A stretch of 57,427 nucleotides of DNA, counting the filler, from Sphacelaria rigidula (Eukaryota), in the NCBI GenBank assembly GCA_964200075.2. It is 2 parts of 2 records of this genome, joined end to end, with 100 filler letters (N's around TTAATTAATTAA, not from the genome) between each part and the next. Parts side by side here need not be neighbours in the genome. Positions count along the whole stretch, not along the records: positions 1 to 28,704 come from CAXNAA020000095.1; 1 more part is not named here. One strand, written 5' to 3'. Position 1 is the stretch's first letter; every line of letters starts with the position of its first letter. Of this stretch, positions 1 to 57,427 are shown one piece after another. The translations under genes and the position numbers were made by a program. A model generated the notes under the pieces. It searched no databases, was not told the origin of the DNA, and saw only the letters and a list, made by a program, of their open reading frames with translations.

Positions 1-1344
1 GGGGAAAGCACTGTTTTAGGCTTGAACCTCATCTCGGAGTTAAACCTCAATTCGCACAAATCGTTGTTACATGCTTCCAATCGTAGTAACCGCCATCAGC
101 TCCGGAATCTAGCGGAGAGAACAAATTTGAAGGCTGTTACTGTTACGGTGGGATCAAGGTAAACCCCGAACCGTCGTATTTTGGGGATACGGGGTTTTAG
201 CGTTGCCGGGTTTCCACTGCTAGTACGCACGAAGGACCCAGGAAGCCTGTGGACTTGTTTCCTTGTATCTGTCGTAGAAAAGCTCAGGTCGCTCTCAAAC
301 GTGGCAGTTATGCAAGTACTGGTGGTCCAGATGAAGAAAAAAAAAGATGGTGATAACAATATTTCGAAGATTCTCTGCTCTTCACGGGCTGCCGGGAGTC
401 CCAGCTTGAAGATCCTCTGAAGGCGGTACAAAATGCCTTAAGAGAAGTAAATAATGCGCACCCCGCGATAGTCTAAGAAACATATGCACAAAGGTTTGGT
501 CGCGAAACTCGAAAACCTCATATAAGTTTTCTCGCATCAATAAGAACATACCTGAAGAAGATTTTTCCATTTTGAGAAAAAACAGTCGGGAATTTACACG
601 TTTTACGCTCACTCAATCGTACAATAGCGCAAAACTTCATGTCGTTTTCAGGAGTTCTGAAAAAATGCACACACGTAGTATGGCTCATCACGATACGTTC
701 GATGGACGACGGATTTTGATCCTCTGATTTTCACTGGTTTTCGGGGGTCCCACGGGGTCCTTCCTGGGACCCCCGGAGAACCGGCGGAAATAGTCGGAAC
801 GTGAAAACAGTCTCCACCATCGAAAATTTTGTGGTGATTCATACAACCGTGTAGGACATTCGTGGAACATTTTAGGGCCGAACTCCTAGAAAGAGTGTGA
901 AGCTCCGCAAATGAAATATATGTTGAATGATGACCGTGAACCAGGCTGTAACTTCTCCCCAAACACCCTCACCCGGGGGATATTACTCAAACGTTGGGGC
1001 CATTTGTGGGCGGATTGCAATATGCTTCTGAACGCATGACAGGTAAATCGTCAAAAGATCGACACCCTTATTACGTACTCCTAGGAGGGGCAGGAGCACC
1101 ATCCTTCGTGGACGGCTTTTCTCCTGTCCCTTGTGAAGTTGTGGGCCTAACCTCCACATGAGACATCATCAATGCATTGAAGATGTTTTTTTTTTTTCGT
1201 TCATGACATGCAGTAGTTTTTCTACACTTGATGGGGTCTTGTCTGTACTCAAACAACTGAAGACAGAGTGGGGCAACACTGACCTGCAATTTGTTACAAA
1301 TGCAAATTAATTGGTCAGGACCCGTCGGTCCAAGTGCTGAAACT

Positions 1345-1490
1345 CAAGCCTTTTGGAACCCTCCCCTCCCGTCCCCGGGCCAGATGCCTCATTATGAGAA
1401 GCTCTGACAGAAAAAAAAAGAAGATGGAAACAGAAAAAACCGACGGCAACCATTTCAGCTGTGGAAGGTCAAAGAGGACGCCAGACGCAG
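1345..1490 (-). mobile_element. Diverged fragment of the 53603-54279 piggyBac-like MITE end
   Basis: CCTTTTGGAACCCTCCCCTCCCGTCCCCGG...CAACCATTT aligns with the reverse complement of 54150-54283. Confidence 0.6.
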
Positions 1491-2432
1491 ATGTCATGGA
1501 TGTACCGAAAATGAAACCACACTTACATGTAAAGCAGGCAGCGCAACAGCCCACACATACATCCACAGACGAATCAGCAGCGGCAGCCCTCCAACTTACC
1601 GCACACGCCTCGCAGGTAGGTAACCCAAGCTACTCTTGTGTGTATAGATTGATCGCTTTTGGTAAAATCATATTCCGGAGATATCATAGTACCGCAAGCA
1701 TTGTTCGCAATACAGCCAGCATAATATCTTGTAATATCTGCAGTACTATCAACGTGCAGTATGTACGGTGTTGTAATGCCCGTTATTATGGGAGAATTGG
1801 TGTTATAGAGAAGTCCTGAAATTTTAGAGAGCTCCAAGCGGCTCATTATTAGAATGTTTCGGGAAATTCTGTTTCACATTTCAGGATCAGAACGGAAGCG
1901 GGAAAAGGCGGTACGGTATAAATTTTACGCTGCTGAAAAAAACTCCATCATCACCCTTCCAGCGTCAGAGCCCTCTTCGGAGCACTCCACGCTGAAATCC
2001 GATGGACCTCTTCAGCCTCCAGTACGGAACGAGGAGGAACCATGACCACCCACCCATCCCCCATCACGTTCACAGCCAGCGCACAATCAATGTACCCTGA
2101 TTATCAAAGCGGGCCATCCATCACAACCGTCAACCTCGTCACAATGGACCACTCACGAAGTAGGAACGCTTGGCATCGCAAACAGAGGGCTTTCCTGCCG
2201 CCGCCATGGTGTCAACCTTCGATCGGTTGTGTTGCGTGAAATTCAAATGATCGGCGTGTACAAGACGTTGCCTCATGTACAGCTCCTCACTCTTGCCAAC
2301 CCATGATGGGAGAATACGGTGTAAACGATTCGCAGTCTACCGTGCGCAAACAATGCCACACCTGGCTGCACCGCCATTCCCCAGGTCATGGCCTCTTACA
2401 CGACCGTCATGAGTGACATCTTGCGAATTCTT

Positions 2433-4307
2433 TACACCCTGGACAATACAATATGTTTCCAATATATATTAGTCGATCGTATTGGAATTTTGCGATATAT
2501 TGCCGGTGTAATATATATTGGTACCCTTAGACTTCACATATATTGCGCGCCCAATATATATTGATGTCGTGGGACTGCATACGTATTGCCCGCCCAATAT
2601 ATATTGGTACTATTGGGTTGAACACATATCGTCCCATCAATATATATTGGGGCAGCGTGGGTGACAATGTATTGGCCGGTCAATATATATATGAGAAATT
2701 ATAAGTATCGTGTACGCTCTAGGAGAGATTCAGACGCCATGGATGCCGGAGCCCGTGCAGATTGGGAAAAGCTTCAAAGGGAGCCGCAGAACTTCTCTTG
2801 AATTACTGCGGAAAGTTGTCGAATGCGTTCGATATATATATATATATTTATATATCACACCCTGGACAATACAATATGTTTCCAATATATATATATTAGT
2901 CAATCATATTGGAATTTTGCGATATATTGCCGGTATAATATATATTGGTACCCTTAGACTGCACATGTATTGTGCGCCCAATATATATTGATGTCGTGGG
3001 ACTGGGTACATATCGCCCGCCCAATATATATTGGTACTATCGGGTTGAACATATATTGTCCCATCAATATATATATTGGGGCAGCGTGGGTGACAACGCA
3101 TTGGCCGGTCAATATATATGAGAAATTGTAAGTATCGTGTACGCTCTAGGAGAGATTCAGACGCGATGGATGCCGGAGCCCGTGCAGATTGGGAACAGCT
3201 TTAAAGGGAGCCGCAGAAGTTCGCGTGCATTACTGCGGAGAGTTGTCGAATGCGTTTGATATATACATATATATATATATATATGTATACTGGTGAGAAA
3301 ATATGGTGACAGAAGAGGCGACCCGGTACATATGCCTCCTGATACCTATCTGTTCACCAGTGCGGGGCCGCCCACCCCGTTTCCAGCATGTAATATAAAT
3401 ATCTTGGCTAAACATCACAACGACAGGAAACGCGGGTCGATATGCGCTTTTTGGTACCCCTGTGGTCACCGGGGCTATGTTGCTCATACCCTGGACAATA
3501 TAATATGTTCCAATATGATACCAATATTTTGCATTGGAGATTGGAGCCAGCGCAAATATTGTTCTTTCAATATACAATGTGTTGAGCTGTCCTCGGAGAT
3601 ATTGAAGCAACAACATATCTTGCTCGTGTCATGATCATGAAGAAATGTACGTCAATATATATTGGACATGCAATTGCTCCGAGAATAAAACGTTCAATAT
3701 ATATTGAGTCGAGGCGATGCGTAGCATATAGTTACCATAATATATGTTGAACGCAAATCATGCAGAAGTAGTGTTTTTCCAATATAATGAACACGCTTGC
3801 GGAGGAATACATGGGAGCATTTTCGGCATGTAAAATACGTCTTTGAAAGGCGCCCGCGAACAAAGAACTGCTCACCATACTAATTCTAATACACTTTCCA
3901 ATCTATGTTGAAAATCAATATAGTTTTCTGCACCAACGTGTATTGTGACCGTCGGTTCCCTCGTGTATTGTCCGCCCAAGATATATTGGACGCATTGACG
4001 CACGACCTATTGGGGCGGCAATATATATTGGAGCTTCAGGTGTCGAGTATGTTGAATCGTCAATATATATTGACCTCGCGAGGCATCAAATATATTACTC
4101 GGCCAATACATATCGAGGTGGCGCGTGTCGTGATTTATTGTTTGGTCGATATATATTGCATTTCGCGAGCCTTGATATATTGATGGTACAATATATATTG
4201 ACCCTCTCTCGTGTCATCATATTGCTCGCCCAATATATATTGACCATCCGACGCGTCGATATATTGAGCGGGCAATATATATTACATATTGTATTGTCCG
4301 GGGTGTG
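2433..4307 (+). mobile_element. Non-autonomous hAT-like element (family 1, copy A) with duplicated left end
   Basis: Termini (T)ACACCCTGGACAATACAATATG ... CATATTGTATTGTCCGGGGTGTG. Flanks GAATTCTT / GAATCGTT (6/8 match, degenerate 8-bp TSD). Dense CAATATATATTG motifs. The first ~420 bp (2433-2855) is repeated from a second CACACCCTGG at 2856. Confidence 0.85.
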
Positions 4308-5439
4308 GAATCGTTGCACTGCGACTTTATCTGTTCTGTGGAAATGCTGCCGTGCTATCTGTATGGTATAGCTGTACTTTTGTATTGTAGGGTTCTACAT
4401 TGCACTGTACTACAGGGCACAGACTCGCTACTGCTGTACAGTGCTGTGCGGGCCTAGGCATTTCCGAACCGGATGCTGGTCCAACGCACACCTGCCGGGG
4501 CATCCTGTGACCGATCACTGCGACCCAGAAAATGCACGCCAATCCATGTTACATCAGCTTCCGTTTTGAACGTTTCAGCGTCCACACTGAAGTTTCACGA
4601 GCCTCCACGTTGAAATTGTTCCAGTCTGATCCTGAAGTGACTTTCGATTCTTCCGAAACTCTCTATGATTGAGTTCTGCCATTGCTGTCAAATATCTCAT
4701 CACGGACACAGGGCTGATCTCGCCATTGGCTTGCCCTCGCCGGCAACATGAAGGACAGGATGGTGCTGCCTGCGTGTGTATGACGTTCGAAATGATGGTA
4801 AACATCTTTCTCGCAACCTCTCTGTGAAAAGGGTGGGGTAGTCGGAAGGGCACGGAAGGGTGTCATCGATCGGTCCTCCCGGAACGCAGCAGCAGCACAC
4901 TCAAATAGAACTTCCGGCTGTAAAAAGCTCAGTGCAAAACTTGCAGCATGTTTCCAGTCAGTTGTGTGCGCAGATATACTCACCACACCATTAGCTATAG
5001 ACTTCACAGACGGTGCGATCGTGTATACTCGTAGCAGCACAGCAGGCAAGTAGGTCGCTACTGGATTGTTTCTGCTCTTCACCTCGAAAGTGTGTATATC
5101 CGCAAAGGGCAACGACCGTACTTGCTCGCAACAGCCGAACCACCGCAACCGACGCACACACCGTCTGCGAAGATGGACGCCGCGAACCCACGACGCATCT
5201 TACTCTGCAACATGTCCCAGGGTGCCATTTCGAAGGTCCCTCATGGCTCTCGCCTCCTTGCGAGCGCCGCGGCGTGCTCACAGGGCAGCTATGCGAAGTG
5301 TTTCGCTGCAGTCCGAAGTGTTCAGACTTTCCATAACGTGAAGCTTTGTAGAAAAAATCAAGCCTCTTGATTATCGGAGAACGCCGAACGCCGCGTCTGA
5401 AAACGCCAAATATTCCGCACGTCGGACAGATCAGCTCCC

Positions 5440-6410
5440 CATAGCTCGAGCTAGCTCTTTTTTGGCGTAGCTCCCTCGTGATCTATGAGAGCTACGTGAG
5501 CTACGCATCTTTTTCCTGGAGTGAGCTATGAGAGCTGTATGAGCTACACATGTTTGCCCTACGTGAGCTACCAACCCGTAGCTCATCAGCTCATATTAGC
5601 CCTGGTTGAGCTATGACAGCTGCATGAGCTACGCATGTTTGCCCCGGATGAGCTGTGACAGCTGCATGAGCTACACATGTTTGCCCTGGATGAGCTATGA
5701 GAGCTACGGGAGCTACGCATGATTGCACTGCTTGAGCTCACGAGCTACGGGAGCAACGCTGATCTTGGAGTTGTTTCTGTTCCGATGCTCATGCACGTTG
5801 ATATTGTACGTACGTGACAACGGTTAAATGTGCACACACCTGTTCCGTTTCGTGTAGCGATGCATTTGCTTTCTGTAAACATCAACAATCAACATGGCTG
5901 CATCAGAAGCCATCCGCATCATAGCCACCGCATACACAACCACAGACGCACACACGACCACACACACAGAACTCGCCCTGCATGCCTTGGGTGAGCTATC
6001 GAGCGTAGCTCATCCGCATATGTTTTCCCTGGGTGAGCTGTAAGAGCTAGGTGAGCTACGCATGTTTGTCTTGCGTGAGCTACCGGACGTGGATCATCCG
6101 CGCATGTTTTCTCTGGGTGAGCTATGAGAGCTGTATGAGCTACGCACGTTTGCGATATGTGAGATACCAACCCCTAGCTCATCAACTCAGATTTGTTCTG
6201 GGTGAGCTCTGAGAGCTGCATGAGCTATGCATGTTCGCCCTGGGTGAGCTACCAACCCGTAACCATCAGCTCACATTCGCCCTGGATGAGCTATGAGAGC
6301 TGCATGAGCCACGCATGTTTGTCCTGGGTGAGCTACCAACCCGTAGCTCACATGTACATGTTTGGCTACAAGTAAGCTACCGCCTGCCGATGAGCTAGCT
6401 CATGAGCTGT
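5440..6410. repeat. AGCT-rich 42-bp minisatellite in two blocks (5440-5760, 5985-6410) with two unit types
   Basis: Unit A GGTGAGCTATGAGAGCTGCATGAGCTACGCATGTTTGCCCT and unit B GGTGAGCTACCAACCCGTAGCTCATCAGCTCA...GCCCT. GAGCTAGCTC palindromes at 5448 and 6392. Confidence 0.9.
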
Positions 6411-7065
6411 CCTACGTGTAAAGTATTCGAAGAAAGGCCAATATACCAAAAAGGGTACACCCTGGTGCTTCTCGAACAAAAATGGGTAACGTTTTTTTTG
6501 GTTCGAGACGCGGTGCTGCACGCGGTCTAACCTCGAAAACACGTTCCAGCTCGTCAGCCCCACGCACAACGTGTCTGTGTAGCATGCCGGACCTTTTGTC
6601 TTTTTCACACGTGGTGCTGGGCTTTACTACGGCGTGAAAAAGGGCGGTCTGTGAAGGTACACTTTTTTGTAAGCAAACCAGGAGGGTACACCCTGTTTTC
6701 TGCTCAAAAATATCGCTCGTCTGTTTTTGTTTACGTGTAGACCCCTTCATGCTCAAGTGCCTACCTTTTTTGAGTACGTATTGTGCGAGGTCATATCGTT
6801 CTCTGAAGCTTTGAGAAGCCAATGTTTCGTGTTCACTTACTTTTCGAATACACGTTTTCCGCTTATACCTCTATGCTTGCATTTCGCTGGACATTAGAGT
6901 GCGTTCTGTTTCTGCTTGTGGTTAGGGTATATCTGTTTTCCGCGCTGTGTTCTGCATGGCAGTAGGGCGATATGGCGTTGTGACGCGTTCCGTCGAATTC
7001 CCTGTATCCACGTGACAGCAGACCCTTAAGACCGTTGGGGGTACCGTCATTCATCTCGATCACTC

Positions 7066-8080
7066 GTCATTTGCGGAATCGGCACCGGTTTAATACGAAA
7101 ATGGAGTCGGAATCATGTTATTCGACGATCGGGAGGCATGCCCTAAAATCATGCCACCGCTCTCTACTGAACATAATCTTATTCCTCTCGGGGACGTGCT
7201 GGCACACCTCGGACGTGTTTTGATGTTGCACGCGTGTCCCAAATGTACCTTGTTTTTCCCTGTGCCTGCAGTCAGACTGCAGACTGAAGCTGGTGCTACT
7301 ACGTCAACGACACATTCGAGTTTCGTTCTTCATGGCTGACCGGCTGCAGCGCTGTTCCCTTTTTTTTCGGAGTTGAATCGGCATTATCTCAACTAGCGCT
7401 GACCGCGTGTCTAGTGCGCGCGTCACATATAAACGACCTTTCCTCATGAAATTCTGAGCAGACTAGTGCAAGGTCACGCAACACGTGCGCAGCCGATGAG
7501 CAGCTACGGCTCCGGCTGTGTTCTTTGGTTTGTGAGGCGGTCAGGTCCTCAGATTCACCACTGTGTGCGGTTGTATCAAGCCTCTGCATGTGCCCCTGTC
7601 AACGGACATCTATGTTTCTCTTCGGGCTGAAACGCGAGGCAAACAAAAGTCGTCTGTGGAACCGGCATCGGTTTTACTCGAAATTGAATGGGCATCATGT
7701 TCCTTTTACAAGCACGAGATGTGATAAAATATCGTGCAATCGCTGTCCATTGAAGAGTCTTCCGCTCGGGGCAAGGCTTTCACACCTGGAGCGTGTTCTG
7801 ATCTTGCACACATGTCTCAACTGTCCTTTTTATATTTTTTGTCTTTGCGCTGCTGCAGCTGGTGCCATTGCCTTCACGGCACGCTGAAGTTCTGCTCATC
7901 ATAAGTGGCCGGATGCAACGTTCCCTTCATTTCGAATTCGAAGCAGCATCGTCTCAACGGGTGATGATTCTCTGTGTGCGTGTGTGTTGCGCGCCTCACA
8001 CAAGCCATCGTTTCTGATCGATTCTGAACCGAGTTGTGCCATGTCCCATACCACGTGCTCAGCTCATAAGCAGCTATGGC
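7066..8080 (+). repeat. Old tandem duplication, ~580-bp period
   Basis: 7066-7510 aligns with 7650-8080 (GGAATCGGCACCGGTTT / GGAACCGGCATCGGTTT ... AGCAGCTACGGC / AGCAGCTATGGC), strongly diverged. Confidence 0.7.
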
Positions 8081-9479
8081 ATTTTCTTCAAACTAGGCCA
8101 TGTGCCATGACGCATCACCGGTCCTCACGTATCTTGGCTGTTGATCTCTTGAGCGTGGCGGCGAAAGCCGCCGAAACCCTTGTGTATAATTTGTCCATAG
8201 AGTATGTCGACAACCTGCGGTACATAATATGTTGGCTGAACAACATCCTGGCGCAAAGACGAGTCGGGATGTATTAAGTGAGGGAACAACGTGTGGACCG
8301 ATTTGGGAATGTAATGTGCGTCGGCCGTACATACAACTTGCCACGAATGACTTCAATGTATGTTATTCGCACAGTATGTTCCTTCAGGATATGCGCCAGC
8401 ACATCTTGTCTGTGTAAACATTACATGCCGGACAGGCGCAGTATAGATTGACCGCGCAAAATGTTTCAGGCTCAAAATGGACAATCTATTGCCGGCGCAA
8501 TACGCTGTGCGCAAGTGAGTGCCATGGAGGTTGGACGTGAACGAGTGTAGTGTGTATATTGGGCGTGAAATATACGGGTGAGCCGATAGGTGTAACACCT
8601 GCCGACGAGAAATTATGACCGTGTGGTGGGTGAAACATCTCGACACTTCAACTATTTCCCCGATACATCCTCAGTATGTACTCTTCCTACACTCTGCCTC
8701 ATCAACGGCCTGTGATGTACACTATCTGCACCTCTATATGTGACTGGGACGGCTCACAAGCGCCCAGCGTTTATCGTGGGGAGGATGCTGGAATTAGTGA
8801 GCGAGATCTCGTGCACTCGCCCCGGGAGATGAGTGTTCGGTCGAACGGTCGTGCAAGGGGTCCAGTCCGAGTATTTCGAGCTACATTTTGTGTTGGGGTT
8901 TAGGTGTAAAAGCGTACAGTCGCGCTCAGGCCTGTTCAAACGGACGCGTCATAGCGGCGGTCCTGCAATATTTCCCTTCATGACCGATCAACAGCCGAGA
9001 AGGAGAACGCAGCCGCTATGTTTTTTCAGCAGAACCTCGTCCAACCGCACCGGCATGCACTCGGCCTGCGGGCCTGTTCTGCACGCGATTACGTGTGGGA
9101 ATCGATTGCGCTCGGGATAGTCTGACCGTGGCATTAGGATTAGATTATGCAGCATTATATAGTGTAGTACAGAAATAATAGAAGTATCGCGGTGCGGTGG
9201 AGCGATGCTTTGAATGTTCCACGACGTAATCTCGAACTCGAGGTTTCCGGTGTATTTTTCATTGCCGCACTTCGAACCCCTCCCCTTCCTCGGGACAAGT
9301 CCGTGGTCTCAAGAGATTAACCCATCTCTCCCCGGTACACGCCTTGCATTTGGTCTCGCGGATTGGGTCGGGACCCCAGCACAGCGTAAACTCACGTCAA
9401 ACAAACTGAGTCAACTACTTTATTTACTCACGTTCTCGAGCTCTCCACGGTGGATATCAAATACTACACAAAAAACATC

Positions 9480-12400
9480 CGCATCCTGGATAATACAACA
9501 TGTGTAATATATATGGCCTGCTCAATACGTCGACGCGTCGGGTGGTCAATACATATTGGGCGAGCATTATGATGGCACGAGGGAGGGTCAATATATATCG
9601 TGCCATCAATATGTCAAGTCTGGCGACATGCAATATATATCGACCAAACGATATGTCACGACACGCCACCTCAATATATGTATATATATTTGTCGAGTAA
9701 TATTAGCCATGTGTACTCGCTTTCTTCAGTATTATCTATTCCTGTTTAGCTTGTATCGCGTTTTGTGAGTTTTCAATCTGGGTTTTGTTTTGTTTTTTTG
9801 CTAGCCTGTGACCACGGAAGGCGTCCGCATCAGATGCCCAGTACGAATGTACCGCGCAGATATCGGAACGTTTTTTTTTATGTGAAGACAACAACAACAA
9901 CAACAACATGTTGGCTGCCACACGAGGTCATTATATGTTGATGTTTCAATATCCTCAACACCCGAAGCGCCAATATATATTGCCCCCAATATATATAATG
10001 TCGTGCGTCAATGCGTCCAGTATATATTGGGCGGGCAATACACGAGGCAAGGGACGGTCACAATACATACTGGTGAAGCAATATATATATATATATAAAT
10101 ATGTACATGTATCATTTCGCATTTTTCACCACTTTTGCCGAGTTTTCTCCGGCGGCAAGGCATCTCATCACGCGCTTTCTTTTGCAGTGCGCGAAGAAGG
10201 CGCAGCGGTACATTACCTTTCAGGTTTGTGTGTTGGGTTTCATCTGATATCTGTAGCGCGTGTTCTGGTCATCAAAAGTCGCCCAAACTGGCTTTTTTTT
10301 GCGGGGTGTCGATCCCGAACCACAAAAACCTCCTCAAGTTCATGGAAAACTTCAAGCAGCAGGATGATTGTTGGAGGGGTATTTCTCCCCCGTGTTTCGC
10401 TTTGTCGTGTTCTAGTTGATTTGGGGGGACAAGCACACCGGTTATGCCGCCAATGTCACGAGAACATGAGGACAATGCAGTTGAAAACAATTGAACATTG
10501 CCTTGGCTTTAGTCAGCCGCAAACACAAGACCGTGCAATGAGCCGTTGACGAGTTGAACAATGCACACACGTGGGCAAACGTCCCCACTGTGGGTCACGT
10601 GTGTAGAACCGGCAAAGAACAGTCCAAAATCGCTGTGATCATGCAACCCGTGACAGAGAATTCCGTAACAAGATGCGAGGGGACAAATGTGCGCAAACAA
10701 TGGTTGGTACTATGGAGATGCCGCCAACCCTCACGCTAACCCTAACACCAACCCCGACCAAGGCATACCGAGAACCTTCGGGCAAGGAGGTTCAATGTTC
10801 TCCCCAGGCAAAGTGTGCGTTACCAGATCTCAAATCAACGTCTTTCAGCCGATTTTGGACCAAAACACGTTCTGGACGAGATGGGTCTACTGCTCACAAC
10901 TGCTCACCTGCCCCAGACCATATATTTTCTCGGAACTTTCTACAGTCTGAAATCAATCAAAATCGAGTACCAGCCGTTGCATACGCACATGTACATTTCG
11001 TAGGGTCTACTGCAGGATGCCCCTGTCAAGCACGGACGCAGGGATATCCTTGTGACAGGGATGACAGAGATAATTATACGTGTACGCACCTCATGTATCT
11101 TTCGACGGCTTAGTACTGTATTTTCAGTACAAATCAAGCGTGACTTTGCTTGTGGATTTCTCCGCCGTATCATATGGTGTTTGAACAATATGATGTTTGA
11201 ACGAGCCAGCCTGAAAATTGGCACAGAGGCAGACCACAACACAGACAGCATATTCTTCTCGGATTGGCGGCACGTTTCACGTGGTGCGCCAGACGCACGA
11301 AGCGAGTACGGATTATGGGCAATGCCATCGATACGCCATCAAAACGGAGTCCCCTCGGCCCAGACGGTGTGAGACGTCAGCGAATGCATATGTGGACACG
11401 CAGATGCGCTCACTGCCACATCATAACCTGCTGGGTGGCTCCTGCCCCGGCAAACGAGCATCGATCCCTACTGGGCACACTTTGTACCTATCTTCGTATC
11501 ACCTGTAGAGGTACTCGCTTCAGGAGGCACGGTCGTGCAAGCGCTGTCATAACTTTTACGCGCAATGTCTATTATGTGCATGTAACATTTCACGTTTTAC
11601 ACCACTTTTGCCGAGTTTTCTCTGGCGGCAAGGTATTTTTTCCCTCGCTTTTTTTTTAAGCGCACTGAGAAGGCCCAGCGGTACATTACCTTTCAGGTTT
11701 GGTGTCATCTGATATCTGTAGCGCGTGTTCTGGCCACCGAAAGTCGCTCAAACTGGCCCTTCTTCGCGGGGTGTCGATCCCGAACCACAAAAGCCTCTTC
11801 ACGATCGTGGAAAACTTGAATAAATATATTTTCGACTTGCGTCACCCCCGGGAGGCCCGTACCAACCTCCCGGAGGAGAACCTTGTATATCTATACATGA
11901 ATTTTCAACATGTAAACTTGAAAGTGTATTGGAATTGGTATAGGCAGTTCTTTATTCGGGGGCGTCATTGAAAGATGTGTGACCACATGCCGAAAACGTT
12001 TAATATATTCCTCCGCGAGCGTGTTCAATATATATTGGCTGCACAATTGCGATGTGATGAGCGTGCACAGTATATTTGAAAAACAATAACTTTGCATGGT
12101 TTGCGTTCAGTATATATCATGGTAACAATTTGTTACGCATCGCTTCGACCCGATATACATTGACACTTCAATAATTACACGGCCGGCATGCACAATATAT
12201 ATTGAATATTTTGTTCCCGGAGTAAAGTCATGTCCAATATATTGCCATGCATTACTTCACGATCGTGACACGAGAAATATATGTTGTTGCTTCAATGTCT
12301 CCGAGGACATCCAAACACAGTATATCTTGAAAGGACAATATTTGCGCTGTTTCCAATACAAAGTGTTGGTATCATATTGGAACATCGTGTATTGTCCAGG

Positions 12401-13061
12401 GTGTAAGCAACACAGCATTGGCGACCACGGGGGTACCAAAAGATGCATATTGACCTGCGTTTTCTGTCGTCGTGATGTTTACCGAAGATATTCTAGATGC
12501 CTGAAGGGGATGAGCGGCCCCGTACCATTGGCCAGATAGGTATCAAAAGGCATATATACCGGGTCGCCTCTCCTGCCACCATATTTTCTGACCGGTGTAT
12601 ATATATATATATATATATAAGTATATCAAACGAATTCGACAACTACTCGTAGCAATTCACGCGAACTGCTGCGGCTCCCTTCGAAGCTTTTTCCAATCTG
12701 CATGGGCTCCGGCATCCACTGCGTCTGGATCTTCCGAGTGTACACCGTACTTATATAATTCAATGTATACTGACTGACCAATACATTGTCACCCCCGCAG
12801 ACCCAATATATATTGAACGGTCAATACGTTCTCACCATGGCGATCCTAATTTAAATTGGTCGTTATGCCGTCGCCCACACTGCCCCAAAATATATTGATG
12901 AAACAATATGCGTTCAATCCCACGACATCAATATATATATTGGGCGCGCAACACGTGTGCCGTCGAAGGGTACCAAAGTATATCACGCCGGCAATATATC
13001 GCGAAATTCCAGTATGATCGACCAATATATATTGAAAATATTTTGTAGTGTCCAGGGCGTG
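9480..13061 (-). mobile_element. Older hAT-like family 1 copy B (reverse orientation), interrupted by secondary insertions
   Basis: Degenerate termini CGCATCCTGGATAATAC at 9480 and GTAGTGTCCAGGGCGTG ending at 13061. Flanks AAAAACATC / AAAAGCATT. Segments 9480-9710, 9930-10090 and 11890-13061 are reverse-complement homologous to copies A and C. The two flanks join into one SINE. Confidence 0.75.
10106..11819 (+). repeat. ~245-bp direct repeats (10106-10352, 11579-11819) bounding a ~1.2-kb core, inside hAT copy B
   Basis: CACCACTTTTGCCGAGTTTTCT...CAGCGGTACATTACCTTTCAGGTTTG...GGGTGTCGATCCCGAACCACAAAA occurs twice. Confidence 0.85.
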
Positions 13062-15410
13062 AAAAGCATTCACGCATCGGGAATCGAACCCTCGTTCTTT
13101 CTACTCGTACCCTATTGGCGACAGTCGGACCATTGCACCGCCGGGGCGCGGTGGCCACATCAGAAAGCAGTTGTATTGCGGCTGTTCATATCGCTCGCTA
13201 CGATATTGTTCCCCGTAAAATATCCAGTGTATTACGGTTGAACTACCTTCCGCCACCCGCACGGGCAACAGTTACGATCAAATTTATAGTAAACCTCGAG
13301 TTTCAGATACCTCTACTACGTATTCAAATCACGGCCGCATACCACTCTGTACTGCCACTTCTGTTCTTTCTGGACTCCACTCGATCACGCTGCAGAATAA
13401 TCTAATCCCTATTCCATTCCCGGATTGTTCCGGGCACAATCGATGCCAGCATATTTAACAGTGCAAAACACGGTAGCGTGCCGACCGCATGACGATGCGG
13501 TATATCCAGAATCTCTGCAAAATATCACGGCTGCGCGGAGAATCATCCGACAGTATTTCCCCTTGAAACATAGGCTGTGTGGTTTTGCAGGGGTGAAAAA
13601 GTAGGATGCTCGTGTATGAGCACGGACCGTAACAACAAGTCGCGTGAAGATTGCTCCTACATTTTACGGGCCTTGTGTTATTAGGACCCATGAAAAGTTC
13701 AACTGAGAATTGTGTGCGCACGATTTGCACCTGTACATGTCATCGACTTGGTCCCTCTCTTCGCGTTTGTTCACTGTCTGTCCATCGGACTTCGGGGCTT
13801 CAAGTGGAGATACCATGCGCAACTTCGCGTATAGAGCCTCCCGCGCCGAAAGAGCAAAGGCAGAGAGGAGCATGCTTTTAACAGAGGTCACCCGCGCTTT
13901 GCAGCACAGTACGAACAACCCACGAGTACTCTAACAGTGAAACACGAATACCGACAAGTCAGACATGAACGATGGCTGTACGCACACAGACAAACAATAA
14001 TGGAAGCAAGCTAGGGGTTTCCGGGATCTTTATAAATTGCCATTTATATATTGAAATTACTGTCATACTGGTAATGATTTTATGATAAAGTCGGACGACG
14101 GTTTCAAACCATTATATGCCGTTTCCGGCTTGATATGCCGTGACCGGCCACGTATGCTACATACACCCCTTGCAAGTTGTCCCAAAATTCGCTTATTTTT
14201 TGCTCTGGTGAAGCCAAATCGCGTCAAAACGTGCTTCCGGTACGGCACCTCCAGCAGCACCTCCTCTGCCGGGGGGGTTTATGGCTCGCGATTGCGCCGC
14301 TCGATGTCCAAACCATAATGTACAATATAACTGGTTAATGGCTGCGCTACGCGTCACCATTCAACTGGTTAACGGTTAGAGAATCCATTTCTGAGCTCTA
14401 AAAAACGTACTCCTCTGCGCTCCCGACAAAAGGCAAGAAAATATCACCGAATGAAATCAATAAGAGGGATATCAAGAGAATAGATAATAACGGAAACATT
14501 TTTCCCCCGAGTTGATCGGGGTTGGAGTTAAAACACACCCATCAGATCTACTACTGTAGCTTACAGAAGAAGAAGGGAGAGGAAGGAGCGATTTGAATAA
14601 CAACCAAGCGATGGTCACATCAACAACCCCAGGCACCCTCGCCATTTTTCCACAAGGACTTCGTTGGTCTTTTTTACTATGCGTCAACAAAAATAACGTA
14701 AAATATTGTACCGCCAAGACTCAAAAGCAGGTCTACGTTTCTTGCGACGCAATCAGTAGCCTTCGCGACATTCATCACTTCTCCACGCGTGCAAGCGATC
14801 ACACAGTAGCGGCCGATTGTCCTCACGTATTTTCAACCGTCTACCCGCCAACCCTCCCGCCGGAACCGGCCGCGAAAACGTCTCTCTCATGCTTCTCGTG
14901 CGGTTGTTACACTGGACCGGCAACTGCACCGCTGCCGGTACACATGATGAATAATGCTCTTCTCACCCTCCGCATAAACACAAAAAAGCAGGAGAGCTTG
15001 GCTGTCGATAGCGCTTCAGCTCAACCCTTTTGGGACCGGGCCGCCAGAACAACCATTGAGGCTGGTTAGGAATGACTTGTCTGACGTGTTGCTGAAAACC
15101 CGCGTATGTTATCGCAGGGTTATGACGAAGACCGGAACTTTCGTCCAATCTAGTTTCAGGTGCAGGGTACGAATTAGGTAGTTTACATCTGATGTAGCAA
15201 GCAGTATGGGTCGCGGTAGAGAGCTTCCAACAGGATGCGGTGACCGACGGGCCGCCCGCCACTTGTGGCTTTGGATGATACTATTGTCCCCATCACCTTG
15301 CCACACAGCCCTTTGTGGTCGGGGTGGGCCGCTATTTCCCTCCTTGTTGCATGCGGCAAAATATTCTCTGCGAAAGGTATCAGCGTTGCGGTGCGCATGT
15401 ATGCAGTATA

Positions 15411-16069
15411 CTCCCTCTGTCCCATAAGTAAAGATACCTAACGGCGATAAATTGTTTAGGTATGCCAGTGATGGCGACGATGTTGTGGTTGGGTTTGTTA
15501 AAAAGGCAAAGCGCAGACGAAGCTGATGAAAAATAAATAAATATATATATATATGTTTTCATCATTAGAACTATATCGAAATATACCACACCCTGGACAA
15601 TACAATATGTTTCCAATATATATTAGTCGATCATATTGGAATTTGGCGATATATTGCCGGTGCAATATATATTGGTACCCTTAGACTGCACATGTAATGC
15701 GCGCCCAATATATATTGATGTGGGACTGTGTACATATTGCCCGCCCAATATATATTGGTACTATTGGGTTGAACACATATTGTCCCATCTATATATATAT
15801 TGGGGCAGCGTGGGCGACAACATATTGCACGACCAATATATATTAGGGTCGCATTGATGAGAACATATTGACCGGTCAACAATATATATTGGGGCAGCGT
15901 GGGTGACAACGCATTGGCCGGTCAATATATATTAGGAATTATAAGTATCGTGTACGCTCTAGGAGAGATTCAGACGCGATGGATGCCGGAGCCCGTGCAG
16001 ATTGGGAACAGCTTTAAAGGGAGCCGCAGAAGTTCGCGTGCATTACTCCGGAAAGTTGTCGGATGCGTT

Positions 16070-16113
<44 letters not shown>

Positions 16114-17690
16114 ACTGGTGAGAAAATATGGTGACAGAAGAGGCGACCCGGTATATATGCCTCCTGATGCCTATCTGGTCACCAGTGCGGGGCCACCTAT
16201 CCCGTTTCCAGCATGTAATATAAATATCTTGGCTGAACATCACAACGACAGGAAACGCGGGTCGATATGCGCCTTTTGGTACCCCTGTGGTCACCGGGGC
16301 TGTGTTGCTTATACCCTGGACAATATAATATGTTCCAATATGATACCAATACTTTGTATTGGAGCCAGCGCAAATATTGTTCTTTCAATATATGTTGTGT
16401 TGAAATGTCCTCGGAGATATTGAAGCAACAACATATCTTGCTCGTGTCATGATCATGAAGGAATGTATGTCAATATATATTGGACATGCAGTTGCTCCGA
16501 GAACAAAACGTTCAATATATATTGTGCATGCCGGCCGTGTATGTACTGAAGTGTCAATATATATTTAGTCGAGGGGATGCGTAGCATATTGTTACCATAA
16601 TATATATTGAACGCAAACCATGCAGAAGTAGCGTTTTTCCAATTTATATTGCGCACGCTGATCGGATAGCTATTGTGCAGCCAATATATATTGAACCTCG
16701 CTTGCGGAGGAATACATTGAGCATTTTCGGCATGTAAAATACGTCTTTGAATGGCGCCCGCGGACAAAGAACTGCCCACAATACTAATTCCAATACACTT
16801 TTCCAATCTATATGTTGAAAATCAATATATTTTGCTACATCAGCATGTATTGTGACCGTCGGCTCCCTCGTGTATTGCCCACCCAATATACATTGGACGT
16901 ATTGGCATATTGGGTCAGCAATGTATATATATTGACGCTTCGAGTGTCGAGTATATTGAATCGTCAATATATGTTGACCTCGGGTGACATCAAATATATT
17001 ACTCGATGAATATATATTGGTGCCTTCTCGCACGAACATATTACTCGGCCAGTATGTATCGAGGTGGCGCGTGTCGTGATATATTGTTCGGTCGATATAT
17101 ATTGCATGTCGCGAGCCTTGATATATTGATGGCACAATGTATATTGACCCTCTCTCGTGTCATCATATTGCTCGCACAATATATATTGACCATTCGACGC
17201 CTCGATATATTGAGCGGGCAATATATATTACATAATGTATTGTCCAGGGTGTGAAATATACCCCTTTTTGTATATTTTTGATCCATTTTCTCCTCATCAT
17301 TGACCGATTTTGGACGTTTTTACGCCGAGCACTAGCAATTACATGCTAACAAAATGTTGGACGGGGCGTGCGTAGGTTTATATTACGGACATGTCTAAAA
17401 TCAATGGGGGTTTCGCGATTTTCACACATATTTTGGCCCATTTTTCGCGATTCTTCGTGTACCCGGGTCTATCATGCTTTCGTGGGAAAACGAGCGAAAT
17501 ATGGCCGTTTTTGGACCGACCTACTTTTTCTCGGCCGCGCGATTGCATGGTTCAAGCACAAGCTGCAAATTTTCAACACATTTTCTCCACCCAAAAAACA
17601 CCGTATAGTTCATTGGAAAGAAAAAAAACGATCGGACATCGTTAAGGGCCCGTACAAGTTTAGGTACCTTTGCTTATGGGACAGGGGAAG
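15411..17690. mobile_element. Tc1/mariner-type (Stowaway-like) MITE, ~0.6 kb once the nested hAT copy is removed
   Basis: 31-bp TIR CTCCCTCTGTCCCATAAGTAAAGATACCTAA (15411-15441) matches the reverse complement of 17660-17690 at 27/31. TA on both sides. Confidence 0.88.
15587..17253 (+). mobile_element. Non-autonomous hAT-like element (family 1, copy C, full length ~1.67 kb)
   Basis: TIR CACACCCTGGACAATACA / TGTATTGTCCAGGGTGTG. Perfect 8-bp TSD AAATATAC (15579-15586 and 17254-17261). No coding capacity. Colinear with copy A. Confidence 0.9.
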
Positions 17691-20600
17691 TAGTACAGTA
17701 CAGTGCAGTACGCCTCTTCTACTGCAGCAGCAGGTGCCACTGCAAACTCCCTTGCGCGCTCTGGGCAAGTCTCAGCTGCCGACATTAACTGCCTATGTAC
17801 CGCTTCTTCATCCCCGCCCACTACGTACATGGTAACTGCATGCTGCAAGTCATCGGCAGGGGGATAAGCAGAAGTCGTGACGGTAGCTCGTTCTGTTTTT
17901 CCACGGCCCACTTGGGTTTAGTGCCTCGTGAAAATGACCACATTATAGCATGTAAACTTCTTCCCGATTTTTTCCGCTCCACCCTGTGTCAGTGCAATTA
18001 CCACGTTTTAGTGTAGATTTGCGACCTTCCCCTCTCCCCCCCCCCCCCGGAAAATATCGGGAACGTTGTACGGAATGCAATACCACATAACCGAGCTCGA
18101 CTACCTTGAATAGGAAACGTGGGAAGGCTTATCTGGGTCAGGAACAGGGCCTCCCCACGACCTTTGCAGTTGCATCACACTCGACAACAACCCCCGCGCT
18201 GGTCGTTCGGGTCTGGTCGATGAGTTTCGCTTCGCTGTGATTGGGCAGATCGCTCCCTGAGTTTTTTTGTATTGTTTTACCAACACAGGATCAACCCTGT
18301 GTTGGTGAGGGTACGGTCCCAAAAGGGTTCAACACCTCAAACCATACTCACCTCATCTCCATGACGCACTGTGAAAAGCACCGCAGCCGGCCGAAGGTCG
18401 GCAAGGGCTTTCGTAGGATTATATATGTTAACATCTCTTGTATGGTTTGTGCTCGACGTATGTTGTCTCATCTCTATTTTTTTCATGTATCGCCTTGACT
18501 CGATATACCTACCCGCGGATATATCCGCCGGCGGCGGGGAAAGTATATGTCGAAACATGTTGCTTGGGAGGCAACCTCGTGTCCAGCACATGCCGACACG
18601 AACCCACCGTACGTTACGGCCGCTATACTCCCTACTAGAGCACACGTCAAGACCCGAATGGATGCTGTCTACGATGCAAAGTATTGACATATATGGGGGG
18701 AAAAACGCATCGAGCCATCTAGGTCATGGCTCCTACTCACCATGTTGTTCCTTCCGAGGGCAAGTTGGCAGGGCATGACGCAATGAGGGTACGAGCTGGG
18801 CCAGCTGACAGGATTTGCGAATGCATCCGGGCCGGGCGGTGGGTAATCCGAAGCGTTGGCCGCTGATTTTGTGGCAAATTATTTTTATCATCACTACGTA
18901 CAACCTTTCCGGGGATGCTAAAAAAAAACACAGAAAGTTAGAGCGCTTTGAAGTTTCAACAAAACTAGGAAAATACTATGGTCCCTAGTGCAGTTGTGCG
19001 TCCTTGTGCAGAGATCCTGGTGCAATTTCGGCTAAACGTTCCAGGAATTTGACGCATCATTCGACTTTTCGTGTTGCACGGCTGCGCTCATTCTATCCAA
19101 GTGATGCAGCTGACTACAGTTACGAAGGTCACGAGTTCGAATGCCAACGGATTTGTTTTTTTCGTCGGTTGGATAATACTATGCAGTACATTTTTTCTCA
19201 TTCTGTTGTCAGCGGCGATCCCGTGCCTTACCACGTTGGTCTGCAAGTCACACCGATATACTCAAGTCGGTCTGATCTGGTGCCCTTGATAAGTCATGTG
19301 GTGACTTGCAAATGCGGGATTTACTGCTGGCCCAGCTCGTAGGTTACATGATTGTTGTCTGTGGAGAAGCGCTTTTGCAGGATGGCATTAGGACTTGATT
19401 GAACTTCAGCGTTGATATCATAGTTGGCAACCAGACACGTGTTTTACCGTGCCATCGGCATGGGAATAACTAATCAGACACAATTGCAGCCAGCCTCAGT
19501 CGCGTCGAACAAGAGCAAGAGGGTGAGGGGCCATGTGATGGTAGGTTTGTAGCGCATGTGTCTTCAACCGATGCTGTGTGGCCTATTTGTATCAACCTTT
19601 TATGAATAATTGCCGTCGCTCGAGTTTCCAATATCAAGGGGGAGTGACTGCGTCATCGTTGCCTTGGGTGGGGCTATCTTGTGACCACGCCTCGATATTT
19701 CGGGGATCACTGAGTGTGCGACAATCAAACAACACGGAGAGCCCGTATGCGGCACCAGGGATAAATGAACAAATGTCACGACATGTACAGAGTGACCATG
19801 AAGCACACGCTGAGGTCACGAGAACTGGAGTCTGTCGATCTGCTGACGTAAGTGCTTCCCATCCGTTACTCCCGGTCTCGTGTTGGAGGCTGAGCGTGAT
19901 TTGATCGTAGAGTGGTGTCCACACGTCCTCTTCATTGAGATGGTATAATTTGAAGGTGCCAGCACGTGTTGATCTTCTCGTTTGCCGAAAGCGCCATTTT
20001 CCGGGGGCTAAAGTGTCCAATGTGTTCGTGCGAACCTCACGTCTTTCAGTGTGCTCCTGACTTCTGCTTTTTTCGCCAACACCTCGGTTCCAGTCCATCC
20101 CAGACGATCCAATTTTACCACGACCATATACAGGGGGATGTCCCGATAGCGTTGTTGTGTGATTTATCGTGAAACACACGGGGGGTGGTGCATATGGTGT
20201 TTGTCCCTGCACATGTGAAGCTATATTTATTCGCAAACTCGGCACAACTCTCGAGGCTTACTATGGAGGAACGTCGAGCAAATGGGGCGGTCCATCATGG
20301 CTTGCTGGCGCGTCGTGTTTTTGTGGAGGATACATGATGTGGCCATGCAGTCGTTACGAGCCGTCTACCGGAACTCATCGGGGTTGTCACGTATCGGTGT
20401 TGAGGCGGGAGTTGAGCTTTATAAACTCCAACCAACGCGATGTTCATGTCTTCAAGCATGGGCTTCACCTCTCAAGCGATACCGTGGCTTTGCGACTTCC
20501 CCACGGGATGGGCAATCCGTAGCCGGTAGATACTGATACGTCCTACTCTTTGAGCGGAATGACTCGAAAGACTTCATTATCCCACATTTCGAAGTGTGTC

Positions 20601-21840
20601 ATTCACACGTTCATCCTTCATCTCCTGGTTGCGCTGAGTCTTTGTGTGCTGAGTAGGTCCAGCATTCAGCAAGGCACTGACTTAGCTTTTTGCATGAAGA
20701 GGGAGGAGTGCCAATATTTGTTACTTTTGTTCTCTGACCGGTCTTTTACAGGTGCCTGCCCCTCAGTACATCTTTCTGAGCTATCGGTTGGTGAATGGGT
20801 CGATATTGACCGAGAATGAAATGGGATTCCGTACATTTTCGTTTGGATTGCCGACCCATTCATGGAAGGATCAAAATCTGTTGTTTACACTGTTTTCAGT
20901 AGTGTGGTTTCACGTGCTTGTTCGATCAGTCTCCGTATTCGGGTGTTGTATGAATGTCAACGGATGTTGCGGAGACCGAAGGTTTGTAGCCGTCCGTCGC
21001 CGAGGATCCCACTTGCCTTTTGAGGCCCGGAGTCCTCGGCCGGTTGTGTCAATACGCACCACTACGTCAGTAGCACGAAATAATGCAGAAACGGTCAGTA
21101 TGGTACTTATGACGACGACCTTCAAATCTTCTCAAGCATACCACTTCATACGACCAGATGGCTAAACTTGAGTCAAGGTACTTTCAGAGACACCTGTGAT
21201 ATACATACATTCGATTTTTGTCAAGCCTTTCTGCATGACGCAACTCACGACACCGAGGGGTGGGCTATGAATTGCTTGTGAAGGCTCGAGATCTTACTTT
21301 CAATGATGAAAACAATATCAACCCGTAGTTTGTTTTTCGATCGATATCGTTTACCTTTACTGCTGTTTTCGGCCGTGGTGTATGACATGTGTTGGTGTTG
21401 CGTTTTACATGAGCTGCACAATCCGGTGGAGGATCCGGTAGAGGAAATATGCAGGGTTTTGCCAATTTCTCCACCGGAAGCATCGGCAGCACTACGTTCT
21501 GTTTCCGAAGTGGAACGTTTGACAAGGCAAACGCCTCACTGATTTCGCCACATAGTGAAGGCCCATGCGAAATATAAACAGCCTGTGTTTACCGTTTTCC
21601 CTCGAAGTACTGTATGTCACGGTTGACGAACGCTTGACAATCTTGACGGCTTTTGAACCGTTTAATATTCTCAGGCAGCATCAAGAGGAACTACCAGCTC
21701 CTCTGTTCGGTCATGTAACAGTGGGACTGCTTGAAGCAGCCGAAATTGTGTGCGCTAGAGCCTCTCGCTTTATCGGCGTAGGGGTGATACGAGCTTGGCA
21801 GTGCGCCCAGGAGGGCTGCTTGGAATGACCATCAGATGGC

Positions 21841-24084
21841 ATGACGGGCGTCAACGTCGTGGAGGTGTCGGTGAACAGGGTTGGGATTGCCGATGAAGAA
21901 AGCAAGGATTGCGTCACCGAGGGCTGCTCCAAGAAACCATCGCACGGTGTAGCGGGAAGCCGGATGGCGGAGTTCTGCGCCACCCACGCAAGGTCGGGGA
22001 TGACCAATTTGACGAGCAAGAAGTGCGGCAACGAGGGCTGCTCCGAACAGCCATGTTACGGTGTAGCGGGAAGTCGGAAGGCGAAGTTCTGTGCTGATCA
22101 CGCGAGGATGGGGATAGTCGATGTAAGGAGCAAGAAATGCGGCCACCAGGGCTGCACCAAACAATCATCGTACGGTGCAGCGGAAAGCCGGAAAAGGGAA
22201 TTCTGTGCCGAGCACGCCAGGCTGGGAATGGTAAATGTAGTAAGTAAGAAGTGCGGCCACGAGGGCTGCTCCAAACAGCCATCGTACGGTGTATCGGGAA
22301 GTCGGAAGGCGGAGTTCTGTGCCGATCACGCCAGCGTGGAGATGACCAATGTAGTGAGCAAGAAGTGCGGCTACCAGGGCTGCTCCAAAATCCCATCGTA
22401 CGGTGTAGCGGGAAGTCGCAAGGCGAAGTTCTGCGTCGACCACGCCAGGTTCGGGATGGTCGATGTGAGGAGTAAGAAGTGCGGCAACGAGGGCTGCTCC
22501 AAAATTTCATCGTATGGTCAAGCAGGAAGCCGGATGGCGGAGTTCTGTGCCGCCCACGCCAGGTGTGGGATGATCAATTTGATGAGCAAGAAGTGCGGCA
22601 ACGAGAGCTGCTCCAAAGTCCCATCGTACGGTGTAGCGGGAAGTCGGTTGGCAGAGTTCTGTGTCAACCACGCGAGGGTGGGAATGGCCAATGTAGTTAA
22701 CAAGAAGTGTGGCGACGAGGGCTGCTCCAAGAGTCCGTCGTACGGTGTAGCGGGTAATCGGTTGGCGGAGTTCTGTGCCGATCACGCAAGGGTGGGAATG
22801 GTCAATGTGAAGACCAAGAAGTGCAGCAACGAGGGCTGCTCCAAGATCCCATCGTATGGTTTAGCGGGAAGTCGCAAGGCGGCGTTCTGTGCTGATCACG
22901 CCAGGTCCGGGATGGTCGATGTGGTGAGCAAGAAATGTGGTAACGAGGGCTGCTCCAAAATCCGAACGTACGGTGTAGCGGGAAGTCGCAAGGCGGAGTT
23001 CTGTGCCAATCACGCCAGGTCTGGAATGGTCGATGTGGCGAGCAAGAAGTGCGGCAACGAGCGCTGCACCACACGACCATCGTATGGTGTAGCGGGAAGC
23101 CGGAAGGCTGAGTTCTGTGTCGACCACGCCAGGTCAGGGATGGTCGATGTGGCGAGCAAGAAGTGCGGCAATGAGGGCTGCTCCAAACGACCATCGTATG
23201 GTGTAGCGGGAAGCCGGAAGGCGGAGTTCTGTGCCGACCACGTCAGGTCAGGGATGGTCGATGTAGTGAGCAAGAAGTGCAGCAACGAGGACTGCTCCAA
23301 ACGACCATCGTATGGTGTAGCGGGAAGCCGGAAGGCAGAGTTCTGTGTCGACCACGCCAGGTCAGGGATGATCGATATAGTGACCAGAAAGTGCAGCAAC
23401 GATGGCTGCTCCAAACGACCATCGTATGGTGTAGCGGGAAGTCGGAAGAGGGAGTTCTGTGCCGATCACGCGAGGGCGGGGATGATCAATGCGGGGAGCA
23501 AAAAGTACCGCAACGAGGGGCGCTCGAATCGGCATGTGTACCACGTTGATGGCGTCGAAGAGGGTAGCTTATGCCAACGTGCCGTATCTCGAGCACCCAA
23601 GGGAGAGCAACATCGAGACATGTTCGATGAACATTTTACCCATGACGGACAACCAAATCATTCCACTAGTCACAATAGTGGTGCGTGTGGTGTCAGGTTC
23701 GGCTCTGTTTTGCTCGTAAGTTCCGAATATGTTGGTTCGCAGCCTGCCGAGGACACCGAACGAGGACCTCTGGGGACAAGGCCACACGTGAGGGTGAAAT
23801 CGGAAGTGTCTGCTCACCTTCAGCGTCCCAAGCAGACCCCGCGAAGGAGGGTTGGCGTGGCCACTTACTCCGATGAAGGTGGGGGCAGTGGGATTGACAG
23901 TAACTCCAGCGATAGTTGTGATGAAAGAATGAAAAAGCGGACTTGCAAGACGCCATCGATCGTTCGTGAACAGCTTCGGCCAGAAGATGCTCTTGTGGAT
24001 GCTTCTTCAGTGATATTCCAAAGCAAGGAGGAAGACTTGAAGATGGAGCTCGCAGTTTCGGCTCCGTTACCCGGCCTTGCGTAA
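21841..24084 (+). CDS. EsV-1-7 cysteine-rich repeat protein (14 x 38-aa C-x4-C-x16-C-x2-H repeats plus low-complexity C-terminal tail), single exon
   Basis: 747-aa uninterrupted ORF. Repeat consensus CGNEGCSKxPSYGVAGSRKAEFCADHARSGMVDVVSKK occurs 14 times (21910-23505, 114-bp period), with a degenerate 15th unit (YRNEGRSNRHVY). The pattern matches the EsV-1-7 motif known from Ectocarpus siliculosus virus-1 and brown algal proteins such as IMMEDIATE UPRIGHT. The true start is uncertain because an in-frame degenerate unit with a TGA lies just upstream. Confidence 0.9.
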   Translation: MTGVNVVEVSVNRVGIADEESKDCVTEGCSKKPSHGVAGSRMAEFCATHARSGMTNLTSKKCGNEGCSEQPCYGVAGSRKAKFCADHARMGIVDVRSKKCGHQGCTKQSSYGAAESRKREFCAEHARLGMVNVVSKKCGHEGCSKQPSYGVSGSRKAEFCADHASVEMTNVVSKKCGYQGCSKIPSYGVAGSRKAKFCVDHARFGMVDVRSKKCGNEGCSKISSYGQAGSRMAEFCAAHARCGMINLMSKKCGNESCSKVPSYGVAGSRLAEFCVNHARVGMANVVNKKCGDEGCSKSPSYGVAGNRLAEFCADHARVGMVNVKTKKCSNEGCSKIPSYGLAGSRKAAFCADHARSGMVDVVSKKCGNEGCSKIRTYGVAGSRKAEFCANHARSGMVDVASKKCGNERCTTRPSYGVAGSRKAEFCVDHARSGMVDVASKKCGNEGCSKRPSYGVAGSRKAEFCADHVRSGMVDVVSKKCSNEDCSKRPSYGVAGSRKAEFCVDHARSGMIDIVTRKCSNDGCSKRPSYGVAGSRKREFCADHARAGMINAGSKKYRNEGRSNRHVYHVDGVEEGSLCQRAVSRAPKGEQHRDMFDEHFTHDGQPNHSTSHNSGACGVRFGSVLLVSSEYVGSQPAEDTERGPLGTRPHVRVKSEVSAHLQRPKQTPRRRVGVATYSDEGGGSGIDSNSSDSCDERMKKRTCKTPSIVREQLRPEDALVDASSVIFQSKEEDLKMELAVSAPLPGLA
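21910..23505 (+). repeat. Coding tandem repeat, 14 x 114 bp
   Basis: Each unit starts at a TGC/TGT codon after ...aagaag and has an exact 114-bp period. Units 11-14 are nearly identical at the DNA level. Confidence 0.95.
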
Positions 24085-25858
24085 GTGTTGTCAACACGAA
24101 CGAGAGTTGGAGTGATTCTGAAACGCTTGCTGCTCGCCGACCTGTAGCTCAGCGGCCGCTTTGCCGGAAGAGCGTGGTGGAATATTCGCATTCGCCGCCG
24201 CAGCCCCCTTTTTCGTGCGTGTCGTTGCGGCAGGGTGGAGCTGTTCTTGTGTGACCATGGTGATGCCTGCGCCAGAGTTATGTTTCAACTGAGTCCTTGG
24301 TGGAAAAAGCAGTTCGCGCAAGTGTGTGTTTTTGTTGTTGTAGCGGGTATGAACGCTGTGATGCCTGTCCTGTTGATTGGCACACGTACAGTGTACTGCA
24401 AAATATTCATGCGTCAGGTGCTGCTTTGCTGTGAGTTCTGTATCAGCACCCTGGCCTCTATGTTCGCTGCGAACAAATCCTGTATCGCAAATGGAACAAC
24501 CGACTTATCGAGGTTGTCACATGTTCGTGAGAAAACGTATAGCTTGTGCACTTTCCAGCTCCCAACACTCGGCAGATTAAACATGTGAGTTGAGGGTGTC
24601 GGACGGCTCAGCGAAGAGTGTAGTTGTGGTATCGTGGGTCAGAGGGGCCGGCATGTACAGTAGACTTTCGGTGTGAGTGGCAAGTGAGTACGGGAAAAAA
24701 TATAAATGATTCGTCACCAGGTCGATAGCAGCTGAGACAGTACTTGCGCGGCTGGAAGGGGGTATGTCATCCGTTCAACACCCCTCGTTGCTGCTACCCC
24801 GCTCTCCTCTTGCTGTCTCTGGTCCTTGTTGGGGCAACAACAGCAGTTGATCGACTTTCATTGATTTCAACATTCGTGCTATACTTGTATCGGTGCTACA
24901 GCCCGTGAGTAGGGCCTGGACGGGGTCGCACGTTTTTTGCCTCTGGTGGAACCAGCCTGTAAAAGACTGAACCAATGCGAAGAAAAATCGAGTTAGGTCT
25001 GCCACTCCCTGAATCGAGAAGCAAAGTTGGAGCTTCATGCTGAGATCTTAGAACTAGATGAGTGACCGCAACACCCTCAAGTCGCAGGATAGTAATCGTG
25101 CGCGTTTATGAGTTCAATCATGAAGACATGGGTTGAATCCAGTATGATGCGGTGCCAATGAACGGTATTGGCGTGCTGTTCTGGTATGTTGGGTTTATGT
25201 TTTCTTGATTGAGCATGTCCACGGCGCTCGTAGACGTGAAATTGGGTTGCCGATGTAGAGATCCGAGCAAATCGGCTGTGTTGGACTCATTTTCATGGGG
25301 TCGAATCTCGATTCTGTTTCGATTTTCTGCATGAAAAATGGTGTTGCCTTGGGCGTTTTTCGTCTCACATAGTTTTTTTGTGTCAGCAAATCTGTGACAG
25401 AAAACCTCGTATTTTTCAGAACTTTGGTTCCAACGCAGTCGTACATCGATGAGTCAACTCATGATTATCCTCGTGCTGGTGGTGTGTGTCTACATATCTC
25501 CATGCACTCGTACTGTAAGTTGTACAGTGACGCGGTGTAGCGTACGGAGTATCGCTGCGCAGCAAGTTAGTTACCAACTGTCGCTACGAGTATACCTGCG
25601 TTTCTCTGTATGTGTCGGCCGATACATGTGTGTACAGGGTACAGGATATACAAGAGGACAATCAGTAGACCTCTCACTACAAGCCAGTTATTTGTACGTT
25701 TCGTGGTGCTACAGATATGTCTACTCGCTAGCAGCCAAAGACAAAATAATCCACAGGTCGGACGAGTCACTATTCGTTCAAACGAGTGCACTCGTGGATG
25801 TTTCTCGAAACATTACGAGCATGATTCGTGCACTCGAGTCATTACTTTTTTTTGACAA

Positions 25859-26100
25859 CGAGCAATGACTCGAGTGCTCGTCCCATTCATTTGTTCCCAC
25901 AGCGAGCAGTGACTCGAGTACTCGCCCCTTTCATTTGTTTCCACAACGAGCAGTGACTCGAGTACTCGCCCTTTTCGTTTGTTTCCACAGCGAGCAGTGA
26001 CTCGAGTACTCGCCCTATTCGTTTGTTTCCACAACGAGCAATGACTCGAGTGCTCGCCCTATTCATTTGTTTCCACAATGAGCAATGACTCGAGTGCTCA
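25859..26100. repeat. 44-bp minisatellite, 5.5 copies
   Basis: CGAGCA(A/G)TGACTCGAGT(A/G)CTCGCCCT(A/T)TTC(A/G)TTTGTTTCCACA(A/G), starting at 25859, 25903, 25947, 25991, 26035 and 26079. Confidence 0.95.
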
Positions 26101-26610
26101 TGCGCACGTCATTCACTGTTCACGTGGTATGACGCGTTTATTTCTCGTTTGCTCGAGTCATCTATTTCTTCATCACGAGGAATGACTCGCTTGCTTGCGT
26201 CTTTTCTGGACAACCCAAGGACCAATCATCAATCACTGAAGTGATGGGCGAGTAAGGTGCGAGACATGGTGGGAGCCTGGTCAAACAACGGTAGGATTTG
26301 GTAATATTGTACCACTACAAATCGTACTAACCCCTTTTGATGGTATGATTGTGGCACTCTTCCCCATCACAGTGTGTTTGCGGCAGGTGTCTGTTTTATT
26401 TTCAAGTAAAATGACCAATAAGGCCCTTCTTGCAGCATCACTTTTACGAAAAAATAACACAAGTGAACACCTATCGCAAACACACGATCGTGGGGAAAAG
26501 GGTGTGTTGTGTGTGTTGTCGTCCCCTTCATGCTGGGCGCCAGTCTTCCCCTTTCGGGATATGTGGGCGCATCAGCCGGAATCACACAGGAGGAAGGTCA
26601 ACACAAGAGC

Positions 26611-26856
26611 TTTTTTTTTTTTTTCAGTACCCCACCTTCCTCCTGCGGTGCTTCCCTCCTTATTCTCGCGAGAGGGGTTCAGCAGTTCCTTCCCTCGTCG
26701 ACGGTAAAGACGTATTCTGTGTACCCACGACATAATCGCTCTCCACTGCTAGGCATGGTATAAGAAAACATCCCAGATCGCTTCGGGAATCGAACCCCAC
26801 AACTCAACCATAAGAAGGCTACGAGGTCACCAGCTGAGCCACCGGGGCGACCGGCT
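26611..26856 (-). mobile_element. tRNA-derived SINE (family S2) with poly(A) tail
   Basis: Minus strand has A-box TGGCTCAGCTGG (26841-26830), B-box GGTTCGATTCC (26796-26786), a ~160-bp body and an A14 tail (T run at 26611-26624). Confidence 0.8.
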
Positions 26857-27008
26857 CTCACAAGGGGAATACGTACCCCTTTTCAAATAGATCATTGGTC
26901 TGCAAGAGAAATGGGGGCGCACAGACGTACCTGGACTAGACAACCGTGGCTCCGTCCACCACAAAACCATTCAGTAAAATAACCACCGACGGATATCTGT
27001 CAAGGTGC

Positions 27009-28318
27009 CTATGCCTTGGCTTCTTCTACCCCCGTCTCGGCCCCTGGGGTGTCCGCCCCTGACGGAACTACATCTCTCTCGTCTTCGGCTCCAGCGATGA
27101 TAGTAACATCCAAATCGTCAAGTTGCGCCAGTCGCGCAGGCAAGTACTTGAACACCTGTGTCTGCGGGATTTCCGGGATGAAATTTGGGGTGCTTCCGTA
27201 ATTCAGGTTGAGATACATCAGTACCTCAGCGTACACAGCGTCCAAGCGAGAGCGCTGCGGGGAGAGCATATGTCCCGCACTGCTGAAGTCGCGCTCAATA
27301 GCGGCCGCTGTGGCAGGGTGGCCGAACACAGACCTCGCTACATGTGACAGCCAGCGGAACTCCTTGATGCCGTAGTCTCTCCACCATTTCAGCGCGTTCT
27401 AAAACGGCACCTGTGGTAGAGGTACGAATTGTGGGCATGCTGTGACGTGATCGCGGTTCAGTCGCCAATTATTGCAGTAATTCATTCATTGGCTTCCATA
27501 ATTAGCTGATTGGACCAACTCAGCCCGTACTCACAAGGAGATACGACCACGGACAGACGCCCGGGAGGGGAAGAGGGAAAGCGCCTTTAAATTGTATATG
27601 GCGCAGCAATTGCAGTGTTGCGCAACTACCACGCTGTTCTTGTACTAACGCACGAGTACCAAACTTGAACATCTAGCGGTGGGCGTCAAACCGTAGCGCA
27701 CCTCCTGAAGCCGAGCTATTTTCATGGCCATGTAAGCCTTCCACTCAGCCTCCACCTCGCCCTCCGGTGTGGCCGTTTCCGCGACCTCGTCTTCAGAATC
27801 GCTCGAATCGACCAAATGGTCGTACCTAGCAGCTTCTTCTTCGAGGCGTGCATCCCGGGCAGATGTGATCTTCGGGCGTTTCGACGCCGGCGCTGCAGGG
27901 CGCAAGTCAGCTTCCGGCCGGGTACCCTGCGTGTTGAGCCCCGCCGTGCGAGCGCCAACTGTTTTGGCGGCCGCGACCGCCTGTCGTTTGATCTCCTTGT
28001 ACACCCTCTGTTGCTTTGTGCACACATCGGCCTCACTTGTACCGTCCTTGTCACCTCGTCTTCTTCCCTCCTATTTCGTAAGGCGCATGTTGAACATGTA
28101 CTTCGACTTCTTCAATGGCGGGTACAGGGCAAGCGCCATGTCGACAACCACACACGTATCCTTCTCCCAGGAGGGCGTGTAGTACCGCGTGACAGAGACG
28201 TCCGCCAGCTTGGTACGAGTCTCGCGCACGGTGGGGTCAGGTTGTCATGCGCGATCTCAGCCGGGCGGGCTACATATTCCTTGTCCTCGAATGCAAAGAA
28301 ATCTGGGATGAGAGTCAC
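27009..28318 (-). pseudogene. hAT-family transposase pseudogene, C-terminal part (dimerisation domain), intron-containing
   Basis: Exons 28318-27702 and 27410-27009 with a GT-AG intron at 27701-27411. Motifs MALALYPPLK (LDPR-like) and LKWWRDYG..FRWLSHVARSVFGHPATAAAIERDFSSAGHMLSPQRSRL..VLMYLN, typical of the hAT C-terminal dimerisation domain. In-frame TAG at 27401-27399, another stop near 28072 and a frameshift near 28238. No 5' part is recognisable before the assembly gap. Confidence 0.85.
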
Positions 28319-28704
28319 CTGTTGGAACTCAAAGAACGAGGATCGTGAACCTCGCAGGCAGGTGCCCGGGTTGCTGTTGTAAAGAAGTGTAAGCTGCGTC
28401 CGCCGTTGAGATACGCATGATCACATTCAACACATTGCCAGATTATTCACTCAGACGACACACAATGACCCTCAGATAGCAAAAAAAAAAAAACTAGAGA
28501 TACCCAACCCGTCAAATGTTTTGTATGTACTTTGCGCACATCGTATTGTATTTGAATAATCTGGTTGATTCAAGGCTTGAAATCGCGATTTCTTGTCCGT
28601 GACGACACTTGCTACGATAGCCCCCCCCCCAAACCAGCTAAAAGTGTCACGAAAAAAATAGCCATACAGCGCCTGATGCTCGGGTTCAGGGTGCATGAAG
28701 CGCC

Positions 28705-28803
28705 NNNNNNNNNNNNNNNNNNNNNNNNNNNNNNNNNNNNNNNNNNNNTTAATTAATTAANNNNNNNNNNNNNNNNNNNNNNNNNNNNNNNNNNNNNNNN
28801 NNN
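28705..28803. other. Assembly gap with artificial six-frame-stop linker
   Basis: N run, TTAATTAATTAA (28749-28760), N run. The 12-mer gives stop codons in all six frames, which is typical of a scaffold-joining spacer. Confidence 0.95.
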
Positions 28804-31173
28804 NTGCTCAAAAGTTTGGGCACATGTTTTCTCGTTGATTAAACCCCATGTCTAGTCATTCCTATACCTAAGGGAGATAGCGTCCATACTGAAATCTCTA
28901 TGAAACTCCCGATCGATAAATTCAGCGGATGACGACGAATTTTGATGTTGACATTCCCTGGAGCACGGGGAAACGATAGATACCCTCACCTTCACCTACT
29001 TCGTAATATATCTCGAGATATGGCGCACATAAGTTTCCATACTAAAATCAGTATATTAAGAGCAGATGCGCTAGATCAGCTGAACCTGGATATCGCGTCT
29101 CAGTTTTCGAGAGTTATGCTATGAAATTTCGTATGGAGAACCGCTAGTGCATAATAAAGCTGATGACACAGCTTTTTCATTTTTTTCATTTTTTTTTCAT
29201 TTTTTCCGGGTTTTGGGGGCAGTTTTGAGGAGAAATGAACACTGCTGTGTGCCTTATCTCAATTTTTTAGCTCAATTTTTAGAATTGTAATATGAAACTC
29301 AGGATAAACAACCACAGAGGTATGCAAAAACAAAAAAAACGGGCCCTGTTTTTTTTCTTTTCTTGGAGAGGTTCAGGCGTTCCCGTGAAAAGATGGTCTT
29401 TACCAGACTTGAACGCCCTAAACCAATGAAGAAAATAAAAAAAACGATTTCACCCACTTTTTTTTCATGAGTTAAGGGCAATAATCAGTTTTGAAATATC
29501 GGTAAAATGCCCCCAACTCATGGAAAAAAAAAAACTCGTGTGCGCTAGTAATTTTCTTTTTCATGCCCTACTCATTGTCCATACCAAATTTCAGGGTCCA
29601 ACTCCAAGTATTGGTCGTATAATCGGCCTGCAGACTGCAGAATCGCTTCTCGGCTGGCCCAGCTCGTAGAGTAGTTTCGTATTTGTTTAGTTTTGCTGGT
29701 TCTCCTCCGCTCGTTTTCTTCCCTTTCCTGCCCCTTCCTGTCCTGATTGGTCTTGATTTTTGTTTCTCCACTTTTTTTTTCTTTCGCGAGCGTTTCCGTC
29801 ATGTTCACCTTGGGTAGGTCCACGTTTGGACTATGTTTGAGTCCCTCGGGGGTCAGTTACTGGGAGATAACCAGCTGGAAGAACCAACGTATTTTGGTGC
29901 TTGGCTAGAGCGGGTGCACCCGTGTGACTGTAGAGTTGTGATTCAATCGCACATACTCAGGAACTCAATGCTACAAGTACGAAGAGTGTTTATTAGCTAA
30001 ATGTTACTGGCACTGCTCGTTCGGAACGCTGCAGCTCGAGAAAACTGATCCGAAACGAGGCTTGGTGTAGCACATGAGAGAGTGCTCCGGTGTTCCGAAG
30101 AAGGGATGTTACGCGGGTGTTTTGATATTTGGCATGACGGAAATGGTCGACCCGGTCGGGACGGAAATAAACATGAGATGATAGCACAAAGTGACCGTCA
30201 AGAAAAGTCTTACATGCCCATGTTTGAACCAGGTACAAACCCAACAAGAATATCCTTAACCCGGACGGCGAAAATGACAATCTGATATGCCATCTTTGAA
30301 CTGATTTTAGGAACGCGAGGACGTGAAAAAGCCACGTGTATCGATGGTTAGGAGGAGAGCCCTCGCATCTTGGGCTACTGTACAGTTTTCCCCTCGACTT
30401 CGTGACCGAACTGTGGCTGCTAGAAATGAACCCAAAGTAGTAGCTTTCAATGTATGTATGGTTTCCTTGTCGCGTTTCGAGCACTTTTCAATGTTGCATT
30501 TTCGTCATCTTGGACTCTGGGCTCGTCACTAGAGAGGGGCGGGGTTCAAAGCAACACGAAAGCAAGGGCCGTAACATGAGACAGGTTTAACTGTACACTG
30601 TGTGTGACTGGGGAACTTTTGAATCTGCTACATTACGTGGACCTGAGGACACGTACGTAACATTACATCTGTGAAACGGCCAGGAACGAGATCGAGACCA
30701 TCGCGCAGGAGCAAGAAATCGTGGCTGCTGCTTCCAACTCCGTGCTCGCCATTAAGGTCAGACGATGACTAGCGTTGGGGTCAGGTCTACCAACGAGAGT
30801 GACGCTCAGTATTAGTGACAGCGCAGTGTGTACAACAGCTGGTTGGAGTAACCGCGACCCTCACGGTTTGGCAAGGGGGGTGGATAATGACGACTAGGTC
30901 AAACGTTTAGCGTGTGAATCGTCTGAAATTTGCCTCCCCTCCCCTTATTGAGCACACACCCCTCCTCTAATTCCTCATGTTCGTCGTGCCTCACCATATC
31001 GTCTGGCAGAGCGCTTTGAGCTACAAGAAGCTTAGCGCGAGCATCAACAGCCTTTACAAAGCGGTCGTGACCAGCATCACAGCCAGCACGTTCAAGCGGG
31101 CGGGGCAGCTGACGCTTGCTCTCACATGTGGTGGTCTGATCAAGGTCAGCTTGATACTGCGCCCGGTTGAGCT

Positions 31174-33342
31174 CACACTCTGGACAATGGGCACTATAAT
31201 AGTCCATTGCTTCAGCAATAGACACGGGGGGAACCTATCGATACATATTGTCGAACATGATCGATGGTGAAACACATATATTGATATGTATTGCAAGGGG
31301 CAATAGATGTTGCATTAGTCGAGCGGTAGCGCATAATGGCAGCACCACATGCCAGTACTACAATCGGTAGACTGTACCTGTATCTTGTTGTGGTATTCCC
31401 TTGTACTGGGCCAGGTCATACTTTGTACAAGGACTAACTGTGCGCTGCTTGCACCATAGCGGCGCCATGAAGTGTCGGATCATGCACAAGTGTACATGCG
31501 TGGTGTAGAGATTCCACGTCGTGTTTCCCGTGAGAATCGGTGCTTCCGAGTGTCGAGTATGCACTCAACCCACACAATTACATCGTCTCTCGCAGGAGCG
31601 TTATCGTCAATCTCTTGTGCAAACCGTAGCCCTATCCTCAGCTCGAGCCCTAACCTCAAGAAGAAGCACCAATATTCTGTGCACGCGGTAGACTCCATCT
31701 GCTGCCACGTCGCTCTCTCATCAGATCCGCTGTTTCCGCGTGGGCCCCTGGTCATGGTGATGCCAGCATCTACACCTTGCCAAAGGCCGCTGTCAAATGA
31801 GTAAGGCATGGAAAGTTACATTAGATACGGATCACTCGCCATCGATGAAAATCGTGTACCGCAATAGGTTCTGGGATCTATATATCGATAGTCATCGCCG
31901 TAATCAAAAGGTTTGGTGAGCCATCCATCGATAGTCATTGCCTTTATCAATAGATTTGGTGAGCCATCCATCAACACCAATTGCCGTCATGAAGGGATTT
32001 GGTGAGCCGTCTATCGGTAGCCTCTGCCGCCAACAGTACATTATTGGGTATCCATCAATATGGCCATTGCCGTCAACAATCAGTTGTTGTCGGTAGCACC
32101 TATCGATAGCCAGTGACGCCAACGATAGGTTTGAAAAATATATTGCTCACTCTAGTGGTTTTAAGACATCAACGGCAGTGTCCCTCACACATGAAAACGC
32201 AACTACCTGAGGCGATAGCTGGCCACAGCTTCGCTGGAATAAGGTGAAACATACATGCAAAAATGTGCATACATAGCGCTAGTGATCGACGCCATTCAGC
32301 TACTTTTGCGGTAAGCAATAGATATTGGTGGCCGCGTTTCAGATTCTACTGACCCTCAATAGATATTGGTGGGCGCAATTTAGATCCTATTGTGACCAAT
32401 TATATGTATTAGTGGCCGCGTGGCAGAACCTATTGTGATGAGCAATATACATTAGTGACCGCAATCCAGAGCCTATTGCAACAAATTTAATGTATCGATA
32501 GACAACTTGACCCCTCCATTGTTACGGCAATGATACATTCTATCCCTTGTCCCGAATCTATTGTCGCCCACAATAGCTATCGACAGACATGGATGCCAGT
32601 CGATCATAACCGACATTGAACATTGGCAGTCAAATTTTCGGGGCTAGTGCAGCGCCAATGTTTTATGGCGCAGTCTTTTGTCCAGGGTATAAGCACACCT
32701 TACCCACACACAAAAGTATTGTAAGCGCCCACGTCCATCAGAGGAACAGTCATATGTACCAACACCACATCAACAACAAAAGTTGTGAACTTTTGTCCAC
32801 ACGTATTGCGGATTGCTACAAAATACACGCGTTTCAAAATTGTAGAAACGTGATGTCATATAGTCACAAGTAGTATCATCATATTCCCACTGCATGTCCA
32901 CCTGCGGCTTCTCTACCGTACTTCACGGAGTATGATATGCCCTATATGTAGTATGTTGCGATGTAGGTGTGGCAATAGACGATAGAGAGTATCTATCGGT
33001 AGGTATTGTATACCACAGTAGATTATGGTATGTATCTATCGACATTCATTACTGACTTGCATGGATTTTGTACGCAACGTATCACTAGCGATTGCCGCCA
33101 TCAATAGATTTGGCACGCGGTCTATCGATAGCCATTGCCGTCATCGATAAATTTCGGCGTAGGGTCACAACAAACTGCTACCCGGAAAAAAATGCGGGAA
33201 ACTGGTCTATCGATAGACATTGTCAACAACAACATAAAAGAGAAAGTTGCCGATCAAAGGCCAGTACGGACGACAACATTGGCACCTACTGCAGCAGATT
33301 CTATTGCTATTGCAATAGATGCCCTCTTTTCTCCAGGGTGTG
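31174..33342 (-). mobile_element. Non-autonomous hAT-like element (family 2) carrying a captured host intron/exon fragment
   Basis: Termini CACACTCTGGACAAT (31174) and TCTCCAGGGTGTG (ends 33342). Flanks GTTGAGCT / GTCGAGCT (7/8 match, 8-bp TSD). CTATCGATAG-type motifs. Internal TIR-like TTGTCCAGGGTATAAGCA at ~32678. Segment 31337-31809 is homologous to 33752-34223. Confidence 0.8.
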
Positions 33343-34223
33343 GTCGAGCTTGATGCTCTCTCAAGCTGTGTATCGCGGTATACCATCACTCGTTCCCAGT
33401 GGTGTACGGCAGCTAACAGGGTCTGAAGATCGTCCTCAAAGTGTACCGTATTTGAAACACGACGTTCTGTGTCCGCGTTTGTCACGTCTTGAAGATCTCT
33501 GTTCTAACGCTTTTTCGCTCTTGTTCATATGCCACCTCGTCATGCTGTATTGCTCTTACAGAGAACACTGATAGACTTGCTGGGCCCCATCATCGATCCT
33601 ATCGGATATCAGCTGGAGTTGGAGACGTACGTGGCCAACGTACTGCGCGGGCCGGCCAATTTTTACATTTCAGTCATTGGCTTTTTGGTGTCTGCCGCCA
33701 TGTTCTTCCACTTTTTCGTCGATCCGCATAAGGCACTGATGGTGAGCATATTGGCAGCACCACATGCCAGTACTACAATCGGTAGACTGTACCTGTATCT
33801 CGTTGTGGTATTCCCTTGTACTGGGCCAGGTCACGCTTCGTAGAAGAACTAATTGTGCGCTGATTGCACCATAGCGGCGCAATGAAGTGTCTGACCATGC
33901 ACTAGTGTACATACGTGGTGTAGAGATTCCACGTCGCGTTCCCCGTGAGAATCGGTGCTTCCGAGTGTCGAGTATACGCTCAACCCACACCCTAACATCG
34001 TCGCTCGTAGGAGCTTTACCGTCAGTCTCTTGTGCAAACCGTAGCCCTATCCTCAGCTCGAGCCCTAACCTCAAGAAGAACCACCAATACTCTGTGCACG
34101 CGGTAGACTCCATCTGCTGCCACCTCGCTCTCTTCTCTGATCCGTTGTTGCCGTGTGGGCCGCGGGTCATGGTGATGCCAGCATCTACACCTTGCCAACG
34201 GCCGCTGTCAAATGAGTGAGGCA
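31337..34223 (+). repeat. ~470-bp direct repeat pair (31337-31809 and 33752-34223)
   Basis: Colinear from TGGCAGCACCACATGCCAGTAC to GCTGTCAAATGAGT(A/G)AGGCA, roughly 85-90% identical by eye. Confidence 0.95.
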
Positions 34224-36489
34224 CAATGGAAAAGCAGACTGACACATGTGGCTCAACGTTTGCGATCCAACGTGTGCCTCGCTGGTTGTCCAGGTAACGT
34301 TCGTCCTGCTGGGTGCACGTGTGATGACTGATTATGTGGTTGCTGCGCTGAACCCCTTTCGACGGTGAGATACGAATCGATCTTTCCCTTACTCATAAAG
34401 CGAGAAGCGGCACCGGTCGTGTTCCTTTTCCTACTTTTTACCCAAGCTAGATTTAAGCGCTAACCGTTGGGTTCGTACGAGTACTCGCTCAAAACTGTTC
34501 CGCATGCATACATGCCCGTGTCCCTTCATCCCAGAGGTAACCGTGCTAGTAGTCGTTGCACAGCCTAAACCATGCCTCTGCGTGACTGTGAAATGGTGTA
34601 CTTCGAAATGCACACTTTCCACGCTCCGGCGGCAAGGATCTGTACAGATGCTCGTCCTCGAAAAATGCACACTGTTGACCCGCGATCGATCGGGCAGATA
34701 AGGGGAAGTGACTGGTGAGAACAACACATGCTCAGATACAATACTGCATCGTTGACGGGGTACCTGTTGTCGTTGACTACTGATGCTGGCATCCTTTTCC
34801 TCAAACAAGTCAAACTTAAGAAAAACATTGTGGTACCCTGTATAATTGCTGCTATTTCACCTCTTGTCATGGTAAGGGCCTCAGAGGCAAAACGGTTATA
34901 CTACATCGCCTTATGATACAGTCATCGTTTCCGGTCACGCCCATGACTTTATACTGTATACACCTATGCAGTAGCGGGGTGTATGTATCATGTGTGCATG
35001 TAAGGCTACTTATTGAGTTTGGGCTAGGGCCAGGGCCAGGGTCAGGGTCAGGACTGGGGTCAGTTGTAGAGTTTCCCCCCGGTACGGCACAGATTAGCGA
35101 TATATGACTATATACTTGGGTTTTGTCTGGACTATCATCTTTGGATGTTTGCACGACTCACAGTCCGAAGCGCTCGCCAAGCTGCACCCAAAATCATGAA
35201 TACACCTCACCTGAGGGTAGCCGGTCTGCCTCGGTTTGCCTGGGGTTGGGGTTTAGATTAGGGTTACAGGCTGACCCCCTACTGGATGAGCTAGCGAGAA
35301 AGGGAGAGCGTCTGCCCCTCAACCGGCGGTTGCAACTGCTGAAAACCGGGCGCAGACACACGGCTAAGAGCACATTGGATGTTAGCCAGGGTTCTTGGGG
35401 TGAATCATTTGATTTTGGTGTAGGAAAGTAGTGCTCACCACTAGCCTCTTCTGAGACCTCCAGGACGGCCGGTGATCCTACACAGCGTTACATACGAGCC
35501 CACATAGATTCGCATATATTTTGCACAACGAAAGCATCCCGTATACTTGTACCAGCGAGTGTAAGGGCTTGCAAGCACGCAAAGAGCAGCTGACACAGCA
35601 ACGAATTCCTTGATGTAGTACACCTTTAACCCCGAGCAGCCGGTGGTGGCAGCATATGCAATGGGTGGCTTGGTGGCCATATGCCTCTGTAACGGTTGCA
35701 AGTAACTGCCCTTGGCGCACGCAAGAACCATACATCTCTGCCCCTCTCTGGACGTACTGTTTTTAAAAAAAGCCAAGCAAGCGGCAGATCCCTTGATGGT
35801 CGTGTATGCCCATCATCGATGAACCGGTTGTTCCCTACTCGGGCCATCCGGGCTTGTTTTGCCAATACATGGCAATTGCGATAGGCACTGTGGCGACAGA
35901 CGAACTCGTGCTTGTCGTGGATCACGTTGTAATATCACACCCATCGTCGCTCCCACACTAGCATGCGTCATGTTGGCAGCCAAGTCGAGCCGTATGAGGT
36001 GGTGGCGGAGGCTTACTTTCTTGAAGAAATGCCCTGCCCTCTGGTCGCACTGTTTTGTGCCGGTGATTTCTCATGACATGGCTATAGACCAGCTAACGAC
36101 CACCGTCCAACAGAGTTCTTAGTTCGTAGTAGGCCGCGGTTGCCAAAGCGTTAAAAGGGTTAGAACTGTCGATTGGCACATTTTCTCAAAATTCCAGGTC
36201 CCGAGTCTCAAACCTTGGGAGAAAAATCCAGCATCGGGCTTTTTTTGTCTCAAGTAGTGGAACCATCCTGTAGCGTCATGGTTTTGGAAAAACGGGAACT
36301 GCATGAATCGTCGCTTATTGGCGCCGAAGTGGGGTAAACCCGCTTCAGGGATCGAGATGGGTAAGACCAATGTAAGCGTGCATAGTTGATGTGCTGCGTC
36401 CGTTGTCTGTACTTGGCCATCTTCCTCACTCCTCTCACCCGACAGGAACTTCGGAATGAAGAAAAAGCTAGACAACATGCCACTGTCCG

Positions 36490-36805
36490 CGGGTATCTAC
36501 ATTGCGTTTTGTGCTCTAGGATTTGCGCTTCACGGGGATGCTGGGGCAATTGGAGACTACGTCTGCAGGCCGTACATCAAACTGCTGGGTGTTTTGAACA
36601 GCCTGCTCAATAAATTCCAGATCTCCACCATCGATTACTTTTCGTGACGATGTTTTGCTGTACTGAGCCCGCAGCGCGGTGCTAGTGTCGGTGGCTATCT
36701 ACATGGCGTTTTGGGCGCTAGGACGTGTGCTACACGGAGATGCCCTGGCGATTGGAGACTGCATTTGCTGGCCGTACGATTACATCGAAGTGCTTGGGTG
36801 TTCTC
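36490..36805 (+). repeat. Diverged direct repeat (~100 bp, ~220-bp period)
   Basis: TATCTACAT(T/G)GCGTTTTG...ATTGGAGACT...GGCCGTAC at 36494 and 36716. Confidence 0.75.
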
Positions 36806-39800
36806 AGCGGGCAGCTCAATCGATTCCAGTTTTCCTGAAAAACAAATCGGGACGACTTTTAGTTGTGTAGAGCCCCCAGCGTATTGCCAGTTAAAGAGTT
36901 GTGACGGGTTGGGTCGGAGCTCCATCTCGAGTGGGGTGCGTGGTCAATGGTCAATGGGTCAAACGAAAAAGGCAAGCAGAAAATGAGTAACCCCCCACCC
37001 CCCCCAGCATATTGCCAGGCGAAGACTTGTGATCCGCGAACGGTTGCAGTAGCTTACAATACCGGAGTATGCCCTGTGTGACGTGTCAACATCGGTGGGG
37101 AGGAGTCACATTCGTGTATAGTTTGTTGTCCACAAATAGCTGAGAAGCAATTTTGCTTCCATGTATAATTCGTTCTTTGATTCTTTTGTTGGTGGTGGTG
37201 TGTATATTTCTAGAGCGCATACCTACTTCACCTGAAGCCATGCTGCAGGGATCGGCAAGTTTTGTTATGATCATTATCATCAGTTTTATCATCTATCTGG
37301 ACGATTTTTTTTTGTTTCTTGTTTTTTTCATGTGATGTATCTTGTGTGTTTTATTCAGGAACTACTATACTCTGTTTGTTTCCTCTTGGGTTACACTCTC
37401 CCCTTTCTCGAGTTTTCCCCAAGTGTTTTCGAAATGCTTCGAGTAGTTTGCGGTTTGGGTAGGTCGGTCGGTCTTGTGTCTTGTGAGCCCGGCTGGATCC
37501 CCCGTGTGATGATCAACTAGTAGAGTCCACAAGAAACCAGTCATGTGATTATCACTAAACAAATCAAGTATTGATCGAATGTAATTTTGGTAGTACTTTT
37601 ATTCGCCGTGAACGAGACCCTTCTGCGATGGCTGTTAATTCGTGGTAGTGATGCTCACGAGGCCGGGGTGCATGTCAAGTATTTTCGGGGACTTGGAGCA
37701 ACTTTGAGCTGAGATATCGAAGATATCTGTACAATCGCCCATGAAAATGGGTGCTTATTTCATGACGGCACACGACTTTCAGTGGGTCGCTGTGGAGTAA
37801 CCTGCTCGTGATTTCTGCACATGCCGCGGATGCCGTCTCTCTGTCTCGCTCGCCCGACGTGCTGCATCGCGGAACGTTGCAGTCAGGGGAGGTCGTCAAA
37901 CTCAGTGACACCACGAATGCATTCAACAGCAACGGAAGAAGACACGCCATATATCCGCCCACCGTTTCACCGCCGCGGTGGGTCGTATAGGTGCTCCGCT
38001 CATTTTTCGAGTGGAATTGATCCCGATTCACCGAACGACCTACCCTGGCCGCCGAAGAGTTGAAAGCATGATGGAATCCCAACCACCGGCAACCTGTCGA
38101 TACTTACTCCGTGAGTACACAGAGCGGGTTGCCTTAGTATGTTATAGGCTCTCGTGAACGAGATCTGCATGACAACAGCATGCCATGCCAATGACTAAAT
38201 CCTCGTTTTCGACTTTGATTTTGGGTCAAGACTTCATAACATACATACGCTGATGAGCAAGCGCAAACGCCTCAAAATACTCGACTGGAGGTCGGACAAA
38301 TACAGCACCATGCGTTCGAAGAGTTTGTTTAAATATTATAGCAAAAACAGTCAACATAAGGAATCAAAACGTTACTATCTTCTGTAAAAAAACTACACGT
38401 GTAAACCAACGTGCTACAGAACTTTGAGGGCGTGTTTCTTGCAGAGGACTTGGTAGTATCGCGTGGCGATCAAACACGAATGTACACCGTGCAGCGTGGT
38501 TCACCTTGAAGGATGAAAATACGTTACAGCACGCTGCGTACGCCATGCTCACTCTCGTATCTGGACTGTATGCGCACAAACACTACACGCACGCGGTTTT
38601 CTAGCCCTAGGTTCAAGTGCTGTCGTGAAAAAGCCGTCCGCGAAAGGATGACACACGCCAGGAACACCTAGCTGAAGTACGATGAGCACCGTTTGCACCG
38701 CCATCCATATCGGAATATCAACCGAATTAACGCCGCAGCGCACTTATTTTCCCGAACACGCGTAGCATACAAACCTAATGTCCACAGCCTTTGGTGAGGA
38801 TCCAATTCCTCCCAGAGCCATGCCCTAAAATGGACTACTGATGTACTAGATTAGTATACAGTTTGGATAAATGAGCGATGACACGGCAACGTCACATAAC
38901 GCGAGTACCCTCGACAATACTAATGCATGAATTACCCTCAGCAGACACCGTAAAGTCCTTCTGAGGATGCTAGCTCATGTGTAAACAGCATGATACCATG
39001 ATGAAGAAGTACCACCTGACTGCCGTCGGCACAGGCATGCCATGGCTATCAACACCGGCATTTCATACAACACGCCAACAAGTACACATCCGTACTCGTA
39101 CTGTCAAAAGGTGCAGGCAAAGGGAAGTCATGACACTCAGTGCACTGCATACTCCCTGTATAGGTCACCAGATATCACCCGGTTCAATTCCCTGGGAACG
39201 CGAAGGCAAGCTTGAGCAGCCTCATCATGTGCACAAACCCCAAAATGTATCCCATGGCGCCGTGTACATCCGGCGAGTAGAAACAGCTGGTCACCAAAAC
39301 TAGGTGCCCCAAACCGCACAGCACACGCATACCCGCACTGGGCCGTTGGCTATCGGCCGAGTTGGGTCGGTCTCCTGAGTCAAGCCGCTCCACTGAGCCC
39401 AGCGTTACGCCATCGGTAGGACTAAGGCCGCCAAGACACGCTCCGAGAGCTTGATACATGGCGGGTACGGCCACTAATACAGCCAAAACTATCCACACCA
39501 CAGATGCTCCCTTTAGCACAGCACCCGCGCAGTGACCGAGCTGTTCGATGGCGGGGACACACACGCCTAGGACCCCCGCGGCTGCCCCTATCAAGTATAG
39601 GTCCAGGACCTCATGTTCGTCTGTTCCTCGTGGCACGCCAAATGATAAGTTCCATCTATCGCCGTCGAGGGCGTACCACCGGAAGGACACAGACACCGGC
39701 AAGCATAGGGGGAGGGGGGGATTCAACAATGACCGCAATCATCAGTTTAATACAGCAGCAGTACAGCCTTTCCTCGAGAATGCTTTGGTGAAACTGATTC

Positions 39801-42029
39801 GCCGGGTGCCCTACTGGTTTCGCTGGACTTGATCAACACGCACAAACGTCAAAGCCTGTCAACAGAGCCAGTTTCAGTTAGAATATTCATGTGTACCTCA
39901 TCACTATTGTAACACCATGAGTACCCCGACTACAAATTGGAATATCATCCTCGGGAAACGCAGCCTGGGCCGGCGGAAATCCGGTGTGTCGCTCCGCTCT
40001 GGCATTGTGGGGAAGAGAGGCCAATATATGGAACACCACGGAACAAGCTACCATGAATACTCCTGCCATTCCCTCCCTTCATGACTACTGGTGCTTTTTT
40101 CCTGGTACGGACGCTTGATGTCACCTGCTATGTCCGAAGGCTACCGTGACACCCCTCAACACGGCCACCAGAAATGGAGTGGACAGGGCCAGGCAAGCAC
40201 CGGAGCGCATCGCGAGCAACAAACAGGTGGACGCGTCCTCGTGTCCGGGTAGCACGAATATCATGGCTTGCCACACCGTCCATATAGCAGCTGCCGACAG
40301 GACGCCTTCCAATATTGCCGTCGCACTGCTGACGGTACTTCGTCGCTTTACGTGTATCCCTGCGGTGCAGTATTGCGGGTGAGATCACTTTCATCGTGTG
40401 AACGAAGCGGCCTGACGTGAGCAGGTGTGCGACCGGTATTTCCACGTGACACCTTCACAACACCGGTCAAGTACTTCATCGATGCACAGTGCCTCTCCTC
40501 CTAGAGAGGGGTTCCCAACAAGCACTCAAACGCTCACGTGAACAGCAAGCGGAAACGAGTGGGTCGACTTCAACGCGGCTGAAGCGGCACACACAGTGGG
40601 ATCCTTGCTTCTTCAGGATCACGAGGCAAGGCCCTGTGACTCCGCATGTCTTGCATCGCACGATCCGAGACGCAAGGCAACGAGCGAGGTTTGCACCTTA
40701 TCGGCAGTTCGTTGCTCACGAAGATCGTTACTAGCATAAGATACACTCCAATAACAATCGTCAGTTGTGCGTATCCCCGCGCGTCCCGACCATGTGTTGC
40801 CCTGCAAGTTGCATGTACTGCGTACTGTTAAACAAAGCCGGCATTTTTGTACAAGTAAAGTACATGTAAACCTCTAGAAGCTGAGCTGTTTGCAGTCGCC
40901 AGCCGTCCGTACACATGACAGTTCGGGGCTGCAGTAGCAGCAATGGTCAGACACTACTGGCGACACAACAAGTGAAAGAGAGGTTGCTTCAGTGACAGCC
41001 GCATAAACGCCATATCTCGAAGCAGATCACGGTGTTGAGGCACTCACTTTGTGGGGATGCCGGGGTCGGCAACACACTCCGACTTCTTGGGGGGGAAGAT
41101 GGCACAATCCCAACACCCATTCGAGGGGAGGCCGCACTTGGTCTCATGCTCGCCATCTGCAAAAAAAAGTGGTTGACGCAACTCATCAGTACATCACCCA
41201 CTGACCGTGGACAAATAGACCACGATAGAGTGAAAATCTAATGTTGTACATTTTGGTTAATCCCCGAGATTGTAATTTCAAACGATACCGATGACATTAA
41301 ACGAAGGTACACGGCAATTCTGAGACGCTTTTGTACAGTACCGGTCAAAAGTGCCCTACACGTCGTGTTTCATGGACCAAAACCTGCACGAGCCGGAGAC
41401 CGACGTATTGCGCTGGAGGCGGCGACAGAAGCTACTCGCAGGGCACCTAAAAGTGAGGAGGGTTGTTGCCGCTCAATGAATCAACTCTTGGAATGCAAGA
41501 GCAACCGGCTATGTTGCTTGCAGGGGCATCCGCCGTGACCATTGAATCACAAACCGATCGCATTGACACAGGCATTTAGCAGTCTAAGGGGCAAGACTCC
41601 ACGTATCTCATGAATGATAACTAGCTTGTCGGCCTGTGATTAATCGTGGCGATACCACGCTACCCCCACAAATTCATAGTGGAACGTGAATTTCGTCTGG
41701 GAGTGTGGGTTTGGAAAAGTCATTCCGGAATTTTTTTAATATCACGCTGGTCATAGGGCACATAACTTGGCGACCACCAGGTGGCGCACGCTAGACCTGA
41801 AGTAGACCTGCAGAATATGCACACGTTCATCCTGAAACCTACCCCAACGTCTGAAGAAACAATTGGTAGCTTGAGCATTAGCTGATGGTGCCTTGAGTGC
41901 GATACGCTCCTTCGTTTGCGTGAAATCCGTTTACAACTTATGTTTAGGAAGAAGTGCCTAGTTGAGAAAGTGCTTTGGCGGTAGTTATTGCTGCACACAT
42001 AAGTACCCAGGTTGACGGTAGCGGTATTT

Positions 42030-43110
42030 GCCCACCCCAGGGTTGTTCACAAGCAACTAGTAGCGCGAATGTATTGGTCGAGAGTTGTTCTCCACGTGCA
42101 ACGAGTTGTGCAAAATTACCACGCGAAAGTTGTATACAAGCGAGAAGTTGCACAGGTTTCTCATATCATGGTTGTTCATGGGCAACTAGACGCACAAGTG
42201 TTTCTTCCTGAAGCCGTCTACAGAAAGCTAGTTGTACAGGTTTCTGATCCAACAGTTGTCTGCGGACAAGCAGTTGCGTGATATTTTCACCCAGCTGTTC
42301 TACAGGCATCTAGTTGCATAGGTGTCTCATTTAGCAGTTGTCTTCTGGCAACTAGTTGTCAAACAGATTCATCCAATACCTGCAGTTGTCAATAATGAGT
42401 TACAAGGCGTTCTCACCCGAGAGTTTTTGTTCAGGAAACCGCAAAATAGCTATAGCTCCACGGGATGTGAAAACAGTTGCCCCCTGTGGTGCCGATTCAA
42501 GAGACGGTGATTCTCAGGCACTTGAAGCGTCAATTCGCGACAATAAATGAGACAATCGATCAATCAAGAGCCCACGCGAGGTGCCTCCATCAGAGCATCC
42601 GCAACGCCACTGTGACGACGTGCTAAATGTAAGTACAAGCACGCATGACGCGGGAGAGTATGTGAGGTTTCGCGCGGGAAGTAAAACGCACAACCCGCAC
42701 CACATGCGTACTGAAACCGAGGTTCATGCTCTTGGATAGGATGCAAGCATGACCGCGGGGATGCCTGCTTGCTCCAACTGGGGATGCGTGCGCTTACGAC
42801 ATTGAACATTGTCAAGTAGAACCCTCCAAGGTTGTCTTCTGTAGGGTACCGGTATGTTCGGTAGGGTATGTCATTATCACAGAAGTGGCAAAACTGTCGG
42901 GTACCGGTGTGGAAGTCTCACATAACCTGCACAATCTGTCGGGTGCGGCATGGAGGTTGTACAGAAACCGTTACCCGCAACCGAGTATATCTTCAAGGGT
43001 ATACCTGTACCTCGGGTAAGGGTGAACACTATGTACAGTCCGCACAGAACTGTGGGGTACCGGTAAGGGAGGCATACAGAACTCGCACAACTGCTGGGTG
43101 CGGGTAATAC
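42030..43110. repeat. Motif-rich arrays: CAACTAGTTG/AGTTGT block (42030-42400) and GGGTACCGGT/CACAGAA block (42840-43110)
   Basis: Repeated degenerate short motifs, probably subterminal arrays of decayed DNA transposons. Termini not identified. Confidence 0.5.
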
Positions 43111-44149
43111 CCGGATATGCAAAAGATCGTGACTTTTAGGACATGACCTTGGAATCTTCCATTTTTGTATCCTTCGGCGGTCAAGCAGGTTCTTTGCACG
43201 TATGTCAATCCCCCATATCGCGTAGGGCGTAGTAAGTTTTCAAATGAACAATCCTGCAATGAAGATCCCAAACGCGTCATTGTCAACGAGGGGACGCTTC
43301 AAACGCTAGGGTGGATCTTGCGTTGAATCGGAATGATTTTCACTTGGAAATGAGTGTCAAACCCAGATGACCCACCCAGGTGATCGAAGGGTCGAATGGA
43401 TACGGGAACAAAATCGTCAATTTCCCGGTGTTTCCAAAGGAAAGCCCTGCTTACCTGCTTACCGGTACACGTTGTACACGAGGTGCGACGTGAAGTATAT
43501 CATGCTATGCTGTAGATGACATACCCCACTACGGCTGCTGCAGGCAATGCTGAACTTGTAGCCACATTTATGTGAGGTGAGCAAAGGGCACAGGTTCAGA
43601 ACATGATTTCGTACCTGGCAGTGTAGGACAAAAACATTTCTCTTTAGCACGCTTATAATTCACGAACTCTGCCTGTGCAGTGACGCAGAGGCAGCAGGGA
43701 GCAGCCGTAAGAGAAACATACTATTGCTTGTAGGTTCGCAGCGAAGAACGAAGTGGTATGGAGCTTGATAAACGGACTATGGGGGAAAGCCTCCCCCTCC
43801 TCCGGCCATAGAGTTGCTTCCTCTTGAGAGGGATGCGTGGTCAATGGTCAAACGACTAAGGCAACCAACAAATGAAACCCCCCCCCCCCTCTGGCAACGA
43901 AAAAAACTGACACTCCAAAACTCCTCGGTTTTGAGCTGCGCACGCAGGGGCGACCTCTGGATGCTGAGCGTTCTGCGTGATCGCGTGTACTGTAGTGACG
44001 TAGTGGGGGACAAACAGCAAATAATACTTATCTTGTATCACGTACACCACTGATACCTACGATATCATCTGCTGAACTTGTGCTCTCTGGAGCTGAAGGA
44101 TGGTTACGCTGGGGCTACAACAAACAGGAAATCCTGGAAAATAGGAACG

Positions 44150-46090
44150 AGGTCAGAGGCAGGCGAGATGTGTATCTCCGCATGTACCGGGCACGCCCCG
44201 GTATTTGTTGCCTTGTCGCGAGGTAGGCCGAACACGATCCGACATCACGGGACCGAGACGGGCACAAAGCTGAGTGTTGGAGAAACTAAAGCAGACCAAA
44301 TCGCGTCCTGCCCGTCATGAGGGTACAGAAGGTACAACTTGAATCGTCTCTAGGATGCATCATCGACGAAAACGAGCACGAGGTAGCCGCAGCTATCTAG
44401 CTCGTGGATCGATTGGTGAAGTCGCCTTGCGACGGTGTAAGGGCAACCGATTACCACGTATTTGTCCAATGCTAGTGTAATATCAACACAAGCAACCGAC
44501 GGCCCACACTAAATCAGCAGCAGTAAAGTGTAGGGTAGACAGCACAAACAGTTCGTGCACGCGGTTGTGATCTCAGTTAGCACTGCCTGTATCGGGCCGG
44601 ATACATTCTCAGGTGAGATTGATACCGATTCAACATATATGCATGTTGTCTGTACTCCATATGTTTTGCATTACAGTCTGTGCAGCAGTATCTATGCATC
44701 TCCCCTGTGGTATGGTCCCATATCGCTGTTGAACGGACGAACCAATGAAACAGCCAACGATTAAAAACACTTCGAAACATGTGTCACAGACAACACTGTC
44801 CATGTCGGGGTGGGCCATCTGGGTATTGAATACATTTTGGAGTGAAAATGATGCCAAGATGTGACACAAGGATGCACTATTCATACATGCATTTTGGGAG
44901 GAGTGAAATTATGGAGGCTGTTACTTAGATCACGGCGCCACCATCTCAGATCTCTCGTTGTTGTGCGTGTGATCCTGACCCGAAAGGACGATTCCTACAC
45001 TTGTTAAAATAGTACAACATCCAACAGTTGTATCAGTAACTGCTACTGGTTTGCCAACCGCCTTTTTCGTTTGTGGTTTTTGTTTCTCCTAAAACGTCCG
45101 AGACCGATGACATGTGCACACTACCGTAGTTGCGAAAGCACGTTACGGGGACATGATAGGAGCTCTGACACCTGTTTCCAAGTGTTTCATCTGTATTAAT
45201 AAGGCTATTACCCCTGAGGGTGGGAGAAGTAGTTTCAGGAGCAACGGACTTGACCGTGGGACGTGCCTAGATAGGTCGTTCTTGTGCGGAGAGGAGAAGT
45301 GCTCGAGAGGGGGTGTCGGGAGAGACACCGCCTCGAGTTGGAGTATGACTATTACTCCGGGGACAGGATGGGCATTGACCCGAGAGGACAGACTAGTGTT
45401 CCTGGGGGAACATTCCCGGAACTATGCCGGAGACATGAGCATTCCTGGAACGGAGCGGAGGGGTACATGGATGTTCTCGGAACTATGCCGAGGGAGATAT
45501 GGTCCCGTCGCGGGTGTGTACACGTGTAGACTTGTGGACTACCCTGGTACTTACATCTCCCCCCGAGATATGATGGTGTTGAGCCGGCTGCACCATCAAA
45601 TCTGAGAGAAATGGAGTACTGAAGTGGTTTACGTCGCTCGTGTCTGAAAACGCAGATCACAACAGAGTGCACACGCTGTTTGATGTTGTGTTGTGTACAC
45701 TGCACTATACTACTGCTGCAGTGTAGGCAGTTGGGTGCTTAAGTTGGTATTTCACTGGAGCAAACACGTCGTGATCAATTGTTGTCACACCGTCCGATCG
45801 TAAACTCATCAATCGACCAATGCATCGCGAGCTAGATAGCTGCCGCTGCGCCTTGCCCGTTTTCCTCGACGATCCATCCTAAAGATCCAACTTTTACCGT
45901 CCTGTACACCAATCACGGGCGGGGCGCGATCCAGTCTGTTTCGGTCCCTGCCCCATACAGCTTTGAGCCCGCCCTGGTCCCGTGGTGTCGGATCGTGTTC
46001 GATTTACGGTACTCACAACAACGCAACAACTCCTGGGATGTGCTCGGGCTCGGCACATGCGGACGTGAACATCTCGCTCCTGACCTTGGC
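44150..46090. repeat. Inverted dispersed repeat pair (44150-44420 and 45805-46090)
   Basis: GAACACGATCCGACA(T/C)CACGGGACC and GCAGCTATCTAGCTCG are on + at 44229/44388 and reverse-complemented at ~45977-46000/45827. About 70% identical by eye. Confidence 0.75.
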
Positions 46091-46167
46091 CATTTCACCT
46101 TCATGGGGGGTGAAATCTCCCCGAATGTACCTGTCACGGGTACCATTTCCCAGTGTATTTCAATTCT

Positions 46168-46671
46168 CAACTGATGCGAGTACCGGAAAAATCGCCACAG
46201 AAGGGGGAGCCACCAACACCACCTCTCCCGCCACGGGTAATCGGAGCAGCGGGCCACAAGTACGCACAAACCAAGTTCAGATACTTGGGTGGGGTCGTCA
46301 CCGAAGATGGTGAGCTCACACAAGACATCAACAACCGGAGCAGAGTCGCGCGGGCATGCATCAGAACGTTTTCCCGGGAGCTCTTTGACCGACCGAAGGT
46401 ACCGTGGAGACTCAAGGTCCGACTGCTGGAGGCGGAGGCAACGGGGGCCCTACTGCACGGGTGCATGACGTGGGCCCCGCACTGCGAGCATTACCGGTTG
46501 CTGAGGATGGTACACTACCGGGTCCTGCGATTTATCAAGTACCGTCGCGTGCGTGGTACATACCGACAGTTATCGTACGCCCAGGGCCTCGAGAAGATCG
46601 GATGCCAGGGTGCTGAAGCCATCGTCCGGCAACGGCGAGCGCTACTCGCGGGAGCCCTGACTAGACAACCG
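46168..46671 (+). mobile_element. RTE-clade non-LTR retrotransposon fragment (end of RT / thumb region)
   Basis: VIGAAGHKYAQTKFRYLGGVVTEDGELTQDINNR...LKVRLLEAEATGALLHGCMTW...IVRQRRALLAGALTRQ: the F-x-YLG motif followed by the conserved post-RT region (LLYG..TW, R.RRL..G) of RTE LINEs. Truncated on both sides. Confidence 0.85.
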
Positions 46672-46747
46672 ATATTGACAGACAGGGTTTTCGATTGCAT
46701 ATCCATGCCTTTATCGATTGTATATCCATGCTATTATTCTTGCCAGA

Positions 46748-48714
46748 CAAACTTCGAGCACATCTTTAACGCCGCGAGAGCCCTCACCAAGGCGTCTAGC
46801 ATGTATAAGCTGGACGAGGTCAAGGCCAACAAACCGGACTCCTACAAGAAGTGGGTGGAAATTGACCCCAACCTATGGGCGTACCGCGCACGCCGTGACA
46901 AGCGTGGCAAGCGTCTATGGGATATCGGACGACAGTGCATGGGACAAGCGTGTATGGCACCACATCACTACAAACATGGTGGAGAGCAGCAACAACATGA
47001 TCGGAGCCGCGGTAAGCATCCGAGTAAAACCGTCAGCGCGCTAGGCACACACTACGTCGAGATGATGTGGTGACAATGTCGATAGGTGTAACATGATTGG
47101 GTCCGTGGATTTTTTAGCTCGTAGTACGTGCTGTGTGGACGAGTAAAATGATGGCGACAGCCACTTTGTGCAAATAGGCTTCTTCACCATGTTGGACGGG
47201 AAGTGTCGGCGATCGTCATCAATGTTCAACTACAACTGTCGTTCCGACGTCTTCCTCCATGCGCGATGTCCAGCTGCGGGAGCGGCCAGTTGTCGACTTC
47301 ACGAAGGGCGTCTTGGAGATGATAGCGGAGAAATTGCACGAGGCCGCTCAACTTGGGAAGGGTGCCCCTCATGTGTTCACTCCTCATGTAGAAGCAGTGC
47401 AAGATTAGGACTCATCATGGTCTGAAGCTGAGCAACTCCAGTGCGGACTGTTCTGTACACCACCCCAGTATAGCTCAAATATAGTCGCCCCGGCGCTACA
47501 TTGTGGTGGCCGCGATCATGCCGCGGTCTTGCATGATGCTCGCGTGGTGTTCTGTTCATGTTCCACAGGTATATCCTACGTGGTCGCTGGAGGAAACCTC
47601 GGTGATTCGAAATGTTGTTGTGTGCACCCGTAAGCACAAACCACATCCTCGCCACTTGACAAGGCTTTTGCTCTTTCATCTTGCGGCATGTTGGCGTTTG
47701 GTGAACACGTCTTCTGAAGGTGTGAACACGGTAACCCTGAAGGCATCAAGAGGGAAATCAAGTTGCGCCCAGAGTGGGGTTCCGGAGGCCAGCCAGGGAG
47801 GATAGAGTGTTCCTGCGGATACGTGGTCAGATGGGGGTTACGTTGCCGCCACATGCTGGCAGTCTGTGAGAGTGAGTGACGTGTGTCGCTGGAACAATAT
47901 CGACGATGCCTTTCCCATATGACGATTTAAGGTGTCGTCACAATTGTACCGTAACTGTTCACGGAAGAGAAGAAAAAAAAAGAAGTACAATCGTGTCATC
48001 ATTGCACGTGCATGTACTGAAAATGATGAATCAGCTGCAACAAGTGATGCTGACCTCCGACATGAAATATGCCGCGAGCCTCGCCTCCGATTAGAGTTCC
48101 TCCAGCGCTGTCGCCACCTGCACAACTGCCGTCCCCTTCATGATGTTGTGTACATTTGGCATCGGTGTGACCACGTCGTCGCGCTTCCGTCGGTGTCTGG
48201 ATGGTGTTGATCAACACATGAACATTCTATACATTTTTCTTCAACACACGTGTGCCAACTTCTCGAGCATACTCCCGATCTTCGTCGTCCGTGCTTTGGA
48301 TTTGCAGGCACGAACACTCTTGGCCGGTCGCTGAACCCCATACCTGACAGGTTCAGACTAGACAACTACTACACCTCAGCGTTCAAGATCGTTCTCCCAA
48401 CGTGGGACCAGGTGGAGCATGACACCACGCGTCGGGGGCCCCTAATGGTGAAGCAAGCTGGCGCACCCACGAAGGGTCGCCGGACGAAAAAAGGCATCCC
48501 CAGGATAGTCGACTACGCCTTGTCTTCGAAATTCAACACCGCGACTGCGGCGCCCGCGACATCGAGCGCCGCAGGAGCGCTAGGTGGTGCCCGGAACTTG
48601 GCGTCGGCGCCGTCGACCTTGGGAGGGGTGACGACCAGGTCTGGAGGAGGAGCACAGCCCACGCCGTCGCAGGGTTCTACTATTGACCTTTCACAGGCGG
48701 GACGAGGCGAGTGA
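46748..48714 (+). pseudogene. Mutator/MULE transposase pseudogene, C-terminal part with SWIM zinc finger, intron-containing
   Basis: TTNMVESSNN (~46967-46996, MULE catalytic-E motif) ends at donor gcg|gtaagc (47012). Next exon LRERPVVDFTKGVLEMI (~47274). SWIM CSCGYVVRWGLRCRH (47808-47852) followed by gtgagt. Last exon has ...KQAGAPTKGRRTKK and ends at TGA 48712-48714. Frameshift near 46888. Confidence 0.8.
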
Positions 48715-49852
48715 GCCAGAGGTGGGATGGCGCGATGGGTCGTGGAAAGTCGTGTAGATTACGTCGCTCAGGTGCTTCGGCCTCCCTGGCGGGTTTTCCG
48801 TGTCTTCTCTCCAGAGGGGTGTCCGCGTTTTCATCCATTGTTTTGTTTGTTTTCGAGTCGAAACCGATGGTAATTGTTTTACCTGGGTTCGTGGGCTGGT
48901 CAAGTCATGTGTTGTGCCAGTTGACCTATTGCAGCCATCACGCGTTCGTGTGTGTACAATTACTGCTTTATCTTCAGCGCTTGAACCGTGTTCGAAGACC
49001 GCGTGATTAGCTTCAGTTCGTCTCAGCAAGAAACTTCGTGCGTTTTCGGTGTTATATTTCTGTACAATGGTCTCGCCTGTTTTTGCGGTCTTTTGGTTGA
49101 CTTGCCACGTCTCATCACCGATTGGACAGTCCATGCAGTTTGTTTGGCGCATGTTTTTCTTGAGCATATCTTGGTCCGGCGTCGCTATCGAACTTTGCGC
49201 TCCGTTTCGCTTGTTTCCCTTGCGGTCGTTGTTATCTTGTACTTTCTGTTTTCACTTCATGTCCTTCTAATTTTCAAGCGTCCACGATTTTCCTCGTCAA
49301 TACTGTTTTCCTGTTTTTATCTCCGTTGATCACGTTCGCCTCGTGTTCACGGCTGGATTCTCCCATATCAATAAGGAAAACAAAACAGTGGTGATACCTG
49401 CTCCTCCTTCGTGGGCGGTTTGCTCATGCATGTTTGCAACTGGGCAGCAATGATGCTAGGATGTGCTGAGGTGCAGTATATGCTTTACAAGTGTTTAGTT
49501 GTGATGCTTCCAACGTCCGGTCTGGCGCAAGTGCAGTGCAATTATAGTCATTGATAGGCCGCATGTTTACGGTTGCGCCTCGGAATAGACGGGCACTTGA
49601 GCTGCTATAAGTACAGCAGTACTCGGCTGTTAACATTTGGCGTGTTTTGAGATATGTCCACGTCAATGGCATGATATTGAGTCAAACGCTGCCTTCGTGA
49701 GACAGGACACCGAGTATGAACGGCACATGCTGACATGTCAGTACATGCATCTATGTGCAATATACCTCGAACAGTACTAGGGCTCCAACACGTTCACTAT
49801 TCATTATTGACAGATAACTCAACATGTTATGATGATGGTTTTGAGTTCCGAT

Positions 49853-50190
49853 GCCGCCGCGCCCCGGAGATGTAATGGCTTAACCGTCGCCATTAGGGTG
49901 GAGAAAACGAGGGTTCGATTTCCGATGCGTTGGGTTTCTCTTTGTCATGACTAATTTCCACCGTGGAAAGCGTGAGAACATGAGTAAAGAAAGTAGTTGA
50001 CTGAGTGTGTTTGGCGTAAGTTGATGCGGTGCGGGAGTGCTGATCCGATCAGCGAGATCAAAATGCAAGGCGTGTACCGGAGAGAGATGGATTAGCCCTT
50101 GAGACTAGTAGTAGTAGTAGTAGTAGTAGTAGACCATGGACTCGTCCCGAGCAAGGGAAGGGGTTCAAAGTGCGACGAAAAAAACAAGAA
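49853..50190 (+). mobile_element. tRNA-derived SINE (family S1)
   Basis: GCCGCCGCGCCCCGG head, A-box-like AGATGTAATGG and B-box GGTTCGATTTC (49912-49922). Body homologous to the split copy at 13156-13062 / 9479-9255. Internal (TAG)n expansion at ~50106-50132. Confidence 0.75.
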
Positions 50191-50831
50191 GTGTTAACTT
50201 GATTTCCGGTATTCTTCATTACCTGTGGACCGCTCGTGAACGCGCGGACGACCCCCCAAGGTATGACGGTTCCACATATTCGACGGTTTCCGAAGACCGA
50301 AACCTGATCTAACAACTCAGTCAGATGATTCACGTGTACCGTAGATTGCAGAAGATATCGCAGTTTCATTAGATACCACACCCCCTACGAAAAATTACAC
50401 GATACCACACCCGTGTGCTCTTTTTTTTAGAGTAATGGCCTATAAAAGGCATACCTTCTCGTTCTTTGCCCAAGAAAGGTACGAAAAATGGCCAAAAACG
50501 CGAAAACAGCCAAACACGCCATTTTGACCATTTTCACTCCGGATTCTTCACGCACATCATTCGGGGGGACCGTTGGCACCCGGGCCTCGAAAAAAAAGGG
50601 GGAAAAAACATGTTACTCGAGAGATATGGCCAAGCGGAAACGGACGTCTCGCCTCCAGAAACCGCTTACCTTTTGTAGGCCGAGTTTCGCCCCGGTATAC
50701 CTGATCTGGGAATTATTTCCCAATCGTACCTTATTATTACACCCCATTATTATCACACCCTTGCATGTGGGGTCCTGTGGGTGCACTTCATCACACCGGT
50801 GACAGAAGATATCACACCCCATACCCAATAT

Positions 50832-52012
50832 CACACCAGTCTGATCACTTTTCTACGCCCAAAATCTGATCAAGCCGCTTCTTATAGACTGAAAAAAAGT
50901 CTCTGAGAAAAGTATTTTTGGTCAGTTTCCGGAGACGCTTTTCAGGACGCGACCTCATAGGGTTGTTTTTCATGGAAAAAGCCTTCAGAAACTGACCAAA
51001 ATTCCCAGACAGCGGAATTTTCATAAATCTCCCTGCGAAAAGCCATCGATTCCCAGAGACTTTTCCCCGTCTGGGAATCGGCGTTCCATCACACATTCCT
51101 CGCACACCGCATCCGCAATGGTACAGTCAGTGCTCCATCACACACTCCTCGCACACAAGCGTAGTATAGTCAGTGCAAATGTAGCCGTGCATGTTGTATG
51201 TACAATACCGTGGCAACAGCATAGCTGCTGCAGCACTCCGTGCATCCTCTTCATGACCGTAGGACCAGGGACAGGCAGTACAGACAGTAAAGTGCTGTTT
51301 TGCCGGCCGAGTTACTACCGTAAAATAGCACGATGTCGCCCGTGCTGGCTGCGTTGACTGCTCGTATCGTTTCATACTCGTCGTGCCCGCCTCCGATTGC
51401 GAACTCTGTGGTATTCTGGGTACTGAGACGGTTGCTACCGCACTACCATCTGTCCGGTGAGTTTGTTGTGTGCGGTATGACACAAACCGTCTGCAACATA
51501 CACTGCACCGCTTGCGACACGACTGCTGTACCAAGCGGCGATCGGCTGAAGTAAAGGTTGATACGCCTGTCATTTCGATCCCTATTCTACCAGTAGCTAC
51601 TGTGTGTGTGTGTGTGTGGAGGGGGGGGGGGGGGGGGGCACCCCTCGTTCCGCCCCCCGGGGGGGGAGGATGAACGTTTTTAGTTTTCCGGGCGGNNNNN
51701 NNNNNTGTCTTTGCGTCTCGGTGGCTGCGTGGGGGTGTGGGTGGGGGTGGGGGGGGGGGGGGGTGGGGGGGGGCATCCCATCTATCCTGCACCTCGACGG
51801 GATTATTCACGTGTTCAGTTTACCGCAGGTGGCACAAGCACAAAATGCAAATGATGACCCTCGTGTGTGCAAATCCCCAGTATTTTCCCTAGACTATAAG
51901 GTGGAGTTTTGAAAACTGATTTCTCTGGGAAGAGTCTCTGAGAAAATTCGTCCAAAATGACTTTTCTCAGAGGCGTTTTTCAGACTAAAAGAAGCGGCCT
52001 CACACGGGTGTG
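50832..52012. mobile_element. Probable non-autonomous TIR element with CACAC termini and long imperfect inverted ends
   Basis: 50875-50920 (GCCGCTTCTTATAGACTGAAAAA...CTCTGAGAAAAGT) is inverted at 51950-51998. Termini CACACCAGTCTG / CACACGGGTGTG with AT on both sides. Extra TCACACC motifs at 50752-50831 and CACACCCGTGTG at 50406. Superfamily and left boundary are uncertain. Confidence 0.5.
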
Positions 52013-53602
52013 ATGTGTTATGCAACCTACGGCAATAAGGTGTTCGTGTGAAAAAAAAACATTTACTCCCGAACTTTTGGGGTCAGAGTTTTGCTTACCG
52101 CAACTGGCTAATACTGCAACACGGAATGTCTTCAAACTCACGTCTGGTTATACTCGAGATGGGTGGGCGTGGTATGTCAACTCAAATCCAGGACTACACC
52201 CCCCCCCCTCCCTGTCATTTGCTCCGTCTCGAAAGGGATGCGTGGTCAATGGTCAAATGACTAAGGCAAGCAACAAATGAGTACGCCCCCCCCCTCCCTG
52301 TCATCTCCCTGTCGTGGGCGACGATGAAGAATGAGGAAAACAACTTGCCAGAAACAAACGTTGTCGTTCTTGTCTCTTCAGTATATACTGATATGAACGA
52401 AACCTCGACCACCTGGTAGTGTTTGTCCTTGCGAGAGCAGCCCAAAAGCGAGGAATGTTGGGGTGTTGGTTGTCGAGGCTAGGTATTAATTTTGAGGCAC
52501 CCAGACCGCTAGGCAACAAGGCAACAAGTTGATCGCTACGATTATCATTTCGTATTGGCACCAATATCCTGAAAAAAAAAAGTGAACCACGAGCAAGAGT
52601 GATCAACCACTTTCAAATTGTTCACTATTTGTCGATTGATCCTAGATGACGACCTTTGCCTGCTTTTGTAAATCTGTGTGCATACCGAACCTGTGAATGT
52701 CGCGATACTGTAAAGGGTCACAGGCGAAAGGGGGGTCTCGTCGATTACATTATTTCGAGTTGAATATGGGGTCGGCTAATCCCCGCCAAACTAGAACGCC
52801 AGTGTCTGTCGTGTCTGTCGTCACTCGTATTGTACACCGCAGGGCAAGCGATATGAGAGCTCACGTTCCTCTCAACTCCCGTCCAACACGTACCCCCCCA
52901 CCTACGGTGTTTTCCTGTCGTGAACAACCCGCACACGAAAAGTACTGAACTGCGTGGTGTGTAGCAGCAGTAAAAAACGTACATCACAATCACTCATTGC
53001 TCCAGGGAGTACTCCCCCATTCAAAGCGGGTACTCCCCTCCCTCCCCGATCAGGCCCAGCCAAAACTAGGTTCCCCGGATCTTTGCGGGGGGCGGGGCTA
53101 CTGAGTTTTGGTTTGCGGCGCCCATTTCTACACAACTGTACGTTGAAGATACAGGCTGCCGTCTGTTTTAGCCTCCTGCGAGCGCTTTCCAGCACCCGCG
53201 ATAGGGGTCGCGATAGGGATGGATAGCTAGAGCGCCCGCTCTCGACAGTCGCTGAATGCACGCACACTCCACCGATCCCGTGTGAATCGTCCCTAGGAGT
53301 ACATCAAACTGCTACAAGTACCCGAACCTCTCCCTCGTCAGTCATTTGTATATCTTCTGAGGACACAATCCGAACTTCTCGCTCGCTGTTGGTGATTGCT
53401 ACGCACGGTCCAGATAGACGTGATGGGTGTAATCCCTAACTGTTTCCGCTGGGCGCACAATACTCTGTACTGCAGTGCTGAACGCTGAACGCTATTTCTA
53501 TTCTGTCCCTGTTTCTATATGCTTGACGGTCACTATCCGTTGCTTGGACCAACCATCGATGATGTGACAACGGCCCGTTGGGGACGGAAGAGCCTAGCTT
53601 AA

Positions 53603-54279
53603 CCCTTTCGGTACTGGCAATGGAGAAGTACTGATTTCGAGGTGCTGTTTTTTGAACAGCACATGGTTAATTGTTTGCAGCTTACAAGGAACACTATTTT
53701 GCCCAAGGCGTGTTTTTCAGACCCGCGACCGCTTCCAACTGGCGGTGAATCGCGTGAATACTGTATCGCACCTCAATCCTTCCACGTGTGGTGAGGGGAT
53801 TCCTGTGTGCTTGGCCATACTACGACTGTACGTTGTCTGTGTGATGTGGCTTAGCACGCTTGCCAATTGTGGGGTGGGTACGACCTCCGGACTGCAGCAC
53901 AACGATACTCCGGTGGGGTGCGTCACCTATATACGGTAAATGTGCGCCGCAGTGCCACACAGGACTAAATATATAGAAAATATACAGGCGGTGCTGATTT
54001 TTGTTGTACGAACTTCAGAGGCCGCGGTGCCGGTTTGTGCTGTGTACACAAAGTTGAACATACTCGACCCGTTGCGTCCCATCATCCGATGAAACTAATC
54101 CGATCGCACCGGGGCGACATATTTGGTGCGAGTATGACGTGTCTGTGGATTCTTCTGTGACCTCCCGCGGTCAAAATGGTTGTTGTTGGTATTTTTTTTT
54201 TCCCATCGCGTCTTCTTTGTCGGCGATTGAAATAATGACGCGTCGGGACCGGGGACGGGAAGGAAGGGTTCCCAAAGGG
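53603..54279. mobile_element. piggyBac-like MITE (~680 bp)
   Basis: TTAA at 53599-53602 and 54280-54283. TIR CCCTTTCGGTAC vs reverse-complement CCCTTTGGGAAC (10/12). Confidence 0.75.
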
Positions 54280-55448
54280 TTAACTTTGACACCAGCCCCG
54301 AGATCGCAACAGCACGATGCTCCATAACCTCCCGCAATCACACAAGACACACGCGTTGTGAGTTGTATGTCCGGTTCTTGTGTCGATGCGGAAAGACTCG
54401 GAAACCATTCCCGGAGAGAAAGGGGCGTGGTCGTTGTGACGTCCGTGAACGGCACATGAGGGGGAAAAGAGCCGAATGTGTGGGCGCCGTGCTATGGGTG
54501 GAGTCGGCGCGTGGACCCCCTTGCGCGCAGTGCGCCGTATCAGGTACAGGTACGTTCTCAGCCGACTGGTGGCCCAGATAAGGTTTGATTAAAAATAACT
54601 CCTGGATCAGGTAAACGAGGTGGATCTTTGGCCTAGAAAGGAGAAGCGAGTTCTGGAGGCAAGGCGTCCTTGGATGGTCATATATCGCGAGTGACATAAA
54701 TTTTCTTCGGTTTTTCGTCCGAAGTCCGTGTGCCAAGGGGCCCCCGAGTGATGTTGTTGTTGTTGTTGTTGTTGTCTTCACATTAAAAGTCGTGCCGGTA
54801 TCTGCGCAGTGCTGTACTAGGCATCTGACTCGGACGTCTTCCGTGGTCACAGGCTACCACGCCATGTTAGTGCATGAAAAATTCGGAGCGGAAACGGTGT
54901 AAATAGTATGTTCTGCTATTTTCGCATTTCTGGCCTGCTTTTGTGCATTTCTTGGGGGAAAACGAAAAGATATACCTTTCCTGGGCAATTTGTCATCAAA
55001 TTGATGATTTATTCAAACTGATTACTGGCGTAAATGCCTCGCCGCTCAATACTGAAATCAAGTAAGTCGTGTCCGCTTCGCCCATACTTCATCCAAATGA
55101 TCAAATGATCCTTTTCGGAACAGTAACTTACACCAGACGCTCGGACTCAAGAGAAGAAAATTGTCACTCTTTTCCATCGCCCCGCACAAGCAGGCCTGAA
55201 GATGATCCGTGATGAACGGTCCAGTTCCATGTCTACCCACAGAATCTGAAAAGCCCCTAGTCTGGGTTCCACCACTAATACCGAGTCCAGCCTGTACGAG
55301 TGCTGTTGTTGTGAAACACAAACGTAAAGAACCTACTGCACTACGGTACAAGTACGGGGTATGCGACGGGTGTATACACAGTGCAGGTAGTGATGATGCA
55401 GGCTTTCACACTTGTACATGTACACGGTGGTGCTGTACACCGTGCTGT

Positions 55449-55860
55449 CCCTTTCACATCGCTCGCTGCACCCTGCGCTGTACTACTGCTGTGGACCGTC
55501 ATTGATATACGAATACGATGCAGCACACAAGTGATCACGTGTTGTTCTTTGCGAGCACTAACACCCAACAGAGCGGTGTGGCATGCCATCTTGCTCAAGA
55601 GCCGTCACAACAAAGTACTGAATCGGAAAAAAAACGAACAATTATACGTATATGGTGCTGTCTGTCTCGGATCGTTCCACATGCAACAAAAAATATCGCA
55701 CTCAACCCACACAACCTGCCATGGACAAGCGGACAAATAGATGTACCTGCCCCTTTCACATTGCTCGCGGCACCCTGCACTGTTGTACTGGCTATGGACC
55801 GTTCGTTGATGTAATACGGTGCAGTGCAGCAGTGAATACATGTTGTTCTTTGAAAGCACT
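55449..55860 (+). repeat. ~110-bp direct repeat (55449-55559, 55751-55860)
   Basis: CCCTTTCACAT(C/T)GCTCGC(T/G)GCACCCTGC...TGTTGTTCTTTG..AGCACT occurs twice. Confidence 0.8.
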
Positions 55861-56469
55861 GAAATTGCACCTGTAGCAACTACTGTACTGTACATCACAC
55901 CAGATCGTCATCGACTGCATCCACACTCCTTACCGACTATTTGCCAGCACGCCATGCCCAACGACTCCTGGCATCGATGCTCACCGGCAGCTTACACCGT
56001 ACCGTCCCAAACTCAGCGCTTTTCTTTGCCATGAAGGATGGCGTTCAGCAAACACCGGGGTTTAATTTGTATCGTTCGACATGCATACTCTCATACGTTC
56101 TCTGAGGTTCGCCGCAGGCAAGCTTCGAGCTTCGCCTCGCGATATATGAATTTCACGACCTGCGCGTATCTGCGTGTACACAGCTGAATTCACAGAACCT
56201 CTCTGTAGGGTAGAAACAGTTCCACAGTATGTTCGAGCAGACCCGCCGATCCGAACAGATATTTGAATTTACTCGCACACAAAAGAGACGACGCATCATG
56301 ACGACACGAACCACCACCATCAACCCCACAACTTATCGTACATGCTTGGCAGGCAGGAAACCCAGCTGCTTTTGTGTGTACAGATTGGTTGCGTTTTTTT
56401 ACATGTGCACTTCTCAGACAGTACAGCGTCGCAAAACATTTTTCGCAATACAATTGTGGTGACCGCAGT

Positions 56470-56535
56470 GTGTGTGGTTCTCAACACCGTGGTGTGTGGT
56501 TCTCAACACCGTCGTGTGTGGTTCTCAACGTCGTG
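56470..56535. repeat. 22-bp tandem repeat x3
   Basis: GTGTGTGGTTCTCAACACCGT(G/C) at 56470, 56492 and 56514. Confidence 0.9.
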
Positions 56536-57368
56536 AGCATATTTTATCATGTGGTGAAATAACAAACTGAATCGTATTGTTCCTCAGGTATAGCTCTGAT
56601 TGTGTTGGGTTGTGTGGTGAGCCTTTGCATGTGCCCCTTCAAGGTGTCCGGAAATCCTTTTTCAAAAGGGGATCTCAGGGCGTGCTTTTTTTGCAGTTCC
56701 TGAAGTCTCCTCTAGAGAGGGGATTTCTGGGCACGTTGCGGGGACTTTTCTGGGGGAGGGCGGGTGGTATCGCAGCGACCAATCACCGATCGCCTTTCAA
56801 AAGGAGAATTTCGAAAAGGGGATAATCCCCTTCGACAACAAGGGTTCTAGCCAACTGGGGTTGATTCTACTTGATTGAATTGCAATAAGTATATAATCAT
56901 GATGCAGGGGTGCACGAAAGAATATGTTTAGCACACCTATGTACCCGTCTATTTTCTTCGACAGGGAAGGGGTAGGGTACTAGACCACAATCCCCCCCCC
57001 CTCCCCCGTCTCCCCCCCAAACGCTATACCATCTCCCATATAACGATCGCATACTGAACTCTATACAAAATTAGGGAGCGTCAGAGGTGGGGTACCCCTC
57101 TTCTATGTGTGTGGGGGGTAGCATGCGACCCACATACCCCCTGATACGGAGGTGCAGAAATGTAAGAGTAAAAATGAGACTAAAATACGAGGTAGGAATG
57201 AATGAAAATAAAATAAAATAATATGAATGCAACAAGAACAGAGATGACTGAAGAAATATGCGCAGTAAATAAAAAAAACATGAAAAATGAGTAAAGAAAA
57301 TAGCAAGAGTAGAAAGAAAAGAACGTACGTCAGGGCTGTTAATTGGACCAGTTCATTCTGTCGATTAA

Positions 57369-57427
57369 CCCTTTTGCGACCGGGCCTCCAGAACGATCAA
57401 GTAGGCTGGTCAGGAATGACGTGTATG
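57369..57427 (+). mobile_element. Left end of another copy of the 15025 piggyBac-like family (runs off the window)
   Basis: TTAA followed by CCCTTTTGCGACCGGGCCTCCAGAAC...GGCTGGTCAGGAATGAC aligns with 15025-15083. Confidence 0.7.

What the first reader, a model, noticed from the sequence alone, without database searches (positions are those of the whole stretch)
21910..23505. 14-unit EsV-1-7 zinc-ligand array with fixed scaffold and position-specific hypervariable residues: a candidate modular recognition code
Seen: C1, C6, G13, R18, F22, C23, H26 and K38 are invariant in all 14 units, and Y12 is present in 13. Variation is concentrated at position 9 (K,Q,Q,Q,I,I,V,S,I,I,R,R,R,R), positions 24-25 between the last Cys and His (AT,AD,AE,AD,VD,AA,VN,AD,AD,AN,VD,AD,VD,AD), position 29 (S,M,L,V,F,C,V,V,S,S,S,S,S,A) and 32-36. 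The units are basic and joined without spacers. Known: EsV-1-7 repeats occur in a brown algal virus and in the developmental regulator IMMEDIATE UPRIGHT; I know of no established ligand. Inference: a constant scaffold with a few variable slots resembles TALE, PPR and PRDM9/KRAB-ZNF arrays. This could be a programmable nucleic-acid-binding array, possibly aimed at viral or TE sequences.
Basis: partly seen in the sequence, partly recalled or inferred. Interest (0 to 1): 0.8.

Follow-up and report, generated by a model that had tools for sequence, protein, structure and literature searches.

The report
Fourteen-unit EsV-1-7 zinc-repeat gene
This is an intact gene for a protein made of fourteen small zinc-binding repeats of a family already known to be very large in brown algae, and relatives that carry a DNA-cutting domain suggest that such repeat strings hold on to DNA, though nobody has shown it.

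Summary
An open 747-codon frame (21841-24084, +) carries 14 spacerless 38-residue C-x4-C-x16-C-x2-H units at 21910-23505. Pfam calls all 14 EsV_1_7_cys (E 7e-205).

It is a new member of a known, very large family: 6410 representative clusters and 2018 brown-algal genes in print. The 38-residue period and arrays of up to 17 units are normal for the family.

The "fixed scaffold, few slots" picture is only partly right. 30 of 38 positions vary. Positions 9, 29 and 35 hold 21.5% of unit-to-unit differences, with omega about 1.

In orthologue pairs of relatives these same positions change no faster than average. They distinguish units but are conserved, not hypervariable.

A role in DNA binding gains indirect support. 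188 of 284 distinct related array proteins end in a Vsr/I-Bth0305I-like nuclease fold. This window's protein lacks it.

The scan had noted that fusion before on other DNA (giant viruses); I re-tested it here. A per-unit recognition code remains untested, and the repeat has no solved structural relative.

The parts
21802..21840 (+). Decayed remnant of a repeat unit just upstream of the start codon. It lies in the same frame and is interrupted by a stop at 21826-21828.
   Evidence: The in-frame translation upstream of the ATG reads C-A-Q-E-G-C-L-E-stop-P-S-D-G. That is a C-x4-C knuckle with the family's E-G-C. Calling it a decayed unit is inference.
21841..24084 (+). Open reading frame of 747 codons plus stop. 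It is by far the longest ORF in the window.
   Evidence: ORF lists. The next longest ORF is 306 aa. GC3 is 0.65.
21841..21909 (+). 23-residue N-terminal leader before unit 1.
   Evidence: No Pfam match.
21910..23505 (+). Array of 14 spacerless 38-aa EsV-1-7 Cys3His units. Units start at 21910, 22024, 22138, 22252, 22366, 22480, 22594, 22708, 22822, 22936, 23050, 23164, 23278 and 23392.
   Evidence: TRF. Motif scan. Pfam PF19114 in 14 stretches. Alignment A1. All 56 putative zinc ligands are intact.
23050..23391 (+). Units 11-13, the most alike in the array (89-92% nucleotide identity). Probably the most recent duplications.
   Evidence: Identity matrix. These units share R9 and S29.
23506..23619 (+). 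Decayed 15th unit. Three of the four ligand positions are lost: C1 to Y, C6 to R, H26 to A.
   Evidence: Tail sequence. TRF extends the DNA repeat to 23519. The register is by eye against the consensus.
23620..24081 (+). Non-repeat C-terminal tail. It has no recognised domain, no nuclease remnant and two short basic patches. The 192-aa tail region from 23506, which includes decayed unit 15, has pI 6.5.
   Evidence: Pfam finds 0 families. The nuclease-core HMM scores 0.2 bits. Composition. The best BLASTP match to relatives' tails has E 0.043.

Best explanation

Shown:
- A single uninterrupted frame encodes 14 head-to-tail 38-residue units.
- Each unit has an intact Cys-Cys-Cys-His ligand set.
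- The array is flanked by a decayed unit on each side and followed by a domain-less tail.
- The 114-bp unit multiplied by tandem duplication without any indel.
- The scaffold is under purifying selection.

Inferred:
- Each unit binds one zinc ion and folds into a small strand-and-turn knuckle.
- Neighbouring units pack directly onto each other, giving an elongated basic rod of about +3 charge per unit.

Most likely mechanism (inferred from relatives, not shown): the rod binds nucleic acid, most probably double-stranded DNA. About two thirds of related arrays sit in front of a Vsr/I-Bth0305I-type nuclease domain, where such an array would be the targeting part. This protein has no nuclease, so it would act as a DNA-bound regulator or chromatin protein, not a cutter. 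That fits the one studied family member, the developmental regulator IMM.

Residues that differ between units (9, 29, 35 and their neighbours) may give each unit its own contact preference. A one-unit, one-base code is not shown.

Rough odds: family membership 0.98, zinc-stabilised array 0.85, nucleic-acid binding 0.5.
For: Repeat anatomy.

Family membership: Pfam PF19114 at 662.9 bits in 14 stretches. 301 homologues at E<=1e-3 among the scored candidates, with the named ones mostly brown algae. 6410 representative clusters at E<=1e-3.

Family norm: the 38-aa spacing accounts for 365 of the recorded unit spacings in 120 homologues.

All 56 ligands are intact.

Fold: an AF2 model of units 9-12 has pLDDT 90.6 and pTM 0.53, with the same strand, turn and strand elements in each unit and a bridge between residue 38 and position 9 of the next unit.

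Charge: array pI 9.4, net +3.3 per unit. Basic residues at positions 8, 18, 19, 37 and 38 are shared by nuclease-linked and nuclease-free arrays.

Nuclease fusion in relatives:
- A conserved core of about 127 aa occurs in 206 of 304 array proteins, or 188 of 284 distinct ones: 138 of 228 from the protein searches and 50 of 56 from giant-virus contigs.
- It lies C-terminal of the array in 180 of 193.
- Its model has pLDDT 80.4 and pTM 0.74.
- Weak Foldseek rows are almost all nucleases of that fold.
- D, E-x-D-E and H are nearly invariant.

I-Bth0305I is a DNA-cleaving homing endonuclease with a Vsr-like C-terminal domain (PMC3239194, abstract).

Unit-specific residues are conserved between orthologues in relatives.
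Against: - No result here shows zinc or nucleic-acid binding.
- The nuclease fusion is absent from this protein, from every frame of the window and from all 27 named brown-algal hits checked. Only 9 of the 30 most similar proteins have it.
- The inference therefore crosses from units only 29-47% identical.
- Nuclease-free units differ systematically from nuclease-linked ones at conserved sites: G13 against N13, A27 against K27, E21 against L or I, and S17 against E17. This could mark a change of partner.
- The only match to a known DNA-binding family is below threshold: SBP at 19 bits against a cut-off of 27, in one four-unit segment. It was seen in 0 of 14 single units and 0 of 63 homologues.
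- I could not obtain model coordinates, so surface mapping was not possible.
Confidence: 0.5

Rival explanations
1. One reading: a programmable, modular recognition array. Each unit reads a fixed piece of a nucleic-acid sequence through a few slot residues (9, 24-25, 29, 32-36), as in TALE, PPR or C2H2 zinc-finger arrays.
For: - Across 95 distinct arrays of the family, position 9 is the most variable position within arrays. Position 36 ranks 2nd, 35 ranks 3rd and 29 ranks 6th. Their within-to-between-array diversity ratios are 0.94, 0.91, 0.88 and 0.77.
- Coupling between the same position in adjacent units is lowest at 9, 10, 33, 34, 36 and 37, so these residues are set unit by unit.
- These residues are conserved between orthologues. 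Omega is 0.13 in 5 viral DNA pairs. The difference rate is 0.27 against 0.86 within arrays in 5 nuclease-free protein pairs covering 32 units. They are therefore not neutral.
- Fusion of arrays to a homing-endonuclease-type nuclease in relatives calls for sequence-specific targeting.
Against: - The variation is not confined to slots. 30 of 38 positions vary here. Positions 9, 29 and 35 hold 21.5% of differences here and 12.4% family-wide.
- All non-ligand positions are about equally conserved between orthologues. Whole units are individual, not just slots.
- In this array position 9 runs in blocks (K, QQQ, II, V, S, II, RRRR). 7 of 13 neighbours are equal against 2.16 expected, P 0.001. The blocks track overall unit similarity, as block duplication would give.
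- The residues at the 'slots' here are often I, V, L, M or F.
- The weak couplings place 9, 24, 29 and 33-36 at the junction between units (z 2.2-2.9). That could equally mean packing contacts.
- No ligand, no solved structure and no unit-swap data exist.
Confidence: 0.2
2. A zinc-stabilised protein-protein or other non-nucleic-acid interaction scaffold. The sites that differ between units are surface or packing residues with no reading function.
For: - Nuclease-free units have replaced the K27 that is conserved in nuclease-linked units by A.
- Omega is about 1 at positions 9, 29 and 35 within the array.
- Per the 2026 preprint's passages, no EsV-1-7 gene of Ectocarpus has another Pfam domain, so there is no DNA-related context in algae.
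Against: - The strongly basic charge is kept and even raised in nuclease-free arrays: 2.93 per unit, and 3.29 here, against 2.17 in nuclease-linked arrays.
- The fusion partner in two thirds of relatives is a DNA nuclease.
- Unit-specific residues are conserved in orthologues.
Confidence: 0.2
3. An RNA-binding array. The same rod reads single-stranded RNA instead of DNA.
For: - Basic charge.
Against: The best match of that domain is a DNA homing endonuclease, and then Vsr in complex with duplex DNA. Nothing in the window speaks for RNA.
Confidence: 0.07
4. A recently amplified, functionless or decaying repeat gene in a fast-turning-over family.
For: - Decayed units at both ends.
- A tail with no conserved relatives.
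- Thousands of contigs of the same organism lie on the repeat at 90-95% likeness, so close paralogues abound.
- The unit tree is unresolved, with 0 of 11 inner branches well supported.
Against: - 747 codons stay open.
- 56 of 56 ligands are intact.
- No indel occurs in 1596 bp of repeat.
- Omega is 0.29 at scaffold codons.
Confidence: 0.03

Closest known systems
EsV-1-7 cysteine-rich repeat family (Pfam PF19114 / IPR043822): EsV-1 gene 7, Ectocarpus IMMEDIATE UPRIGHT, and the expanded brown-algal gene family
   Same: - Same motif, C-x4-C-x16-C-x2-H.
- Same 38-residue spacerless period.
- Like the Ectocarpus members, no other Pfam domain is present (the 2026 preprint passages).
- The closest named relatives are brown-algal.
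   Different: - 14 units is at the high end. Of the 115 relatives scanned with Pfam, 4 have 14 or more stretches: P0018 and P0020 with 15, L039 with 14 and L046 with 17.
- Units here are more alike (mean identity 0.70) than in most arrays (median 0.54). 12 of 95 arrays are as uniform.
- No orthologue was found: the best hit is 47% identical over 58% of the query.
Giant-virus and metagenome proteins that join an EsV-1-7 array to a C-terminal Vsr / 'EDxHD' (I-Bth0305I-like) nuclease domain
   Same: - Same repeat family and period.
- Arrays of 3-17 units.
- Shared basic positions 8, 18, 19, 37 and 38.
   Different: - The window's protein has no nuclease core.
- Its units carry the nuclease-free signature G13, S17, E21 and A27.
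My full-text search for 'EsV-1-7' (11 papers hold the term, 9 listed) and a search for 'nuclease' inside the 2026 preprint (0 occurrences) found no printed description. Macaisne et al. 2017 was not held.
SBP-box DNA-binding domain (PF03110), first zinc site
   Same: - Cys3His ligand type (PMC5768680 passages).
- One unit aligned without gaps to SBP profile positions 1-34 of 75.
- The identical ligand spacing in SBP is recalled, not tested.
   Different: - The score is below threshold (19 bits against 27).
- It was seen in 1 four-unit segment only, in 0 of 14 single units and in 0 of 63 homologues.
- There is no second zinc site or NLS block.
- SBP did not appear in the profile or fold searches.
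TALE, PPR and PUF repeat arrays (modular one-repeat, one-base readers; properties recalled)
   Same: Tandem units of 34-38 residues without spacers, with some positions that differ from unit to unit.
   Different: - Those are helical solenoids without metal. This model has short strands and turns around a presumed zinc site.
- Variation here is spread over 30 of 38 positions.
- No ligand is known.
C2H2 zinc-finger arrays (KRAB-ZNF, PRDM9; properties recalled)
   Same: A string of small zinc modules, with basic charge and growth by tandem duplication.
   Different: - Different ligand set and spacing, and no zf-C2H2 match.
- No excess of amino-acid change at the variable positions: omega about 1 within the array and 0.13 between viral orthologues.
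WRKY19-type zinc finger (Pfam PF24906)
   Same: The first 11-13 profile positions match the C-x4-C start of units in 6 of 63 homologues. One of them, P0051, scores 36.2 bits against a cut-off of 27.
   Different: - No match in the window's own protein at E<=0.01.
- Only the knuckle is shared.
- I know of no established function for that domain either (recalled).

Membership tests
EsV-1-7 cysteine-rich repeat (PF19114) | Match to the family profile above the curated cut-off | tested here: met
   662.9 bits against 25, E 7.3e-205, 14 stretches. Each of the 14 single units matches, with a best E of 1.6e-18.
EsV-1-7 cysteine-rich repeat (PF19114) | C-x4-C-x16-C-x2-H ligand pattern in each unit | tested here: met
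   14 of 14 units.
EsV-1-7 cysteine-rich repeat (PF19114) | Tandem arrangement with a period of about 38 residues | tested here: met
   The period is exactly 38 aa here. 38 is the commonest spacing in 120 homologues: 365 cases, with the next commonest at 33.
EsV-1-7 cysteine-rich repeat (PF19114) | Zinc binding by the four ligands | not testable with these tools
   Needs metal analysis of the protein. [quoted passage not shown]
Array-nuclease proteins of giant viruses (EsV-1-7 array plus Vsr/EDxHD-like domain) | C-terminal nuclease-fold domain with conserved D, E-x-D-E and H | tested here: not met
   The core HMM finds 206 of 304 relatives but not the window's protein. The tail scores 0.2 bits with all filters off. 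No frame of the window matches the core part of the profile: the best hit besides the array ORF has E 0.065.
TALE/PPR/PUF-type modular readers | Helical-repeat solenoid fold | tested here: not met
   The AF2 model of 4 units (pLDDT 90.6) has only three-residue helical turns and short strands.
TALE/PPR/PUF-type modular readers | Near-constant scaffold with variation confined to one to three code positions | tested here: not met
   30 of 38 positions vary. The top three positions hold 21.5% of differences here and 12.4% family-wide.
TALE/PPR/PUF-type modular readers | One unit contacts one base (or a fixed number of bases) of a nucleic acid | not testable with these tools
   Needs binding assays or a complex structure.
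C2H2 zinc-finger arrays (KRAB-ZNF/PRDM9) | C2H2 ligand set and zf-C2H2 profile match | tested here: not met
   The ligands are C, C, C, H with other spacing. There is no zf-C2H2 family among the Pfam matches.
C2H2 zinc-finger arrays (KRAB-ZNF/PRDM9) | Positive selection (omega above 1) at the contact positions | tested here: inconclusive
   Omega is 1.04 at positions 9, 29 and 35 between units, but synonymous sites are saturated (pS 0.60). Omega is 0.13 at these positions in 5 orthologous viral pairs. No orthologue of this gene is available.
SBP-box domain (PF03110) | Profile match above the cut-off, covering both zinc sites and the NLS | tested here: not met
   19 bits against 27, covering profile positions 1-34 of 75 only. 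0 of 14 single units at E<=1. 0 of 63 homologues at E<=0.01.

The most novel reading that the evidence does not exclude
EsV-1-7 arrays are a fourth kind of natural modular DNA reader, after C2H2 fingers, TALEs and meganuclease-type domains. Each 38-residue zinc unit would contact a fixed step of DNA through unit-specific residues clustered at the junction between units (9, 29, 33-36). Giant viruses would use such arrays to aim Vsr-type homing nucleases. Brown algae would have kept the arrays without the nuclease and multiplied them into hundreds of sequence-specific regulators, this 14-unit gene being one with a long target.
Probability: 0.15. Interest if true: 0.85.

Novelty: new member of a known kind. 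Interest (0 to 1): 0.4.

Why it matters
[quoted passage not shown] It is the largest orthogroup in a 2026 comparison, and it includes the developmental regulator IMM. Its molecular activity is still unknown.

This gene adds nothing new in kind. It is, however, a clean test object: 14 regular units, fairly uniform, with no other domain.

Two results bear on the wider question and make it testable at the bench:
- Two thirds of the related arrays sampled carry a homing-endonuclease-type nuclease.
- Residues that distinguish units are conserved between orthologues.

If the arrays read DNA unit by unit, they would explain a large lineage-specific regulator family. They would also be a new scaffold for designed DNA binders.

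Tried and rejected
1. Known fold for the repeat.
- Foldseek against the PDB: best E 1.3.
- PDB sequence-profile searches with A1 and A2: only chance rows at E 0.75 and 0.8.
- ESM Atlas: no usable hit.
- A weak or missing match does not show that the fold is new.

2. SBP relationship. One sub-threshold hit was not reproduced in single units or homologues. I keep it as a lead only.

3. Viral insert. The 18 other ORFs of 150 aa or more in the window gave no Pfam family, except one weak DUF6349 hit at E 0.0015. The neighbourhood is not gene-dense, so this is not a giant-virus insertion.

4. Expression. No RNA holder is listed.
- Runs X6 and X8 are only guessed to be RNA and come from one study.
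- Their contigs cover 23455-23917, 24052-24237 (X6) or 24084-24237 (X8), and about 24372-25036, with 0-3 other letters.
- Little was laid upstream of 21669 or beyond 25073.
- I do not count this as evidence of transcription.
- Repeat-number variation between strains could not be read, because contigs break inside the repeat.

5. Own genome. None is held, so paralogues and orthologues of this gene could not be collected.

6. Tree of the 14 units. It is unresolved, with 0 of 11 inner branches starred, so descent and selection at position 9 cannot be separated on it. Position 9 needs 7 changes against 8.7 in shuffles, and 37 of 500 shuffles do as well.

7. Per-site counts on reconstructed ancestors.

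8. One search grouped viral ORFs by length alone and mixed unrelated genes, so its counts are void. One search repeats the analysis on pairs of 78-89% identity only.

9. Clustering of non-repeat regions. The first cluster of 231 regions was partly glued by degenerate repeat units. The brown-algal members dropped out once the profile was cut to the nuclease core.

10. Coupling analysis on 921 unit pairs.
- It is dominated by same-position couplings between neighbours, which reflect shared descent.
- Only 28-31, 2-21, 13-17, 33-36 and 15-7' stand out (z 4.4 or more).
- Couplings involving positions 9, 29 and 35 are weak (z up to 3.2 for 20-35, 2.9 for 9-29).

11. Mapping positions 9, 24-25 and 29 onto a face of the model. 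The tool returns no coordinates, so this was not possible.

12. The first search of viral contigs with A2 failed for lack of conserved columns. A1 worked.
Full report
**1. The observation**

The window holds one long open frame, 21841-24084 on the + strand. It has 747 codons, against 306 aa for the next longest ORF in the 57 kb.

Tandem Repeats Finder reports a 114-bp period, 14.2 copies, 81% matches and no indels at 21901-23519. Translation gives 14 units of exactly 38 residues from 21910 to 23505. Each matches C-x4-C-x16-C-x2-H, and the motif occurs nowhere else in the six frames of the window.

- The array is basic: pI 9.4, net +3.3 per unit.
- Pfam assigns all 14 units to PF19114, EsV_1_7_cys (662.9 bits, cut-off 25).

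Some corrections apply:
- The most variable positions are 35, 29 and 9 (2.41, 2.36 and 2.32 bits).
- Position 24 is only A or V.
- Positions 3 and 19 also vary.
- 30 of 38 positions vary somewhere.

**2. Anatomy beyond the given coordinates**

- Just upstream of the ATG, in frame, lies the remnant of another unit: a C-x4-C knuckle followed by a stop at 21826-21828.
- Just after unit 14 lies a 15th unit that has lost C1, C6 and H26.
- The remaining tail matches no Pfam family and no relative's tail convincingly (best E 0.043).
- The other long ORFs of the window have no Pfam domains, so this is not a gene-dense viral insertion.
- No whole genome is held for the window.

**3. The family**

- The word-index protein search found 301 relatives at E<=1e-3 among the candidates scored. 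The named ones are mostly brown algae, such as Sphacelaria, Ectocarpus, Pylaiella, Scytosiphon and Ascophyllum. The best hit is only 47% identical over 58% of the query.
- The exhaustive search of 1.84 billion representatives found 6410 clusters at E<=1e-3 and 1040 at E<=1e-30.
- Passages of 10.1101/2024.02.19.579948 report 2018 EsV-1-7 genes in 31 genomes, up to 335 in one species and often in tandem gene clusters. [quoted passage not shown]
- Passages of 10.64898/2026.04.27.720984 call it the largest orthogroup. They say no Ectocarpus member has another Pfam domain.
- Macaisne et al. 2017 was not held.
- The spacerless 38-residue period is the family norm: 365 recorded spacings, with the next commonest at 33.
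- Arrays of 13-17 units exist elsewhere.

So this is a new member of a known kind.

**4. Is there a fixed scaffold with a few hypervariable slots?**

Within this array:
Synonymous sites at those three positions are saturated (pS 0.60).
- Those three positions hold 21.5% of all unit-to-unit amino-acid differences here, against 12.4% on average in 95 distinct arrays of the family.
- This array is simply more uniform than most: unit identity 0.70 against a median of 0.54, with 12 of 95 arrays as uniform.

Family-wide:
- Position 9 is the most variable position within arrays. Position 36 ranks second, 35 third and 29 sixth.
- Position 9 is among the positions least coupled to the same position in the neighbouring unit.

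Back in this array:
- Position 9 runs in blocks. 7 of 13 neighbours are equal against 2.16 expected, P 0.001.
- The blocks go with overall unit similarity. Units 11-13 are 89-92% identical, and units 5, 9 and 10 are 85-87% identical. Block duplication would give this pattern.
- The unit tree itself is unresolved.

**5. Orthologue comparisons in relatives**

No orthologue of this gene was available, so I used relatives.

| Comparison | Positions 9, 29, 35 | All (non-ligand) unit positions |
|---|---|---|
| 5 distinct pairs of giant-virus genes, 78-89% nucleotide identity (omega) | 0.13 | 0.16 (ligand and core positions: 0.03) |
| 5 nuclease-free protein pairs with unit-by-unit correspondence, 32 units (difference rate between orthologous units) | 0.27 | 0.26 |
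| The same 5 pairs, within arrays (difference rate) | 0.86 | 0.69 |

The residues that distinguish units are therefore conserved, not fast-evolving. This argues against a PRDM9 or KRAB-like arms race and against neutrality. It leaves room for unit-specific roles. But it holds for whole units, not only for a few slots.

**6. Structure**

- An AF2 model of units 9-12 was built with an alignment of 131 rows. It has pLDDT 90.6 and pTM 0.53.
- Each unit shows the same elements: a strand at 12-14, a bridge at 22, a helical turn at 24-26 and a strand at 31-33. A bridge links residue 38 to position 9 of the next unit.
- The units therefore seem to pack on each other instead of being loose beads. It is not a helical solenoid.
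- The tool returns no coordinates, so I could not test whether the variable positions line one face.
- Couplings computed from 921 unit pairs weakly link position 9 to 29 and 24 of its own unit and to 33-38 of the preceding unit (z 2.2-2.9). This is compatible with a patch at each junction, but it is near noise.

**7. What the array may do**

Earlier notes of this scan on other DNA (e1-625064, e1-5509634, e1-5548908) reported giant-virus genes that join EsV-1-7 arrays to a Vsr-type nuclease. I tested this independently.

- I fetched 77 giant-virus loci with the unit profile.
- I clustered the non-repeat parts of 304 array proteins and cut the resulting profile to its non-repeat core.
- That core of about 127 residues occurs in 206 of 304 proteins, or 188 of 284 distinct ones: 138 of 228 from the protein searches and 50 of 56 from viral loci. 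It lies C-terminal of the array in 180 of 193.
- Pfam does not name it. One member each, of 41, gave a weak hit to DUF2726, DUF559 and Hjc.
- Its model has pLDDT 80.4 and pTM 0.74. The best matches are:
  - then restriction enzymes and Hjc.
- The weak Foldseek rows point the same way.
- I-Bth0305I is a site-specific DNA endonuclease with a Vsr-like C-terminal domain (PMC3239194, abstract).

In such proteins the array is the natural candidate for the DNA-targeting part.

The window's protein lacks the domain. So do all 27 named brown-algal hits checked and 21 of the 30 closest hits. Its units carry the nuclease-free signature G13, S17, E21 and A27, while sharing the basic positions 8, 18, 19, 37 and 38.

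A sub-threshold match of one unit to the first zinc site of the SBP DNA-binding domain was not reproducible.

**8. Verdict**

The best reading is a zinc-stabilised, basic, rod-like array that binds nucleic acid, probably DNA, without cutting it. I put nucleic-acid binding at about 0.5.

- A protein-interaction scaffold remains a serious rival (about 0.2).
- The gene itself is an ordinary new member of a known family.
- The wider question of what EsV-1-7 arrays bind is open and now directly testable.

**9. Limits**

- No orthologues or paralogues of this gene were available.
- There is no evidence on expression: no RNA holder is listed, and the contigs laid are described under Tried and rejected.
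- I had no model coordinates.
- Supplements of the bioRxiv papers were closed.
- The nuclease link rests on predicted structures and on relatives whose units are 29-47% identical to this array's.

Noticed in passing
window 21802-21840 and 23506-23619: The array is flanked by decayed units on both sides. The upstream in-frame remnant has a C-x4-C knuckle cut by a stop at 21826-21828. The downstream 15th unit has lost three of its four ligands.
   Followed up: partly
window 21836-23505 (read laying): In the four runs laid, 1876-2890 contigs per run lie on the 5-kb stretch, and more than half of them fit at only 90-95% likeness. Summed depth over the repeat is 10-500 times that of the unique flanks. 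The organism therefore holds very many closely related EsV-1-7 repeat copies.
   Followed up: no
loci L001-L077 (giant-virus contigs) and 138 of 228 database proteins: Most EsV-1-7 array proteins outside brown algae end in a conserved domain of about 127 residues that Pfam does not name. One member each, of 41, gave a weak hit to DUF2726, DUF559 and Hjc. The domain's model best matches the I-Bth0305I and Vsr nuclease fold.
   Followed up: yes
family-wide, unit positions 13, 17, 21, 27: Nuclease-linked units favour N13, E17, L or I at 21, and K27. Nuclease-free units, including this window's, favour G13, S17, E21 and A27. This is a clean split that might mark a change of partner or of packing.
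   Followed up: no
window 2434-3282, 4174-4283, 5479-6350, 15732-15933, 17078-17229, 25855-26099, 31884-32029: There are many minisatellites with periods of 42-44 bp or multiples of that. Several share an ATATATTG-rich unit. One at 25855-26099 has 5.6 copies at 92% match, about 1.8 kb downstream of the gene.
   Followed up: no
window 21832-23544, minus strand: Long minus-strand and off-frame ORFs of up to 198 aa lie inside the array. They are shadows of the repeated, G-rich coding sequence (GC skew 0.21 in 22001-24000), not genes.
   Followed up: partly
window 51127-51810, minus strand: A 227-aa ORF has a weak sub-threshold match to DUF6349 (E 0.0015, 19.1 bits against a cut-off of 25). A run of N lies at 51696-51705 inside it.
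   Followed up: no
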